This document shows, piece after piece, positions 1 through 64,000 of a stretch of 64,000 nt of DNA (within the stretch, counting starts at the first letter, position 1; every line of letters begins with the position of its first letter). A model generated the notes under the pieces. The model was not told the DNA's origin. It ran no database searches and saw only the letters and a program-made list of their open reading frames with translations. Made by a program: the position numbers and the translations under genes. The stretch lies in assembly GCA_041640715.1 (NCBI GenBank), contig JBEPZU010000003.1, positions 12,826 through 76,825 of the forward strand. The letters are read 5' to 3'. The DNA is from Thermoproteota archaeon (GTDB lineage: Archaea; Thermoproteota; Thermoprotei; Gearchaeales; Gearchaeaceae).

Positions 1-454
1 ATATATTTTGTTATTCTCGTTAAGAATCGAAACGCAGTTGTAAACTAGCTTATCCCTTATTACTTCCATCGCATAATCATGTTTCAACCCCATTTCGTTT
101 AATAATTCATCCACTAGTTTTGAGAAACTTTCCATCTCTACGCTTTCGTAATGCTTAACAACTCCTACATGGTCCTTTCCTGCGAATAACTTCTCTACTT
201 TAGCTGCAAAGCTTAAGCCTCCTTCATTCATACTTTGACTTTTTCTTGCTTTGTCAAAGAGTGTGAAAGGAGATGTGCGGCTTTCCAAGCGAAATAGCCT
301 GCTTCGCTCAAAGGAAAATAGATGTACATCATGGCTATGACAGCAATATAAGCGATATATGAATAAAGAGATTCTAATGTTAGACCTAGATTATAAAAAG
401 TCATGAAAGTGTTTTAAGGCTTAAGAAAATATCCATACGTTCTGACAGGAGATG

Positions 455-817
455 CTACAGCTTCTCAAAGACGACTAACGTCTTAACACCGTATTGGCTA
501 ACCTTAAGCCTTAATAGAAAGGAAAGGGTCGGTCTGTCAATGGTTTTCGGAGAACGCCAGAAACAACAAGTTGAAGGGGCATTTGCGATTCCAGCTACAG
601 GTATTCCCTTCCTTGCACATGCCTCTACATCTATGTGATCATAACCTGTGCTTGGTTGTAGAATTAATTTAACCTTTTTCATAGCCTTGCACATATCTCT
701 AGTTATCTTCATCTTGAACGTGTGATCTCCCACTATGATGTCAGCTTCTTCAAGTACGCTCAAAATCTTTTCCATGCTTTCATCGTATAAGCTAACTACT
801 TTAATTTCTGCATTCAC
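455..817 (-). pseudogene. N-terminal fragment of a D-isomer-specific 2-hydroxyacid dehydrogenase, truncated or frameshifted.
   Basis: The first ~80 aa, ending in LILQPSTGYDHIDVEACARKGIPVAGIANA, match the catalytic-domain N-terminus of the D-2-hydroxyacid dehydrogenase family. The remaining 40 aa are nonsense and stop before any GxGxxG NAD-binding domain. Family-like peptide fragments appear in other frames of 1..455 with no start codon. Confidence 0.45.
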
Positions 818-1061
818 TTTGCTGATATAAGGCGCAAAGAGACTTTCTACGAGGGCTTCTGGTAAAGGAGAAAAAGAAGCGATTAAGAATTTTTCCTCGA
901 TTGTAATCCAATAGCGAATTTATGCAATATATTGCTTAATAATCAAAGATTTTTAGTTATTATCATTTGAAAGAGTAATAGTAAACGTTTGTTTCGTTCA
1001 AATTTTTTTATTCTCAAATTAAAAACTCTAGAAATAAAATACTAGAGGATCATTTTTAATC

Positions 1062-1595
1062 ATGGTTAAACCCTTTTTAGCGATGATTGCCGTGTTTGTA
1101 GCTACTAGTCTTGTAACTTATGCGTCTCTTCATTTAAATCAAGATAAAGGAATTCTAGATAGCAACCTAAAAACCGAAGCGGAAGTTTATCCTTTCAAGC
1201 TCACGATGATTTTGAGCAAAGATGATTTTGAATTGCATGAAAAGATCATCATTAATTGGATTTTAACAAACATAGGCAATAACACTGAAATAGCTTATTC
1301 CCCAGACTTTACTATTAGTTTTAAAGTTTACGATGAAAATTTCAATCTGGTATATTTATCTAAACCATGCTTTGAAATGACACCTGCATGCGCAATGCCT
1401 TATCGTAGCGTTGATGTTAAACCAGGAAGCAATGTGAGTGGTCAAATGATCTTAGATCCTAAGAACTTTGGTGAGAAAATCGTTGGACATAACTCTTATT
1501 TCTTATCAATTTACATAAGCGCTAAATATCTCCCAAGTCTTGGTGATGGAACCATAATAGAAACACCACCTATCAAAGTTACTTTTAAAATTTAG
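1062..1595 (+). CDS. Hypothetical secreted or membrane-anchored protein.
   Basis: 177-aa ORF with an N-terminal hydrophobic signal or anchor (MVKPFLAMIAVFVATSLVTYA) followed by a hydrophilic body. No recognisable catalytic motifs. Confidence 0.45.
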   Translation: MVKPFLAMIAVFVATSLVTYASLHLNQDKGILDSNLKTEAEVYPFKLTMILSKDDFELHEKIIINWILTNIGNNTEIAYSPDFTISFKVYDENFNLVYLSKPCFEMTPACAMPYRSVDVKPGSNVSGQMILDPKNFGEKIVGHNSYFLSIYISAKYLPSLGDGTIIETPPIKVTFKI

Positions 1596-1599
1596 TGAA

Positions 1600-1924
1600 T
1601 AATGACCGTTTTGGTAGCCGCCCTATAGTTTCTCTTATCCTTAAAAATATCGTTTATATCTTCTAATCCTTTATTTTTCAGAAATTCTCAACTTGCAAGT
1701 TTAGTATATATTGTACTTCAATTAATTCGTTGAAAAACCAATAATGCTTACTTGAATTTCTATCTCGCTAAATACGATATTAGAAATAGACGTATTGAGA
1801 TGGCTGCCTCCTAGACCAACCAATATCAAGAGACTACCATTGCTCAATATCTTTCTAGCTTGGGATATTCCACATCCTTAATTCCCAAAGGTTTTCCGAA
1901 ACCGGTGAGTACAACTGCTTTCAC
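1600..1924 (-). pseudogene. Decayed remnant of a zinc-type (MDR) alcohol dehydrogenase N-terminus.
   Basis: The minus strand has GTG at 1924..1922 followed by VKAVVLTGFGKPLGIKDVEYPKLERY and a TGA at 1846..1844. This is the classic MDR-ADH N-terminus. Downstream frames show only weak ADH-like remnants with multiple stops. Confidence 0.35.
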
Positions 1925-1950
1925 GATACTCTAAAATTTTATAAATTTCA

Positions 1951-2724
1951 TTATTTTATCTTTATTAATTTTTTAATCAACTCTGAATATGTTTCTACTC
2001 TTCTATCGTTCAACCTCTCTTTTCTAAAACCTTCTACTTTCTTAGGATCCAAATCAGCTATCAAGATGTCCTCTTCTTCTTTTGCTGAAGCAAAGATCTT
2101 AGGGATTACTACATCTTCTTTGATCTCGAAGTCTACGACTATGCTTTTACCTAGAAAACTAGGAGGTAAGAAAGTATTGGGAGAAGCTATATGAACCCTG
2201 TTTTCCAAAGCCCTTGTCAGAACATAAAGCTTCCAAGGTTCGTATCCAATATCTTTTATCCTAGAAGGTGCGAATATGATCTCTGCACCTTTGAGCACCA
2301 ATATCCTAACGACTTCTGGGTAGACCAAATCATTGCATATCGTTATTGCTATTTTAGTGTTGTTTAGTTCGAATACGTTATATTCTTCACCTGGAATAGC
2401 TATTTCCTTTTCTGCTTTGAACAAATGGACTTTATTTTGTTCACCTATGATTTCACCTTCACTATCTATCAGAAAGCTTTTAATCTCCCTCTTTCCTTTC
2501 TCTTCTACGTAATTACCTCCTGTTATGATTGCTATCTTGTTCTCCTTAGCTGCCTTTATGAAATGAGGAATGATTTCTTTGAAATTTTTAACGTGAATCC
2601 AATGCTCAGGTAAGCATGCAATCTCTGCTTCCATTGAAGAGGCCTTCTTTATTAAATTAATAGCGCGTTGCAATATCTCGTCTTTATCTCCTCTTGAATC
2701 AGGCTGGATTAAGGCTATTTTCAT
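1951..2724 (-). CDS. Carbon-nitrogen hydrolase (nitrilase superfamily).
   Basis: 257 aa. A Glu-Lys-Cys triad is recognisable in CLPEHW, KVHLF and ITICNDL, within a nitrilase-superfamily-like fold pattern. Confidence 0.75.
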   Translation of the reverse strand: MKIALIQPDSRGDKDEILQRAINLIKKASSMEAEIACLPEHWIHVKNFKEIIPHFIKAAKENKIAIITGGNYVEEKGKREIKSFLIDSEGEIIGEQNKVHLFKAEKEIAIPGEEYNVFELNNTKIAITICNDLVYPEVVRILVLKGAEIIFAPSRIKDIGYEPWKLYVLTRALENRVHIASPNTFLPPSFLGKSIVVDFEIKEDVVIPKIFASAKEEEDILIADLDPKKVEGFRKERLNDRRVETYSELIKKLIKIK

Positions 2725-2808
2725 GTCATGAGATTTCTCGAGAATAAATAAAAGCTTATTTACTTAGCTTCTATAAGATATATAGGAATATAGAGGATAT
2801 ACTTATGC

Positions 2809-2826
2809 GTTTATTTATATATAAAA
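2809..2826 (+). promoter_or_regulatory. Putative archaeal TATA/BRE-like promoter element for oxidase operon 1.
   Basis: An AT-rich tttatatataaaac element lies ~35-45 nt upstream of the ATG at 2858, in an intergenic region divergent from the nitrilase-family gene. Confidence 0.25.
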
Positions 2827-2857
2827 CTTTAAATACTTTAATTAAATTTAAAAAAAT

Positions 2858-3007
2858 ATGAAATCCCTTTTTGTAAAGAGTAAAGGAACACAAGAACATT
2901 TCGTACCTAAAGCTACAATAATTACACTAGCGATATATCTAGGTATATTAACAGTGGCGTGGATAGCTGTTTATTTAATTATGTTATCGAGGGGTGCTTT
3001 TGGTTAA
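2858..3007 (+). CDS. Unlisted 49-aa single-TM small protein, a candidate oxidase subunit IIa-like (CbaD-like) component.
   Basis: ATG at 2858 gives MKSLFVKSKGTQEHFVPKATIITLAIYLGILTVAWIAVYLIMLSRGAFG. The stop TAA abuts the subunit II ATG (taaATG at 3005..3010). It is below the 60-aa ORF cut-off, and a similarly placed ORF exists in the second oxidase operon. Confidence 0.5.
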   Translation: MKSLFVKSKGTQEHFVPKATIITLAIYLGILTVAWIAVYLIMLSRGAFG

Positions 3008-3457
3008 ATGGAGAAGCTAGAAGTATTTTTTGTAGTTGTTGTCTTGGCTTTCCTTGGTTTATTCCTTTCTTTGCTAGCATACGGAAACGTCATAGGGTAT
3101 ACTACTCCTACAGCTTGTACTATATTCCCAGAGGTGGAAATTTTTAAACCTTCTGTAGAAGAAATAGAACCGGGAGTTTACAGGGTTAAGGTCGTTGCAG
3201 CACAATACTATTTCCTTCCTGCAGAAATAAAACTGAAAAATCCTAAAAAAGTGATCTTTGAGGTTTTAAGCAAGGACGTCGTGCATGGTATTACAATAGA
3301 AGGAACAAACGTGAATTTGATGGTTTTCCCCCGTTACGTGGCTACTTTCGTATGGGAAGTACCCCAGTATATGAAAGGTACTTTCTTGATGTACTGCAAC
3401 GAATATTGTGGTTCAGGACATCAAACCATGTATGCTCACTTAATAATAGAGAGGTGA
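3008..3457 (+). CDS. Haem-copper oxidase subunit II (CuA subunit), B-type.
   Basis: 149 aa with a single N-terminal TM helix. The CuA ligand motif is present: H...CNEYCGSGHQTM. Confidence 0.85.
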   Translation: MEKLEVFFVVVVLAFLGLFLSLLAYGNVIGYTTPTACTIFPEVEIFKPSVEEIEPGVYRVKVVAAQYYFLPAEIKLKNPKKVIFEVLSKDVVHGITIEGTNVNLMVFPRYVATFVWEVPQYMKGTFLMYCNEYCGSGHQTMYAHLIIER

Positions 3458-3458
3458 G

Positions 3459-5072
3459 ATGATGGAAACAAGCTTCAAGACAGAGGATAGGTTTTCTAAG
3501 ATATCTATATCATTCGCCTTCCTAGTACTAGCCTTAGGAGGGCTTTTCGGTCTACTTCAGTTATTGACGAGGACTCCTTATTCACCGCTACAATTAGAAC
3601 CAGCTACTTATTACTTAAGCGTAACTGCTCACGGTGTGTTGTTGGCTATCGTATGGACAGCGTTCTTCATAATGGGCTTAGCAGCGTTCGTGATAACAAG
3701 GGAGCTAGGACAGAAAATTAACAGCGTATTACTTAACGTAGCTTTAATTTTAACATTGGCAGGAACTTTGATGGCGGCAATTGCCATATTAAGCGGTACT
3801 TCTAATGTGCTCTATACGTTTTATCCTCCTCTTAAAGCTAATGCTTTCTTCTATTTAGGAGCAGCTATATTATTAATCGGTACATGGATTTTCGCTGTAG
3901 CTATTTTCTTAGCGTTCTTTAACTGGAGGAAGAAGACAAAGGCTGCGATTCCATTAGCTACAATGGGAGTGCTTACGACTCTCATTGTATGGCTAGAGGC
4001 AACACCTGGATTGGCAATCGAAGTCCTTAAAAACCTAATACCCATGGCTTTATTCGATACGCCTGTAGATGCTCTTGAATCCAGGACCTATTTCTGGTAT
4101 TTCGGTCATGCTTTAGTCTACTTCTGGCTATTACCTGCTATAACTCTATGGTATTTCTTCTTGCCTAAGCTATTAAACACAACCATATATAGTGAAAAGG
4201 CGGCAAAAGCTGCTTTCATACTTTTCATACTTTTCTCCACACCTGTAGGATTACATCATCAATTCCAAGATCCTGGAGTTTCACCTCAGTATAAGTTCTT
4301 GCATACTGTATTGACCTACTTAGTGACAGTACCTAGTTTCATGACCGCGTTTAACTTGCTTGCTACAATGGAGAAGAGTTATAGAGAAAAAGGTGGAAAG
4401 TCTTTATTCGGATGGATTAAGCATCTACCATGGAAAGATGGTGTTTTTGTAGGAATAGCTGTTTCCATGATACTTTTTGCCTTCGGAGGAATTAGCGGGA
4501 TAATAAACGCAGCATATACTATTAACGCAGTAGTTCATAATACTGTTTGGGTTGTAGGACACTTCCATCTAACTGTAGGTACAGCTGTTACTCTAACATT
4601 CATGGCCGCTAGTTATGTTATAATACCTGCTTTGTTTGGAAAAGCGATGGTATTTAAACGTTTTATCTTAGCACAGCCTTACCTTTGGTTAATAGGTATG
4701 CTTATTTTCTCTACTTCGTTCCACGTTGGAGGATTATTAGGAATTCCTAGAAGGACAGCAGATATTTTATACGGAGGTTCAGCTCCTTCTAGTTGGATAC
4801 CGCTAGCACAAATAGCAGCGATAGGAGGTATTATATTGTTCATTTCAGGAGTGATATTCATCTTCAACTCAGGTTTCTCCTTGTTAAGAGGGCCAAGAGT
4901 CCAAATGGATGCAGGATCTTTATTTGAAAACAAGAACGAAGATCCTACCATTCTAGATAAACTCTCTATCTGGGTAGTTATCGCAATAGTTATAATCTTA
5001 GTGGCATACATCCTGCCGTTCATGGAGATTTATTCCAGAGGACTTTCGCCAGCCCCTCCAACGTTGCCTTAA
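3459..5072 (+). CDS. Haem-copper oxidase subunit I (ba3/SoxB-like).
   Basis: 537 aa polytopic membrane protein. Conserved His ligands are visible in HHQFQDPG and VVGHFHLTVG. The 1-nt spacing after subunit II is operon-like. Confidence 0.9.
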   Translation: MMETSFKTEDRFSKISISFAFLVLALGGLFGLLQLLTRTPYSPLQLEPATYYLSVTAHGVLLAIVWTAFFIMGLAAFVITRELGQKINSVLLNVALILTLAGTLMAAIAILSGTSNVLYTFYPPLKANAFFYLGAAILLIGTWIFAVAIFLAFFNWRKKTKAAIPLATMGVLTTLIVWLEATPGLAIEVLKNLIPMALFDTPVDALESRTYFWYFGHALVYFWLLPAITLWYFFLPKLLNTTIYSEKAAKAAFILFILFSTPVGLHHQFQDPGVSPQYKFLHTVLTYLVTVPSFMTAFNLLATMEKSYREKGGKSLFGWIKHLPWKDGVFVGIAVSMILFAFGGISGIINAAYTINAVVHNTVWVVGHFHLTVGTAVTLTFMAASYVIIPALFGKAMVFKRFILAQPYLWLIGMLIFSTSFHVGGLLGIPRRTADILYGGSAPSSWIPLAQIAAIGGIILFISGVIFIFNSGFSLLRGPRVQMDAGSLFENKNEDPTILDKLSIWVVIAIVIILVAYILPFMEIYSRGLSPAPPTLP

Positions 5073-5102
5073 ATTAATTATATTTTTTATCTTTATTTTT
5101 GT

Positions 5103-6368
5103 TTATATTTTTGTTTTTATTTCTCTAAAAAAATAAATCATTAAAATAGTATTAAGACTTCCACTTATCGTCATAAGAGTATATCTTATAAATCTAAAAG
5201 GCTCATTTGTAGTCAATTCTATATCTTTAGCATAGAAGCTTGCATCTATAGGTGCTAAAAATCGAATAAAAAACGGATTGTTAATAGCTATAAAAATGAA
5301 AGTATTAATAATTATAGCTATAAATATATTTTTTAATTTATTATCTTGATAAATGTTTGCAAAATAAATTATAGATAAAAATAAAAAATATAAAATATAT
5401 TGTTCATTAATTGTTTGTCTAAATATTAAGAAAATTATAGTAGTAATAAAAAAGGATCCTAAAATTTCCTTAAATTCTTTTGCATTATTCTTATGACGGA
5501 AATAAATAAAAGGAGTAGCTAGCGTAACAGGTATCCAAATATATGGTATGAATAAGGTGAAAACATAATATAAAGAAGAAAATAAAGAAGAATTTAAATA
5601 AAGTAAATAGTTTAATATCATGAATATATTGAACTGACCGAAAATTTTCTTGGCAAAAACATCTTCGACTGCGAGCAAAAGCTTCGTATATTGTTCGTTT
5701 AGATTAAGCATTGTCAATGATAGGAGAGGTAAGATTACGCCTAGGAAAAAGAAAACTGAAGCAAATTTCAAAAGAGATTTCCTGTTTTTCAGGAATAATG
5801 CAAAGTAAATGGGAATGTAGATGAAAGGAAGGCCTATTATCAAGAAGGCTAAAGTTATATAAACAAAGCTCATTTTAGATTCGAATTCTAACAAAGCTAG
5901 TAGGATGAAAGTTATGGCTAAGTTGTGGGGTATTCCCCAAATACTTGAGAATATTATAGGTATTGGATTGAATAACCAAAGCAATGCGGGTTTTACATCT
6001 TCATTCTTAAAGTACTTTGATCCTATTTTGTAGATCAGGTATCCATTGGCTACGTCTCCTATTATCATGGGTTGCTTGAGCATGAAGTAATAAAGGAAAG
6101 GCAAATCAATGCCTAATAATTTGTAAAGCGAATATGCTAAAGCTGAGAAATAAGCATAAAGAGGAGGATAAGCGATTCCTACAACTCCTTCATGCCAAAA
6201 GCTAACATCCGGATAAGCATTGATGAACTCATAAGGCCAATTTCCTTTAGCAATATGTTCACCAATTCTAACGAAAAGCTCGAAATCATAAGGATGTCCT
6301 GTCCAAAACGAGAATGCTTCTCTCAATAAAAGGGATAAAACTAGGGCTCTTTTGATGTCAAATTTCAT
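5103..6368 (-). CDS. Polytopic membrane protein, probably a GT-C-fold glycosyltransferase (PMT/ArnT/DUF2029-like).
   Basis: 421 aa with more than 10 predicted TM segments. The N-terminal loop, GHPYDFELFVRIGEHIAKGNWPYEF, resembles GT-C mannosyltransferase loops. Confidence 0.45.
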   Translation of the reverse strand: MKFDIKRALVLSLLLREAFSFWTGHPYDFELFVRIGEHIAKGNWPYEFINAYPDVSFWHEGVVGIAYPPLYAYFSALAYSLYKLLGIDLPFLYYFMLKQPMIIGDVANGYLIYKIGSKYFKNEDVKPALLWLFNPIPIIFSSIWGIPHNLAITFILLALLEFESKMSFVYITLAFLIIGLPFIYIPIYFALFLKNRKSLLKFASVFFFLGVILPLLSLTMLNLNEQYTKLLLAVEDVFAKKIFGQFNIFMILNYLLYLNSSLFSSLYYVFTLFIPYIWIPVTLATPFIYFRHKNNAKEFKEILGSFFITTIIFLIFRQTINEQYILYFLFLSIIYFANIYQDNKLKNIFIAIIINTFIFIAINNPFFIRFLAPIDASFYAKDIELTTNEPFRFIRYTLMTISGSLNTILMIYFFREIKTKI

Positions 6369-6384
6369 CTTTTGAAATTCAGAT

Positions 6385-8013
6385 CTAGTTTTCTACTACG
6401 TTTATGAATTCCCTTCTCTTTACGTCGAAGAGTCCTTTATCACTTATCTTCAGCTCTGGTATAACTAATAGACTCATGAAGGAAAGCGTTATGTATGGGT
6501 TCTTAAGAACACAACCTAGATTATATAGCTCTTCGTTGATCTTCACTAATTTCTCGGCAACTTGCTTAGGTTCCTCAGGGCTCATCAAACCAGCTATGTT
6601 CAATCTAAGCAAATCTTCTCTTTCCTTAGAAGCTAGAGAAAGTCCTCCACCGTTTTCTATTAACATGTTGACTGCTTTGCATAGCAATTTATCATCGCTC
6701 CCAACTGCTATTATGTTATGGGAATCATGGGCTATGCTAGCTGCAATCGCGCAATCTTTGAAGCCGAATCCTTTAACAAAACCTGTGCTTATGTTTCCAT
6801 GACCGTATCTCTCCACGACGGTTATCTTCAAGATATCTTTAGATGTATCTGTTTTCACCTCATCATCTATAACTCTCATTTCCTCAATCAAGTGTTTAGT
6901 TATTATTTGATCTTCCACAACACCTATTACGTTGACCTTTGTGCTTTTTCCCTTTGCTCTTATCTTTAGCTTATCTTCGGTGAGCAAATTCGCTCTCATC
7001 GTATTCCCAGTCACTTTGGGCTCTACTTTGAAAAGAGCTATTCCTTTTTCTGCTACTAATTTACCATCTACGAATACTTTTTCTATCTTCAAACTTCGAA
7101 GGTCATCAACGATCAGAAAATCTGCAGGATCGCCTTCTCTGAGCAATCCAACAGGTAGTCCATAATGAAGAACTGGATTCTTAGTAACGCTCTTCAATGC
7201 TTTCATCGGGTCTATTCCAAATTCCAAGACGGCCTTCCTTAGAATATAATCTAAATGCCCATTGATTAGGTCGTTGACTAAAACATCATCACCTACTAAA
7301 AAGCACTCAAATCCTTGATCTAGAAGTCTTATGAGTTCTTTCATGTTCTTAGCCGTGGACCCTTCTCTTATCATTATCTTAATCCCTAGCTTAGCCTTTT
7401 CCAAGGCTTCTTCGTAATAAACAGATTCGTGATCTGTCTCTATCCCTGCTTCTACATATTTCCTAAGTTTTTCTCCTCTAAGCATAGGAGCATGGCCATC
7501 TATCCTTTTTCCTAGTTTCTTTGCGATCTCTATTTTAGCCATCACATAAGGATCTCTTTCTATGACAGCTTCGTAATCCATCACTTCACCTAGAGCTACG
7601 ATCCTCTCAAGTTTGAAGATTTCCTCGATCTCTTTGACTCCTAGAGTTGCACCATTAGTTTCATAAACCGTAGCTGGTACACAAGAAGGTGCTGTGAAGA
7701 AAATTTTCATGGGAACTTGCTTGGAATCTTCTATCATGTACTTTATTCCCTCTATTCCTAGGACGTTGGCTATTTCATGGGGATCGGAAACAGTAGCTAT
7801 AGTACCATGGGGAAGCACTACTTCAGCGAACCTGCTAGGACATAAAAGGCTGCTCTCTATGTGAATATGAGCATCAACGAATCCTGGAATGATGTATCTT
7901 TCAAAAATTTTATCAAATTTTTTTATTTTAATGATCCTTCCTTCTTTTATTTCCAGCGAACCAGAATATATTTTATCTTCGAATAAATCTACGATATTAC
8001 CCTCTATTTCCAT
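6385..8013 (-). CDS. ade: Adenine deaminase.
   Basis: 542 aa. Hallmark motifs are IPGFVDAHIHIESS and SDPHEIANV, followed by C-terminal HD and HES stretches typical of the adenine deaminase family. Confidence 0.85.
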   Translation of the reverse strand: MEIEGNIVDLFEDKIYSGSLEIKEGRIIKIKKFDKIFERYIIPGFVDAHIHIESSLLCPSRFAEVVLPHGTIATVSDPHEIANVLGIEGIKYMIEDSKQVPMKIFFTAPSCVPATVYETNGATLGVKEIEEIFKLERIVALGEVMDYEAVIERDPYVMAKIEIAKKLGKRIDGHAPMLRGEKLRKYVEAGIETDHESVYYEEALEKAKLGIKIMIREGSTAKNMKELIRLLDQGFECFLVGDDVLVNDLINGHLDYILRKAVLEFGIDPMKALKSVTKNPVLHYGLPVGLLREGDPADFLIVDDLRSLKIEKVFVDGKLVAEKGIALFKVEPKVTGNTMRANLLTEDKLKIRAKGKSTKVNVIGVVEDQIITKHLIEEMRVIDDEVKTDTSKDILKITVVERYGHGNISTGFVKGFGFKDCAIAASIAHDSHNIIAVGSDDKLLCKAVNMLIENGGGLSLASKEREDLLRLNIAGLMSPEEPKQVAEKLVKINEELYNLGCVLKNPYITLSFMSLLVIPELKISDKGLFDVKRREFINVVEN

Positions 8014-8191
8014 AATCTTAAAACTAGCAACCTTCTTAAATATCCTAACTTAAAGTAATTACGAAAATTCATGGATGGAGATTTTCATGTCTCAAACTTC
8101 TTATACATTAACTTTATTTATTTAATCAATTTTAACTTATTAGATAATTTATCTTTTAAAATTTTTCTTTAATTTAGAAAGTCAATGATTG

Positions 8192-9484
8192 TTATTGTCT
8201 ATTCAAAAATACGGCCTTATTATTTCTCAAAAAATATTCTTCAGATAAGAGCACTTTGTCCCCGATTATCAACGCTTCCTTAGGTAAACTCCTTGAGTTG
8301 TATCTAGAAGCCATAGAATAACCATAAGCACCAGCGTTATGTATAGCTAATATATCTCCTTCTCTAGGCACTTTCATCTTCCTTTTCAAAGCGAATATAT
8401 CACCAGTTTCACATAGATTCCCTACTATTGTCACCTCAGCATCTCCTTCGCTATAAGGATCGTTGCAATTTATAATTTCATGATAGGCATTGTAGAGCAA
8501 GGGTCTTATCAAATGATTAAAACCGCTATTCACCCCTACTATGACTTCACCATACCTGATCTTGACGTCTGTTACCTCAACTAACAATAGTCCAGCGTCT
8601 GCTACTATGTATCTTCCAGGTTCAAAGGAGAGGGCTTCTATTTCTATTTTGCTCTCTTCTACTATTCGGCATAGTTTCTCAGAATAATAATCCAATGGAA
8701 AATCGTCCTGTTCCTTCTTATACCTTACTCCAGGTCCTCCTCCAAAATCTAAGAATTCGATTTCATGTCCTATCTCTTTAACTTCAAAGGCCTTCTTGAT
8801 CAATATTCTAGCAGTTTCCAAGAATTCATCAACTTCTTCCTTTGCTCTCCAATTGGAACCAACATGTTCATGCAACCCTTTAACTTTGAATCCATTTTCT
8901 TTAGCGAATCTCGCCACATCTTTGATTTCGTTTTCAGGTATGGAGAACTTGATAGGTATACCCTCATGTTCCTTACCTGCTGTAATAGTATGCCAGCTTT
9001 GACCTAGACCGCGAATTCCTGGATCTATCCTTATAGATATCTCGTTCTTCATGTTCAATTTCTGCATTTTTTTAAGGACAGATATCGAATCCACGTTTAT
9101 CCTTATCCTGTAATCAGCTATCCTTAGTAGATCCTGGTGACTTAAGCTAGAGCCTGTGAACAATATCTTTTCTTCTTCAAATCCTGTATTAATAGCAAGT
9201 TTGACTTCCTCAGGCGAGACCGCATCTATCCAAGATCCTTCTTCTTTTAGAAGATTTAGGATATTTGGATTTGAATTTGCCTTCATTGCATAATGAATCC
9301 TTACTTGTTTGTCTGTATTTTTCTTTAAGACATCATAAAATCTTCTATAATTTTCCAAGATCCTTTTCCCGTTATATACATAAAGAGGTGTTCCGAATTT
9401 ACCAGCAAGTTCTATCGCTGAATAACCTGCTATGCATAATTCTCCGTTTTTAACTTCAAGATGTCCTTTTATTTCCCACCACAT
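8192..9484 (-). CDS. lysA: Diaminopimelate decarboxylase.
   Basis: 430 aa. PLP-binding YAMKAN, EPGRYIVADAG and GNLCETGD are present. It is the last gene of the dap operon. Confidence 0.9.
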   Translation of the reverse strand: MWWEIKGHLEVKNGELCIAGYSAIELAGKFGTPLYVYNGKRILENYRRFYDVLKKNTDKQVRIHYAMKANSNPNILNLLKEEGSWIDAVSPEEVKLAINTGFEEEKILFTGSSLSHQDLLRIADYRIRINVDSISVLKKMQKLNMKNEISIRIDPGIRGLGQSWHTITAGKEHEGIPIKFSIPENEIKDVARFAKENGFKVKGLHEHVGSNWRAKEEVDEFLETARILIKKAFEVKEIGHEIEFLDFGGGPGVRYKKEQDDFPLDYYSEKLCRIVEESKIEIEALSFEPGRYIVADAGLLLVEVTDVKIRYGEVIVGVNSGFNHLIRPLLYNAYHEIINCNDPYSEGDAEVTIVGNLCETGDIFALKRKMKVPREGDILAIHNAGAYGYSMASRYNSRSLPKEALIIGDKVLLSEEYFLRNNKAVFLNRQ

Positions 9485-10274
9485 AGGCTTCCCCTCTTAG
9501 GATATACGCTACAGGTCCTTTCATGAATACTGTGTCATCATCATTAATCCTTATGAACAGACTTCCTCCTGGAAGTTTGACTTCCACTTCATTTGAGCAA
9601 AAACCTAGCTTATAGGCTACGAAAGAAGTGGCGCATGCTCCTGAGCCGCACGCTAAGGTTATCCCAACTCCTCTTTCCCAAACATTCAAGGAGATTTTAC
9701 CCTTGTTTTCTATTAAAGCGAATTCTACGTTAGTTCTATTAGGGAATTCTTCATGTTTTTCTATCAAACCTCCATATTCTCTCAGAAGCTTCTTCGCTTT
9801 TTCTTCATCTTCGAAGAAAACTATGAAATGCGGATTGCCTATGTTAGCGAAAATCCCTGAGAATTTCGCATCTTTAACCTTGATTTCCTTATTCTCTATA
9901 ATCTCGGCCTTACCCATGTTGACTCCTATCAGATCGTTTTCTATGAATACCTTTACCTTCTTAGCATTAGGCCCAACTTCTATTTCTTCTATTTCGCCTA
10001 TCAAAGATTTATCGAATAAATACTTCGCTATCATCCTTATTCCGTTACCGCACATTTCTGCTTCGCTACCATCAGGATTGAATATCCTCATCCTGAACCT
10101 TGTATCCTTGCCTTTGTTTATTACCAAAAGTCCATCCGAGCCTATTCCAAAGTTCTTGTCAGATAATCTAATTGCTAAGTCACTATAAACTGAGTTCAGT
10201 TCAGAATCTAGATCCTCGATTATTATGTAACTATTGCCCAAAGCGTGCATTTTGGTTATTTTTAGCTTCATCAT
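9456..10274 (-). CDS. dapF: Diaminopimelate epimerase.
   Basis: 272 aa. Motifs MHALGNSYIII, CGNGIR and CGSGACA include the two catalytic Cys. Confidence 0.9.
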   Translation of the reverse strand: MMKLKITKMHALGNSYIIIEDLDSELNSVYSDLAIRLSDKNFGIGSDGLLVINKGKDTRFRMRIFNPDGSEAEMCGNGIRMIAKYLFDKSLIGEIEEIEVGPNAKKVKVFIENDLIGVNMGKAEIIENKEIKVKDAKFSGIFANIGNPHFIVFFEDEEKAKKLLREYGGLIEKHEEFPNRTNVEFALIENKGKISLNVWERGVGITLACGSGACATSFVAYKLGFCSNEVEVKLPGGSLFIRINDDDTVFMKGPVAYILRGEAYVVGNKRTS

Positions 10275-11446
10275 AGGTTTTCCTCTATTATTTGGGAGGC
10301 CAAAGATATTTCCTCATCGCTAGCTGTTAAAGAGAATCTGATGAACTCATCAGCTTCATCCTTTCCTTCTTTTAACACTAAATATTTACCAGGTGTTGCG
10401 TTAATCCCTCTTTTTCTTTGTTCATCTATTTCGAGCAATCTCTTCGCGAAAGATACCGAATCTTGACCTATTTTAGTCCAAACGTATATCGAGGAAAGAG
10501 AATATGTTTTGAATCCTTTCTTCTTCAAAACTTTGGTCAAGATTCTCCTCCTTCTGTTATAGATACTTCTATTCTCTTCTACATGATTCTCATCGAGCAA
10601 GGCATGAACAGCTGCTTCTTGTATGGGATTCGCGATGCCTGAATCCATTTGTGTCTTTAACGCTGCGAAATATCTGATGAGATTTTCACCGCCTACTACG
10701 AAGCCTATCCTCAAACCAGTAGTACCGCTTCTCTTAGATAATGAATGAAAGGCTACGACGTTATCCCATGACTTAGAAGCCTCCAATATCGAAGAAGGCC
10801 TTTCTTCATCATATATTTCTATGTAAGCTTCATCTGAAGCGATTATCACATCATGATCACTAGCTAGGTCTATAAGTTTAGAATAGAATTCCTTCTTAGC
10901 TATAACAGTGGTAGGGTTGTTTGGGTAATTAATCCACATTAACTTTGGTTTGAATTTGTTGAATAATTCTTCTATATTTTCCAGCTCAGGCAAAAAGCCA
11001 TTCTTTTCTTTCAAATCATAATAGATTGGCTTACCTCCTGCAAACATCACGCCTGCTTTATAAGGCGGGTATCCTATAGAAGGCACTAATGCATAATCTC
11101 CTGGGTTTAGAAAAGCCATTGGGAAGTGAAATATCGCCTCCTTAGAACCGTTTGTGATGACTACTTGGTCGTCAGCATTTATTTCCAATCCAAACCTCTT
11201 TTTAAACCATTCACTCACCGCATTTCTGAGCTCTTTTATTCCTAGATACGGAGGGTATCCTGTATTCTTATATTTTTCAGCACCTATCTTTAATCCTTCT
11301 ACAGCTCCTTCATACAAATTTTTAGGATCTCCTACGCCTAGATCTATTACTCTAAATCCCTTCTTTACTGCATCGTTTTTCGCTTTGTCTACTTCTGCTA
11401 AGGAATAACTTAGGAAATTCTTTAAAACGTCGCTAGGTTCTATCAT
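10271..11446 (-). CDS. dapL: Class I/II aminotransferase, probably LL-diaminopimelate aminotransferase (DapL).
   Basis: 391 aa. SLSKRSGTTGLRIGFV matches the DapL SFSK-x-GFTG-x-R-x-G lysine motif. It sits between asd and dapF with 4-nt overlaps. Confidence 0.6.
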   Translation of the reverse strand: MIEPSDVLKNFLSYSLAEVDKAKNDAVKKGFRVIDLGVGDPKNLYEGAVEGLKIGAEKYKNTGYPPYLGIKELRNAVSEWFKKRFGLEINADDQVVITNGSKEAIFHFPMAFLNPGDYALVPSIGYPPYKAGVMFAGGKPIYYDLKEKNGFLPELENIEELFNKFKPKLMWINYPNNPTTVIAKKEFYSKLIDLASDHDVIIASDEAYIEIYDEERPSSILEASKSWDNVVAFHSLSKRSGTTGLRIGFVVGGENLIRYFAALKTQMDSGIANPIQEAAVHALLDENHVEENRSIYNRRRRILTKVLKKKGFKTYSLSSIYVWTKIGQDSVSFAKRLLEIDEQRKRGINATPGKYLVLKEGKDEADEFIRFSLTASDEEISLASQIIEENL

Positions 11447-12489
11447 AGATAACCTTTAGCCTTGAGAAATTCTCCTATCAAAATAGCTCCACCAGCTCCT
11501 CCCCTTATAGTATTGTTTCCCAATAAGACGAATTTGTAATCCAAGATATTGCATTTCCTTATTCTACCGACCACACTGGTCATACCATTTCCTATATCTC
11601 TATCTAGCTTTGGCTGCGGTCTATCTTCCTCGTTTCGTACAACTACTGGCTTGGCGTAAGAAGGTAGATTAAGCTTCCTTAGCGGATCGAAATCTTCTAA
11701 GCATCCTTTTAGTTCATCAATTTCAGGCTTTTCCTCAGTTTCTATTGAAACGACTTCCATATGTCCATCGCTTACGAATACTCTATTACAGCTTGCACTC
11801 ACTTTAATATCTGCCATCTTTATTCTATCTCCTTCTAGTTTACCTAAAATCTTCAAACTCTCCTTCTCTATCTTTTCTTCTTCTAAGGCTATGTAGGGTA
11901 TTATGTTATCTACTATATCTAGAGAAGCTACGCCAGGATATCCTGCACCGCTAAGGGCCTGCATGGTAACCACCATTACTCTTTTCAATTTGAACTTGTC
12001 ATGAACAGGCTTTAATGCCAAGCATAAATGTGTTGTAGAACAATTAGGATGAGTTATAATGAACCCTTTAAACCCTCTTCTCTTCTTTTGGACTTCTATC
12101 AAAGCGAGACTATCAAGATTTATTTCAGGTATTAACAAGGGGACGTCTTCATCCAATCTGTGATTCCTAGCGTTACTTATAACTATATAACCTTCTCTTG
12201 CGAATTCCTCTTCTATAGGTCCAGCTATGCTTGCATCTAATGCTGAAAAAACGATCTTGCAATTTAAGTTAGGAACACATTCCTTGACTTTAATTTCCTC
12301 GATTTCTTTGGGCATTTCATAAGATAACTTCCACTTTCCTTTCACAGCTTCTTTATAGCTTTTACCTGCTGACTTCTCAGAAGCCGCTAGTTCAGTTATC
12401 TGGAACCAAGGATGATTGGATAATAATCTAATGTATCTTTGTCCTACTATTCCCGTGGCTCCTAAAATACCAACAGGTATCCTATCCAT
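11443..12489 (-). CDS. asd: Aspartate-semialdehyde dehydrogenase.
   Basis: VGILGATGIVGQRYIRLL is the NAD(P)-binding motif and HPNCSTT carries the active-site Cys. The listed ORF extends to 12552, but the likely start is MDRIPVGILG at 12489, which overlaps the lysC stop by 8 nt. Confidence 0.85.
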   Translation of the reverse strand: MDRIPVGILGATGIVGQRYIRLLSNHPWFQITELAASEKSAGKSYKEAVKGKWKLSYEMPKEIEEIKVKECVPNLNCKIVFSALDASIAGPIEEEFAREGYIVISNARNHRLDEDVPLLIPEINLDSLALIEVQKKRRGFKGFIITHPNCSTTHLCLALKPVHDKFKLKRVMVVTMQALSGAGYPGVASLDIVDNIIPYIALEEEKIEKESLKILGKLEGDRIKMADIKVSASCNRVFVSDGHMEVVSIETEEKPEIDELKGCLEDFDPLRKLNLPSYAKPVVVRNEEDRPQPKLDRDIGNGMTSVVGRIRKCNILDYKFVLLGNNTIRGGAGGAILIGEFLKAKGYL

Positions 12490-13798
12490 TTTCAAAGAAC
12501 TCCTTATGTAATTCTCTAACGCAATGTTCAGCAACTTTTTCTTCCAAGGCAAAACCTAGGCTTATTTCAGAAGCACCTGCGGATATCATTTCAGCACTTA
12601 TACCTTCTCTTTCTAATACATTGAAAGTCCTCTCGATCACTTTAGGATTCTTAGTTACACCTCGTCCTACTAAAGCTAAGGTAGCCCTAGAATCCAATAT
12701 ATCTACTTTAGCTATTTTGCTCAATTCTTCATAGAGTTCTTCCTTGTAAAATTTCTCTTCAATTGTCAAGGAGACGTTTATCTCAGAAGTAGCTAGCATA
12801 TCTACAGGTATTTGGAGTTCATTGAAAATTGTGAACACCTTATGCAAAAAACCATGGACCATGAACATCTTGGGCGATTGTATATTTATTACTTTCATCC
12901 TGCTTTTTTTGACAACGGATATTACTTCGCCATATCTATTCACCTCTTCTTTTATTAAGGTACCCTTGAATTTGAGGTTAAAAGTATTCAAAACCCTTAC
13001 AGGTATCTCTTTGCTCTTCACGGGTATTATTGTTTTAGGGTGCAGAACTTTAGAGCCTAGGAAAGCAAGCTCGCTTGCCTCATCGTAATCAACTTCATCT
13101 AAGCTCCTAGCCTTTGGGCATAACTTAGGATCTGCAGTCATTATGCCATCCACATCTGTCCATATCTGGACTTCTTCTGCATTTACAGCCGAGCCTATTA
13201 TCGTAGCAGTATAATCGCTTCCTCCTCTGCCTAGCGTAGTTATTTTACCCTTTTTATCTTTAGCTATAAAGCCTGTAACTATGGGCAAAACATCAACCTT
13301 AGAGAAGAAATTAGCTAGATTCGAATATGATTCTTCTAGGACTTCCGCGTTACCGAAGTTAGAATTGGTTATTAAACCTATATCATAGCTGTTGAAAGCT
13401 TTGGCTTTTATTCCTCTATCATTGAAATAATTTGCTATTATCTTAGCGGAGAGCCTTTCCCCAAAGGACATCACCAAATCCAAGGTCTTAGCGTTTAGTT
13501 CTTTTAAGTAGGATATGCCTTTTAATACAATTTCAAGTTCCTCTAGTTCCTCTTTGATGATGTTTGGATTAAGACCTAATTCTGAAATTACGCTTTCATG
13601 TCTTTCTCTTATGGATGAACTATTGTAATTTCCTGAAGAGGCTTCTAAGGCTAGTCTTATCAAAGAGTCTGTAACACCATTCAAGGCTGATACTACGATT
13701 ATGAGTTTTTTGTGAAGTCTTTCCTTTACTATTTCAAAGAGCGTTTCTATTCTTTCTGCGCTACCTACCGAAGTTCCTCCAAATTTCATCACGATCAT
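12482..13798 (-). CDS. lysC: Aspartate kinase.
   Basis: 438 aa. MIVMKFGGTSVGSAERIE is the aspartokinase N-terminus. A C-terminal ACT-like regulatory region follows. Confidence 0.9.
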   Translation of the reverse strand: MIVMKFGGTSVGSAERIETLFEIVKERLHKKLIIVVSALNGVTDSLIRLALEASSGNYNSSSIRERHESVISELGLNPNIIKEELEELEIVLKGISYLKELNAKTLDLVMSFGERLSAKIIANYFNDRGIKAKAFNSYDIGLITNSNFGNAEVLEESYSNLANFFSKVDVLPIVTGFIAKDKKGKITTLGRGGSDYTATIIGSAVNAEEVQIWTDVDGIMTADPKLCPKARSLDEVDYDEASELAFLGSKVLHPKTIIPVKSKEIPVRVLNTFNLKFKGTLIKEEVNRYGEVISVVKKSRMKVINIQSPKMFMVHGFLHKVFTIFNELQIPVDMLATSEINVSLTIEEKFYKEELYEELSKIAKVDILDSRATLALVGRGVTKNPKVIERTFNVLEREGISAEMISAGASEISLGFALEEKVAEHCVRELHKEFFENG

Positions 13799-14544
13799 TT
13801 TAAGAAGATATCTCTGAATAGATCTCTGAACGAATAGAATCCTTTCTTATCTTTTATCCATTCAGCAGCTAAAATCGCACCCAAAGCAAAGCCTTTTCTA
13901 TTTTTCGCTTCATGCTTTAATTCTATGCTGTCATATTCGCTATCAAACCCAACGATATGCAATCCTGTTATGAAACCAGCTCTGAAACTAACTACATGTA
14001 GTTCTTCCTTCTCTATTCTCCTGTTTATCGTTTCGAATAAAAGTTTCTCCTTCCTTTTAACATTATTCAATATGATTTCCCCTATCGTTTTAGCAGTACC
14101 TGAAGGAGAATCTACCTTTTGTCTATGATGACCCTCGAGAATGTATATGTCATACCAATCAGCCTTGTCCATAAGTTTAGCAGTTTGCTCTATTAAGTAG
14201 AAGAATATGTTAACACCTATCGAGAAATTTGGGCTATATATAAATCCTATTTCGTTTTCTTCTATTATTCTTTTAGCTTTTTCTAATTCTTCATACCATC
14301 CTGTGGTTCCTACCACGATGTTTTTCTTCAACGAAGCTACTCTTTCTATGTTCCCTAAAACAGCTTTAGGGGATGTGAAGTCTATAGCTACGTCTACCTC
14401 CTTCATGGAATCCTCGTCTATGGATCTATGGGTTGCTTCAGGATCCGTCGGATCTATTATAGATGATACAATTATGCCCTTTTCCCTTGATACTTCATGG
14501 ACTGCTCTTCCCATTTTACCATAGCCTATTATCGCTATCCTCAT
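13795..14544 (-). CDS. dapB: 4-hydroxy-tetrahydrodipicolinate reductase.
   Basis: 249 aa. MRIAIIGYGKMGRAV, DVAIDFTSP and EGHHRQKVDSPSGTA are all present. Confidence 0.9.
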   Translation of the reverse strand: MRIAIIGYGKMGRAVHEVSREKGIIVSSIIDPTDPEATHRSIDEDSMKEVDVAIDFTSPKAVLGNIERVASLKKNIVVGTTGWYEELEKAKRIIEENEIGFIYSPNFSIGVNIFFYLIEQTAKLMDKADWYDIYILEGHHRQKVDSPSGTAKTIGEIILNNVKRKEKLLFETINRRIEKEELHVVSFRAGFITGLHIVGFDSEYDSIELKHEAKNRKGFALGAILAAEWIKDKKGFYSFRDLFRDIFLK

Positions 14545-15434
14545 TTCTTAGAAGGCAGATATTCCTCGTAAAGAGCCAACGTCTTCTTAACCTTCTCTAA
14601 ATTACTAGGTTGCAGGTTAGTTAAAGGAAGCCTACAAGGTCCAGCTTTCATCCCTGCGAGATTCATCATTGCTTTTATAGGTATGGGATTTGTCTCTACG
14701 AAGGCTGCCTTGAATATGGGAAGTAGCTTGTAATGGATGGATCTGGCTTTTTCGAAATCTCCCTTCAATGCACTTTCTACCAGTTCTACCACCAATCTAG
14801 GAAGTAGATTGCTTATAACAGATATTACTCCTTTTCCTCCCAAAGCCATTATAGGCAAAGTCAAGTTATCATCGCCGCTTAGCAAGATTATCCTATCTCC
14901 TAAGGATTCGATGATGTCCATGACCTGAGCCATGTTTCCCGTCGACTCTTTGATTCCCACTATGTTTTTCAACAAAGAAAGCCTGACCAATGTTTGAACT
15001 TCTAAATTAACTGCAGTTCTACCTGGTATGTTGTAAATTATTATGGGTATGTTAACAGATTCGCTAATACTTTTGAAATGCTGATAAAGACCTTCTTGTG
15101 TAGGTTTATTGTAATAGGGTGCCACAATTAACAAAGCGTCAGCACCTAGATCTTCAGCCTGTTTGGATAATCTTATAGCTTCAAGAGTAGAATTCGTACC
15201 AGTACCGACTATTACGGGTAATTTGCCATTGGCTTCATCTATTACAGTTTTTATTATGTTGATTCTCTCGTTTTCCTTGATGACAGGGGATTCTCCTGTG
15301 GTACCTAAAGGAACTAGACCATGAACACCATTTTCTATTTGATATCTTATGTTCTCCCTAAGTCCTTCATAATCTACTTCATAATCCTCTCTGAATGGTG
15401 TTATTAGCGCTGTAATACAACCAACAAATCTATC
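14541..15434 (-). CDS. dapA: 4-hydroxy-tetrahydrodipicolinate synthase; the 5' end is unresolved.
   Basis: The open frame continues upstream of the listed TTG start and reads RFVGCITALITPFREDYEVDYEGLRENIRYQIENGVHGLVPLGTTGESP...LLIVAPYYNKPTQ, a classic DapA N-terminus. There is no ATG, GTG or TTG in frame before the conserved region. The only ATG, at 15450, is in another frame, so the start coordinate is approximate. Confidence 0.8.
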   Translation of the reverse strand, partial: DRFVGCITALITPFREDYEVDYEGLRENIRYQIENGVHGLVPLGTTGESPVIKENERINIIKTVIDEANGKLPVIVGTGTNSTLEAIRLSKQAEDLGADALLIVAPYYNKPTQEGLYQHFKSISESVNIPIIIYNIPGRTAVNLEVQTLVRLSLLKNIVGIKESTGNMAQVMDIIESLGDRIILLSGDDNLTLPIMALGGKGVISVISNLLPRLVVELVESALKGDFEKARSIHYKLLPIFKAAFVETNPIPIKAMMNLAGMKAGPCRLPLTNLQPSNLEKVKKTLALYEEYLPSKK

Positions 15435-15464
15435 TCTTTCCCCATTGCATTTCCCTATTATTTA

Positions 15465-16241
15465 CTAATATTTAAATCTTTCTGTGTGCTTAGATTGATT
15501 TTTGTGTTTGAAGAATTCTTCTATGTTAGAACGTACTTCCTTATCAATCATGGCTTTGGCGAATGCTAAATAAGCTTTATCGAATATCTCATCGAAATTT
15601 TTCAGCAATTCAATCTTCATTTCCTTGATCCTTTTCAACGCGTTAATGTTAAGCTTCTTTATTTTTTCTATGACATCCTTCAACATAGCCTCCAAATCCT
15701 TTGCTATAAAATCTATTAGTCCAAGTTCCTTTGCTTCTAGCGCTGTGATTCTATCAGCAAACAGTATGTATTTAAGCGCACTTCTGTCTAAGAACAATAA
15801 ATAAAGAGCAGAAAGCTCCGCAGGGAACAATCCTATTCTAGGTCCGCCTGAACTGAAGAAAGCTTCTTCGGATGCTATATTTATATCGGTGAATATGAGC
15901 ATTTCCATATGAGCTCCTATTGCATAACCTTCCACCATGGCTATCGTGATCTTATTAGTATAAGCCAATCTCTTGAAAAAGCTGCTTAGCGACTTTGAAT
16001 ATTCCATAGCCTTCTCCAAGGATTCGGAGGCACGATATATTTCTCTCAAATCAACCCCAGCTCCGAACTTCTTGTCTTCACCTCTGAACACTATTATGTT
16101 GATTTCATCATCTTTCTCCGTTTCATCTAACAAAGAGTTCAATTCTGTAAGCATTCTTAAAGAGAAAGCATTGTTGCTCTTTTTCTCTTTGAAAGTTATA
16201 TATGCGATTCCATCTTCTTTTTTATATTCCAAAGACTCCAT
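15465..16241 (-). CDS. Enoyl-CoA hydratase/isomerase (crotonase) family protein.
   Basis: 258 aa. The crotonase-fold oxyanion region GAGVDLREI is present. It is the first gene of the dap transcription unit. Confidence 0.7.
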   Translation of the reverse strand: MESLEYKKEDGIAYITFKEKKSNNAFSLRMLTELNSLLDETEKDDEINIIVFRGEDKKFGAGVDLREIYRASESLEKAMEYSKSLSSFFKRLAYTNKITIAMVEGYAIGAHMEMLIFTDINIASEEAFFSSGGPRIGLFPAELSALYLLFLDRSALKYILFADRITALEAKELGLIDFIAKDLEAMLKDVIEKIKKLNINALKRIKEMKIELLKNFDEIFDKAYLAFAKAMIDKEVRSNIEEFFKHKNQSKHTERFKY

Positions 16242-16316
16242 AAGATTAAATCACTCAGCTAATAGTTAACGATCTCCGCTTTAGAAGTATATAACTACGA
16301 AAGTATTATTGAATTC

Positions 16317-16670
16317 ATGGATAATGTGTTATTTCATTCGTTGTATACTTTATTCTTGATAATTATAACATGGTTTCTTATCTCAATTCCAGTTTGGGTA
16401 GCATCTAAGATCGTTTCAAGAAAAGGTTCTTTAGGGAGAGCTATGATAGCAACTCTAGTCTCAATTATAGTATTCCTAGTTTTGTTTGGTGTTTTGTCTC
16501 CGATAAATAAGATTTTTGCTTCTCTAATAGCTCTTATAGGAATATTAGCAGTCTATAAAAGCGTTTTTGAAGTAGGCTGGTTGGGTGCTTTTTTGATAAC
16601 GATAATTAGTTTCTTGATTTTAATTGCTATGAGTTTAATCGCAGGTCTTTCTCTATTATTATTTTTTTAG
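16317..16670 (+). CDS. Small hypothetical membrane protein (3-4 TM).
   Basis: 117 aa, almost entirely hydrophobic helices. Confidence 0.4.
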   Translation: MDNVLFHSLYTLFLIIITWFLISIPVWVASKIVSRKGSLGRAMIATLVSIIVFLVLFGVLSPINKIFASLIALIGILAVYKSVFEVGWLGAFLITIISFLILIAMSLIAGLSLLLFF

Positions 16671-16700
16671 AAAAACTGAAAATACTTTAGAATTTCTAAA

Positions 16701-17387
16701 TTATCTAGAATGGCTTAGGATTTCTTTTAGGAATTTGGGTTCAGGTTGGACTCCGAGCAGGGTTGTTTCATCATTTATAACTATAGTAGGAACAGCTTCT
16801 ACGCCATATTTTATAGCCTCTTCTTCTATCTCGCCGACATCTATTATCTCGCTTAATATCTTATCGCTTTCTATTGCAAAACTGTTCGAAGTTCTAGCTG
16901 CCAGCGGGCAATAAGGACAGCTTAGCGTTATGAGAACCTTGATATGCACTGGTTTGTTCAGATTACTCAAAGCTACCTTTGTTGTCTTGGACAGTTTAGT
17001 TTGCCCGTTAGCTAAGTTCTTTATTGTTTCTATGAAAACCGTGAACTCATAACCTCCAGGAATACCTACATATCTTATGTTCCTTTTGTTTTGTTTCTCT
17101 AATACTATTGTAGGGGCATACTTAACATCATATTCCTTAGCCTTTTCTGAATTTACTTTATAATATTCAACTTTGACTTTATCGACGTTTTTAGCTATTA
17201 GGTTCAAAATAACTTTTAGGTCTTCACAATAATGACAAAATCTAGGATCGTCTAAGAATGTAACGAGCTTTACCTCGTCTTGGAGATCTGCTAAATTCTT
17301 AACAACGTATTCCTTTATTTCTTCAAGTTCCTCTTCGCCCAAATGTGCGTGTTCATGTTCATGTGTTCCTTCATGTTCCTCTTCCAT
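16701..17387 (-). CDS. Protein disulfide oxidoreductase (PDO, glutaredoxin-like) with a His-rich N-terminus.
   Basis: 228 aa with two thioredoxin-like units. The active sites are CHYC and CPYC. The N-terminal tail is MEEEHEGTHEHEHAHLGEEE. Confidence 0.75.
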   Translation of the reverse strand: MEEEHEGTHEHEHAHLGEEELEEIKEYVVKNLADLQDEVKLVTFLDDPRFCHYCEDLKVILNLIAKNVDKVKVEYYKVNSEKAKEYDVKYAPTIVLEKQNKRNIRYVGIPGGYEFTVFIETIKNLANGQTKLSKTTKVALSNLNKPVHIKVLITLSCPYCPLAARTSNSFAIESDKILSEIIDVGEIEEEAIKYGVEAVPTIVINDETTLLGVQPEPKFLKEILSHSR

Positions 17388-17452
17388 AGAGAAACTTTAT
17401 TCTTTCAACTATATAAGCTGATAAAATAGAAGGGGTAAGTTTTGAATTGATA

Positions 17453-18421
17453 TCATATTAAAGAAGGTAAGAAGTAAGCTAGAACAAGACCTAGAATTAA
17501 CAATAATCCAAATTGTCTGTTGAGCCAAAATGCTAGAGCAACATACCATACATCCTTCCTGTTCTGTCTATAGAGCTTTATGAAAATATACAAGGAAGTT
17601 ATTGAGAAGAGAACCAAAAGCGTTGTATATGGAAGAATACCTAAGATCGCTAGGAATATTACAGAAAGGTATGCTGATATCGCTATTGCAATCGATACCT
17701 TCTTAGCAATATTTAAACCCAATATTACAGGTAAAGTTTTAACGTTTTTTGCTTTGTCGCTGTCTAGTTTATCTATGTGCTTTCCGAATAATATTAGCAT
17801 GACCATTAGAGCGTAGGGTATTGAAGCTAAAAATATCTTGTGATTTAAGTTGCCTGTTAAAACGAAATATGTGCCGCCAACCATTAAAGGACCCCAAACT
17901 ATGAAGGTAGATATTTCTCCTAACCCGTAATATTTCAATTTAGCCTTTTCTTGATAGAAGTAACCAAATAACACTCCTAAAGCGAAGAACAAGATGACCA
18001 AAGGTCCCCTAATGAAAGTCAAATATATTGCAATCAAAAAGGCTAGTAAGAAATGAATCATTATAATCCTCTTAAGTGTTCCTATGCTATACAAATTATC
18101 CAAGACAGGATGCAACAAATATTTCGCTCTAAAATAATCTTTAGTATCCAATCCTTTTTTGTAATCATAATAATCATTCATTAAATCAGCTCCGCTGTGC
18201 ATCAATAATAATCCTATAAGACAAAGTATGAAGTAAAGAAGATTGAAACTTCCATCCAATAAAGCTAGTAGGCCAGCTATTAAAACTGATATTACCGTGA
18301 TTATGTCTATCACAGCCCTACTAGCTGCCAAATATTTAGACACGGGATCCAGTTCCTCGACTTTATCTGTTATCTTACCTTTCCAAACTATGCTATACCA
18401 TCTTTTGATTATCTTTTGCAT
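17453..18421 (-). CDS. UbiA-family prenyltransferase, MenA-like.
   Basis: 322 aa polytopic. The first Asp-rich motif is NDYYDYKKGLD. It is a paralogue of 31302..32219: YYGLGEISTFIVWGPLM here versus YKGIGELVVFIGWGPLM there. Confidence 0.75.
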   Translation of the reverse strand: MQKIIKRWYSIVWKGKITDKVEELDPVSKYLAASRAVIDIITVISVLIAGLLALLDGSFNLLYFILCLIGLLLMHSGADLMNDYYDYKKGLDTKDYFRAKYLLHPVLDNLYSIGTLKRIIMIHFLLAFLIAIYLTFIRGPLVILFFALGVLFGYFYQEKAKLKYYGLGEISTFIVWGPLMVGGTYFVLTGNLNHKIFLASIPYALMVMLILFGKHIDKLDSDKAKNVKTLPVILGLNIAKKVSIAIAISAYLSVIFLAILGILPYTTLLVLFSITSLYIFIKLYRQNRKDVWYVALAFWLNRQFGLLLILGLVLAYFLPSLI

Positions 18422-18457
18422 TAATTAAATAATAAAGATGAAGGGGATAATAATTAT

Positions 18458-19165
18458 TTGATGAGCGAAGCGCTGTACATGAAAGATAGTTATTTGAGAG
18501 AGTTCGATGGAAAAGTAATAAACGTCGAAGAGAACTATGTCGAGTTAGATAAAACCGCATTTCACCCTACTAGCGGAGGAGTAGCTCATGATGTCGGAAA
18601 GCTTTTCACAAAGGAAAAGGTTTATGTGGTGAATTCAGTGGTTAAGAAGGATTCGAGAATACTCCATTTAGTGAATGAAAAAGGATTAGAGATAGGAGAT
18701 GAAGTCCATGGAGTAATAGATTGGGATAGAAGATATAGGCTTATGAGGATGCATACAGCCGCGCATTTGTTGAGTTCTCTTTTCTTCAATAAACTAGGAG
18801 CCAAGATAACCGGGAATCAAATAGATGTTGATAAATCAAGGATAGATTTTAGTCTTGAGACTTTCGATAGAGCATTGATAGAATCGGTTGTTGAAGAAGC
18901 TAATAGGTTGATAGAGAAAGATGCAAAGGTTAAGGTATATTTCCTTAAAAGAGAAGAGGCCTTGAAAATACCTGGTTTGGTTAAGTTAGCTGAAGCCCAT
19001 CCTCCTGATTTAGAGATATTAAGGATAGTGGAAATAGAAGGAATAGATATACAGGCAGATGGAGGTCCTCATGTAGCTAGTATAAAGGAAATAGGTAAGA
19101 TCATATTGCTCAAAATGGAGAATAAAGGTAAGAATAACAGGAGGATTTACTATACAGTAACTTAG
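18458..19165 (+). CDS. alaX: AlaX-M type alanyl-tRNA editing protein.
   Basis: 235 aa. Zinc-binding HTAAHLL (HxxxH) and C-terminal GGPHVASIKEIGKI match the AlaRS editing-domain family. Confidence 0.85.
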   Translation: MMSEALYMKDSYLREFDGKVINVEENYVELDKTAFHPTSGGVAHDVGKLFTKEKVYVVNSVVKKDSRILHLVNEKGLEIGDEVHGVIDWDRRYRLMRMHTAAHLLSSLFFNKLGAKITGNQIDVDKSRIDFSLETFDRALIESVVEEANRLIEKDAKVKVYFLKREEALKIPGLVKLAEAHPPDLEILRIVEIEGIDIQADGGPHVASIKEIGKIILLKMENKGKNNRRIYYTVT

Positions 19166-19293
19166 ACTACAATCTTTAAGCAGCTTGCAATCTTACTTTT
19201 GTTTTATTGTATTCAAATATGTCTAAAATTATTTTCAATTTCAATTAAAACTAGAAAGATTATTCTTAAAAAACTCTAGTTATCTTAAATAAT

Positions 19294-20727
19294 TCAAATC
19301 AATAATTCTTCATCTATTTCTCTCCAGCTTGCTATATCTCTGAACACAAGAGCACTGGGTCTTAGATATCTTTTCTTAGTTTGATAATCTACGTAAACAA
19401 GCCCGAATCTCGGTTTGAATCCTTGAGCCCATTCATAATTATCTGTCAAAGCCCAGTGTAGATAGCCTCTTACATCGATTCCTTCTTTCATAGCTTTTGT
19501 GGCTTGGAATAGATGAGAGACTAGAAATCTAGGTCTTAGGGAATCTTCTGAATCGGCGATCCCGTTTTCAGTTATTATAATAGGGAGTTTGTATTTATTC
19601 CAGGCCTCTTTTAAAGCCTTGTAAAGTCCTTCAGGATATATTTCCCAACCTAAGTCGCTGCATCTTCTACCGTCTAGAGATAATCCATTAGGTCTGCAAA
19701 AGAAACCATAATTTTCTACGAGCTTGAAGCCTATGCGACCCTCAGCAGGTCTTACCACTATTCGGCTATAATAATTTAAACCTAACCAATCTAGATGACC
19801 TTTCATATCTTCCCTTTCTCCGATCATGAAAGAATTACCTTTTGTTATTAAGTCCAAAAAATCAAGGAGTACAGCATTGGATGTTTCAGCTGCGCTTAAG
19901 TATGGTTCTTCGCTCTTTAGAGGCTCTGCAATATTGAAAACGTATGTGATGCCCACTGGCTTCTTTGATACGGCTTTAATAGCTTCATATGCTCTAGCAT
20001 GTGCTTCTGCTAAATTTTTCGTTGCAATCATGGCTAAATCTAGGCTCAAATAACCTGGAGGAAAGCCTGATTTCACATCTAAATAGCCGGATGTATAAAC
20101 TATATTAGGTTCATTCATCGTACTCCACATATCTGGGATTTCTTCGAATTTCCAAGCAACATAAGCTGTGAACTTAACGAACTCTACTACTGTTCTCTTA
20201 TCCACCCATCCTGCTTTGCCTTTAGAAGTTTTCCTGAAATTCAAAGGTTCATGTATCCAAATAGGAAGTGTGAAGTGATTCAGATTTATTATTAATTTCT
20301 TACCTCTACTCTTCCAGTCTTCGAATATCTCTTTGTAGTGTTCCACTGCCTGCTTATTAGCTATCTTATCCAGCTCTTCCAAAGCTTTCTCCGAGACATC
20401 TACCCTTAAGATATCTCCTTTTTCATTTTCCTCTATGTCAACTTTTACATCAAAAGTCTCCTTGGGAAATACTCTGCTCCATTCGATTCCAAGTCTAGCA
20501 GCATTCATTGAGAGTTTATCCGCTATCTCGTGATCTTTTTTATATAAATCCCAATATGCAGGTCCTGCTTCAGGCAAATCTCCGCTTACTATTCTAGAAA
20601 TAATGTTCTCTTCATCACGGACCCAAGACCACCAATCAGAATTCGGATCTTCAGAGCCTTTCATTCCCATTTCGAACTGAAATCCAGATTCTGAGAATCC
20701 TAATAAGAAATCCTTAGGAATTTTCAC
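19294..20727 (-). CDS. GH1 beta-glycosidase.
   Basis: 477 aa. The acid/base motif is TMNEPN and the nucleophile motif is ITENG. Confidence 0.9.
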   Translation of the reverse strand: MKIPKDFLLGFSESGFQFEMGMKGSEDPNSDWWSWVRDEENIISRIVSGDLPEAGPAYWDLYKKDHEIADKLSMNAARLGIEWSRVFPKETFDVKVDIEENEKGDILRVDVSEKALEELDKIANKQAVEHYKEIFEDWKSRGKKLIINLNHFTLPIWIHEPLNFRKTSKGKAGWVDKRTVVEFVKFTAYVAWKFEEIPDMWSTMNEPNIVYTSGYLDVKSGFPPGYLSLDLAMIATKNLAEAHARAYEAIKAVSKKPVGITYVFNIAEPLKSEEPYLSAAETSNAVLLDFLDLITKGNSFMIGEREDMKGHLDWLGLNYYSRIVVRPAEGRIGFKLVENYGFFCRPNGLSLDGRRCSDLGWEIYPEGLYKALKEAWNKYKLPIIITENGIADSEDSLRPRFLVSHLFQATKAMKEGIDVRGYLHWALTDNYEWAQGFKPRFGLVYVDYQTKKRYLRPSALVFRDIASWREIDEELLI

Positions 20728-20751
20728 ATTATAATATTCATGACTGAGTAT

Positions 20752-22143
20752 TTAAGAAAACGTCAAGCCGGCTCTTTCTTTCAGCTTTTCTCTAAGTTTC
20801 TTCATATCTTTATGGTAAAATCTTAGAAGGGGTAACCAGAGCAACGCGCAGGGTATCCAAAATAATATGGTTACCAACAAACCGTAATACATCGCTTCAG
20901 ATTCACTTAGGTTGAATGAAGAATATATCGCCATGAAAGAAGCTGAGACCAAGGGGGCAAAGGCAGCACCTATGTTGTCTGTTATGCTGAATATTGAATA
21001 CAAAGAGCCTCTGTGCTCAGGTAAACTCACATCACTTAGCACTGTTGGAACGTTTGGACCTGAAAAGGAGGCAAAAACCAAGCCGATAAAAACTATCGTC
21101 AACAGAGGGATCAAGTCCAGGAAATCATTTGAGCCTTTAGGATAAGGGTAGGAAATCATGATCAAAAATATTGCAGTGCCCAACGATATTCCGCTAATAG
21201 GGACGAAAATCCTAGCATTGCGCTTACCTTTAGCTATGAAAAGATCTGAAAAAGCACCTCCTAAGAAATTCCCCAATATCATTCCTATTCCTCCAGCCAA
21301 GAGGACTATCGTAGCTAATTCCCTTTCTATCCCCCATCTGATGTTCATATACGTTATAGACCAATAAGGTATGCTTCCCCAAGGTACTGTTCCCGGTATT
21401 CCTTGAAGAAGTATGAAGAGAATCGTCTTTGTATCCTTTAAACTAGAGACGAATTCTCTTACGTTTATTTTATATCCGTATATTTTCCCTTCATCATATA
21501 GTTTCTTTATCTCAGGCTCTGAATAGCCAACTCTTATTTCCTTAATTAAGAAGAGAAAAAGAGGAACTAAAAGGAAATTCGGCAATGCTGCGATAATGAA
21601 AGATATTCTCCAATCAGGTAAAAGACCAGCCATTACCATCCCTGCGAGCGACCCTCCTCCTGTTGCAGCAGTTATGAATGCAAAGCCTCTACCTCTTTTC
21701 TCAGCAGGATAAATGTCTGCCACTAATGCTTTTGCTATAGGAAAAGATCCGCTCAATCCTATGCCTGTAAATGATCTATAAAATAGAAGTTCCCAATAAC
21801 TTCTGCTAAAGGCTGTTAGAAATGTGGGAATTTCTCCTACCAAAACTGCTATTGCTAGCAATTTCTTCCTACTAATTTTATCTGCGACATAACCCCAAAT
21901 GAAAGCTGTTGATATTCCTGAGACTGTAGTAACTGTACCTAATAGAGCAGCATAGAAGAACCAAGTCCTTTCATCCCCCAATATTAGTCCTTCATTACGC
22001 AAAGTTATAATCAATGGAACCACGAGATTTTGATCAACATAAAGAACAGTTATTATAGAGAACAATAAAAACGCAGCTAGTCTAAATGAATTTCCCATAA
22101 GACTTGTTATATTAAACGCAATTTTATTTAAACAATAGAGCAA
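20752..22143 (-). CDS. MFS transporter, likely a sugar importer co-transcribed with the GH1 gene.
   Basis: 463 aa with ~12 TM segments and an MFS-like two-repeat organisation. It lies immediately upstream of GH1 on the same strand. Confidence 0.75.
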   Translation of the reverse strand: MLYCLNKIAFNITSLMGNSFRLAAFLLFSIITVLYVDQNLVVPLIITLRNEGLILGDERTWFFYAALLGTVTTVSGISTAFIWGYVADKISRKKLLAIAVLVGEIPTFLTAFSRSYWELLFYRSFTGIGLSGSFPIAKALVADIYPAEKRGRGFAFITAATGGGSLAGMVMAGLLPDWRISFIIAALPNFLLVPLFLFLIKEIRVGYSEPEIKKLYDEGKIYGYKINVREFVSSLKDTKTILFILLQGIPGTVPWGSIPYWSITYMNIRWGIERELATIVLLAGGIGMILGNFLGGAFSDLFIAKGKRNARIFVPISGISLGTAIFLIMISYPYPKGSNDFLDLIPLLTIVFIGLVFASFSGPNVPTVLSDVSLPEHRGSLYSIFSITDNIGAAFAPLVSASFMAIYSSFNLSESEAMYYGLLVTILFWIPCALLWLPLLRFYHKDMKKLREKLKERAGLTFS

Positions 22144-22282
22144 AACCAGTTGGATTAGGAAAGATGGTTAGCAATAAAATATGTTAATTTCTTTAGAATT
22201 TCTAATAAAAAGTTTAAGTTATGCTAATTTAAATTAAACTGTTATACAGGATAGATTTAAGTTTCAAAGAGGATTTCTTCTT

Positions 22283-23497
22283 GTGATAGAAGAGATAAGG
22301 GCGAAGCTTAGCAGTTCTCTGCTCAATAGAACGATTATTCATTGTGTGACTTCCAGCTTCGCTATCTATAAAGCAATAGACATAGCAAGGTTCTTGATAA
22401 AGCATGGAGCTAACGTAATACCTGTCTTAAGTGAAAAAGCATCAAAATTGATAAATCCTATCTTGTTTGAATATGCTACTGGAAATAGACCTGTTCATAA
22501 AATAACAGGGAAAGTAGAACACGTTAGTCTATTCAAAGAAAACAAGGTAGACCTCGTATTGATAGCTCCTGCCACTGCAAATACAATAGCCAAGATAGCC
22601 AATGGCATCTCTGATAGCACAGTTACTTTAGTAGCATCTGTTGCGATAGGGCTAGGAATACCTATGCTTATAGTTCCCGCTATGCATGAACCTATGTATG
22701 AAAATCCGCTTATTAAATCAAGTATAGAGAGATTGGAAAAGTTAAGGATTAGCTTCGTAGAACCTAGGATTGAGGAAGGAAAGGCCAAGATAGCTACGGA
22801 AGAAGAGATATTCCTAGCAGTGATGAGATTGCTTCAAGAAAAACCTTTAATAGGTAAGAAGGTCCTCGTAACAGCAGGTTCAACAAGAGAATACATAGAT
22901 TCTGTTAGATTCATAACAAACGCGAGCTCAGGTAAAATGGGCTTAGCTATGGCTAAGGCAGCTTGGTATCTAGGCGCAGATGTTCTCTTTGTCCATGGAG
23001 ACGTGAAGATCGAAATACCTAGATTCATGAAATCAATCCATGTAGAGGACTCTGAAGAAATGCTCTCGGTCATTTCAGATATATTAGCTAAGAACAGAAT
23101 AGATTATTTTGTAGCATCAGCAGCTGTTGTGGATTTCAAACCAATTGCCAAAGTTGAAGGTAAAATAGATAGTAAGATAGAGAAACTTCAGTTAGAACTG
23201 ATACCTACTAAGAAAATAATAAAAGAAGTAAAGAAGATTTCTAAGGAAACAGTCCTCATAGCTTTCAAAGCTGAGTACGGGATGAATAAAAATCTCGAAG
23301 AATTGATAAAGGATTATGAATTTTGCGATTATATCGTGGTCAACGATATATCTAGAAAAGACATAGGATTTGGTAGTGATTTCAATGAGGTAATGTTTGT
23401 GGATGTTTCTAAAAGAAAGGTCAAAGAAATAAGTAAAACATCTAAAGATACGCTCGCTGGGCTCATATGGAAAGAAATACTATATGAAAGAACATAA
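22283..23497 (+). CDS. coaBC: Bifunctional phosphopantothenoylcysteine decarboxylase / phosphopantothenate-cysteine ligase.
   Basis: 404 aa. The N-terminal half is a flavoprotein and the C-terminal half is CoaB, with VLVTAGSTREYIDSVRFITNASSGKMG. Confidence 0.9.
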   Translation: MIEEIRAKLSSSLLNRTIIHCVTSSFAIYKAIDIARFLIKHGANVIPVLSEKASKLINPILFEYATGNRPVHKITGKVEHVSLFKENKVDLVLIAPATANTIAKIANGISDSTVTLVASVAIGLGIPMLIVPAMHEPMYENPLIKSSIERLEKLRISFVEPRIEEGKAKIATEEEIFLAVMRLLQEKPLIGKKVLVTAGSTREYIDSVRFITNASSGKMGLAMAKAAWYLGADVLFVHGDVKIEIPRFMKSIHVEDSEEMLSVISDILAKNRIDYFVASAAVVDFKPIAKVEGKIDSKIEKLQLELIPTKKIIKEVKKISKETVLIAFKAEYGMNKNLEELIKDYEFCDYIVVNDISRKDIGFGSDFNEVMFVDVSKRKVKEISKTSKDTLAGLIWKEILYERT

Positions 23498-24077
23498 ATC
23501 TGAAGAACTGTTGGAAAGACTAGCGCCCTTCTATGAAAGTTTATGGGCTCCTTTGGGAATGCTCATAACTGCTAGGAGGACTTACAGCTCTATAATGCAA
23601 GAAGCCGCTGATTTCTTGGATTGTGAAAGAATCTTAGACGTAGGAGCTGGGACTGGAAAGCTTCATGATTTCTTGCATTGTGAAGATTACGTAGCCTTAG
23701 ATATTTCCGAGAGATTTCTCAAAATTTTGAATAGAAAAAGGAAGAAGTCCTCTGCTATAAGGGCTACTGCTTTAAGATTGCCTTTTAGAAGAGAATCTTT
23801 TGAAGGAGTAGCAATGCTCTTCGTCCTTCACATGATAGAAGATAAGGATGAAGCTTTGAAGGAAATCAATCGCGTTCTTAAGAAAGGGGGTAAATTCATA
23901 TGTTCTGTTTTAACTCTCAATAGCAGAATTAGCATTTTACTATCTAAATGGTGGTCTATAGACCTTTTAACTAAAAAGGAATACGTGAATTTATTTTCAA
24001 GAAACGGCTTTAATGTTTATTCTCATAACGAGATAGGAGCATGGACAATTTTCAAATGTGTTAAAGATATTATTTAG
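23484..24077 (+). CDS. Class I SAM-dependent methyltransferase.
   Basis: 197 aa. ILDVGAGTGKL is motif I and VLKKGGKFI is the motif post-I/II pattern. Confidence 0.75.
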   Translation: MKEHKSEELLERLAPFYESLWAPLGMLITARRTYSSIMQEAADFLDCERILDVGAGTGKLHDFLHCEDYVALDISERFLKILNRKRKKSSAIRATALRLPFRRESFEGVAMLFVLHMIEDKDEALKEINRVLKKGGKFICSVLTLNSRISILLSKWWSIDLLTKKEYVNLFSRNGFNVYSHNEIGAWTIFKCVKDII

Positions 24078-24095
24078 CTCGTTTATTTTTGAATA

Positions 24096-24743
24096 GTGCG
24101 TATACTTAAGTTTACTAGCGAGCCTTTACATTCTTGGATTAGAGAGTTATTTAGGAAGCATAAGGAAACTTTAGAGGAGTTTTGTCTGTTTAATTGTAAA
24201 TTTTTACCCGAAAAAGAACTTGTGCAAATGCATTTTATTTTGGAAGCAAAGGGCGGAATAAAAGAAATATCGGAAACAATAAACAATTCAGAAGATGTTG
24301 TTCATTACGAACCTTTTGTAATCCGTCCTAATTTGCTAATAGGTTCTGTGTTGGTATCAAGATGCACACTCTGTGCTACTTTAGCTAAATCAGAATGTTC
24401 CTTCAGAAAAATGGTGAATAGAAAGGATGGAGTTTTAGAATGGGAATTAATAGGTTCGCCTAAACAAGTCTCAAGTTTATTGAAAGAAATCGAAGAGAAA
24501 GCAATCAAGATAGACATCAAATATATTGGAAGTATTGGAGGTAAGAAATCCAACCTTACCGAAAATCAAGAGAAGCTCCTCAAAATGGCTTATGAGCTAG
24601 GATATTTCGATTATCCTAGAAGGATTTCTTTAGAGGAGTTAGCTGATAAATTAAATCTAAATCCTTCTACATTAAGTGAAAAAATGAGGAGGGCGATTAG
24701 AAACTTGATTAAAGATCATATAGAAAAAAAGGATTTCGAATAA
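24096..24743 (+). CDS. HTH_10 (Bat-type) archaeal transcription regulator.
   Basis: 215 aa. The C-terminal LTENQEKLLKMAYELGYFDYPRRISLEELADKLNLNPSTLSEKMRRAIRNLI is a textbook HTH_10 domain. It is convergent with oxidase operon 2. Confidence 0.6.
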   Translation: MRILKFTSEPLHSWIRELFRKHKETLEEFCLFNCKFLPEKELVQMHFILEAKGGIKEISETINNSEDVVHYEPFVIRPNLLIGSVLVSRCTLCATLAKSECSFRKMVNRKDGVLEWELIGSPKQVSSLLKEIEEKAIKIDIKYIGSIGGKKSNLTENQEKLLKMAYELGYFDYPRRISLEELADKLNLNPSTLSEKMRRAIRNLIKDHIEKKDFE

Positions 24744-24747
24744 GGTT

Positions 24748-26400
24748 TTAGTAGAATATGGGCATTCCCGCTAATCTTGCAAAAGAGTAGAAGTAAAGCA
24801 ATAGCAGTATTAATCCGACTATTATACAGAGCGCTAAACTACCTGTTTTACTAGCCTTTGAGGTTTTTATCTCAAAACTCGTCATTAATCCTTCAAAGAC
24901 ATTTTCTTTCTGAGGTTTTGATAAAAAGATTGTGGCTACTATGTTGAAAACAAAGAGTATTCCTCCTATTATTGCGATCAGAGCTCCTACTATTATTAAA
25001 GGAGATACCCAAGTCCATTGAGGTAAGGTCATTTCAGGATAGAAGAAAGTCCTTCGCGGACTCCCATTAAATCCAGCTACAGACATGGTTGTCGCTAATA
25101 TGAGTATACCGAAGAAAAATACGTAAGGCTGTATCTTTGCTATTTTTACACTGTAGATTTTCTTCGAAGTTAAGGCAGGTATAGCATAATAGAACAATAC
25201 CATGAAGGCCATGGTTGTTGCACCTGCCACTAGTGTATGGAAGTGTCCAGGAACCCATAAAGTATTATGGTAATTTACGTTTGGCTGTAAAGTAGTTTGC
25301 GGTTGAGCAATAATTCCTCCAAAGCCTATAAGGATTAGGCTAAGAACAGTTGTGGATATCGCAGGATTGCTCCAAGGAATTTTTCTTATCCATCCAAATA
25401 GGCTGGTATGGCCTGAAGCTCTTATTACGCTCTCTATAGCTCCTGCTAGTGCTAGCCCGTGTAGTAATGTAGGTACTGATAGGAAATGAGAACCTACACT
25501 TCCACTTGCCTGCTTGAGCGCATAGGACCATCCTGGATCTACTAAAATATGATGACCTATACCAGGTACTACAAATATAGGATATAAGACAAATGCTATT
25601 CTTGCATATCTTTCATTAATGAATCTTATCGCTGCAAGACCTGTTCCTAGAACTACTAGAGCGTATAATACAGCTATCGTAGCTGATATATTAAGGTATT
25701 GTGCATCATGACCCAATCCCCAGAAATACCATCTGTACACCATTACATTCATAGGCATCAATCCTACTCTCCATAGAAGTGTGTAGAGCATTGATATTGC
25801 ACCTTGAATCACTACTGTCAAAGCTATGATCGCAGCTATGCCAGCACCCCATGTCACTAAAGGCAAAGAACCTGTATATGCTCCTTTAATTTTTGCATTG
25901 TAAATCGTCAAGAAGAATATTATTACAGCTATTCCTGCACCTAAAGCAAATAGCAAGTATCCTACATAAAAGAGAGGATGTGCAGCCAATGGAGGATATG
26001 CAGTAAATAATACGCTTGCGTTGCCTGAAGCTACTAGTATTTCTATCATTATTTGACCTATGAGCATAAAGGCAAATGCCATCCAAGCCAAACGAATTGA
26101 GTAGAGTTCTGAGTTCAACAAAACGGCCCCTGCGAAATACACTATAGTGATTTCAGCCCATATTATCCAGAATATCAGCATGTTAATTCCGTGTAACGTT
26201 AACCAAATATAGTAATTCTCGTGGGTTATCCCTAGTACATTTATCAAAGAAGAGACCGTAGATCTCCCTCCAGCTACGAATAAAGCAGCTATTCCTCCTA
26301 TGATTATTGATAGTAATGCCATTACTAAGTTAGCTGTTATTAGTAGTCTAGTCTTATCGTATATCTTAAGATCTGCCAAAGGAGATATTCTATAGCTCAT
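24748..26400 (-). CDS. Haem-copper oxidase subunit I, second copy.
   Basis: ~550 aa with VPGHFHTLVAG and other His ligands. The listed ORF extends to 26448, but the probable start is MSYRISPL at 26400, giving an ATGA overlap with the subunit II stop. Confidence 0.9.
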   Translation of the reverse strand: MSYRISPLADLKIYDKTRLLITANLVMALLSIIIGGIAALFVAGGRSTVSSLINVLGITHENYYIWLTLHGINMLIFWIIWAEITIVYFAGAVLLNSELYSIRLAWMAFAFMLIGQIMIEILVASGNASVLFTAYPPLAAHPLFYVGYLLFALGAGIAVIIFFLTIYNAKIKGAYTGSLPLVTWGAGIAAIIALTVVIQGAISMLYTLLWRVGLMPMNVMVYRWYFWGLGHDAQYLNISATIAVLYALVVLGTGLAAIRFINERYARIAFVLYPIFVVPGIGHHILVDPGWSYALKQASGSVGSHFLSVPTLLHGLALAGAIESVIRASGHTSLFGWIRKIPWSNPAISTTVLSLILIGFGGIIAQPQTTLQPNVNYHNTLWVPGHFHTLVAGATTMAFMVLFYYAIPALTSKKIYSVKIAKIQPYVFFFGILILATTMSVAGFNGSPRRTFFYPEMTLPQWTWVSPLIIVGALIAIIGGILFVFNIVATIFLSKPQKENVFEGLMTSFEIKTSKASKTGSLALCIIVGLILLLLYFYSFARLAGMPIFY

Positions 26401-26915
26401 GGTATCACCTCTATGATACCTCTCATTCCACCATGACCGTAGCCGCAATATTCATTGCAAATAATGTAGTAGGTACCTTCCTTGTCAAATCTTATATTAA
26501 ATTTAAAAGCCATTCCTGGCATGACCATGATATTATAAACTGCGTCTTCTCCTACCAATGAGAAACCGTGCATCACATCTGTGCTAGAAACCCAAATTTC
26601 ATATTCAACTCCTTTCTTCAGGATTATCTTAGAGGGTTCCCAATAGTATTGTTTGCCCGCTAGGTATATTGGTGTTCCTGGAGGAACAGGCTTGTCTGCA
26701 AATTCCTCCATAAAAGCTTGAACAAGCTTCTCATATTCCTCATGTTCTATAGCAATTGCTGTAGCTGGTACTGCATGTTTAGCATCTGCCAAAGGCCAAA
26801 GCAGAGTAGTTAGAGCTAGTATTATTCCGATGATGAATGAAAGTGCTATCCATAGCCTTTCCTCTTTGGTGAAAGGTTTATACCACTCCTCTATTTTCTT
26901 AGGTATTACCACCAT
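26397..26915 (-). CDS. Haem-copper oxidase subunit II (CuA), second copy.
   Basis: CuA motif H...CNEYCGYGHGGM. The true start is probably MVVIPKKIEEW at 26915. The 37-codon upstream extension in the listed ORF looks non-coding in this frame. Confidence 0.85.
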   Translation of the reverse strand: MVVIPKKIEEWYKPFTKEERLWIALSFIIGIILALTTLLWPLADAKHAVPATAIAIEHEEYEKLVQAFMEEFADKPVPPGTPIYLAGKQYYWEPSKIILKKGVEYEIWVSSTDVMHGFSLVGEDAVYNIMVMPGMAFKFNIRFDKEGTYYIICNEYCGYGHGGMRGIIEVIP

Positions 26916-26917
26916 GT

Positions 26918-27064
26918 TTATGGTGGAATAGGACCTACGGGCATACCATGCATAGAGACAACTTCGATTAACGCCCATACACCGTAGGCGAACATTATAC
27001 CAATTGCAATAGCGCCCCAGAACCATAAGTTGTCCAATAACGTTGAAGATACTTTGCTTGCCAT
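26918..27064 (-). CDS. Unlisted 48-aa single-TM small protein, subunit IIa-like, second copy.
   Basis: ATG at 27064..27062 gives MASKVSSTLLDNLWFWGAIAIGIMFAYGVWALIEVVSMHGMPVGPIPP. TAA falls 2 nt before the subunit II ATG. The region is locally GC-richer, and the arrangement matches 2858..3007. Confidence 0.5.
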   Translation of the reverse strand: MASKVSSTLLDNLWFWGAIAIGIMFAYGVWALIEVVSMHGMPVGPIPP

Positions 27065-27151
27065 ATGATTTCTATAAATTTTGGATATAGAAAAAAATAA
27101 TCCCGAATATATTTGGTATTTATTTATATACTAAAATATGAAAATATATAA

Positions 27152-28216
27152 TTAAATACTATTATTTTTCAAAATTTTATAAGATAATATGCTTAGCCTA
27201 CCAGCAAGCTTCCTGGTCACTTCGAAATAAGCTTTAGCTGCTTCACTTTCAGGTTCTGCTATCAATATAGGAATTCCTTCATCTGATAGTTTTCTTAGAG
27301 ATGGGTCTAAAGGAATGCTTCCTAGATAAGGAACGTTCAATTTATCAGCCAATTCTCTTCCTCCTCCTGAACCGAATACGTCTATTCTGTTCTTGCAATG
27401 AGGGCATATTAGATAGCTCATATTCTCAACTATGCCTAGTATATTATTATTCAGTTTTTTGAACATGGTCAAAGCCTTCATAGCTATAGAATAGGCCGCA
27501 GGCTGAGGCGTTGTTACCACTAATATGCTAGCATTAGGTAATAGTTGGGCCAAAGTCAAAGGTACATCACCTGTTCCTGGAGGTAAATCCACGATCAAAT
27601 AATCTAACTCACCCCAATCTACATCTGTAATCAATTGTCTGAGAGCTCCAGAAACTATGGGGCCTCTCCATATTAAAGGGGTATCTTCAGTTATGAAGAA
27701 CCCAATAGAAATCACCTTAACGCCATATGATATAGGCGGTAAAAGCTTTTTCCCATCCGTTCTAACAGGATCCTTTATGCCTAACATCCTAGGTACACTA
27801 GGGCCGTATATATCGCCATCTAATAGACCGACTTTGGCTCCGCTTATAGCTAATGCTACTGCTATGTTGCATGCTACAGTGGTCTTGCCAACACCTCCTT
27901 TACCGCTTGCTATAGCTATGATGTTCTTAACATTAGGTAGTATGTCTTCAGGCAATATCCTCCTCGATGGGAGTACTTTGGCTGAGGTCTTAACTTCTAC
28001 TTCCTTAACCCCCTTTATCTTCTTTAACTCATAGATTATGCTATCTTCGATTTCTTTTTTCAAAGGACATGCAGGAGTTGTAAGCTCGCACTCTACGATC
28101 ACTTTTCCGCCATCTATCTCAACCTTCTTGATCATCCCCATTTTAACGATGCTAACTCCAAGCTCAGGGTCTTTTATTCTGTCTAAGATATCCAATATCT
28201 CCTTTTCTTTAATCAT
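27152..28216 (-). CDS. Mrp/NBP35/ApbC-family Fe-S cluster carrier ATPase with an N-terminal DUF59 domain.
   Basis: 354 aa. The Walker A motif is AIASGKGGVGKTTVACNIA. An N-terminal MIP18/DUF59-like domain and a CPHC cluster-binding motif are present. Confidence 0.85.
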   Translation of the reverse strand: MIKEKEILDILDRIKDPELGVSIVKMGMIKKVEIDGGKVIVECELTTPACPLKKEIEDSIIYELKKIKGVKEVEVKTSAKVLPSRRILPEDILPNVKNIIAIASGKGGVGKTTVACNIAVALAISGAKVGLLDGDIYGPSVPRMLGIKDPVRTDGKKLLPPISYGVKVISIGFFITEDTPLIWRGPIVSGALRQLITDVDWGELDYLIVDLPPGTGDVPLTLAQLLPNASILVVTTPQPAAYSIAMKALTMFKKLNNNILGIVENMSYLICPHCKNRIDVFGSGGGRELADKLNVPYLGSIPLDPSLRKLSDEGIPILIAEPESEAAKAYFEVTRKLAGRLSILSYKILKNNSI

Positions 28217-28266
28217 TCAAAACGTAAGTAAAATACCATTTATTTAAGCATGAGAATCTTAATTTT

Positions 28267-29121
28267 ATGGATATACTTGCTATTTTATTTTTAACGCTAT
28301 TCCTATCTTCCCTAATCTTATCTATGAAGATCAATTACAATTTAGAAAAAGCCTTGACTTCAATAGTGATCCTTTTAATACTCACCATCTCTTCATGGGC
28401 TTCAGCTAGTCTAAAAGGAAGCACTTACATATTTTCAGTGTTTTTCATCGCTTTCGCTTATGGTTTCTTCGTAGTCTTATTCAGCTATCTAATAGGCTTA
28501 GTTTTAGGAGGTTACAAAGATAACTCTAAACTGGTCAATAGCAAACCTAACTTGAGCTTCATATTAGCGATAGCCATTGGCTGGGTTGTGGGATATTTCT
28601 TACCAGAACATCTGCCTTTCAAAGAAGCGATATTCTATGAGCTTCTCATCCTAGCAGTTTTTGCTGGTCTTGCAACTGGCAGGTATTTTTCAACGTATTT
28701 GCTCAAGAAGAATATCAGGACTTTAATTCTTAGCATAACTAGCGCTTTTATAGGAGGTTTCATCGCTGGTTATGTATTAGCTCTCGTGTTCAACATGGAC
28801 ATAAAGACTTCTATGGCTATTTCCTTGGGAATGGGCTGGTATACTTATGCAGGACCTTTGATAGCTAGCTATGAAGGGGTCTTGATAGGAAATATAGCCT
28901 TTTTAGCTAATTTCATAAGGGAACAGTTAACTTTCATCCTCGTACCATTTCTTAGAGGCAATCCGCATTCTTTGCTCTGTATTGGTGGTGCTACTACCAT
29001 GGATGATACACTCCCAATTTACATAGCGAAGCTAGGTAAAGAATATTCGATATTAGCTATTTCCAACGGCTTCCTTTTGACTTTGTTAGTACCTATTGTC
29101 TTACCTTTAATTTTGATTTAA
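28267..29121 (+). CDS. Polytopic membrane protein, possibly LysO/DUF340-type (lysine exporter-like).
   Basis: 284 aa with ~8 TM segments. GGATTMDDTLP resembles the DUF340 GGA-T/S-MDTTLP signature. Family assignment is tentative. Confidence 0.45.
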   Translation: MDILAILFLTLFLSSLILSMKINYNLEKALTSIVILLILTISSWASASLKGSTYIFSVFFIAFAYGFFVVLFSYLIGLVLGGYKDNSKLVNSKPNLSFILAIAIGWVVGYFLPEHLPFKEAIFYELLILAVFAGLATGRYFSTYLLKKNIRTLILSITSAFIGGFIAGYVLALVFNMDIKTSMAISLGMGWYTYAGPLIASYEGVLIGNIAFLANFIREQLTFILVPFLRGNPHSLLCIGGATTMDDTLPIYIAKLGKEYSILAISNGFLLTLLVPIVLPLILI

Positions 29122-29662
29122 AAGACCATAACACCTTCAAGATACAAAGTTAAAGAGAATCTCTCAAGGCCTGAGAACAATAATAAATAAGCTTGTAACA
29201 TGGCTGAGATCTTCTTGTGTGCGCCAAAAACCGAATTACACGAGAAGGTATAGTGCGATGTTGATTTGAAGCATTAGTTAAGTTGTTCAAAATCACGTTT
29301 AGAACGATGCTTCCAATCCGAAAAATGAATGCTATAATGCTGAATTTCCTAATCCTAATATCTAGCTTCATCAAGAGAAAAAAGAGCTAGCGTACCGAAG
29401 ATAGTAATATGAGGTTCAAGACTAGAATAAATTCTTTGGTAAAGATCGATTCGGTTTTTAATGTGATCATCCACACATCGAGGTTGGCAATAAAAGATGT
29501 CATTAAAACATAGAGAGCTAAGGTATTGTTCGAAGTCTCAGATATCCTTACTTAGAAAAAAACTCTGATTGGTGTTGTTATTAAAGAGTAAGCCACAAAC
29601 CGTGGTCAAAATAAACAAAACCATAACTTTAAATGTTATTTTAGAATCTATATTAACACGAT

Positions 29663-30700
29663 ATGAAAGCGGCTTTCATAAGGAGACATGGAGGCCCTGA
29701 AGTAATAGAATACGGAGAATTAGAAGATCCTGTCCCCAAGCCTGGTGAAGTACTCGTGAAGATATTGTTCTCTTCTATTAACAGGATAGATACTCTGGTT
29801 AGACAAGGTTATCCTGGGATAAAAATAGAAATGCCCCATATACTAGGCGTAGATGCGATAGGATATGTTGAGAAAGTAGGCGAAAATGTAGGTAATATAA
29901 ACAAAGGAGACATGGTCATGGTTTATCCCATTGTTAGTTGCGGTGTTTGCGAAAATTGTTTGAAAGGAATGGAGAATAGATGCACGCAGTGGAAGATGAT
30001 AGGATTTCAATATAGAGGGGCTAATGCAGAATATATAAATGTTCCTTCAAGGAACATCATAAAACTCGAAGATGGTTCAAATCCAGAGAAATATGGCGTC
30101 CTCCCGCTAGTACTTTTAACTAGTTGGAGATCTCTTGTTACATTAGGAAGCATAAATAAAGATACTACCATCTTCCTTTGGGGAGGCAGCTCTGGTGTAG
30201 GTACGATATCTATTCAAATAGCTAAGTATTTCGGCGCAAAGGTGATAACAGCTACAAGCTCAGATTGGAAAGCTGAAAAACTCAAGGCTTTAGGTGCAGA
30301 TTTGGTTCTCAATTATTTAAGAGATGACATACTGAGTAAAGTCAGAGAATTCACCGATGGATATGGAGTAGATTTAGTCATAGATCCTGTAGGTTCTGAG
30401 CTTTCTAGATCTCTCGACTTAGACTTGGCTAAAGTTGGAGGTAGGATAATATTTTACGGAGTTTGGAAAATGGATTCTTTTCCTATAAATTGGAGGAGGA
30501 TTTATTTGAAGCATTTATCGATAATAGGTTTTCATACAGGGGGGAAATGGGAACTAATGGAAGCCCTTAAGTTAGTTAAGAAAGGCATAATACAACCTGT
30601 GATTTACAAAACCCTTGATTTAGAAGAAGTTGCTAATGCCCATCGAATTCTTGAAAGCGGCGAAGTATTCGGTAAGATAGCCATAAAGATTTCTAGATGA
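29663..30700 (+). CDS. Zinc-binding alcohol dehydrogenase family (MDR) oxidoreductase.
   Basis: 345 aa. The structural-zinc Cys cluster is VSCGVCENCLKGMENRC. The NAD(P)-binding motif is GGSSGVGTISIQIA. Confidence 0.85.
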   Translation: MKAAFIRRHGGPEVIEYGELEDPVPKPGEVLVKILFSSINRIDTLVRQGYPGIKIEMPHILGVDAIGYVEKVGENVGNINKGDMVMVYPIVSCGVCENCLKGMENRCTQWKMIGFQYRGANAEYINVPSRNIIKLEDGSNPEKYGVLPLVLLTSWRSLVTLGSINKDTTIFLWGGSSGVGTISIQIAKYFGAKVITATSSDWKAEKLKALGADLVLNYLRDDILSKVREFTDGYGVDLVIDPVGSELSRSLDLDLAKVGGRIIFYGVWKMDSFPINWRRIYLKHLSIIGFHTGGKWELMEALKLVKKGIIQPVIYKTLDLEEVANAHRILESGEVFGKIAIKISR

Positions 30701-31305
30701 TCAAGATTCCTTCATTAGCTCTTCTTTTAGCTCCTTTAATAGCCTGGCCTTTAGTCTTCGTAGTATTAAGCGAGATATTCGTTTTCGCAATGCTTTTTGC
30801 TACGATAATTTTAGGAACGACATCTTATTTTCTATTCAAAGATGAAATTCGCAAGACTTTCGTAAGAAGCAATAAACTCACTGTTATTCTAGTAGGTTTC
30901 ATCGCTTCTTTACTACTTTACGGTATATTCTATTTAGGCGGATATCTAAGCAATTACCTAGGACTTGGCAACTTAGTTTCAAGTGTCTATGATATTTTGC
31001 TTGGAATTGATAGGATAGCCTTAGCTTTCTCTCTGATAGTAATAGGATTCATGGAAGAAGTATATTGGAGAGGTTTTCTTCAAGGGGTTTTCTTGGTAAA
31101 TAAAAGCTTTCCTTGGTTAATATCTTCGATATACTATTCGCTAGTTCACTTAGTGACTTTCAACGTGATCTTGGTCATCGCTGCTTTAATAGTGGGGTTG
31201 ATAACTGGTTATATAGCATATAGATTTGGAGTAGCGTCCTCAATAATAACCCATGTAGTTTGGCTTCAATTAATTATAGTAATATTTCCTATATTATTAT
31301 CATGA
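30697..31305 (+). CDS. CPBP-family (CAAX protease/Abi) intramembrane metalloprotease.
   Basis: 202 aa polytopic. EEVYWRGFL is the EExxxR motif and SLVHL is the FxxxH motif. It overlaps neighbours by ATGA on both sides. Confidence 0.7.
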   Translation: MIKIPSLALLLAPLIAWPLVFVVLSEIFVFAMLFATIILGTTSYFLFKDEIRKTFVRSNKLTVILVGFIASLLLYGIFYLGGYLSNYLGLGNLVSSVYDILLGIDRIALAFSLIVIGFMEEVYWRGFLQGVFLVNKSFPWLISSIYYSLVHLVTFNVILVIAALIVGLITGYIAYRFGVASSIITHVVWLQLIIVIFPILLS

Positions 31306-32219
31306 GTTACGTTAAAAGAACGAATTTAAGAATACTGATCGACGCTATTAAAATAAGTAGACCTTGGAGTTTCCTTATGACTATAACTTCGGTTTCTTTA
31401 AGTACTGCATATGTTTATTATGAAAAGGGCATTTTCGACTTATTGATATACTTATTAGTATTGCTAGGTGCAGTTTTAATCCATGCTTTCATTAATGTAT
31501 CCAACGATTATTTTGATACTTTATATAAAATAGATATACCTGGAGCTCCGACTACGAGATATAGGCCGCATCCAATAGTAGCTGGTTTATTCACTCCAAG
31601 ACAAACATTCGCAATATCTTTGGGGTATATAACTTTAGCGCTAATTCTAGCTTTAATCTTTTTGTTTTTCCTAGAAAGGCCTTGGATAATTTTAATAGCC
31701 GCCATAGGGGCGTTGATATCCTTTGAATACACAGCTCCCCCGCTTAGATATAAGTATAAAGGTATTGGGGAGTTGGTCGTCTTCATAGGATGGGGACCTT
31801 TGATGTTTATAGGCGCTTACTATGCCCAAACAGGCATAATTCCTTCAACCTCAATTCTCGTATCAATTCCGATAGGTCTTTACGTAGCATCTGTTCTCTT
31901 AATAGATGGAATAAGGGATTATGAATACGATAAAAGCTCCAACATAAAAACCTTGCCTATATTGCTAGGTAGAAATACAGCGCTAAAGCTTTATTTCTCA
32001 ATAACCACCATTCCTTTTGTAGCGGTAGTTTTACTCATCTTATTCAACTTACTTCCCATCACTAGCTTGATAGTATTCCTAAGCCTTCCTAGGCTGATCA
32101 ATTTGATGAGGATCTTTTCAAAGGAAGTTCCAGACATAGCTGCACCTCTTACTGCCCAATTCACCTTATTCTACGGTATTCTTTTAATTGCAGGAATAAT
32201 CTTAGGGGCGTTAATTTAA
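31302..32219 (+). CDS. UbiA-family prenyltransferase, MenA-like, second paralogue.
   Basis: Asp-rich motifs are NVSNDYFDTLYKID and DGIRDYEYD. The start is reassigned to MSYVKRT at 31302, giving an ATGA overlap with the CPBP stop. Confidence 0.75.
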   Translation: MSYVKRTNLRILIDAIKISRPWSFLMTITSVSLSTAYVYYEKGIFDLLIYLLVLLGAVLIHAFINVSNDYFDTLYKIDIPGAPTTRYRPHPIVAGLFTPRQTFAISLGYITLALILALIFLFFLERPWIILIAAIGALISFEYTAPPLRYKYKGIGELVVFIGWGPLMFIGAYYAQTGIIPSTSILVSIPIGLYVASVLLIDGIRDYEYDKSSNIKTLPILLGRNTALKLYFSITTIPFVAVVLLILFNLLPITSLIVFLSLPRLINLMRIFSKEVPDIAAPLTAQFTLFYGILLIAGIILGALI

Positions 32220-32241
32220 TTTTTTTGAATAAATCATACCC

Positions 32242-32766
32242 ATGAAAGAATCTAAAATTAGACCCGTATATGCTGAAGCCTTTTTCAAAGTATCGAAAGA
32301 TGACATCTCCTATTATTTAATTTTTGATTATTTAGACGAAGAAAGATATTACGAGAAACTCTTCAGAAAAGAAGAGGAATTGGATAAAGAAATGAATAAA
32401 TTATACTATAACATGCAGAATTTTCTAGACGAAGAAAAGGTGATTGTAAACGGTGAAAGATGCAGACCTAGGGTAAGAATGGTCGATTTAAATTTCAGAA
32501 ATGGTTATGATAGGGTTAGCATTGTTTTCTTGATAAGCTTTCCTGTAAAACTCAAAAAGAGGGGTAATTATTATGAAAACGAATATGCTTCAGAGGTTGT
32601 AGAATACAATTATAAAGTTTATTGGTTTTTCCCAGAAGGCAGCGAGATAATCGAAGTCGATATGGAGGAAGACTATGAAATTCTAGATAAGAGAATTTTG
32701 GTAATATATGGTAAAAAGGGCAATAAGAGCTCTGGATATGAAATGATCTCCTTCAATCTTAAATAA
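32242..32766 (+). CDS. Hypothetical soluble protein.
   Basis: 174 aa, charged and Tyr-rich, with no recognisable motif. Confidence 0.35.
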   Translation: MKESKIRPVYAEAFFKVSKDDISYYLIFDYLDEERYYEKLFRKEEELDKEMNKLYYNMQNFLDEEKVIVNGERCRPRVRMVDLNFRNGYDRVSIVFLISFPVKLKKRGNYYENEYASEVVEYNYKVYWFFPEGSEIIEVDMEEDYEILDKRILVIYGKKGNKSSGYEMISFNLK

Positions 32767-32787
32767 AATTTCCTGATAAGTAATACA

Positions 32788-34311
32788 ATGGAGAGGACCA
32801 AGTTAAATATTTCTTCTGAGATATTCAGGCATATTTACAATGAAGCAGAAGGTATACCTTTCTTCAAGGTCTATTTGAGTGGAGAATGGTCCTATTCTCC
32901 TTTAAGTTTTGAAGTAAAAAGTCCTATAGACATGAACGTGATAGCCAAAGTCGCAAAGCCTAACATGGATATGGTCAATTTAACACTGGATATTTTATAT
33001 AAGAAAGGGAGATGGGCCATCCGAGAAACTCCTGGAGAAAAGAGGCTTAGGATATTCAACAAAACTGCTGATTTGCTTGAAGAACATAGAGAAGACTTCC
33101 TAAATGTATTAATAATAGGTAACGGTAAGACTAGATCTTCTGCTAACGGGGAGATAAATGCCTCTATAGAAAGGTTGAGAAGAGCGGATATGGATATTAG
33201 GAGAATGTATGGAGAATACGTGCCTGGGGACTGGAGCAGTGAAAGTCTTGAAAGCGAAGCTACTATTAGGAGGGAACCTTTGGGCTTGGTGCTAGCAATA
33301 ACTCCTTTCAACTATCCTTTGTTCGATGTAGTTAACAAACTAGTGTATTCAGCTGTTGCAGGAAATGCTGTAATGATAAAACCCAGTCTTTTAACTCCTT
33401 TACCTGCGATAATGATAACACGACTCCTTGAACTTGCAGGATTTCCCAAGGAATCATTAGCCGTACTTACCATTTCAGGAAGCGAGACTGAAGGAATATT
33501 AAGCGATAAAAGGATTGCAGCCATAACTCTTACAGGTAGCTCTGAGACTGGTGAGAAAGTAATAAAGGCTAGTGGTATAAAGAGCTTCATAATGGAGCTA
33601 GGAGGAGGAGATCCTACTATAGTTTTAGATGACGCAGATCCTGAATACGCAGCTAGTAGGATAGCTATAGGTATAACTAGTTACTCAGGTCAAAGATGCG
33701 ATTCTATAAAGCTTATCCTTGTTGAGAAACCAATCTATGAAAAACTTAAACAAAGGCTTATAGAGGAATTAAAGAAAGTGAAGGTAGGAGATCCTAGAGA
33801 ACCAGATGTATTCATGGGGCCTTTGATTGAAGAAAACACTGCTATAGAAATGATTAATGCAATAGAAGACGCTACTTCCAAAGGAGGCAAGATACTCTAT
33901 GGGGGTGAAAGAGAAAAGAATTATGTTAAACCAACACTCATAGAAGCAAGTAGAGACAATGTGAAGGATATGTATCTTTATAAGAAAGAAGTATTTGCGC
34001 CTATAGCTTTATTGGTAGAAATAGAAAATCTTGAACAGGCCATAGATTTATCAAATGCAAGAAGATACGGATTGGATGCGGCGATCTTCGGGAATGACAT
34101 CAATAAGATTAGGAGACTGATAAGGATGCTTGAAGTAGGCACTATATACATAAACGATTATCCTAGGCATGGTATTGGTTACTTTCCTTTCGGCGGAAGA
34201 AAGGATTCTGGAATAGGTAGAGAAGGGATAGGGTATTCTCAGGAATACGTGATGGCTTATAAGACCATTGTTTATAGCTATAAAGGAAAGGGTATTTGGG
34301 AATATCTATAA
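32788..34311 (+). CDS. Aldehyde dehydrogenase family, possibly GAPN-type or glyceraldehyde dehydrogenase.
   Basis: 507 aa. FNYPLF, ELGGGDP (the ELGGKSP equivalent) and catalytic Cys in SGQRCDS are present. Confidence 0.85.
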
Positions 34312-34315
34312 ATAT

Positions 34316-35362
34316 TTAACTTATTTTCAAAGCTACTTTCAAAGCTTTTTTCTTCTCAGCCATCTCAAAAGCCTTAGGAGCCTCATCTAGACTTATATAA
34401 TCTGAAATCAACCTGCTAGGATCCAATCTTCCTCCTTTTATAAGCTCGAGCAAAGTAGGGCCATATTTTATTGGATCTCCTATGGAGAAATTAAGCCTCT
34501 TCTCTGTAAGCCAAAGTTGTCCTGCAGGAAATGTAGGATATTCAAGAACATGGAAACCTATCACAGAGATTCTTCCTTTCTTCCTAGCGAGCTCTATAGC
34601 AGTCAATAAGACATCTTGAGAACCTCCTACTGCTTCTATTACTAAATCCGCACCTCTACCTTCAGTCAAGTTCCTAACCTCTTCTGCTACGTTAGCTTTG
34701 CTAGCATCTATGACTTTCATTCCTAGTTCTTTGGCCGCATTCAACCTCCTCTCCACGAGATCTATGGCTATGACTTGGGAAGCTCCTAGGATTTGAGCGC
34801 ACATCCCCGCTAACAAACCTATGGGTCCGCAGCCTAGTATTGCTACAGTATCTCCTACTTCTATCCTTCCTTCTACAACCCCTGCGAAAGCGGCAGGAAG
34901 ACCATCGCTTACCATAAGAGCTTTTTCATCGCTTATTTCATCTGGTATCTTCATGAGCATCGTGTTAGCGTAGGGAACTCTTACTAACTCTGCATGAGCT
35001 CCTTGATAGGTTTCTCCATAAACAGGACCCATTCCGAATATGTTTATCCTTTCACATTGAGTATAGAATCCGTGTTTGCAGTACCAGCAATTTCCGTCTG
35101 CTATCCAACATGAGACTACGACTCTATCTCCCTTCTTGAATCCTTTAACAGCGCTTCCTACTTCTTCTACTACGCCGATGAACTCATGTCCTATTATGTC
35201 TCCAGGAGTTATAGTTATGTATCCCTTATAAACGTGCAAATCTGTGCCGCAAACACCAGCTAAGGTAGGTCTTACTAAAGCATCATCTTCTCTTAATAGC
35301 TTGGGTTTTTCGACATCTTCAACTCTTATATCATAGGGATTATACCATCTTGCAGCTTTCAT
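34316..35362 (-). CDS. Zn-dependent alcohol/polyol dehydrogenase (MDR family).
   Basis: 348 aa. GVCGTDLHVY, GHEFIGVVEEVG and the structural Zn motif CWYCKHGFYTQCE are present. Confidence 0.85.
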   Translation of the reverse strand: MKAARWYNPYDIRVEDVEKPKLLREDDALVRPTLAGVCGTDLHVYKGYITITPGDIIGHEFIGVVEEVGSAVKGFKKGDRVVVSCWIADGNCWYCKHGFYTQCERINIFGMGPVYGETYQGAHAELVRVPYANTMLMKIPDEISDEKALMVSDGLPAAFAGVVEGRIEVGDTVAILGCGPIGLLAGMCAQILGASQVIAIDLVERRLNAAKELGMKVIDASKANVAEEVRNLTEGRGADLVIEAVGGSQDVLLTAIELARKKGRISVIGFHVLEYPTFPAGQLWLTEKRLNFSIGDPIKYGPTLLELIKGGRLDPSRLISDYISLDEAPKAFEMAEKKKALKVALKIS

Positions 35363-35799
35363 GCTAAGAATTCGGTAGGTACTTTCTTAAGGGCATTGAC
35401 GAAGGCTGCCGATGCAGCGGCATTGGTTATCAGTTTGAATACATTGCCTTTAGCCTTAAGCCTTCCAGTCATGATCGCAGTGGTAGGTCCTAGTTCGCCC
35501 AAAGCTATTTTCTTCATGTTTTCATAACTTCCTGTCAAGATAATAGGGGATTCTTTTTCGTTAGGATCATTCAAGAATTCATAGGATCTACATTGACCAT
35601 GATATAGATCCAATCTTACAGTAATCTTATCTCGATTGAAATATTCTTTAACAGGTTGTGGGAGGTCTGTGACCACCAAAGTTATAGGATCTTCCCAGTT
35701 TTTAGCAGCATTGTTATATTCTTTATCAGAATTTAGAATTTGCATGAATGCATCGAACCATTCTTTAGATCCAAATATAAATTTTTTGGTGCTCATGTT
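35359..35799 (-). CDS. SCP2 sterol-carrier-like domain protein.
   Basis: IMTGRLKAKGNVFKLITNAAASAAF resembles the SCP2 C-terminal signature. The likely start is MSTKKFIFGS at 35799. It has an ATGA overlap with the upstream ADH. Confidence 0.55.
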   Translation of the reverse strand, partial: NMSTKKFIFGSKEWFDAFMQILNSDKEYNNAAKNWEDPITLVVTDLPQPVKEYFNRDKITVRLDLYHGQCRSYEFLNDPNEKESPIILTGSYENMKKIALGELGPTTAIMTGRLKAKGNVFKLITNAAASAAFVNALKKVPTEFLA

Positions 35800-35955
35800 G
35801 TAGATATCTTTTTGCTTAATATAAGTTTTCAATAGTTTAATTGTAATAATTCTGGGATTTACTAACAATTACTTTTATTACTATCTTCCAAGAACAAAAC
35901 TTATGTATATCCTTTGCTTGTTACCACTGCAGAGACGTTATCGCGTGAAGTTGGA

Positions 35956-36768
35956 TTATTCTAAGTAATTAGGTATTGAAGGGTATTTGTTCCAGAAATC
36001 AGGGTCATGGCATATCACTATCTTAGCTTTATTCGCCTTTTCCCAAACCTTTAGCTGCTTAACGAAGGTCAACCATTCATCGTAATCTGATAAAAGCCAA
36101 CCTTTTGATTCTAGCTCCAATTCCCTAGGTAAGTGTATATGATCTGCGGTGAAGAAGTAAGTATTGTTCTTTTTCGTTTTGACAGCAAGTACGGTATGAC
36201 CGGGCGTATGGCCTCCTGAGAAATAAAGTCTTATTCCTTCTGCTATTTCAAATACTGGAAGATCGACTATATACCAGTTAGCACCTTTTAGATCATTTAA
36301 GTTGGCTGATTGATAAGCCCCTTCCTTTCCCATCCATAATAACATCAAGGCTGTTTGTAATTCCTTTTTATTGACTATTAGCGGTGTCTTTTGATCTTTA
36401 AACAAATTAGTTTGACCTACATGATCGAAATGAAGGTGAGAGTGTATTACGAAAGCTATATCGCTTGGTTTAAGACCCAAGCTTGAAAGTTGCATTTCTA
36501 ATTTATTTCTTTCCTCAAACTTTATCACAGGGAAAGCTTCTAGTACTGCTTTAGTGTGGGTTTGCCATGCATCCGGGGCTACTCCTGTATCGAACAACAA
36601 ATAACCTATATCCGTATCTAGTATTGCACCAGTAACTGGGATTTCGACCCAAGCTCTCTGTGGGCTTCTTTCACTATATGTCATTGCTCCCCATCCGGGC
36701 AAAAACCAACCGCCATCTCCTGCAAGCCATCCAAAATCTGTTAAATAAATTCTTTTAACTACAGACAT
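35956..36768 (-). CDS. MBL-fold metallo-hydrolase, lactonase-like.
   Basis: 270 aa. The metal-binding motif is HSHLHFDHVGQ (HxHxDH), with downstream His and Asp ligands. Confidence 0.8.
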   Translation of the reverse strand: MSVVKRIYLTDFGWLAGDGGWFLPGWGAMTYSERSPQRAWVEIPVTGAILDTDIGYLLFDTGVAPDAWQTHTKAVLEAFPVIKFEERNKLEMQLSSLGLKPSDIAFVIHSHLHFDHVGQTNLFKDQKTPLIVNKKELQTALMLLWMGKEGAYQSANLNDLKGANWYIVDLPVFEIAEGIRLYFSGGHTPGHTVLAVKTKKNNTYFFTADHIHLPRELELESKGWLLSDYDEWLTFVKQLKVWEKANKAKIVICHDPDFWNKYPSIPNYLE

Positions 36769-36808
36769 ACCATAAAAAAGTTTTTTAGATATTTAAAAAT
36801 AAATAAAC

Positions 36809-38104
36809 ATGGCATCTTATGTTACGTATTCGCAATTTAACGACCCAGTTTTTACGATTTCTCTCCCACAAACAATAAAATTCGGTTATGGAGTAAGTAA
36901 GGAGGTAGGTTATGAAGCTAAGAGGCTTGGACTCAAGAAAGTTTTACTGGTGGTAGGTAAAAGACTTATAGAAAGTAAAATTTGCGAAGAAGTAAGAGCT
37001 TCTTTAGAAAACGAAGGAATAGAAGTTTCAATAACAGATAGAGTGAGGATAGAACCTGAAGATGAAGCTTTAATCGATGCTTATAAGGACATTAAGGACA
37101 AAGACTTGGACGGATTTGTAGCTTTAGGAGGAGGGTCTACGATAGACACGGCTAAGATGTTGAATTTGCTTTATACATACCCAAGACCTTTGGAGGATTA
37201 TATAAACAAACCTGTAGGTAAAGGGATTATACCTCCTGGACCTTTGAAACCTCTAATAGCTATACCTACCACTGCAGGAACTGGAAGTGAAAATACTAGC
37301 GTGGCTATACTCGACGTTAAAGAACTTAGAGTTAAAACTGGAATAAGTAATCCATACATGAGACCTACAGTAGCTTTGATAGATCCTTTAACTACGATTT
37401 CATCACCTCCAATGGTCACCGCTTCATCAGGATTGGATGTCTTGAATCATGCCCTCGAATCCTTCACTTCAAAACCTTATACAGCTAAGCCTTCGATAAA
37501 GAACCCTGGAGAAAGACCTGTTTACTCTGGTTCAACGCCTTTAGGAGATCTTTTCGCAGTTAAAGCTATGGAATGGGTTAAAAAATATATAAGAAGAGCT
37601 TTTGCAGATCCTTTAGACTTAGAAGCAAGGTATTACATGATGTTAGCCGCAAGCATAGCTGGAATAGGATTTGGGCATGTAGGAGTACATGTTCCTCATG
37701 CAATGGCATATCCTATTGCAGGTAATGTTAAAGGATACTATCCTCCAGATTACGAATTCGGTTACCCAATAGCTCCTCACGGAATATCCACTGCTATCCC
37801 AGCGAGCTATGCGTTTAGGTACTTGGTTCCTTATAATATAGATAAATTCAAAGAAGCAGCTAAAATCTTGACCGGCGAAGAACTGGAAGATGCCAAGGAG
37901 ATAGGCAATGCGATATTTGAATATTACATTAAACTTCTAGAAGAATTAAGCGTTCCTATTAACTTAGGAGAGATAGGTTTCGCTAGAGCAGATTTAGATA
38001 TTCTAGTAGATGGAACCTTAAAGCAACAAAGGTTGCTCGTATTATCCCCTAAAACTCTGACTAAGAAGGATTTAGAGAAAATATTCATAGAAGCGTTAGG
38101 ATAA
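36809..38104 (+). CDS. Iron-containing alcohol dehydrogenase family.
   Basis: 431 aa. GGGSTIDTAKM and the His-rich metal site HVGVHVPHAMAY are present. Confidence 0.85.
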   Translation: MASYVTYSQFNDPVFTISLPQTIKFGYGVSKEVGYEAKRLGLKKVLLVVGKRLIESKICEEVRASLENEGIEVSITDRVRIEPEDEALIDAYKDIKDKDLDGFVALGGGSTIDTAKMLNLLYTYPRPLEDYINKPVGKGIIPPGPLKPLIAIPTTAGTGSENTSVAILDVKELRVKTGISNPYMRPTVALIDPLTTISSPPMVTASSGLDVLNHALESFTSKPYTAKPSIKNPGERPVYSGSTPLGDLFAVKAMEWVKKYIRRAFADPLDLEARYYMMLAASIAGIGFGHVGVHVPHAMAYPIAGNVKGYYPPDYEFGYPIAPHGISTAIPASYAFRYLVPYNIDKFKEAAKILTGEELEDAKEIGNAIFEYYIKLLEELSVPINLGEIGFARADLDILVDGTLKQQRLLVLSPKTLTKKDLEKIFIEALG

Positions 38105-38327
38105 ATTCTCTTTTTCCTCATAGATCGGTTCTATTGCTTAATAATATTATATGACTTAGCAACCGTTAATTTCGAAATTAATAAAAATGTCTTCAGTGTA
38201 GATTATCTTATTAATCTTCGTAGTTTACCCCATTTTAGCAACTGCTTTTCATTCATGTTTTAAATTCTCAATAGAAGTTTTCAAATAATCAACGAAATCT
38301 TATTTGCGAAAAGAAGCATTAGAGTAG

Positions 38328-39887
38328 CTAAGCGGTCCTAAGGTATTCCTCTGGAATTATATTACCAATATTGAGTATTAGATGAGGATCGAAGGTTTTC
38401 TTTAATCTGGCCATTTGCAGCAATACTTCCTCGCTGTAAAGCAAAGAGATTAATGGCTTCCTAATCCCTCCTTCGATATAATACTTCTTACCTACGCCAT
38501 GCTCTGCGCTTATAGTCCCACCTAGCTCTACTGCTTTCTTGAGCAACTTCAAAACGTTTTTTTCAGCGATCCTTTGCTCATCATCATTTCTTGGTAAGAA
38601 GTTAAAATGAAGGTGGAAATTACCTATATGACCGAAGAGAACGTATTTTATCCCTGAACTTTTACCTACTTGATGATAATACTTATACATTTCTTCGAAT
38701 CCAGATTCAGGCACTGCTATGTCTGTTGCTATTTTACGCGTTCCATGTAATCTCAAGAACTCATTAACTCCAGCAGGTAGTGCATGTCTTATTTTCTTAG
38801 CTTCTTCAATTATAGAAGCTTCTGCATCGAAACTAGAGAGCAATTCGTTTAACATTTCCAACTGTTTCATTTCCTCATCTTCGTTTTTCGATTCTATTTC
38901 CAAGTCTATTATAGCTTTCGCATTAGCAGGTATTTGTTCGCTATACCTTTCTCTTAGAAAATCTAAGGAATTTTCATCGAAAAATTCTACAGCGATGACG
39001 TTCAATTCTTCTTCCCTAGCTTTCTTACGCATTAACTTAGAAAATCTAACTGCATTATATTCTTCTTTGAAATAAGCGAAGATCGGAGTTATCCTATTGG
39101 GCTTTTTTATCAACCTTACTTCTATCTCGCTTATGACCCCTAAAGTTCCTTCAGAACCTATGAACAAATCGATCAAATCATCGCTTATGAAATAACCTGC
39201 AGCGTTCTTCTCTACTTTAGGTATCTCATAATTAGGCAGTTTAATGCTCAGTTCTCCTTTGGAAAGTTTGAGTTTGAACTCTTTATCTTTTGCTAAGTTT
39301 TCACCTCTTCTTATTTCTATAACCTCAACTATCGGTAGCACTATTCTAAGCCTTTTAACGTAATCTCTTGTTGAACCATATTTAAAGGTCCTTGATCCTG
39401 ATGCATTAGTTGCTACGTTTCCTCCTAAAAGCGAGCTCTCTTCTGTGGGATCTGGGGGATAGAATAATCCTTTGCTTTCAACCATCCTTTTGAACACGTA
39501 CAAAGGTATTCCAGGAGGCGCCTTAGCGTAATATTCCCCTTTCTCATCAACTCCTATGATTATAGAATAAGTCCTGCCGAATTCGTTTGTCTTTATGAGC
39601 TCTTCATTTTTTGAAGCCTTAGCTCTTACTTCAGAGAACTCTTCCATTGAAACTATAATCCCTCCTAAAGGAACACGCGAACCAGTTATTCCTGTGCCTG
39701 CTCCTGAGATCGTTATTCTTTTAGATTTAGATATCGCTTCATTGATAACTTCAACGATCTCATGTTCATCTTCAACGATTATTAGCTCGTCGGCAAAACC
39801 TTTAATTATCCTTGATTCATCATATAAATACTTTTCAATTATTTCGTCATAATATCTTTTCATCATATTTAATTGAAATTTCCTCAT
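38328..39887 (-). CDS. FAD-linked oxidase (GlcD / D-lactate dehydrogenase family).
   Basis: 519 aa. The FAD-binding PCMH motif is ITISGAGTGITGSRVPLGGIIVSMEEF. The C-terminal FGHIGNFHLHFNF and SAEHGVGKKY match the family. Confidence 0.85.
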   Translation of the reverse strand: MRKFQLNMMKRYYDEIIEKYLYDESRIIKGFADELIIVEDEHEIVEVINEAISKSKRITISGAGTGITGSRVPLGGIIVSMEEFSEVRAKASKNEELIKTNEFGRTYSIIIGVDEKGEYYAKAPPGIPLYVFKRMVESKGLFYPPDPTEESSLLGGNVATNASGSRTFKYGSTRDYVKRLRIVLPIVEVIEIRRGENLAKDKEFKLKLSKGELSIKLPNYEIPKVEKNAAGYFISDDLIDLFIGSEGTLGVISEIEVRLIKKPNRITPIFAYFKEEYNAVRFSKLMRKKAREEELNVIAVEFFDENSLDFLRERYSEQIPANAKAIIDLEIESKNEDEEMKQLEMLNELLSSFDAEASIIEEAKKIRHALPAGVNEFLRLHGTRKIATDIAVPESGFEEMYKYYHQVGKSSGIKYVLFGHIGNFHLHFNFLPRNDDEQRIAEKNVLKLLKKAVELGGTISAEHGVGKKYYIEGGIRKPLISLLYSEEVLLQMARLKKTFDPHLILNIGNIIPEEYLRTA

Positions 39888-39933
39888 TAATAGGTTGGAA
39901 AAGTTTTTATTTTACGAACATTAATCTACGCAT

Positions 39934-40242
39934 ATGTCTGAGCAAATAAGCGAGAAAGAAGTCATTGAAGCTTTGAAGAATTGTTATGATCCTGAGATAC
40001 CTTTTAACATAGTAGATCTTGGATTGATTTATGGTCTCGAAATAGAAGATCAAAAAGTTAAGATAAAAATGACTCTCACTTCTCCCTTCTGCCCAGTAGC
40101 TCCTTTAGTAATAGAGCAAGTTAGAGAAGAAGTGATGAAGGTCAAAGGAGTAAAGGAAGTAGAAGTAGAGCTTGTATGGGAACCTAGGTGGACTCCTGAT
40201 AGGATGAGCGAAGATGCTAAACTCGCTTTGGGTCTTATATAA
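39934..40242 (+). CDS. DUF59 / MIP18-family (SufT-like) Fe-S assembly protein.
   Basis: 102 aa. CYDPEIPFNIVDLGLIY with a conserved Cys in TSPFCP. Confidence 0.75.
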   Translation: MSEQISEKEVIEALKNCYDPEIPFNIVDLGLIYGLEIEDQKVKIKMTLTSPFCPVAPLVIEQVREEVMKVKGVKEVEVELVWEPRWTPDRMSEDAKLALGLI

Positions 40243-40594
40243 ACAGAGATTTTTCATTTAAAGAAAAATTTACTTATAATCGAGATTTAAATATTGTTAT
40301 TTTAAATTATTAATATATTTCTATAGTTTATCCTCGTATAACTTTCCCATCTTTGATTAAATCTATTATTAAGGAGATCTTGTAATATTTCGTGACTTGT
40401 TTCTGCTCTATGAGTTTGATTGATAGGTATTGCAGAAGTAACTACGAAAATGAATGAAAATTAGAGCTGTAATTTCTTCTCAAACATCTTGAATCTTCAA
40501 TGGAAGTATCATAGAATCGATATTAATAGCTTTCTTGTTTACATCGTTAATCAACAATAGGTTAGGTTTTTAAATTATGAGCAAATAAATAAGT

Positions 40595-40888
40595 ATGGTT
40601 TTCACGTTCGAGCAAGCAACTGCTTTAGTTTTGCCATTTATAATAGGGTTCTTGATAGGTTATATACTAAAGCAATCCCTAAAACTATTAGGCGCATTGG
40701 TTGCTTTAGTGCTGATTTTACTATTAGCAGGATATATAAATATAGAGTTTCTTCAATTTGTATTTGCGAATTTGCTAAACTATGGTGCCAATGCTTTAGA
40801 AGCAGCTACAGCTGTAGGAGCGATTCTTCCATTCTCTTCTATGTTATTTATAATAGGTGTAGCTTTAGGTTTCTTGATATCTAAGTGA
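40595..40888 (+). CDS. Small membrane protein (2-3 TM) co-transcribed with dinB.
   Basis: 97 aa and hydrophobic. Its stop overlaps the dinB start (ATGA at 40885). Confidence 0.45.
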   Translation: MVFTFEQATALVLPFIIGFLIGYILKQSLKLLGALVALVLILLLAGYINIEFLQFVFANLLNYGANALEAATAVGAILPFSSMLFIIGVALGFLISK

Positions 40889-41982
40889 AGATAATCGCTT
40901 GTGTAGATTTGGATTATTTTTATGCCCAATGCGAGGAAGTATTAAATCCTAGCTTAAAGAATAAGCCAGTAATAGTATGCATTTTCTCAGGTAGAGGAAA
41001 AGAAGGAGGCGCAGTGGCGACTTGTAACTACGTAGCTAGGAAGTACGGCGTGAAGTCTGGGATGGCCATATCTCAAGCTAAAAAGCTACTCGAAGGAGTC
41101 GAGTCTTTCTTCATACCTGCGAGACTAGAGATTTATGAAGAAATCTCGAGGAGGATAATGGGAATAATGCGAAAATATGCAGATAGTTTTGAAGAAGTAA
41201 GCATAGATGAAGCTTTTTTGGACATAACTAAAGCATCAAAGGCAGATTTCGAAGTAGCAAAGGGGTTGATGGAGAAAATGAAAGAAGAAATATTCAAGAA
41301 AGAAAATTTAACGTGCTCTGTAGGAATCTCTTTTTCTAAAGTAATAGCTAAGATTGCCTCTGGTTTGAATAAACCTAACGGGTTGGTTGTGATAAGGCCT
41401 GAAGATTTGGAAAAGGTCATTTGGCTTCTTCCTGTAGAGGAAATTCCTGGAATAGGGCCTAAGACAAAGGAGATTTTGAACAAGCTTGGACTTTATACAA
41501 TAGGAGATCTAGCAAAAGCGAATGTTTTAACGTTAATTCAAGTATTCGGTAAGAAAACTGCAACTTACCTAAAGCTCGCGGCTGAAGGAAGAGATAAAGA
41601 AGAAGTAAAGCCAGCTGAGAAAGCTAAACAATATAGCAGGATGATAACGCTTAAAGAGAATACGTTAGCTTTAGCGGATATCCTTCCTTATGTGGAATCT
41701 TTATGCAAAGAATTATCTGAAGATCTCAAGATGAATAATAAATTGGCTAAGGGGATAGGTTTAACTGCGATATTAGCAGATCTATCTACCATTTCAAAAA
41801 ACAAAACTTTAGATCAACCTACTAATGATTTCAATAAAATATTCAATACAGCCAAAGATTTACTTCCAGAGCTAATAGCCAAATCCCGAAAGCTCTTCAG
41901 GAGAATATCTGTTAGAGCATATGGTTTAATAGATGTGAGCAATCTTGAAAATCTCGAACATTTCTTAGCTGATAGAATTTAA
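40885..41982 (+). CDS. dinB: Y-family DNA polymerase IV (Dpo4/Dbh-like).
   Basis: 365 aa. MKIIACVDLDYFYAQCEEV, SIDEAFLD and a C-terminal little-finger-like region are present. Confidence 0.9.
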   Translation: MKIIACVDLDYFYAQCEEVLNPSLKNKPVIVCIFSGRGKEGGAVATCNYVARKYGVKSGMAISQAKKLLEGVESFFIPARLEIYEEISRRIMGIMRKYADSFEEVSIDEAFLDITKASKADFEVAKGLMEKMKEEIFKKENLTCSVGISFSKVIAKIASGLNKPNGLVVIRPEDLEKVIWLLPVEEIPGIGPKTKEILNKLGLYTIGDLAKANVLTLIQVFGKKTATYLKLAAEGRDKEEVKPAEKAKQYSRMITLKENTLALADILPYVESLCKELSEDLKMNNKLAKGIGLTAILADLSTISKNKTLDQPTNDFNKIFNTAKDLLPELIAKSRKLFRRISVRAYGLIDVSNLENLEHFLADRI

Positions 41983-42444
41983 TTTTTTGAAGAGTTCAAT
42001 TATTTCTTCCTTGCTAACCCATGGGACTTCTAGGTATTCTAGTATTTCATCTTCGCTCATCCCTAAATTTTTGGCTTCTTCGATAGTGTATTTATACGCT
42101 TCGATTTCTGTGGGTCTCTCTACGTAGGTATAGTTATTATCGAATAGATTCATACCTCTTCTCCATTGTCTAACGTGTATCAACTCATGTAGAATGTCTA
42201 AGTAAAGATACCTTAAGTCTCCTTTCTTAATGTATTCTTTGCAAATGTATATTGAACCATCGCTGTCTTCTACCCACATGTAGCCTTTGCATCTTACAAT
42301 CCTTATTTTCACGTTTTTCTTCATATCTTCGAACTCGGATTTTAATACGTTCTTTACTATCCAAGAATCCTCCAATCCTGAGAATACTTCTTCTAAGCTG
42401 TACTCGCCTTCCTTTAGCTTCCTGTTTATTTTGAAATTCTTCAT
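41965..42444 (-). CDS. Small HExxH zinc metallopeptidase-like protein (SprT/WLM/minimal zincin-like).
   Basis: 159 aa. GSIYICKEYIKKGDLRYLYLDILHELIHV is followed by ERPTEIEAY, a gluzincin-like third ligand. It is convergent with dinB. Confidence 0.5.
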   Translation of the reverse strand: MKNFKINRKLKEGEYSLEEVFSGLEDSWIVKNVLKSEFEDMKKNVKIRIVRCKGYMWVEDSDGSIYICKEYIKKGDLRYLYLDILHELIHVRQWRRGMNLFDNNYTYVERPTEIEAYKYTIEEAKNLGMSEDEILEYLEVPWVSKEEIIELFKKLNSIS

Positions 42445-42476
42445 TTCCTTTATTTACTTTATACCAAATATATAGT

Positions 42477-43334
42477 ATGGATATTTTTATATTCCAACCA
42501 GTTTCTCGAACCACGAAACTTGTGATGCAAGTGGAAGAGGTTCTTGTGAGAACTGAAACTAAATACCAGAAAGTGCTGATTGGCAGACTTAAAGAATATG
42601 GTCTGTCTCTTGTGCTAGATGAATTGCTACAAGTAGCGGAGGCAGATGAAGCATTTTATCATGAATGTTTAGTCCATCCAGCTCTTTTGAGCTTAGAAAA
42701 CCCTGAAAGTGTCTTAATAATAGGAGGAGGTGACGGTTGTGCTCTTAGAGAAGTGCTAAAGCATGATGTCGATGAAGCTACATTGGTTGATATCGACGGA
42801 GAATTAGTAGAACTTTGTAAACAATATTTAAGGAGCATAAATCAAAATTCTCTGAAGGATAGGAGAGTAAGAATAATAATAATGGATGGTAAACTCTTCA
42901 TCGAAAAGCAAGAAAAGAAGTATGATTGTATAATCTCAGATTTAACCGATCCTTATGGTCCTGAAATATCAAGAGAACTCTATTCGAAGAAGTTCTTCGA
43001 AAAAATTTCTACTCTGTTAAGACATGAGGGTATCTTTGTTACTCAGGCCGGATCTGCCTTTTATTATGGTGAAATATATGAAGAAATTTTAAGGAATGCT
43101 GCAAGCGTCTTCAAATACGTTAAGGGCTATGAAGTTTGGGTCCCTTCCTTTGGTTATAGTTGTTCCTTCATAATCGCTTCAAATTCAAAGAACATAGAAG
43201 ATATTAGAGAAGAAAGCATAGAAAAATTGATTGAAAAAAGAAAATTGAAGCTTAGATACTATAACGCTAGTGTTCATTTAAGCTTGCTTAAAAGACCTGT
43301 TTCAAGAAACCCTTTAACGATCTCGAACCTTTAG
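42477..43334 (+). CDS. speE: Spermidine synthase / polyamine aminopropyltransferase.
   Basis: 285 aa. VLIIGGGDGCALREVLKH and IISDLTDP are present. Confidence 0.9.
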   Translation: MDIFIFQPVSRTTKLVMQVEEVLVRTETKYQKVLIGRLKEYGLSLVLDELLQVAEADEAFYHECLVHPALLSLENPESVLIIGGGDGCALREVLKHDVDEATLVDIDGELVELCKQYLRSINQNSLKDRRVRIIIMDGKLFIEKQEKKYDCIISDLTDPYGPEISRELYSKKFFEKISTLLRHEGIFVTQAGSAFYYGEIYEEILRNAASVFKYVKGYEVWVPSFGYSCSFIIASNSKNIEDIREESIEKLIEKRKLKLRYYNASVHLSLLKRPVSRNPLTISNL

Positions 43335-43412
43335 TTTTGCTTTAGGTAGAAGTTCATTGCTAAGACTAGATATTTTTCCCTTGTTTTTGCATTAATTTAT
43401 GTTTTGAAAGCG

Positions 43413-43985
43413 CTAACTTTTATTCATTTTCCAGATTTTTAGTTTTTCATCGTGGATGCCTAAGTATCTAAGGGATCGAGAAACTGATTGGTCTACTAAC
43501 TCTAATATATCCTTAGGCTTAGAATACCAAGGAGGTAATGGAGGGAATATCGTTACGTTAGGTAGTAGGGCTAGCTTTCTTAAATTTTCTAGATGAATAT
43601 AACTTAAAGGTGTTTCTCTTATGACTAATACAAGAGCTCTCTTCTCTTTGATGGAAACATCAGCCGCCCTCAACAATAAATTTGTAGATAAACCGTTTGC
43701 GATTCCTGCTACTGTCTTCATAGAACAAGGCGCTATGATCATACCATCAATTGGATAAGAACCACTAGCTATTGGAGCGTCAAAATCGAATTCATCGTAA
43801 TAAAAGTCACTTAGTTTTATCACATTTTCTTTATCCATTTCCATTTCATCTTTTATTACCTTAAAAGCTGAAGAAGTTACTACTAAATAACTTTCATGTC
43901 CTAGCTCTCTTAATCTTATAAGCGTCCTTATTCCGTATATTGCTCCAGAGGCACCTGATATACCTACTATAATTCTTTTCTTCAA
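43413..43985 (-). CDS. ubiX: Flavin prenyltransferase UbiX/Pad1.
   Basis: 190 aa. MKKRIIVGISGASGAIYGIRTL plus the family-wide fold pattern. Confidence 0.85.
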   Translation of the reverse strand: MKKRIIVGISGASGAIYGIRTLIRLRELGHESYLVVTSSAFKVIKDEMEMDKENVIKLSDFYYDEFDFDAPIASGSYPIDGMIIAPCSMKTVAGIANGLSTNLLLRAADVSIKEKRALVLVIRETPLSYIHLENLRKLALLPNVTIFPPLPPWYSKPKDILELVDQSVSRSLRYLGIHDEKLKIWKMNKS

Positions 43986-44974
43986 AGCTCACTCACCTCT
44001 TTAAGAATATTTTTAATTTCTTTAGCTGTATATCTTTTACCTAATAGCTTATCCAATATTCTAGATTTTAAAGATAATTTAGGTGAGCAACCACATGCAA
44101 AAGGATGTCCTCCTCCATTGAATTTTCTAGCTATAGGAAGCAGGTTTATCTCTTTATTTAATCCTGCATAAAATGAAACAGATCTGTTTGAATATATCAC
44201 TACCGTGAAATCTAGTTTATGCTCTAAGCTTGCATACTTACCGCTTATACTCCCTGGAAGCTTGCTTTTTCTAACATCTATTATCGCATATCTATAACCA
44301 TTTTTTGTGGTAAAGACTTTGAGTTTCTTTACGGTTTCTTTTATTTTACTGTCATTCTTTTCCTCTTTACTTGCCCATTTAATTATTTTTTCATCGTTAA
44401 TCCTTCCTTCGCTTAGAGCCTCAAATACGTATTGTAATCTCTTTTTATTTCTTATAGCTCTGTTTATGTTTATAGTTTCTTTTAAAGAATAGTTAGCGCT
44501 ATCTGCATCGTTAGCTATGATAACTAATTCATTTATCACTTCATCACTACTTTCTAAGGTTTTAGCTACAAGTTCGGCTGCACTTATAGTTGGTTCTACC
44601 ACGATCTTAGTTTTGTTTCTAAGCGTTTCTAGAGCTTTTTCGGTCCATTGATGATGGTCTATCCAAGTTATTTCACAACCAGATTTTATCAATCTATCAA
44701 GATCACTCGCTATAATTCTGAGATATTCATCATTTGGCGACAAATCTGAGATGAAGATCTTTTTGTCATTGACATTAAGAGATGATAAATGAAAGGGTAA
44801 GCTCCTAGGAGAAGAAGGTATGTAAAATCCCTCTTTGTAGTTTCTCTTTATTATTGATGCACAAATTATACCGTCGACATCATCGTGAGAAATTATTATT
44901 ATACTTTGATCTGTAGTTATTTTTCTTTTTTCCTTTCTTTTAATTAATTCTTTTATCTTTGAAAATATTTGCAT
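43982..44974 (-). CDS. DHH/DHHA1-family phosphoesterase (NrnA/RecJ-like).
   Basis: 330 aa. SHDDVDGIICAS is motif I, WIDHHQ is the DHH motif, and GGGHPFACG is the DHHA1 motif. Confidence 0.75.
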   Translation of the reverse strand: MQIFSKIKELIKRKEKRKITTDQSIIIISHDDVDGIICASIIKRNYKEGFYIPSSPRSLPFHLSSLNVNDKKIFISDLSPNDEYLRIIASDLDRLIKSGCEITWIDHHQWTEKALETLRNKTKIVVEPTISAAELVAKTLESSDEVINELVIIANDADSANYSLKETININRAIRNKKRLQYVFEALSEGRINDEKIIKWASKEEKNDSKIKETVKKLKVFTTKNGYRYAIIDVRKSKLPGSISGKYASLEHKLDFTVVIYSNRSVSFYAGLNKEINLLPIARKFNGGGHPFACGCSPKLSLKSRILDKLLGKRYTAKEIKNILKEVSEL

Positions 44975-46410
44975 TAGATGCGAATCAATGAGGCTCTATT
45001 TAAAATTTTAGACATGTAAGGGCCTTCGAGTGAATATCCGAATTTCCTATAATAACCCCTAACACCTATGGCGCTTATTATTACCATTTTGTTTATTCCA
45101 TATTCGAAAAAGGCAATCCTCTCAGCTTCAGCTAAAAGGGCTTTTCCTATTCCTTTGTGCTGCCATGCTTCTTCCATCCTCAATCCCACAGGAACAGCTA
45201 AACCATAAACATGGAGTTCTCTAACGATTGCAGCGCCTTTTGCTTCTTTTTTCCAAGAATTCTCTGGTATTCTTAATCTAAGGTAACCTATTAAGGTCAA
45301 ATCTTCGTCCTCAAAGGACAAGAAGTATTCATTCCCTCCAAGGGTTCTGATTTCCCTTCTAATTAGCTTTATTTTATTCGGCATTTTAATCTTCTCTTTT
45401 ATTTGTCTTATTCCTATTTCCCTACATCTAGTGCAAAGGCACCTTATTCCTTCTTTTTTTAATTTCTTATCGATATACTCTCTCAAATCTCCTCTTTTTA
45501 TACCTGCTATCACTAAGCTAGATGGTAAATCTCTTTGAACCCTGTTTATTCTCACATAAGGGGGGAGGAACTTTGTTACTTCACGCATTATTTCTGCCAC
45601 TTCGTCCTCTTGAATTGGTGAATACTTACCTTCAAGGTATTCTTCATAAAGCTCTGAACCAGGCATGACGAGCGTTGGGTAAATTTTAATCATGTCTGGA
45701 GAAAATCCCTCATTGTAAAATATTGTTCTAAATGTTTCGATGTCTTTTTCTTTATTAGAACCAGGCAGTCCTAGCATTATATGATAACAGACCTCAAACC
45801 CAGCATCTTTGAGTAACTTCGTTGCTTTTATAACTTCTTTAACACCATGGCCTCTCTTTACCCTTTCTAATACATCATCGAAAGTAGATTGAACGCCTAT
45901 CTCTACCCTTGTAACACCTAGTTCTAGTAATTCTTCTAATATTGTTTCATCCAACCAATCAGGTCTTGTTTCAACGGAAATGCCTACGCATTTTATCAAG
46001 GAATTTTCATTTTTGTTTATTTCTTCCTTATAATCAAAGTTTTCATTGTAATTCACTTTAGGAAAGTCATTTAAGGCTTTTACAGCTGAAGCTATAAACC
46101 ACCTTCTATAATTTTTAGGCAAGGCTGTGAAAGTTCCACCTACCACTATTATTTGTGATTTCGAAGGAAAATGACCCATTAGCAAATACTGCTTTAATCT
46201 TTCTATTGTTTGATAGTAGGGATGGAATGCATTCATCGCTGCTCTATTGACCGCTGGTTCTCCTATCAAATAGCTTTTAGGTCCTCCATAATTGGGTCCT
46301 CCGAAGCAATATGTGCATTTTGCTGGGCAATCAAAAGGAGCAGTTACAATAGCAACTACGGATATTCCTGATGCTGCTCTTATTGGTTTCTTTATCTCTT
46401 TTAATTCCAC
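44974..46410 (-). CDS. elp3: Elp3-like radical SAM / GNAT tRNA modification enzyme.
   Basis: 478 aa. The radical SAM motif is CPAKCTYC and the C-terminal GNAT region contains QHKGIGKALLAEAERIA. Confidence 0.85.
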   Translation of the reverse strand: MELKEIKKPIRAASGISVVAIVTAPFDCPAKCTYCFGGPNYGGPKSYLIGEPAVNRAAMNAFHPYYQTIERLKQYLLMGHFPSKSQIIVVGGTFTALPKNYRRWFIASAVKALNDFPKVNYNENFDYKEEINKNENSLIKCVGISVETRPDWLDETILEELLELGVTRVEIGVQSTFDDVLERVKRGHGVKEVIKATKLLKDAGFEVCYHIMLGLPGSNKEKDIETFRTIFYNEGFSPDMIKIYPTLVMPGSELYEEYLEGKYSPIQEDEVAEIMREVTKFLPPYVRINRVQRDLPSSLVIAGIKRGDLREYIDKKLKKEGIRCLCTRCREIGIRQIKEKIKMPNKIKLIRREIRTLGGNEYFLSFEDEDLTLIGYLRLRIPENSWKKEAKGAAIVRELHVYGLAVPVGLRMEEAWQHKGIGKALLAEAERIAFFEYGINKMVIISAIGVRGYYRKFGYSLEGPYMSKILNRASLIRI

Positions 46411-46465
46411 TATTTAAGTTTCATTCTTTGAAGAAATTAATAAGTATTTTAAGAAAAGGAAAAAT

Positions 46466-47392
46466 GTGAAAATAAGGAAATTTAAGTTTTCAGACCTAGC
46501 ATCCTTAGTTAATTTGTACAATAACTTCATGAATTTTGATCCTGATTTCGTAGAGCTAAATGAAGAGAGTTTTAAAGCCAAATTCATAGACATGCCGTTT
46601 TGCTCTAGAGATTTAATTTTCGTTGCAGAACAAGGATCAATATTGGGGTGTATTTTTGCCGATGTAGATCCTTTAATGGAAGAGAAGTTCAAGAAAAGGA
46701 TCGCAGTAATAGATTTATTATTAGCTAAAAGGGAAGTTTTCCATGAAGTTGCTTCATCTCTTTTGGACTATTTAACAGTTAAGTTAAGGGATTTGAAGGT
46801 GGAAGAAATTCAAGTTCATTTCGTAGCAGAAAACCTCGAACAAGAAAACTCATTTTATAGAGAAAATTTCGAGTTGTCTAGGGTGTGGTATTACATGGAA
46901 GCAGAGTCTAGACCTTTTATGTTAGAGGATCTCCCTGAACATTTTTCTTGGCAACATTTGAAATTTAAAGGCAGAAAAGCGAATGCTAGGAAATGGATAG
47001 AATGTTATAACGAAGTCTTCAAAGACCATCCTTATATGAGGCCTTTAAGATATGAGGAACTTAAGATCTATTCTCTTGAAGAGAACTTCGATCCTACGGG
47101 ATACTTTGGTATATTTAAAGATGATGAAAATAAGTTCATAGCTGAATGTTCTTGTGAAGCTGAACCTGCAAAAAACAAAGGAGTGATATGGACAGTTGGT
47201 GTGCTTAAGGAATATAGAAATAGAGGTCTTGGGGAACTTCTAGTTAAAAAAGCCATCGATTGGATTTATAACAAAGGCTTGAAAAAGGCATCCATACACG
47301 TAGATAGTCAAAACGAGATAGCCTTCAAGCTATATTCTAAGCTAGGGTTTAAACCTATAAGGAGGAGGTTATTCTATTCTAAAATCCTCTAG
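46466..47392 (+). CDS. Tandem-GNAT N-acetyltransferase (MshD-like architecture).
   Basis: 308 aa. The C-terminal GNAT has EYRNRGLGELLVKKAIDW...FKLYSKLGF. The N-terminal half has a second, degenerate GNAT-like region. Confidence 0.6.
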   Translation: MKIRKFKFSDLASLVNLYNNFMNFDPDFVELNEESFKAKFIDMPFCSRDLIFVAEQGSILGCIFADVDPLMEEKFKKRIAVIDLLLAKREVFHEVASSLLDYLTVKLRDLKVEEIQVHFVAENLEQENSFYRENFELSRVWYYMEAESRPFMLEDLPEHFSWQHLKFKGRKANARKWIECYNEVFKDHPYMRPLRYEELKIYSLEENFDPTGYFGIFKDDENKFIAECSCEAEPAKNKGVIWTVGVLKEYRNRGLGELLVKKAIDWIYNKGLKKASIHVDSQNEIAFKLYSKLGFKPIRRRLFYSKIL

Positions 47393-48559
47393 TATTCCTG
47401 TAATGCTAGAGAAAATAGAGTAATTTGTTCTAAGTTCTTTAATTGCACTTTCTCCTAGATTCTTCTTTTCTGCATAATCCCTAAGTTCGATCCAATTTTC
47501 TATAGCTTTTCTTACATTCAAATTATTTTCTATATTTTTAAGAAATTTTTTTCTGTAATATATAATTCTTTTTATTATATTTTTGTCATCTTCTCCTTTG
47601 TTTATTTTTATTTTCTTAAGTTTATTTTTTATTTTTTTATAATATTTTAATTTATTTTGATCGAAATTATAATCTTTATTTATTTTCATTGATAAGAAAT
47701 AAATTCTAATATCATCTACATCATATTTCTTGATTATTTCTCTGAAATATATTGTGTTCCCCAACGATTTTGACATTTTTTCTCCCTTGAATTTAAGTAA
47801 ACCGGTATGAAGGAAATTCCTAGATACAGGATATTCTCCTTTAAAATATTCTCCTAAAGTTAATATGTATTCGTGATGCGGAAATATCAAATCCTTAGCT
47901 CCTATATGCAAATCGCAATAGCCGCCTAAAACATAGTTTATTACCGTGAAATCTTGAAGATGCCATCCTATCATTCTTCTTCCAAAGCTCGTGTTTATTT
48001 CGCCATCTTTCAATGAATACCATAGCTTAAAGTCTGCTGGATTTCTTTTGTTCTCAGCAGGTTCTAATAAAACATTTAGTATTCTTTGTTTATCAATTCC
48101 TGAAAGTTTTCCTATGTTATTTGAAAGTGAAATATCGCAATATATTCCTTCTTCGAGTTCATAGGAATAGCCTTTTTTCATAAGATCTTGTATTATTCGC
48201 TTCGATTCCTCTGAAAGCTCAGAAGGTTTTATTGGAATGAAGTGCTTTATTCCTAGAACTTTCAAATCTTCATTTATTCTTCTGAAATATCTTTCTACTA
48301 TTTCGTTTTCATCGATTTTTTCTTGAATAGCTCTTTCTATTATTTTTATGTCCATATCGGTGAAATTGATAACGAAGATGGTTTCATAACCCTTGAATCT
48401 AAAGTATCTATTGATTAGGTCTGCTATTAACAGGACTCTTAAATGCCCTAGATGAAGATCATCATAAAGAGTAGGGCCGCAGACGAATATCTTTATGGAA
48501 TTTTCAAGGGGCTTGAACTTTTCGAATTTTCCGTGAATTCTATTGTATAATCTGAGCAT
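47369..48559 (-). CDS. Cysteinyl-tRNA synthetase-family class I ligase; short form with the zinc-site Cys replaced.
   Basis: 396 aa. FVCGPTLYDDLHLGHL is the HIGH region, HIGAKDLIFPHHE and EKMSKSLGN are present, and WHLQDF stands where CysRS has WHIECS. Only ~128 aa follow KMSKS. Confidence 0.7.
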   Translation of the reverse strand: MLRLYNRIHGKFEKFKPLENSIKIFVCGPTLYDDLHLGHLRVLLIADLINRYFRFKGYETIFVINFTDMDIKIIERAIQEKIDENEIVERYFRRINEDLKVLGIKHFIPIKPSELSEESKRIIQDLMKKGYSYELEEGIYCDISLSNNIGKLSGIDKQRILNVLLEPAENKRNPADFKLWYSLKDGEINTSFGRRMIGWHLQDFTVINYVLGGYCDLHIGAKDLIFPHHEYILTLGEYFKGEYPVSRNFLHTGLLKFKGEKMSKSLGNTIYFREIIKKYDVDDIRIYFLSMKINKDYNFDQNKLKYYKKIKNKLKKIKINKGEDDKNIIKRIIYYRKKFLKNIENNLNVRKAIENWIELRDYAEKKNLGESAIKELRTNYSIFSSITGILEDFRIE

Positions 48560-48595
48560 AAGCGGATTTATTTCTTTAGTTAATTAAATTTTATA

Positions 48596-48838
48596 ATGAA
48601 GTTAGTTTTAAAGAACGAGAAGGATCTCTTGAGATACATTTCTTCTTTGAATGTAGATGAAGGTTTAAGGATATTTCAAGGAGATTTTGAGTTCATCATA
48701 ACTAGGTATGACTTGAATTTCTACCTCGAAGTAAGGTTTAAAAATGGAGTATCTAAATTCATCTATAAAACTGAAAATGAAGTTTTAACTAAATTAAAAG
48801 AATTTTTAATTTTCCCTCTAACTATAGAATTTTATTAA
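48596..48838 (+). CDS. Hypothetical small protein.
   Basis: 80-aa ORF with no motifs; it sits between convergent neighbours. Confidence 0.3.
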   Translation: MKLVLKNEKDLLRYISSLNVDEGLRIFQGDFEFIITRYDLNFYLEVRFKNGVSKFIYKTENEVLTKLKEFLIFPLTIEFY

Positions 48839-48842
48839 AACT

Positions 48843-49571
48843 TCATCGATACAATCTTTGGCATCTAGGGCAGAAGTAGGATATCCTTCTCAAACTACCT
48901 AATCGCTTTACTTTAATCTTGGTGCCGCAGAATAGGCAATTTTTTCGTCCATAAATCATCGTGAAGCTAAAAAGGTTTAACCCATCCTTTCTAGCCTTAT
49001 AGAAGATCTTGCAAAAATCACGCATCCATCCAAGCATAAATCTAAGCTTTTCCTCTTTTATTTTCTCTATTTTTGAAGCTGGATGTATCCTAGCAGCGAA
49101 CAATGCCTCGTTTTTTATTATGTTTCCTACTCCTGGAAGTATGCTTTGGTCGAGCAAAATATCACAAACGTATCCTTTTCTCTTTTTCAATCTTGCCAAT
49201 ACTTTTTCAGGATTCCAATCTTTTGCTAATATGTCTTTAGCGTTAGCTCTGAAGTATTTGACAAATTTAACTGAACAATTATAAAAATAAACTTTGTTAT
49301 TTGTTTCTATGGATAATCTTATTCTTTTTTCATCTTTGGTTATTTTATTTATGGAATAACTTCCATACATAAGAAAGTGTATTTTTATAAACCCTAGACC
49401 TTTTATTTTTATTAATAGATTTTTTCCATGACTGTATATTTTTTCAATTTCTTTATTCAGCAATTCTTCAAAATTTATATTTCTAGTTCTGCCCCATGCT
49501 TTTTTGATTACTTCTCCTTTGAATATTTCATTTAGTTTTTCAGCAAGCGCTTTTACACTCGGGCCTTCCAC
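48843..49571 (-). CDS. Fpg/Nei-family DNA glycosylase with a non-canonical N-terminus.
   Basis: 242 aa. The H2TH motif is LLDQSILPGVGNIIKNEALFAARIHP and the C-terminal zinc finger is CLFCG...CPRCQ. The start is GTG, giving M-E-G-P-S-V instead of M-P-E-L-P-E-V. Confidence 0.75.
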   Translation of the reverse strand: MEGPSVKALAEKLNEIFKGEVIKKAWGRTRNINFEELLNKEIEKIYSHGKNLLIKIKGLGFIKIHFLMYGSYSINKITKDEKRIRLSIETNNKVYFYNCSVKFVKYFRANAKDILAKDWNPEKVLARLKKRKGYVCDILLDQSILPGVGNIIKNEALFAARIHPASKIEKIKEEKLRFMLGWMRDFCKIFYKARKDGLNLFSFTMIYGRKNCLFCGTKIKVKRLGSLRRISYFCPRCQRLYR

Positions 49572-49599
49572 TCTTATTTCCTTATTAAAAATGTAAGTT

Positions 49600-50325
49600 T
49601 TAAGAATTTTGTTTAATTATATTCATAAATTCAATCGCATCTTCAAACATGTAAATGTTATTGAAGAGGACGTATATTTCAGTAGCGCTCAATTTTTTTA
49701 TCATCCCATATAAACTCAAGAGGTCATCTTTGGTGTATTTGTAATTATACATTCTCTTCCCAGGAGGCGATCCATGCAATCGGAAATAAGCTATTTTAGA
49801 TTGAATCGCTGGGTTTGAAGCGAATGGATCAACACAATGTATTAAGTTGAATTTTTCGCATAGAGTTCTTATGTTTTCTATAGACCATCCTCTAAGCTCT
49901 ATAGCTATCTCTAAGTTATCTCTATCGATTTTAGAGAAGAAATTAAAAGCGTTTTTTATGTTTTTTTCATCATCCCTAAAGCTTGCGGGAAGTTGTAATA
50001 AACATATTTTAGCTTTTAATATTTTGCATATTTTCAACATTTCATTCCAAGAATCGAAAACTTCCTTAGTATCCTTGAGCTCACCGTAATTTTCGTTACT
50101 CTTGATTTTAGATCTCCTCCAAGTAGGACTCGTACTGGGATGCGTGATTCCTTGGAAACATTTTACTGTGAATTCAAAATCCTCAGGTGCTTCTTCTCTA
50201 AGTTTTTTAATCCTATCTTCATCAGGCAGATTATAAAAGGTTTCCTGAAGTTCTACCAACTTGAACTTTTGAAAATATATCTTTCTACTTCTTTGAAATC
50301 CGCAACAACCAACTTTTATATCCAC
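49600..50325 (-). CDS. DUF72 (YecE-like) family protein.
   Basis: 241 aa. VGCCGF, LVELQETFY, WR, FEFTVK and RLHG follow the DUF72 pattern. Confidence 0.65.
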   Translation of the reverse strand: MDIKVGCCGFQRSRKIYFQKFKLVELQETFYNLPDEDRIKKLREEAPEDFEFTVKCFQGITHPSTSPTWRRSKIKSNENYGELKDTKEVFDSWNEMLKICKILKAKICLLQLPASFRDDEKNIKNAFNFFSKIDRDNLEIAIELRGWSIENIRTLCEKFNLIHCVDPFASNPAIQSKIAYFRLHGSPPGKRMYNYKYTKDDLLSLYGMIKKLSATEIYVLFNNIYMFEDAIEFMNIIKQNS

Positions 50326-50372
50326 TAAAAATATAGTAAAAGATTTAAGTTTAATAATCTCTTACTTTCTTA

Positions 50373-50699
50373 GTGTTCGTCACAATTGAAGATCTGCAAA
50401 AAATAGATTTGCGTGTAGGTAAAGTTGTAGAAGCGAAGCGCGTAGAAAACACACAAAAACTGCTACTTCTCAAAATAAACATCGGAAATGAGGAAAGGAA
50501 CATTGTTGCCGGAATAGGAGATCAATACGAACCTGAATATCTTATAGGGAAGAATTTAATCGTGGTAGCAAATCTTAAGCCGAAAGTTATAAGGGGAATT
50601 GAGAGTCGGGGAATGATTCTTTGTGCAGTAGATGAAGAAGAAAATGTATTTCCTTTGACGACTATAGGAGAAGCAAAAGAAGGTTCTAAAGTTTATTAA
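50373..50699 (+). CDS. tRNA-binding protein (Trbp111/CsaA/EMAPII-like OB domain).
   Basis: 108 aa. LRVGKVVEAKRVENTQKLLLLKINIG...VAGI...LIGKNLIVVANLKP matches the tRNA-binding OB-fold signature. Confidence 0.8.
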   Translation: MFVTIEDLQKIDLRVGKVVEAKRVENTQKLLLLKINIGNEERNIVAGIGDQYEPEYLIGKNLIVVANLKPKVIRGIESRGMILCAVDEEENVFPLTTIGEAKEGSKVY

Positions 50700-50701
50700 T
50701 T

Positions 50702-51526
50702 ATGCTAGATTACTCTTTCTTAAAAGATCCTTTATTTTTAAAGAAATACGTCATAATCGAAGAAAACATTGCTAGAGAGCTCGAGAGATATAAAGATTCT
50801 CCCTATTACGATTCCTTAATTTACGCTCTTAAGGGTGGTAAGAGATTGAGACCTCTTTTATTATTGTTTTCTTCTGAATTCTTCCAAGAACCTCGTAAAG
50901 AGCCTTATTCAGCTGCTGTTTTGGTAGAACTTTTGCATACTGTCTCTCTAATTCATGATGACATAATAGATAAAGAAGAGACTAGAAGAGGAGTAGAAAG
51001 TTATTATCTCAAATTCGGAGAAGAACAAGCCATATTAGTAGCCGATTTCGTTTTGGGCATAGTCTTAGATCTTGCGCTGAGATATACCGATACAGAGATA
51101 CCTCATCTAGTTTCAAATACAGTCTTTAAGATGAGCGAGGGTCAATTGCTAGAAATTAGGAGTGCAAATAAAGAAAAAATATCTTGGGATGAATATCTTA
51201 GGATAATCGAAGGGAAAACTGCATCGTTATTCAATTTTGCTACAACCGCAGGAGCTATTTTATCGACTGAAAATTCGTTATATATTAAGAAGATTTCAGA
51301 ATATGGTAGGAATCTAGGTATTTCCTATCAAATTTACGATGACTTAAGGGACTGGAGTAAAAAAGAATATGTACAGAAATTGTCCGTAAGCGATAAAGAA
51401 TCCTTCCTAAAAAAGAAGCTATATCATCATCTGAATTTGGCCTCTAAATCGCTTGAAGATTTTCCTCATAGTGAAGCCAAAGAAGCTTTGATGAGGTTCA
51501 TCGAGATAGTAGTAAAAGTGTCTTAG
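50702..51526 (+). CDS. Trans-polyprenyl diphosphate synthase (GGPP synthase-like).
   Basis: 274 aa. The FARM motif is LIHDDIIDKEETRRG and the SARM motif is IYDDLRD. Confidence 0.8.
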   Translation: MLDYSFLKDPLFLKKYVIIEENIARELERYKDSPYYDSLIYALKGGKRLRPLLLLFSSEFFQEPRKEPYSAAVLVELLHTVSLIHDDIIDKEETRRGVESYYLKFGEEQAILVADFVLGIVLDLALRYTDTEIPHLVSNTVFKMSEGQLLEIRSANKEKISWDEYLRIIEGKTASLFNFATTAGAILSTENSLYIKKISEYGRNLGISYQIYDDLRDWSKKEYVQKLSVSDKESFLKKKLYHHLNLASKSLEDFPHSEAKEALMRFIEIVVKVS

Positions 51527-51544
51527 ATTGTGTTTTTAACGTAG

Positions 51545-52840
51545 CTATTCTATTCCAAGTTTCTCTTTGTAAGCATCGAGATCCAGGAATCCATGCCCGC
51601 TTATGTTCATCAATATTATTTTTTCTTCTCCTTTTCTTTCAGCTTTTATAGCCTCATCTATGCATCCTCTCACTGCATAAGCTGATTCAGCTGCTACTAA
51701 CCATCCTTCAGTTTCTAGGAATATCTTAGCGGCTTCAAATACTGCTTTTTCATCGATAGGATAGTATGTAGCGTCGACTATACCTTCTTCTCTTAGGAGG
51801 CTTATTATAGGTGCTGCTGCATGATATCTCAATCCATCTCCCTTTATTTCTTTGAATTCAGATTTATGTCCCAAAGTATACATCTTAAGCAAAGGAGTTT
51901 GACCAGCCACATCGGCGAAATCGTATTCGTATTTTCCTTTTACTAAATTCGGTGCGGCCTCTGATTGAACTGCTAAGAACTTGCAATCCAGCTTTTTATA
52001 GAGTACTTCTCTTATGAAAGGTAATGCTATTCCTCCAAAGTTAGAACCTCCTCCTAAACAAGATATAACTAAATTAGGGAAAAGGTCTATTTTTTTAAAT
52101 TGCTCTAATGTCTCTAAACCTATTATAGTTTGATGTAAAAGTACGTGATTTAAAACCGAACCTAGCGCATAGGCGGCTTTTTCTTCCTGTGAGGCTACTT
52201 CTAAACCTTCTGATATTGCTAAGGCGAGAGATCCTGGATGGTCTGCCCTCATTTTAAGGTATTCTCTTCCTATTTTAGTCTTATCACTGGGCGAAGGATG
52301 GACTTCAGCACCATATAACTTCATGAGGATTCTTCTCTGTTTCTTCCATTCGTAAACATTCCTAACCCAAAAGATTTCGCATTTCAAACCAAGAAGATTG
52401 GTAGCGTAAGCTAATGCAGTACCCCATTGTCCTGCACCGGTTTCCGTTACCAATTTCTCCTTCCCTTCCTTTAGGGCATAATAGGCTTGAGCTAAAGCTG
52501 TGTTTAATTTATGAGAACCTGGAGGACTTAGATCTTCTCTTTTATAGAATATTTTCACTTTTTCCAATCCCAATTTTTTTTCCAATCTAATAGCTCTATA
52601 AAGAGGTCTTGGTCTTCCTACATGCAAATAGAGCTCTATCAGCTCATCTGGTATTTTTATCCATCTTTCTTCTGAGAATTCTTGTCTAAGGCATTCTTTT
52701 ATCATCACCCTTTCTAAGAATTTCATCCTGGAAATTCCATCCTCTGGCTCCTTTGGCTTAGGCAAAGGTTTTGGTAGATCGGGAATAATGTTATACCAAT
52801 ACTTAGGTATTTCATCATCTTTTAAAATTATTTTATTCAT
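51545..52840 (-). CDS. TrpB2-type tryptophan synthase beta-like PLP enzyme.
   Basis: 431 aa. GSHKLNTALAQAYYALKEGKEKLVTETGAGQWG and GGGSNFGGIALPF are present. Confidence 0.8.
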   Translation of the reverse strand: MNKIILKDDEIPKYWYNIIPDLPKPLPKPKEPEDGISRMKFLERVMIKECLRQEFSEERWIKIPDELIELYLHVGRPRPLYRAIRLEKKLGLEKVKIFYKREDLSPPGSHKLNTALAQAYYALKEGKEKLVTETGAGQWGTALAYATNLLGLKCEIFWVRNVYEWKKQRRILMKLYGAEVHPSPSDKTKIGREYLKMRADHPGSLALAISEGLEVASQEEKAAYALGSVLNHVLLHQTIIGLETLEQFKKIDLFPNLVISCLGGGSNFGGIALPFIREVLYKKLDCKFLAVQSEAAPNLVKGKYEYDFADVAGQTPLLKMYTLGHKSEFKEIKGDGLRYHAAAPIISLLREEGIVDATYYPIDEKAVFEAAKIFLETEGWLVAAESAYAVRGCIDEAIKAERKGEEKIILMNISGHGFLDLDAYKEKLGIE

Positions 52841-52891
52841 AAACTAACATTCTATAAAAAAATTTAAGCTTTTTAGAAATAATAACCTTAA

Positions 52892-55800
52892 ATGGGTAGG
52901 CTTATACTAGGCATTCTAATTCTAATCATATTCATCCTTTCCTTCAACTCAAGTTCAATTTCTAAGAATAGCAATGGAGAAGCACTTACTGATCATTTAT
53001 ACTTGAGAAATCTAGGTCCTGAAATCCTAAAGCAGTTAGAGGAGAACAATTTCAGTTATGAAGACTTAGCCACTGGTTTGAAGATAAAAGGAACCGTAAA
53101 AGATTATGAAAGAACTTTTGGTATCCCTATTCAATTTGAAGATGGTAAGATTTCCTATCCACCCAAAAGCGAACCAATCTCCTTGAACTTTATGAGCGAT
53201 GAAAATCCCTATGAACCTTTGGTAGATTATGCAGACCAAGGTCTCTCTCCAGATGTCTTGAAGAGAGCCTATGGTATAGATAGGCTTCATTCAGAAGGAT
53301 ATAAAGGCGAAGGGATTAGAATAGCTATCGTAGTAGCCTATGGGAGTCCTACTATAACTGATGATCTAAGGCAGTTTTCTATTCAATTTGGTCTTCCTGA
53401 AGCAAACTTAGAAATAATATATCCAAACGGAAATCCTAATGTAGAAAATGAGAAATGGGCATTGACCACGAACCTAGTTTTAGAATGGATTCACGCAATA
53501 GCCCCTCTTGCGACTAAATACTTAATCGTTGCTAAAGATTCAGGTTCCAGCTTAGAAGATGCTATGGTTTATTCATTCACTAAAGATTATGACATAATAG
53601 TCTTTCCCTTCGGTAAAAACGAGAGCAGCATGGATAGAGGAGTCATGAATTACCTGAGTTACAATATAAGGAATATCGCCAACAAAGGAACTGTAGTTAT
53701 AGCTCCTGTAGACGATTCAGGCAATAACTTGATCTTGTATCCTTCTTCTGATCCCTATGTCTTGAGCGTAGGAGGTACTATGCTATACTTAGATAACAAT
53801 GGGTACTATGCCTATGAGAAGTCTTGGGACAAGAGTTTTGGATCTAAAAGTGAAGTCTTCAAAAGACCTCCATGGCAAGAAGTAATAGGGCTAGGAGAAA
53901 ATGACGGTAGAGCTTTCCCTGATGTATCTATGGCAGCAAGCAACGGATTTAAGATTTTCTTCAGAGGTTCTTTGATCAATCTAAAGGGCAATGCAGCGGC
54001 TGCTTCTCATTTCGCATCTCTCTTAGCTCTCTCATTCCAGATAGCGAATAAAAGATTTGAGAATTTAGCTAGGATGCTTTATGAGATTTATTCCTCAAGT
54101 TTTTATTCGGGTTTATTCAACGATATAAAGCTAGGAGAGAGGACTGCAGAAGGATGGGATTACGCTACAGGAATAGGTTCTACTAAGGCTTATAATCTTG
54201 CTCATTTCATAGCTAAGGAATTTCTAACACTTTCTATAAACTATAGCGGTGCAAGCTATCCTCCTTATTTTTTAATCGATAACCAAGCTTATCCTACGCC
54301 CATAAAGCTCAATCTGATGAGGAACTTTACTCATAGATTAGAAGCTCAAGAGTATTTGTATGAAAGCGGATTGAAGAGATATGCCTTTAAAGCTTGGAAT
54401 GGAAGTTTAGAAAGTAACCAAAGAGTTCTGTTCATTCCGATCGTTAAAAATTATGAATTAACAATAGAGTATAAGGTTCAGTATAACGTAATCGTCAATT
54501 CTAACTATAGTATCGTCACTGGTGCAGGATGGTATGACCAAGGCTCTATCATCACTATAAGCTTGGATAACACGATTAGTTATATCTCTAATTATACAAG
54601 AGCCATATTCTTAGGTTGGGAAGGGATAGGCTTGAATAGTTACAGCGGAACTTCCAAAAACTTCTCTTTAAGAGTAGATAGTTGGGTTATTGAAAATGCA
54701 ATCTGGAAAATTCAACATTTCGTTCAGGTAATATCAGATTTCTTCGGGAATAGTAGCGGTTGGTACGATGAAAAATCAAGATTTAATTTCACCATAGAAG
54801 ACCCTTATTACGTATCAGATGAGGAAAGATACATTGTGAAAAAATGGCTTGTTCTGCTCAATAATACAAATGCCTTTTACTTGGAGGGCAATGGGATAAG
54901 CCTTGAAGTCAATGCTCCTATGACAATAAAGCCTATTTTCATTAGGCAATTCAAGTTATCTTTCAGTTCTAATATTCCATTGGAGAAATTAAAAGGTTCG
55001 CTTTGGTATGATGAGAATTCTATAGCTCATTTCTATACTGAGTTATTTCTCTATGAAACTTCCAATAGAACAAGATACGTATTTTTATCCCTTTCCTTAG
55101 ACGGCGAAACTTTGAATACGAACGAGTTATACATCAAAATGGACAGGCCTCATCATATAGAAACAAATTATAAGGTTCAGCATTATATCTCAGTTCAAAG
55201 TCCTTTCTACACAATCTTTGGTGCAGGATGGTATGACCAAGGCTCTATCGTCACGATAAGCTTAAGCTATACAGAATATTACATAAACAACTCCACTAGG
55301 TATTATTTTAAGAATTTCAACGTAAGCGAATATTTGGACTTCAAAAGAAGCGATATAGCAATGTTGAAGATCAAGGTAGAGAAGCCTTTGCACATAGTTG
55401 CCAATTGGGTATTGCAATATTACGTATATTTGCATAACAGGTACGGCAATGCAATAGGTTCAGGTTGGTATGATGCTGGTTCAATAGCTGCTATTTCCGT
55501 AGAGCCAAGCTATATGCCTCTATCAGAGAAATCCAGATTGGCTTTCACCCATTGGTTAATAGATGACCAAGAATATTATGGTGCATTTGTGATCGTTGAT
55601 AAACCTCTTAGAGCGGAGGCTGTTTATTCTCTTCAATATCTAGTCAATATCGATCTCAGAAACATGAAAGACGAAAGAATCGCAGGTAATATTATCTTAG
55701 AATTTCTAGATCCGAGATTGAGAGTCTACTATTTTAATAATACTTCTGTTTGGCTAATAGGAAACGTATACTGGAAACTAAATAAAGTCATTTTGGAAGG

Positions 55801-56188
55801 AAGAAGCTTTAAAGTAGAAAACGTCAGCTTTTTCGTGAATTCTCCTTTGGATTTGAAGGTTAAATTAAATATAATTGATTTAGAGATCTTTGTGAGAAGC
55901 TTATTCGGTTTGCCCATTAAAGACTTCGAGATCGAGGTCAATGCTTCGAATTACGTCTTTAGGGTTTCTACAGATGCTGAAGGTAGGGCTTTAGTGAAGT
56001 ATGTGGATCCCGGTCAAACTAAGCTTCGTTATAAGACTATTTTAGGTTATGTAGAAGAAGGGATTGGAGAAAGCGATAATAAAGTCATTACAATTTTTTC
56101 ATTTTACCCTGATTTCTTCGTATTCTTGCTTATTGCTTTGCTAGGTTTCATGCTTTTCTTAGTTAGAAAATTGCAGAAATGGATTTAA
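52892..56188 (+). CDS. Secreted, C-terminally membrane-anchored sedolisin (S53)-like protein with four internal repeats; possibly catalytically inactive.
   Basis: 1098 aa. An N-terminal signal-like helix is followed by a prokumamolisin-like region and an S53 signature (GEGIRIAIVVAYGSPTITDDLRQFSIQFGLP ... DDSGNN ... SVGGT). Four ~75-100 aa repeats with G-x-GWYD follow. The C-terminal TM is LLIALLGFMLFLV, and there are about 18 N-x-S/T sequons. Confidence 0.65.
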   Translation: MGRLILGILILIIFILSFNSSSISKNSNGEALTDHLYLRNLGPEILKQLEENNFSYEDLATGLKIKGTVKDYERTFGIPIQFEDGKISYPPKSEPISLNFMSDENPYEPLVDYADQGLSPDVLKRAYGIDRLHSEGYKGEGIRIAIVVAYGSPTITDDLRQFSIQFGLPEANLEIIYPNGNPNVENEKWALTTNLVLEWIHAIAPLATKYLIVAKDSGSSLEDAMVYSFTKDYDIIVFPFGKNESSMDRGVMNYLSYNIRNIANKGTVVIAPVDDSGNNLILYPSSDPYVLSVGGTMLYLDNNGYYAYEKSWDKSFGSKSEVFKRPPWQEVIGLGENDGRAFPDVSMAASNGFKIFFRGSLINLKGNAAAASHFASLLALSFQIANKRFENLARMLYEIYSSSFYSGLFNDIKLGERTAEGWDYATGIGSTKAYNLAHFIAKEFLTLSINYSGASYPPYFLIDNQAYPTPIKLNLMRNFTHRLEAQEYLYESGLKRYAFKAWNGSLESNQRVLFIPIVKNYELTIEYKVQYNVIVNSNYSIVTGAGWYDQGSIITISLDNTISYISNYTRAIFLGWEGIGLNSYSGTSKNFSLRVDSWVIENAIWKIQHFVQVISDFFGNSSGWYDEKSRFNFTIEDPYYVSDEERYIVKKWLVLLNNTNAFYLEGNGISLEVNAPMTIKPIFIRQFKLSFSSNIPLEKLKGSLWYDENSIAHFYTELFLYETSNRTRYVFLSLSLDGETLNTNELYIKMDRPHHIETNYKVQHYISVQSPFYTIFGAGWYDQGSIVTISLSYTEYYINNSTRYYFKNFNVSEYLDFKRSDIAMLKIKVEKPLHIVANWVLQYYVYLHNRYGNAIGSGWYDAGSIAAISVEPSYMPLSEKSRLAFTHWLIDDQEYYGAFVIVDKPLRAEAVYSLQYLVNIDLRNMKDERIAGNIILEFLDPRLRVYYFNNTSVWLIGNVYWKLNKVILEGRSFKVENVSFFVNSPLDLKVKLNIIDLEIFVRSLFGLPIKDFEIEVNASNYVFRVSTDAEGRALVKYVDPGQTKLRYKTILGYVEEGIGESDNKVITIFSFYPDFFVFLLIALLGFMLFLVRKLQKWI
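54470..55560 (+). repeat. Intragenic tandem-repeat region (4 G-x-GWYD modules), including an exact 30-nt duplicate.
   Basis: ggtgcaggatggtatgaccaaggctctatc occurs identically at 54521..54550 and 55220..55249. The protein repeats are VQYNVIVNS..TGAGWYDQGSI, QHFVQV..NSSGWYDEKS, VQHYISV..FGAGWYDQGSI and LQYYVYL..IGSGWYDAGSI. Confidence 0.7.
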
Positions 56189-57471
56189 GCATAGATTATA
56201 TTAAACTCGAAACTGAGAACAAAAGTAAATTCATCCTCGAACCTTCTGCTGAGATTTGCATACCTTGTAGAGGAACACGTTATCTATGCGGTAGAAGTTA
56301 TTGTCCAATAATAGTTAGAACTATGAAAATGCTCAGGAGAATAGAACTGAGCAAAAGAATAATTGAAGGATCTTCGCCTCCAGCGGTTTTTGTAGGTAGA
56401 TTTGGTTATCCTAAGGTTAGTATAGGTTACTTGGTACCTCCTATAATAGGAGAAACAAGCCATTATGATCTTCCTGAATCGTGGAGTAATCTAAAGCTTG
56501 AAGATATATTGAACTTTCGTTTTTCCATGGTAAGAGGTTATAGAATAACTAATATCGAGGAGGCTAGGAATGAACCTAGTTGGCTTTTGAATCTGCAAGA
56601 AATAGCCGCCTCTAAACATCCAGTAGATATGGAGCTTAGACTAAAACGAATACCTTCGAAAAGCGTATTTCTCGATGAGATATCCCATCCCATGGGACCT
56701 TCTGCTATTCTTCAAGATCTTAGAATTTTCTCTGAAATCAAAATGGATGAGAAAATAGAGAAGGTTTATTATTCGAAAGACCTTAGCGCTAGAGAAGCGA
56801 TAATCAAACTTTACATGGAAGGAAAAGAGGTCTCCAAAATAGCCAAGGCATTAAGCGTTGGAATGTTAGGTTTTAAGAAAAGTAGAAAGCTTGTTCCTAC
56901 TAGATGGAGCATAACCGCTGTAGATGATACGATTTCAAAAGAATTGGTAGAGAGGATAAAATATTTCGAAACGATAGATAAGATCAGAGTTTATTTCAAA
57001 GAAAAGCATCTTAATAGGTTTGTCATAATAATGCTTCCTAATAAATGGTCTTACGAATGGATTGAATGTTGGTATCCGCATACTACTTGGAATTTGTACG
57101 GAAAGGAAGCAGAAGCTGAATCTGATTATGAAAGTTTCAAGGGAAAGAAAGAATATTCAAGTCTAGGCGGATGTTATTATGCAGTTAGATTAGCAGTCGC
57201 TGAAAGATTGAATCTAGAGAGAAGACAAGCTACGGTATTAGCGATAAGGGAAATATTGCCGGGATTCATCACATCCATCGGCGTTTGGTTCGTTAGAGAA
57301 AGCATTAGAGAAGTCTTAAAGGAGAAGTTTTTGGTTTTTGAAGACATTAAAGACGCTTTGGAGTATTCCTTTTCAAAACTTTTAATAAATAAGAATAAAA
57401 TAATAGAGAAGAGTAAAATTTTAAAAAATATATATTTTCAAACAAGAATTAAGGATTTCTTGATTAAATAA
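56179..57471 (+). CDS. nreA: NreA-like archaeal DNA repair protein (DUF650/DUF651).
   Basis: 430 aa. The N-terminus EICIPCRGTRYLCGRSYCPII and SPPAVFVGRFGYPKVSIG match the Nre N-domain pattern. It overlaps the end of the S53-like gene by 10 nt. Confidence 0.6.
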   Translation: MDLSIDYIKLETENKSKFILEPSAEICIPCRGTRYLCGRSYCPIIVRTMKMLRRIELSKRIIEGSSPPAVFVGRFGYPKVSIGYLVPPIIGETSHYDLPESWSNLKLEDILNFRFSMVRGYRITNIEEARNEPSWLLNLQEIAASKHPVDMELRLKRIPSKSVFLDEISHPMGPSAILQDLRIFSEIKMDEKIEKVYYSKDLSAREAIIKLYMEGKEVSKIAKALSVGMLGFKKSRKLVPTRWSITAVDDTISKELVERIKYFETIDKIRVYFKEKHLNRFVIIMLPNKWSYEWIECWYPHTTWNLYGKEAEAESDYESFKGKKEYSSLGGCYYAVRLAVAERLNLERRQATVLAIREILPGFITSIGVWFVRESIREVLKEKFLVFEDIKDALEYSFSKLLINKNKIIEKSKILKNIYFQTRIKDFLIK

Positions 57472-58144
57472 ATTTAATACTTAAATTCCATTTTCTTGTG
57501 TTTAACGATATATTCAAAATTGTTACTGTTATTGATTCTATTAAATCAGAAAGCCCAAGATCTCCTACATATAAAGGATTTAAGTGTTGATCTATATGTT
57601 TAGTGATCTCTAAGAATTTCTCTATTGAATTTTGATTATTAGCGCAATAAAGTAGGTCATAGTTTAGTATTGCATAGGGATCTGCCAATTTCTTAGCTGG
57701 TATGGTATGGAAAGAAGAAACAACCTTATTCGTATTTAAAATCTTACTAATTTCTTCAGCTGCAGATTTTGCTCCTGGTCTTATTAAAGAAGGGTTATAT
57801 ACGAATTTCCTATCCTGTTTAGAAACAGGGACTATAGGAGATATTATGACGGCTTCTTTATTAATTTCGCCTTTTATTTTCTCTAAGAATTCATAAACTG
57901 CATTTGGGGGTATGGATAATATTATTGCATCAGCTTCTTTTACAGCTTCCTCGTTTTTCATACCTTCTATTCTTCCTTTGACCTCATTTTGGTATGCAAG
58001 TATAGCTTTGCTAGCATATTCTTTAGCTTGGTTTATTGCTTTCTCCTTATCTCTAGAGCCTATAATCACGTCGTGGTATCTCGATAGCCTTATTGCTAAT
58101 CCTATACCCAGATCTCCTGTACCTCCTAATATTGCTATTTTCAT
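57464..58144 (-). CDS. NADP oxidoreductase, F420-dependent family (NpdG/Fno-like Rossmann protein).
   Basis: 226 aa. MKIAILGGTGDLGIGLAIRLSRYHDVIIGSRDKEKA is a near-textbook NpdG N-terminus. Confidence 0.6.
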   Translation of the reverse strand: MKIAILGGTGDLGIGLAIRLSRYHDVIIGSRDKEKAINQAKEYASKAILAYQNEVKGRIEGMKNEEAVKEADAIILSIPPNAVYEFLEKIKGEINKEAVIISPIVPVSKQDRKFVYNPSLIRPGAKSAAEEISKILNTNKVVSSFHTIPAKKLADPYAILNYDLLYCANNQNSIEKFLEITKHIDQHLNPLYVGDLGLSDLIESITVTILNISLNTRKWNLSIKFI

Positions 58145-58217
58145 GGTTTATATAACTGACAATTTCTTTTTTATTTTTTCGAAATGTTTATATAATTGTT
58201 TTTGGTTAGAAATTTTA

Positions 58218-59780
58218 ATGGTAAGAGTTGTTCTTACAGCAGATCGAACTCTTACCGGAGAATTCCATCACATTCCTCTGTTGGACTTCTTTAGTTGTGC
58301 ACCCGTAGAAAGGACTCCTCAATTCTTGTACGATTTCCTAACGGGTCAGGTTCCTACTTATAATGGTATATTGGTAAGGGCTCCATATCCTTTGAGAAAG
58401 TTAGAAGCCGGTTTGCTCAGAGGGTATAAACCAAGTGAGATAGCAGTCGTGCATGCAGATCATGTTCATAAGTACATTGATGAAGATACAAGAGTAGTAG
58501 CCGTGAATACGATGGACCCGCTTGGACTAGGACCAGTTACTATGATGTTTACATATGGAGGCTATTACACTGCCTATACTAAGTATTACTTCATAAAACT
58601 GGTTAAGACTGTAGCAGAAATTAGGAGGAAAAGGAATCTGAAGTTCAAGATCGTGGTAGGAGGAAGCGGGGCTTGGCAATTAGATATCAAGAGGCATTAT
58701 TTAGATCAACTCGAGATAGACCATCTAATAATGGGAGAAGTAGATCATATTTTACCGGATTTGTTTTATCAAATTGAAGGGAATGGTTTAGACAGGGTGA
58801 TAAAAGTCAGAGGTCATCCTAAAATAGAAGAAATACCGACTATAGTGAGGTCTGCAATGCATGGGTTTACCGAGGCTATGCGGGGATGTGGAAGAAATTG
58901 TCACTTTTGCGAACCTAACTTGAGATTTGGAAGATACATGCCTGTAGAGAAAATAAAGAAAGAAGTTTTGGTAAACTTACGTGGCGGAATTAGGAATGTA
59001 TGGTTACATAGCGAAGACATATTCCTTTATGAAGTGGAAGACAAGTCGAATTTCTATCCCAATAGAGATGCTTTAATAAGATTATTCAGTAGCATTATGA
59101 ATATAAAAGGAATAGTTCACATGAATCCTACTCACGGAACTGTATCAGCAGCCGCGGCTGATCCTTTGTTAATAAGGGATCTTTCTAAAATATTAAGGGC
59201 AAATCAAAGGAATTGGATAGGCATTCAATGCGGCTTAGAATCAGGTTCATCTAAGATATTAACCAATTACATGCCATTGAAAGCAAAACCTTTCGATGCT
59301 GAAGAGTGGTCTGAGGTGATATTTGAAGGAAACGCGGTTTTGAATGAGAATTATTGGTTCCCTGCCTATACCTTGATCATAGGCTTACCTGGAGAAAGCG
59401 AGGACGATGCATGGGAAACAGCTAGGCTAATAGATAGACTCGAAAAAGAACTACCTAAGCGAGTAGGGAATAAAGCTCACTTCACAGTGACACCTCTTAG
59501 TTTTGTTCCTATAGGCTTGCTAAGGGATAAAGACTTCTATAACGTAGATGAACAGATAAATCAGGCTTCCTTCACTGTAATATATAGAGCGTGGAGACAT
59601 ACAATACTCGAGCTGGTATCAGCTTCAAGATATGTATTCAGAGTCAATCCTTTATTCAAAGCCTTTATGATAGGTTTATCGATGTTTGGAGCTAATGTAA
59701 TTCTTAGAGTTATAGAGAAGTGGGGTGAAAAATTAGGTTTTGATGTAGAAAAAGCAAAAAGAATTAGTTGGAATAACTAA
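58218..59780 (+). CDS. Radical SAM protein with an N-terminal B12-binding-like domain.
   Basis: The CxxxCxxC motif is CGRNCHFC. The start is reassigned to ATG 58218 (MVRVVLTADR). The listed 57912 start would overlap the convergent NpdG-like gene by 230 nt with a hydrophobic nonsense peptide. Confidence 0.65.
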   Translation: MVRVVLTADRTLTGEFHHIPLLDFFSCAPVERTPQFLYDFLTGQVPTYNGILVRAPYPLRKLEAGLLRGYKPSEIAVVHADHVHKYIDEDTRVVAVNTMDPLGLGPVTMMFTYGGYYTAYTKYYFIKLVKTVAEIRRKRNLKFKIVVGGSGAWQLDIKRHYLDQLEIDHLIMGEVDHILPDLFYQIEGNGLDRVIKVRGHPKIEEIPTIVRSAMHGFTEAMRGCGRNCHFCEPNLRFGRYMPVEKIKKEVLVNLRGGIRNVWLHSEDIFLYEVEDKSNFYPNRDALIRLFSSIMNIKGIVHMNPTHGTVSAAAADPLLIRDLSKILRANQRNWIGIQCGLESGSSKILTNYMPLKAKPFDAEEWSEVIFEGNAVLNENYWFPAYTLIIGLPGESEDDAWETARLIDRLEKELPKRVGNKAHFTVTPLSFVPIGLLRDKDFYNVDEQINQASFTVIYRAWRHTILELVSASRYVFRVNPLFKAFMIGLSMFGANVILRVIEKWGEKLGFDVEKAKRISWNN

Positions 59781-60013
59781 TATTTCTCTATAACTACTGA
59801 AGTCGTTGTCTTAACTACTCCGGGTATATTAAGTATTTTTTCTTTAACTATACTGGACAATTCTGAAAAGTCTTTGGCTTCCACTTTAACTACTATATCG
59901 AATTCTCCTGTAACTGCGTAGGCTTCTTTTATACCTTCTACCTTTTTGACCTCGGTACCTACTTTGTCTATTTTGTTTGGTTCTGCTATTAGGAATATGA
60001 ATGCTTCTACCAT
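59777..60013 (-). CDS. Stand-alone Lrp/AsnC RAM-domain (ligand-binding) protein.
   Basis: 78 aa. GIKEAYAVTGEFDIVVKVEAKDFSEL...IPGVVKTTTSVVIE. Confidence 0.75.
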   Translation of the reverse strand: MVEAFIFLIAEPNKIDKVGTEVKKVEGIKEAYAVTGEFDIVVKVEAKDFSELSSIVKEKILNIPGVVKTTTSVVIEKY

Positions 60014-60093
60014 TTCTCTTCTTTATTAGGATTGGTAAAATTTAAATCTTTGGTTTATATTTATTAACTTCCTAGAATAGTTGTTCTTATAGA

Positions 60094-61125
60094 ATGTCCC
60101 AATTGCTAACATTTGGAGACTTAGCTTCTTTAGTAGTGAAGCCAAACTTATGTGTTAGATGCGGTGCCTGTGTTGCAGTATGTCCTCCGGATGTGCTCAA
60201 AGTAGATGAATATAGCTCTGAAGGAGCCCAATTGGTAGGAGTTTGCACTCTATGTGGATTATGTCCATTAGTATGTCCTGTATTACATCCTTATGAAGCT
60301 CCTCTTGAAAGACCTTTGGGGAATTATCTCGAATATGGAATATACAAAGCTGCAGATGAAAGCTTGAAAGCAACAGACGGTGGTGTAACGACTGCAATTT
60401 TAGAACAGGCATTTGAAATGGGAATAATAGATTCAGCCATATTAGCTACGAGGGATGAGGAATGGTATGCCAAGGCCGTGATCGTCACAAACAAGGATGA
60501 TGTCAGAAAATATGCCCAGACCATATATTGGCATGTGCCCATGGTTACTCCTTTAAGGACTGCTATAGAGAAGATGAAGTTGAAGAAAATAGCTATTGTA
60601 GGTACAGGATGTCAAACAGAAGCTGCTAGATTGATGGATAAGATACCCAAATTCAAAGGAAGGGTTGCTTTGCTTTTAGGTTTATTCTGCTCCTCTACCT
60701 GGATGAGAGAAGATTTCTTGGATATTGTAAGAGAAAAATTAGCTATAACTCCAAAGGAGATAGAGAGGATGGACGTTAAAGGAGAGCTAATTTTCAAACT
60801 AAAAGACGGAAGCATCAAAAAATTACCAATCGAGGACTTCGACGAAGCTATATTTGGTTCTTGTTTTGTTTGTCATGATTTCACCGCTGAGGTAAGTGAC
60901 ATTTCACTTGGTGCTAATGGGGCCCCTCCTGGATGGAACTTTCTATTGGTAAGAACTGAATTGGGTAAGCAGATTTTAGAAGCTGCTTTGAAGTCTGGTA
61001 AGATTATCAAAAGCAATGTCAAGCCTAAAATTAAATTTGTGACCAATAGGGCTATAGATCAAAAACTAAGAGAAATGCCTCAGCATATAGTTAAACAGCT
61101 ACCTATAATTCAAAGCAAAAAATGA
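60094..61125 (+). CDS. Coenzyme F420 hydrogenase/dehydrogenase beta-subunit (FrhB/FpoF)-family protein.
   Basis: 343 aa. Two 4Fe-4S motifs, CVRCGACVAVCP and CTLCGLCPLVCP, are followed by FrhB N- and C-domain patterns: GGVTTAILEQA, CSSTW and CFVCHDFTAE. Confidence 0.7.
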   Translation: MSQLLTFGDLASLVVKPNLCVRCGACVAVCPPDVLKVDEYSSEGAQLVGVCTLCGLCPLVCPVLHPYEAPLERPLGNYLEYGIYKAADESLKATDGGVTTAILEQAFEMGIIDSAILATRDEEWYAKAVIVTNKDDVRKYAQTIYWHVPMVTPLRTAIEKMKLKKIAIVGTGCQTEAARLMDKIPKFKGRVALLLGLFCSSTWMREDFLDIVREKLAITPKEIERMDVKGELIFKLKDGSIKKLPIEDFDEAIFGSCFVCHDFTAEVSDISLGANGAPPGWNFLLVRTELGKQILEAALKSGKIIKSNVKPKIKFVTNRAIDQKLREMPQHIVKQLPIIQSKK

Positions 61126-61130
61126 ACTCC

Positions 61131-61426
61131 ATGGAAATAATCGATAAAGGGTTGAATTAAATATCGACTCAGAAAACATCGAACTTCCTTTTCTAGCTGA
61201 AGAATTCGGTTTTAAAAAGGTATATTTATCGAAAGAAGGATCTCTAATTCTCGTTCTCGAGAAGAACGGTAAAACGTTGTATAAAGAGATAAAAGATATA
61301 GGGCGTTTCATAGAAAACGTTGATAGGTTCGAAGCACCTCTAGTTAGCGAGTTAATGCTCAGTATTCTTTATGAAAGGATTTCCAAAGCGAAAGAGGAGA
61401 TGGAAGAAGAATTAGAACATGCTTAA
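61131..61426 (+). pseudogene. Small ORF apparently split by a 1-nt frameshift (about 97 codons when joined).
   Basis: ATG at 61131 gives MEIIDKGLN followed by a stop. The adjacent frame is open for 86 codons (RVELNIDSENIELPFLAEEFGFKKVYLSKEGSLILVLEKNGKTLYKEIKDIGRFIENVDRFEAPLVSELMLSILYERISKAKEEMEEELEHA) with no start codon before KTL, and its codon usage looks coding. Confidence 0.3.
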
Positions 61427-61449
61427 ATTCTAGTAAGCTACTATTTAAT

Positions 61450-63213
61450 ATGGTTATATCTGATACAGAGGTTTATTCTATTAACAAACATCTCTTTGAT
61501 TGGGTTCATTCTGTAGCTAGAATTACTAAACCTTCTTCAATCTATTGGTGTGACGGAAGCGATGAGGAATATCGATCATTAATTAAAGAAATGCTCTTGA
61601 AAAAGATTTTAATAGAAATAAATCAAGATGAATTTCCTTACTGTTACTTGCATAGGAGTGATCCTAACGATGTAGCTAGAACTGAAGAATCAACCTTCGT
61701 TTGTACTAGGAATAAAGAAGATGCTGGACCGAATAACAATTGGATGCATCCTGAAAAGGCCAAAGATTTTTTGTTAAACATTCTCAAGGATTCGATGAGA
61801 GGTAAAACTATGTATGTAGTTCCTTATCTCCTAGGACCTTTTGATTCGAAATTTTCTAGAGTAGGAGTTCAAATTACAGATAGCCCATACATCGTAGCTA
61901 ATCTTAGAATATTAACAAGGATGGGCAGAATTGCTCTTAAAAAGCTTATCGAATTTAAGGATTTCGTAAAAGGGATACATGCTACGGTCAATCTAGATCC
62001 TAGATATCGTTTAATATGTCACTTTCCAGAGGAAAAGTTGATAATAAGCGTAAACACTAACTATGGAGGCAACGCCATACTTAGCAAGAAATGTCATGCT
62101 CTTAGAATAGCAAGTTATGAAGCAAGAAAGGAAGGGTGGTTAGCAGAGCATATGTTATTGATAAACGTAGAAGATCCTGAAGGCAGAATATATGGTATAG
62201 CAGGAGCATTCCCTAGCGCTAGTGGAAAGACGAATTTCGCGATGATGAAACCTTCCCTAAAGGGCTGGAAAGTATATACTTTAAGCGATGACATTAGTTG
62301 GTTGTTTGTGGATGAAAAAAAGAGACTAAGAGGCATAAATCCTGAGAAAGGGTTTTTCGCAATAGCTACTGGAACTAACTATAAGACTAATCCGATATTG
62401 ATGGAAACGATAAAAAGGAACACGATATTTACTAACATAGCCTTAACCCAAGATGGCTTACCTTGGTGGGAAGGACTTGAAGATCCGGGTCCTGATAAGA
62501 TAATCTACAATTGGAAAGGAGAAGTTTGGGATAGGAAGGGTCCTGCTGCCCATCCAAATTCCAGATTCACTGTACCGATAGAGCAATGTCCTATCTTGTC
62601 TCCTTTCTTCGATGATCCTAAAGGAGTAGAAATTTCGATAATATTATTCGGAGGTAGAAGGAGGAGAACTGTTCCTTTGGTCTTTGAAGCATTCGATTTT
62701 GTTCATGGTGTATTGGTAGGTGCCATGTTAAGGGCCGAGACTACAGCAGCAAGGGTAGGCAAAGTAGGAGTTGTGAGGAATGACCCTATGGCTATGCTTC
62801 CTTTCTGCGGGTATAATCTGGGGGATTACTTATCCCATTTCCTATCTGTGATGAAGAAGCTAGAACAAAAACCTAAATTCTTTAACGTCAACTGGTTTAG
62901 AACAGATGAAGAAGGTAGATATTTGTGGCCTGGATTTGGAGAAAACATAAGGATCATTAAGTGGATGATAGAAAGACTTAGAGGCGAAGCAGATGCTGTA
63001 GAAACTGCAATAGGATATGTTCCGAGCATAGATTCATTGGACTTGGAAGGTTTGGAAATATCTAGGAAAGATCTCGAGAAGTTATTTGAAATAAACGAGA
63101 AAGAATGGATTGAGGAATTCAATGAAACTGAAAAGTTCTTCAATATGTTTGGAGATAGATTTCCTAAAGAACTTTGGGATAAATTTTATGAAATTAAATC
63201 TAGATTAAAATAA
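61450..63213 (+). CDS. pckG: Phosphoenolpyruvate carboxykinase (GTP).
   Basis: 587 aa. The kinase-1a motif FPSASGKTNFAMM is present, with a PEPCK-GTP family pattern throughout. Confidence 0.9.
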   Translation: MVISDTEVYSINKHLFDWVHSVARITKPSSIYWCDGSDEEYRSLIKEMLLKKILIEINQDEFPYCYLHRSDPNDVARTEESTFVCTRNKEDAGPNNNWMHPEKAKDFLLNILKDSMRGKTMYVVPYLLGPFDSKFSRVGVQITDSPYIVANLRILTRMGRIALKKLIEFKDFVKGIHATVNLDPRYRLICHFPEEKLIISVNTNYGGNAILSKKCHALRIASYEARKEGWLAEHMLLINVEDPEGRIYGIAGAFPSASGKTNFAMMKPSLKGWKVYTLSDDISWLFVDEKKRLRGINPEKGFFAIATGTNYKTNPILMETIKRNTIFTNIALTQDGLPWWEGLEDPGPDKIIYNWKGEVWDRKGPAAHPNSRFTVPIEQCPILSPFFDDPKGVEISIILFGGRRRRTVPLVFEAFDFVHGVLVGAMLRAETTAARVGKVGVVRNDPMAMLPFCGYNLGDYLSHFLSVMKKLEQKPKFFNVNWFRTDEEGRYLWPGFGENIRIIKWMIERLRGEADAVETAIGYVPSIDSLDLEGLEISRKDLEKLFEINEKEWIEEFNETEKFFNMFGDRFPKELWDKFYEIKSRLK

Positions 63214-63253
63214 TTAAAAGTTTATATTGATGAAATAAAAATGCTTAATTAAT

Positions 63254-63604
63254 ATGGGGCAAACTAAAGAGAAACCCATCGCTGCTTTTGTGTTTTCTTT
63301 ATTGACAGGAATCTTCATAATAATCTGGGCTCTCATAATTACACTATTCGGTGTTTTCTTCTTATTTATAATACCATATCCTTTAGGAACGTTTGTTACT
63401 TCCTTAGGGATAATAGGCCTACTTTTCGGTGGTCTAGCTTTTTTAGGTTCTATTTTAATATATTCAGCGGATACTTCTAAAGTAACAAAAGGAGGTATTA
63501 TTATCTTACTAGTCTCGTTCTTTTCTTTGTTGTTTAATCTCAATGTATTTGCCTTCATCCTAGGTTTGGTAGGAGGTATGCTGGCATTACTTTGGAAACC
63601 TTAA
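63254..63604 (+). CDS. Small membrane protein (4 TM).
   Basis: 116 aa hydrophobic protein. It is preferred over the overlapping Lys-rich low-complexity antisense ORF at 63214..63558. Confidence 0.4.
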   Translation: MGQTKEKPIAAFVFSLLTGIFIIIWALIITLFGVFFLFIIPYPLGTFVTSLGIIGLLFGGLAFLGSILIYSADTSKVTKGGIIILLVSFFSLLFNLNVFAFILGLVGGMLALLWKP

Positions 63605-63816
63605 ATTAAGTAAGAAGAAAGTTTTTCTACATGCATTGGTTAAATCGAGTTTAAAATGAATAGCTAGTATTTCGAAGTTTTTGTAAAAGCCATGTTAAGC
63701 TATTGATGGCTAGATTCCTAAATTTACAAGAAGTTCGTTCATCTAGTTAGTGTTTAGAAAGAAAAAGGATCATTGTTATAGTTAGGCTTAATGCTTTTCT
63801 TATAGATATTTGATAT

Positions 63817-64000
63817 ATGGGCGAACTTGAATTCTTGTTGAAAAGCTTTGAAATAAAAGAGATCAAAAGGAAGGGATGGTTGAGGAAAGTGGGTATAGAA
63901 AACCCAGAAAGCGTAGCTAGTCATAGTTTTGGAATAGCACTCTTGGCTTTGGTTTTCTTAGACGATCCTGAGTTATTTAGGTTGCTAAAAATGGCTATAA
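63817..64000 (+). CDS. HD-domain phosphohydrolase (YfbR-like), 5' partial at the window edge.
   Basis: MGELEFLLKSFEIKEIKRKGWLRKVGIENPESVASHSFGIALLAL matches the HD-domain N-terminus (R-x-GW...PESVA-x-HS). Confidence 0.55.
   Translation, partial: MGELEFLLKSFEIKEIKRKGWLRKVGIENPESVASHSFGIALLALVFLDDPELFRLLKMAI

What the first reader, a model, noticed from the sequence alone, without database searches (positions are those of the whole stretch)
52892..56188. Giant anchored sedolisin-like surface glycoprotein with apparent loss of the catalytic serine
The protein has a signal-like N-terminus, a C-terminal TM anchor and about 18 N-glycosylation sequons, which indicates a cell-surface glycoprotein. 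The S53 signature blocks are present (AYGSPT...DL..F...FGLP, DDSGN, SVGGT). Where sedolisins have GGTSAAAP with the Ser nucleophile, this protein reads KGNAAAAS. No E-x-x-x-D catalytic pair is evident before the AIAP block, which reads NLVLEWIHAIAP. This suggests a pseudo-protease recruited as a structural or adhesive surface protein. My alignment is by eye and may be off.
Basis: partly seen in the sequence, partly recalled or inferred. Interest (0 to 1): 0.55.

Follow-up and report, generated by a model that had tools for sequence, protein, structure and literature searches.

The report
Dead sedolisin on an archaeal surface stalk
This gene of an uncultured hot-spring archaeon encodes a membrane-anchored, probably heavily glycosylated surface protein whose outer domain is a sedolisin-type protease that has lost its catalytic residues yet is still kept by natural selection, so it is a pseudo-protease that databases wrongly call a peptidase.

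Summary
ORF 52892..56188 (+) encodes 1098 aa: a signal peptide, a short prodomain-like remnant, a sedolisin (S53) head, eight β-domains (five are clear ~78-aa "GWYD" repeats), a TM helix and a basic tail. It has 20 N-x-S/T sequons where 9.6±2.9 are expected.

The head is a genuine sedolisin fold (TM 0.83, rmsd 2.3 Å to kumamolisin-As). Kumamolisin Glu78, Asp82, Ser126, Ser128, Thr277 and Pro282 are near-invariant in 101 other heads. All six are replaced here and in all three orthologue groups (Thermoproteota MAGs, YNPFFA single-cell genome). Only the oxyanion Asp and the Ca²⁺-site residues remain.

The orthologues keep the Ser, so the Glu/Asp loss is the older and more secure part.

The gene is syntenic and intact. 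dN/dS for the head is 0.12-0.16, so it is maintained, not decaying.

Active proteins with the same layout exist (P0188; Picrophilus membrane-associated S53 protease), as do other independently degenerate heads. It is therefore a non-catalytic variant of a known kind of anchored archaeal protease. A binding or structural role is inferred, not shown. Interest is modest.

The parts
52892..56188 (+). Complete CDS, 1098 aa plus stop: membrane-anchored pseudo-sedolisin.
   Evidence: Exact protein P0001 is in the NCBI-derived collection. Orthologues are P0002 (54%), P0003/P0121 (38%) and P0004 (37%).
52850..52885 (.). A/T-rich 51-nt divergent intergenic region with two TATA-like elements (CTATAAAAAA, TTTTTAGAAATAATAA) between this gene and the divergent TrpB-like gene. 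Putative promoters; inference only.
   Evidence: Sequence read. Not tested.
52892..52963 (+). Signal-peptide-like N-terminus (hydrophobic core at residues 4-22).
   Evidence: Hydropathy. AF2 helix 2-17 at low pLDDT.
52964..53221 (+). Residues 25-110: short remnant resembling the C-terminal half of the pro-kumamolisin activation domain (…GLKIKGTVKDYERTFGIPIQ…) plus linker. Present in the window protein and P0002, absent in P0003/P0004.
   Evidence: The top Foldseek hit is intact pro-kumamolisin 1t1e over 472 columns. BLASTP aligns it to the prodomain end of P0188. hhalign is weak (prob 4.8%, E 0.008). Pfam gives no hit.
53222..54211 (+). Residues 111-440: sedolisin (S53) fold head domain, catalytically degenerate.
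   Evidence: AF2 pLDDT >90. TMt 0.82-0.83 and rmsd 2.3-2.6 Å to kumamolisin-As. phmmer E=6.8e-13.
53465..53479 (+). Former catalytic helix T192-T-N-L-V196. Thr192 replaces Glu78 and Val196 replaces Asp82 (kumamolisin numbering).
   Evidence: Glu is present in 100/101 and Asp in 98/101 other heads. Orthologues have L/L/L and V/A/A.
53606..53611 (+). Pro239-Phe240 replace Ser128 (the S' serine described as completely conserved in S53) and Trp129.
   Evidence: Literature role from PMC2635056 and PMC11593635.
53714..53716 (+). Asp275 = retained oxyanion-hole Asp164 (DDSGN).
53990..53995 (+). Asn367-Ala368 replace Thr277-Ser278 (the nucleophile). Codon GCA is one T->G change from the TCN Ser codon of the orthologues.
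54122..54160 (+). Asp411-Ile412 … Gly421-Trp-Asp423: retained Ca2+-site motif (NDI…GWD..TG.G) of sedolisins.
   Evidence: Alignments. Invariant columns. The Ca2+ site as a family feature comes from PMC2635056.
54212..54466 (+). Stalk domain D0 (residues 441-525): β-domain with no significant sequence repeat signal.
   Evidence: AF2 model..
54467..55636 (+). Five tandem ~78-aa 'QY.V.V.S..G…G.GWYD.GS…TR..F..W' repeats R1-R5 (residues 526-915), InlB-B-repeat-like.
   Evidence: Inter-repeat phmmer E from 4e-4 to 2.5e-15. Homologues carry PF18998/TIGR02543. The window repeats themselves give no Pfam hit.
55637..56089 (+). Two membrane-proximal β-domains D6 and D7 (residues 916-1066). D7 is CarboxypepD_reg-like.
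   Evidence: AF2. Sub-threshold PF13620 E=0.054. The equivalent domain gives PF13620 matches in P0188 (28.7 bits, below the 32.3-bit cut-off) and P0225 (34.2 bits, above it). Collinear alignment.
56108..56185 (+). C-terminal TM helix (~1073-1092) and short basic cytoplasmic tail RKLQKWI.

Best explanation
The gene encodes a cell-surface pseudo-peptidase. The signal peptide directs export (inferred). The C-terminal TM helix and basic tail hold the protein in the membrane with the bulk outside (inferred from topology). A chain of eight β-domains carries 17 of the 20 N-glycosylation sequons. Five of these domains are InlB-B-repeat-like and the last is CarboxypepD_reg-like. If extended, my estimate is that this chain forms a stalk of very roughly 25-30 nm. 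At its tip sits a correctly folded sedolisin domain that keeps its fold, its Ca2+-site motif, the oxyanion Asp and the glycine-rich groove segments. It has lost the Glu-Asp proton relay, the S' serine, Thr277 and, in this genome, the Ser nucleophile (shown). It therefore cannot hydrolyse peptides by the sedolisin mechanism, and it cannot auto-remove its short prodomain remnant (inferred). Because the head is the best-conserved part and has dN/dS of about 0.12-0.16 (shown), it has a selected non-catalytic job. The most likely job is that the old substrate groove or surface acts as a binding or structural module displayed at the outer edge of the envelope. It descends from ordinary anchored archaeal sedolisins of identical layout (shown by collinearity with P0188).
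For: Homology and fold. Catalytic columns: searches cover 101 other heads. Glu78 is present in 100/101, Asp82 in 98/101 and Ser278 in 98/101, and the four orthologues read T/L/L/L, V/V/A/A and A/S/S/S. Ser126, Ser128, Thr277 and Pro282 are also replaced in all four. The flanking motifs (W…EW.HAIAP) anchor the alignment without gaps. The direct BLASTP pair with active P0188 shows WARETMLDVVW against WALTTNLVLEW and IGGTSLSAP against LKGNAAAAS. Roles of these residues: PMC2635056 and PMC11593635. Selection: the ORF is intact in 5 orthologue genes; synteny TrpB-like | gene | Nre | F420-type oxidoreductase is conserved in L001, L002, L012 and L013. The head is the most conserved region, at 64/43/40% identity. 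NG86 dN/dS for the head is 0.157 (97.5%-identical pair) and 0.121 (72% pair). Topology and sequons. Stalk. Same layout with active heads: P0188, P0198, P0210, P0212, P0225 and Picrophilus AAT42772.1. The same stalk also carries an S8 head in P0140.
Against: No biochemical data exist. Inactivity is inferred from residue identity and from published knowledge of the triad. Three of four orthologue groups still have Ser278, and three of four (a different set) keep Asp164, so some residual or different hydrolytic chemistry in them is not excluded. I could not inspect model coordinates, so I could not check whether another acidic residue reaches the former active site or whether the prodomain linker lies in the groove. 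Glycosylation, surface exposure and any ligand are unobserved. Ser->Ala rests on one nucleotide in one assembly. The gene neighbourhood (TrpB-like, Nre, oxidoreductase) gives no functional hint.
Confidence: 0.75

Rival explanations
1. It is the S-layer protein, or the S-layer pillar, of this lineage. The dead sedolisin head forms or joins the outer lattice and the eight β-domains form the pillar that sets the width of the space under the lattice. This would parallel the single-polypeptide PySLP-type S-layer proteins of Thermoproteota.
For: The overall topology matches that described for PySLP-like proteins in bioRxiv 10.64898/2026.08.21.746120: an N-terminal distal region, a pillar of tandem β-domains, a C-terminal TM helix and a short basic tail. 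The orthologue tails end in Lys, as reported there. The protein is sequon-rich, lacks Cys and evolves fast compared with its neighbours (37-38% against 60-77% identity). It is single-copy and syntenic in the lineage.
Against: There are no expression, abundance or lattice data. Homology to PySLP or SlaA/SlaB was not tested. Active proteases with the same stalk and anchor exist (P0188, P0140), so the topology is generic for anchored exoproteins. Foldseek of the stalk gives only generic pilin, adhesin and stalk matches. I could not search the rest of the genome for a conventional S-layer gene.
Confidence: 0.1
2. It is still a working peptidase that uses non-canonical residues, for example Ser278 with Asp164 in the orthologues, or other acids such as Glu198/Asp274 in the window protein.
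For: Asp164 is retained in 3 of 4 orthologue groups and Ser278 in 3 of 4. The head is under purifying selection. Databases name the orthologues 'S53 family peptidase' or 'Predicted protease'.
Against: Glu78 and Asp82 are replaced by Thr/Leu and Val/Ala in every member. Ser128 becomes Pro and Thr277 becomes Asn/Pro in every member. The window protein has no Ser at the nucleophile position. Candidate substitutes are not conserved across the clade: position 84 is E/Q/Q/Q, position 163 is D/D/G/G and position 282 is S/S/V/I. The database names are automatic, homology-based labels.
Confidence: 0.05
3. It is a decoy or partner for active surface sedolisins. It would bind their substrates, inhibitors or the enzymes themselves, as many pseudo-proteases regulate active paralogues.
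For: Active proteins of identical architecture exist in archaea. The fold, groove glycines and oxyanion Asp are retained. Pseudoenzymes regulating active relatives is a general pattern from established knowledge, not tested here.
Against: No active paralogue was found in the window, and none could be searched for in the same genomes. The nearest active relative examined (P0188) is from a different organism, with GC 44% against 36% and low identity of neighbouring genes. There is no operon partner.
Confidence: 0.1
4. It is a decaying gene with no function, a relic of an anchored protease.
For: Loss of catalytic residues. Fast divergence relative to neighbours. No Pfam hit at all.
Against: There is an uninterrupted reading frame of 1019-1130 codons in five orthologue genes spanning 37-100% identity. 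Position is conserved. dN/dS is 0.12-0.23 in the head and repeats. New invariant residues have been fixed in the former catalytic helix: T193, N194, L195, L197, W199.
Confidence: 0.03

Closest known systems
Kumamolisin / kumamolisin-As and Pseudomonas sedolisin (MEROPS S53; PDB 1sio, 1siu, 1gt9, 1t1e, 1nlu)
   Same: Same fold (TMt 0.80-0.83, rmsd 2.3-2.9 Å, about 24% identity). The oxyanion Asp, the Ca2+-site motif and the SVGGT and AIAP blocks are retained. The best single match is the intact, mutant-inactivated pro-form 1t1e.
   Different: There is no Ser-Glu-Asp triad, no S' serine and no Thr277. The prodomain is only an ~85-aa remnant. A 650-aa stalk and a TM anchor are appended. It is archaeal. 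No Pfam or NCBIfam model recognises it.
Archaeal membrane-anchored sedolisins of the same layout: metagenomic P0188, P0225 and P0198, and the Picrophilus 'membrane associated serine protease' (AAT42772.1 / Q6L2N0, listed as MEROPS S53)
   Same: P0188 is collinear from the prodomain end through the head, GWYD-type repeats and CarboxypepD_reg-like domain to the TM anchor, at 25% identity over about 950 residues. These proteins are of similar size (1076-1428 aa) and are archaeal.
   Different: They all keep Glu78, Asp82, Asp164 and Ser278. The window family does not. P0188 is from an unrelated organism.
P0140: an S8 subtilase with the same repeat stalk and C-terminal anchor
   Same: Same InlB-B-like GWYD repeats (E=1e-47 to the window stalk) and a C-terminal TM. 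This shows the stalk is a reusable display module for exoenzymes.
   Different: The head is a classical Asp-His-Ser subtilase (HGT…GTSASTPH), not a sedolisin, and is presumably active.
Other degenerate S53 heads (P0240, P0324, P0300, P0058), i.e. non-peptidase homologues of S53
   Same: Sedolisin homologues lacking one or more triad residues. This shows that loss of catalysis recurs in the family.
   Different: They are independent events with different substitutions. They are not orthologous to the window family, and none was examined for selection or synteny.
PySLP-type single-polypeptide S-layer proteins of Thermoproteota (bioRxiv 10.64898/2026.08.21.746120)
   Same: Topology only: a distal N-terminal region, a pillar of tandem β-domains, a C-terminal TM helix and a short basic tail.
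   Different: In PySLP the distal region is made of Ig-like domains, not a protease fold. Sequence relationship, lattice formation and abundance were not tested for the window protein.

Membership tests
Sedolisin / MEROPS S53 serine-carboxyl peptidases | Subtilisin-like alpha/beta fold of the sedolisin type | tested here: met
   AF2 core pLDDT >90. Foldseek to kumamolisin-As, sedolisin and TPP1 gives E from 2e-25 to 1e-18 and TMt up to 0.83. phmmer E=6.8e-13.
Sedolisin / MEROPS S53 serine-carboxyl peptidases | Ser-Glu-Asp catalytic triad (kumamolisin Ser278, Glu78, Asp82) | tested here: not met
   Ala368, Thr192 and Val196 occupy these columns. Orthologues read S/S/S, L/L/L and V/A/A. 101 other heads are near-invariant.
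Sedolisin / MEROPS S53 serine-carboxyl peptidases | Oxyanion-hole Asp (Asp164) | tested here: met
   Asp275 in DDSGN. Retained in P0001-P0003, Asn in P0004.
Sedolisin / MEROPS S53 serine-carboxyl peptidases | Conserved S' serine (Ser128) and Thr277, which support the nucleophile and the oxyanion Asp | tested here: not met
   Pro239, and Asn367 (Pro in P0003/P0004). Ser and Thr are found in 99/101 and 100/101 other heads. Roles.
Sedolisin / MEROPS S53 serine-carboxyl peptidases | Octahedral Ca2+ site (Asp-Ile … Gly-x-Gly-x-Asp) | tested here: met
   At sequence level only. FNDI (409-412) and GWD (421-423) are invariant in the clade and aligned to kumamolisin NNDI…GPGWD. Metal binding itself is not testable here.
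Sedolisin / MEROPS S53 serine-carboxyl peptidases | N-terminal pro-kumamolisin activation domain (PF09286) removed autocatalytically | tested here: inconclusive
   No Pfam hit. hhalign prob 4.8%, E 0.008, to the right part of the prodomain. Foldseek's best hit is the pro-form over 472 columns. BLASTP aligns it to the prodomain end of P0188. It is absent in P0003/P0004. Autoprocessing is not testable.
Sedolisin / MEROPS S53 serine-carboxyl peptidases | Recognition by curated family models (Pfam Peptidase_S8/S53 clan models, NCBIfam) | tested here: not met
   Pfam gives 0 families at E<=1. NCBIfam gives only a mycosin model at E=0.045, 12.9 bits against a cut-off of 278.75.
Sedolisin / MEROPS S53 serine-carboxyl peptidases | Peptidase activity at acidic pH | not testable with these tools
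   Needs recombinant protein.
Pseudoenzyme (non-peptidase homologue of a peptidase family) | Clear homology to an enzyme family, loss of essential catalytic residues, and maintenance by purifying selection | tested here: met
   Homology. Residue loss. dN/dS for the head 0.12-0.16, with intact syntenic orthologues.
InlB B-repeat-like repeats (Pfam PF18998 Flg_new_2 / TIGR02543) | Match to the family model | tested here: inconclusive
   The window protein and its single repeats give no PF18998 hit. Its significant stalk homologues carry precomputed PF18998 or are named TIGR02543 (P0140-P0146, P0156, P0164, P0167; E from 1e-47 to 1e-14). P0198 and P0212 give sub-threshold PF18998 hits.
InlB B-repeat-like repeats (Pfam PF18998 Flg_new_2 / TIGR02543) | Tandem ~75-80-aa beta-rich units | tested here: met
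   Five units of 75-81 aa with mutual E from 4e-4 to 2.5e-15. All-beta beads with pLDDT about 90 and pTM 0.45.
Single-polypeptide S-layer proteins of Thermoproteota (PySLP-like) | Signal peptide, pillar of tandem beta-domains, C-terminal TM helix, short basic tail | tested here: met
   Criteria taken. This topology is not specific to S-layer proteins.
Single-polypeptide S-layer proteins of Thermoproteota (PySLP-like) | Sequence or profile homology to PySLP; lattice formation; very high abundance | not tested
Lattice formation and abundance need cryo-ET and proteomics.

The most novel reading that the evidence does not exclude
In this uncultured YNPFFA-related Thermoproteota lineage the main envelope protein (S-layer or its pillar) is built from a domesticated, catalytically dead sedolisin displayed on an InlB-B-repeat pillar. 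That would be an S-layer whose distal, lattice-side domain is a pseudo-protease rather than an Ig-like array.
Probability: 0.1. Interest if true: 0.7.

Novelty: new variant of a known kind. Interest (0 to 1): 0.35.

Why it matters
There are three modest points.

1. Annotation. Orthologues are deposited as 'S53 family peptidase' or 'Predicted protease'. Counting them as secreted peptidases in hot-spring metabolic reconstructions would be wrong.

2. Evolution of pseudoenzymes. This is a clean natural example with a datable order of events. The Glu/Asp relay, the S' serine and Thr277 were lost in the common ancestor. The prodomain was then lost in one subclade and the nucleophile in another, while the head stayed under purifying selection. 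It also has fully collinear active relatives for comparison.

3. Archaeal envelope biology. It adds a candidate non-enzymatic surface component for a lineage with no cultured member. The layout resembles both anchored exoproteases and single-polypeptide S-layer proteins.

None of this overturns current understanding. Pseudo-proteases and anchored archaeal sedolisins are both known.

Tried and rejected
- **Pfam and NCBIfam:** Pfam on the whole protein and on single repeats gave nothing. NCBIfam gave only a meaningless mycosin match. Family assignment therefore had to come from PDB phmmer, alignments and structure.
- **RNA genes:** Rfam and tRNA scans of the window gave nothing, so there was no taxonomic marker. 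The organism was inferred from the orthologue record titles.
- **Prodomain homology by hhalign:** weak (prob 4.8%). I kept it as inconclusive.
- **Foldseek of the stalk against PDB:** only generic multi-domain pilin, adhesin, usher and stalk hits at TM of about 0.1-0.3. No specific fold name can be claimed from it.
- **P0188 as an active paralogue in the same lineage:** rejected. Its contig has 44% GC and unrelated neighbours.
- **Contig lookup for the window protein:** not on record.
- **Literature searches** for archaeal pseudo-sedolisins and for protease-like S-layer parts found no description.
- **Operon with the downstream Nre gene** (10-nt overlap): considered as a functional link and rejected. 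Nre is a cytoplasmic DNA-repair-associated family, and the overlap is not present in the orthologous loci.
- **Alternative catalytic residues** (Glu198, Asp274, Ser372): rejected because they are not conserved in the clade.
- **dN/dS for window vs L010:** unusable because synonymous sites are saturated.
- **Model coordinates:** I could not access them, so no active-site geometry, groove occupancy or surface-conservation mapping was possible.

Full report
**1. What is there**

It is the longest ORF in the window. The window is 36% GC chromosomal DNA with ordinary housekeeping genes. These include two heme-copper oxidase subunit I genes, PEPCK, a GH1 glycosidase, adenine deaminase and aspartokinase, and there are no RNA genes.

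The identical protein is in the NCBI-derived collection without a name, on a 98-kb contig. Its relatives come from a 'Thermoproteota archaeon' MAG and the Yellowstone single-cell genome 'Crenarchaeota archaeon SCGC AAA471-B05 YNPFFA'. The source is therefore an uncultured aerobic hot-spring crenarchaeon.

**2.

- **Topology.** The N-terminus is hydrophobic (residues 4-22). There is a single C-terminal TM segment (1075-1092) followed by RKLQKWI, and AlphaFold2 models a helix at 1073-1097.
- **Sequons.** There are 20 N-x-S/T sequons. 2000 shuffles give 9.6 ± 2.9, and none reached 20. Seventeen of the 20 lie in residues 441-1098, and the orthologues have 18-25. The protein has no cysteine.
- **S53 motifs.** The quoted S53 blocks are present.
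- **Curated models.** Pfam finds nothing even at E ≤ 1, and NCBIfam gives only a meaningless match.
- **Homology.** phmmer against PDB sequences gives kumamolisin-As at E = 6.8e-13 over query residues 134-435.
- **Structure.** An AlphaFold2 model of residues 1-470 (49-sequence alignment) has pLDDT above 90 across 110-440. It superposes on kumamolisin-As, kumamolisin and Pseudomonas sedolisin at TM 0.80-0.83 and rmsd 2.3-2.9 Å. Human TPP1 follows, then subtilases.

The head is unambiguously a sedolisin fold.

**3. The catalytic residues**

I rebuilt kumamolisin-As residues 18-350 from the alignment. Its chain numbering reproduces the published E32, E78, D82, W129, D164 and S278. I aligned it with the S53 domains of 59 hits from the word-indexed search and 46 further head-bearing hits from the exhaustive profile search.

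| Kumamolisin residue | 101 non-orthologous heads | Window, P0002, P0003, P0004 |
|---|---|---|
| Glu78 | Glu in 100 | Thr, Leu, Leu, Leu |
| Asp82 | Asp in 98 | Val, Val, Ala, Ala |
| Ser278 | Ser in 98 | Ala, Ser, Ser, Ser |
| Asp164 | Asp in 98 | Asp, Asp, Asp, Asn |

Four more near-invariant positions are also replaced in all four orthologues:

- Ser126 → Val/Leu.
- Ser128 → Pro. PMC2635056 describes this S′ serine as completely conserved in S53.
- Thr277 → Asn/Pro. This residue hydrogen-bonds Asp164 according to PMC11593635.
- Pro282 → Ser/Val/Ile.

Glu32 → Val/Ile and Trp129 → Phe also occur in some active heads.

The alignment around Glu78 and Asp82 has no gaps and is anchored on both sides. 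Active heads read W..E..LD.EW.HAIAPGA, and this clade reads W..(T/L)TNL(V/A)L.W.H.I.PL. A direct BLASTP pair with the active relative P0188 shows WARETMLDVVW against WALTTNLVLEW, and IGGTSLSAP against LKGNAAAAS.

The Ca²⁺-site motif (FNDI…GWD..TG.G), the oxyanion Asp and the structural glycines are retained. No alternative acid or serine is conserved across the clade: position 84 is E/Q/Q/Q, position 163 is D/D/G/G and position 282 is S/S/V/I.

I ran that test and it did not refute the claim.

**4. A correction of emphasis**

The title feature, loss of the serine, is the weakest part. Ala368 is GCA at 53993-53995. The three orthologue genes have TCG, TCT and TCA. It is therefore a single T→G change, seen in one assembly whose protein cluster has one member.

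The secure, ancestral inactivation is the loss of the Glu-Asp relay together with Ser128 and Thr277. This is shared by lineages as divergent as 37% identity.

**5. Is it a live gene?**

Yes, for four reasons.

- **Intact orthologues.** Five orthologue genes of 1019-1130 codons are uninterrupted.
- **Conserved gene order.** The order TrpB-like (−) | this gene (+) | Nre (+) | F420-type oxidoreductase (−) is conserved in L001, L002, L012 and L013.
- **Fast but constrained evolution.** The neighbours are 60-77% identical where this protein is 37-38% identical, so it evolves fast, as exposed proteins do. Within the protein, however, the dead head is the best-conserved part: 64/43/40% identity to P0002/P0003/P0004, against 44/22/27% for the membrane-proximal domains.
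- **Purifying selection.** Nei-Gojobori dN/dS values are below.

| Pair (aa identity) | Head | Repeats | Distal domains |
|---|---|---|---|
| L013 vs L001 (97.5%) | 0.157 | 0.234 | 0.080 |
| L012 vs L013 (72%) | 0.121 | 0.158 | 0.207 |

New invariant residues (T193, N194, L195, L197, W199) have been fixed in the former catalytic helix. The head is being maintained for something other than catalysis.

**6. The rest of the protein**

*Prodomain remnant.* Residues 25-110 exist only in the window protein and P0002.

- AF2 models them as a small α/β unit at pLDDT about 75-83.
- The best Foldseek hit of the whole model is intact pro-kumamolisin (1t1e) over 472 columns, against about 361 columns for mature enzymes.
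- BLASTP aligns IKGTVKDYERTFGIPIQ with VKGSSSKFERLLGVRIE at the prodomain end of P0188, where Pfam gives a sub-threshold Pro-kuma_activ hit to profile positions 91-142.
- Profile-profile comparison is weak (probability 4.8%, E 0.008), although it hits the right region.

I treat this as a probable remnant of the C-terminal half of the activation domain. With no triad it cannot be removed autocatalytically (inference).

*Stalk.* Residues 441-1066 are modelled with mean pLDDT 89.9 as all-β beads on a string (pTM 0.45), followed by the TM helix.

- Five units of 75-81 aa (R1-R5, residues 526-915) are clearly homologous to one another, with E from 4e-4 to 2.5e-15. Their signature is QY.V.V.S..G…G.GWYD.GS…TR..F..W.
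- Domains D0, D6 and D7 are β-domains without a repeat signal.
- D7 gives a sub-threshold CarboxypepD_reg match (E 0.054), at the place where P0188 and P0225 also match this model (P0225 above the cut-off, P0188 just below it).
- Foldseek of the stalk returns only generic pilin, adhesin and stalk architectures.

*What else carries this stalk.* A search with the stalk alone finds archaeal (Bathyarchaeia, Thermoproteota) and some bacterial proteins. Their repeats carry PF18998 (divergent InlB B-repeat) or TIGR02543. Their heads are very varied: an S8 subtilase, matrixin and InhA-type metalloproteases, protein kinases, zinc ribbons and NosD. P0140, for example, is a classical S8 subtilase on seven such repeats with a C-terminal anchor. 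The stalk is a general display module.

**7. How wide is the family, and what is its nearest active kin?**

An exhaustive HMMER search of the four-sequence profile against 1.84 billion representatives returns only two full-length representatives, P0001 and P0003. The dead clade is narrow, amounting to two clusters at 50% identity.

Among the other hits, 43 of 46 head-bearing proteins have the full Glu/Asp/Asp/Ser set. Several of these share the S53-head-plus-repeat layout (P0188, P0198, P0210, P0212, P0225). P0188 is collinear with the window protein over its entire length, including the CarboxypepD_reg-like domain and the anchor. It comes from an unrelated organism, with 44% GC.

P0236 is the Picrophilus 'membrane associated serine protease', listed as MEROPS S53. 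Anchored archaeal sedolisins are thus an annotated kind.

Three other heads (P0240, P0324, P0300), plus P0058, are independently degenerate. Catalytic loss recurs in S53.

**8. How it most likely works**

*Shown:* a sedolisin fold without the catalytic machinery; a conserved Ca²⁺-site motif and oxyanion Asp; purifying selection on the head; an N-out, C-anchored topology by sequence; and descent from an architecture used by active anchored proteases.

*Inferred:*

- Export by the Sec pathway and signal-peptide cleavage.
- N-glycosylation of the stalk.
- A stalk very roughly 25-30 nm long if the eight β-domains are extended (my estimate).
- A head displayed at the outer edge of the envelope that binds rather than cuts, or that serves as a structural cap.
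- A prodomain remnant that stays attached in this subclade.

I put about 0.9 on 'catalytically dead by the sedolisin mechanism, and functional'. I put about 0.5 on a specific binding or structural role for the head.

**9. Rivals**

- **S-layer protein or pillar.** The topology matches that reported for PySLP-type proteins of Thermoproteota. That topology is shared with anchored exoenzymes, and no abundance or lattice data exist. Probability about 0.1.
- **Decoy or partner of active surface proteases.** Probability about 0.1. No active paralogue is known in the same genomes.
- **Non-canonical active peptidase.** Probability about 0.05. The replaced residues are hydrophobic, and no substitutes are conserved.
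- **Decaying relic.** Probability about 0.03. This is contradicted by dN/dS and the intact orthologues.

**10. Novelty and score**

I found no description of an archaeal pseudo-sedolisin in the paper library. Pseudo-proteases in general, degenerate S53 homologues and anchored archaeal sedolisins are all known. This is therefore a new non-catalytic variant of a known kind, not a new kind.

Its value lies in correcting 'S53 family peptidase' annotations. It is also a tidy natural series of stepwise inactivation under continued selection. Interest 0.35.

Noticed in passing
window 56179-56188: The stop of the pseudo-sedolisin gene overlaps the ATG of the downstream Nre (Nre_N/Nre_C) gene by 10 nt. 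In the orthologous loci the two genes are adjacent but separated by about 35-50 nt. The adjacency is conserved but no functional link is evident.
   Followed up: partly
L001/L002 vs window and L010: Orthologous, syntenic loci differ strongly in base composition. L001 and L002 are 27% GC, L010 is 33.5% and the window is 36%. The lineage carrying this gene therefore spans a wide compositional range.
   Followed up: no
proteins P0240, P0324, P0300, P0058 (not in window): Four other S53 homologues have independently lost one or more triad residues: P0240 reads E/I/N/M, P0324 Q/A/D/N, P0300 has Asp82->Gly and P0058 has Ser278->Gln. P0324 is named 'subtilase family serine protease'.
   Followed up: partly
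window 3459-5072 (+) and 24748-26448 (-): There are two separate heme-copper oxidase subunit I (COX1) genes within 22 kb, indicating an aerobic respiratory lifestyle with two terminal oxidases.
   Followed up: no
window 57912-59780 (+) vs 57464-58144 (-): The mechanical 622-aa ORF of the radical-SAM gene overlaps the opposite-strand F420-type oxidoreductase gene by about 230 nt. The real start is probably an internal ATG near 58224, since the Radical_SAM match lies well downstream.
   Followed up: partly
L011 ~9700-10000 (upstream of P0188): The active look-alike P0188 is called from inside its prodomain. The upstream frame encodes a signal peptide and the first half of a pro-kumamolisin-like domain, but it is interrupted by an in-frame stop. 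This could be a sequencing error, a pseudogenised prodomain or a miscalled start.
   Followed up: partly
C-termini of P0002, P0003, P0004 vs window 56165-56185: The orthologues' short basic cytoplasmic tails all end in Lys (…RRLIK, …KKVLK, …ILKIK). This feature was reported as conserved in PySLP-type S-layer proteins. The window protein ends …RKLQKWI.
   Followed up: no
window 1-64000: No tRNA, rRNA or any Rfam family reaches threshold in 64 kb.
   Followed up: yes
window 60094-61125 (+) and 57464-58144 (-): An FrhB/FdhB-type F420-dependent beta-subunit homologue and an F420-type NADP oxidoreductase homologue lie in a crenarchaeal, apparently aerobic context. This hints at F420 or related deazaflavin use.
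   Followed up: no
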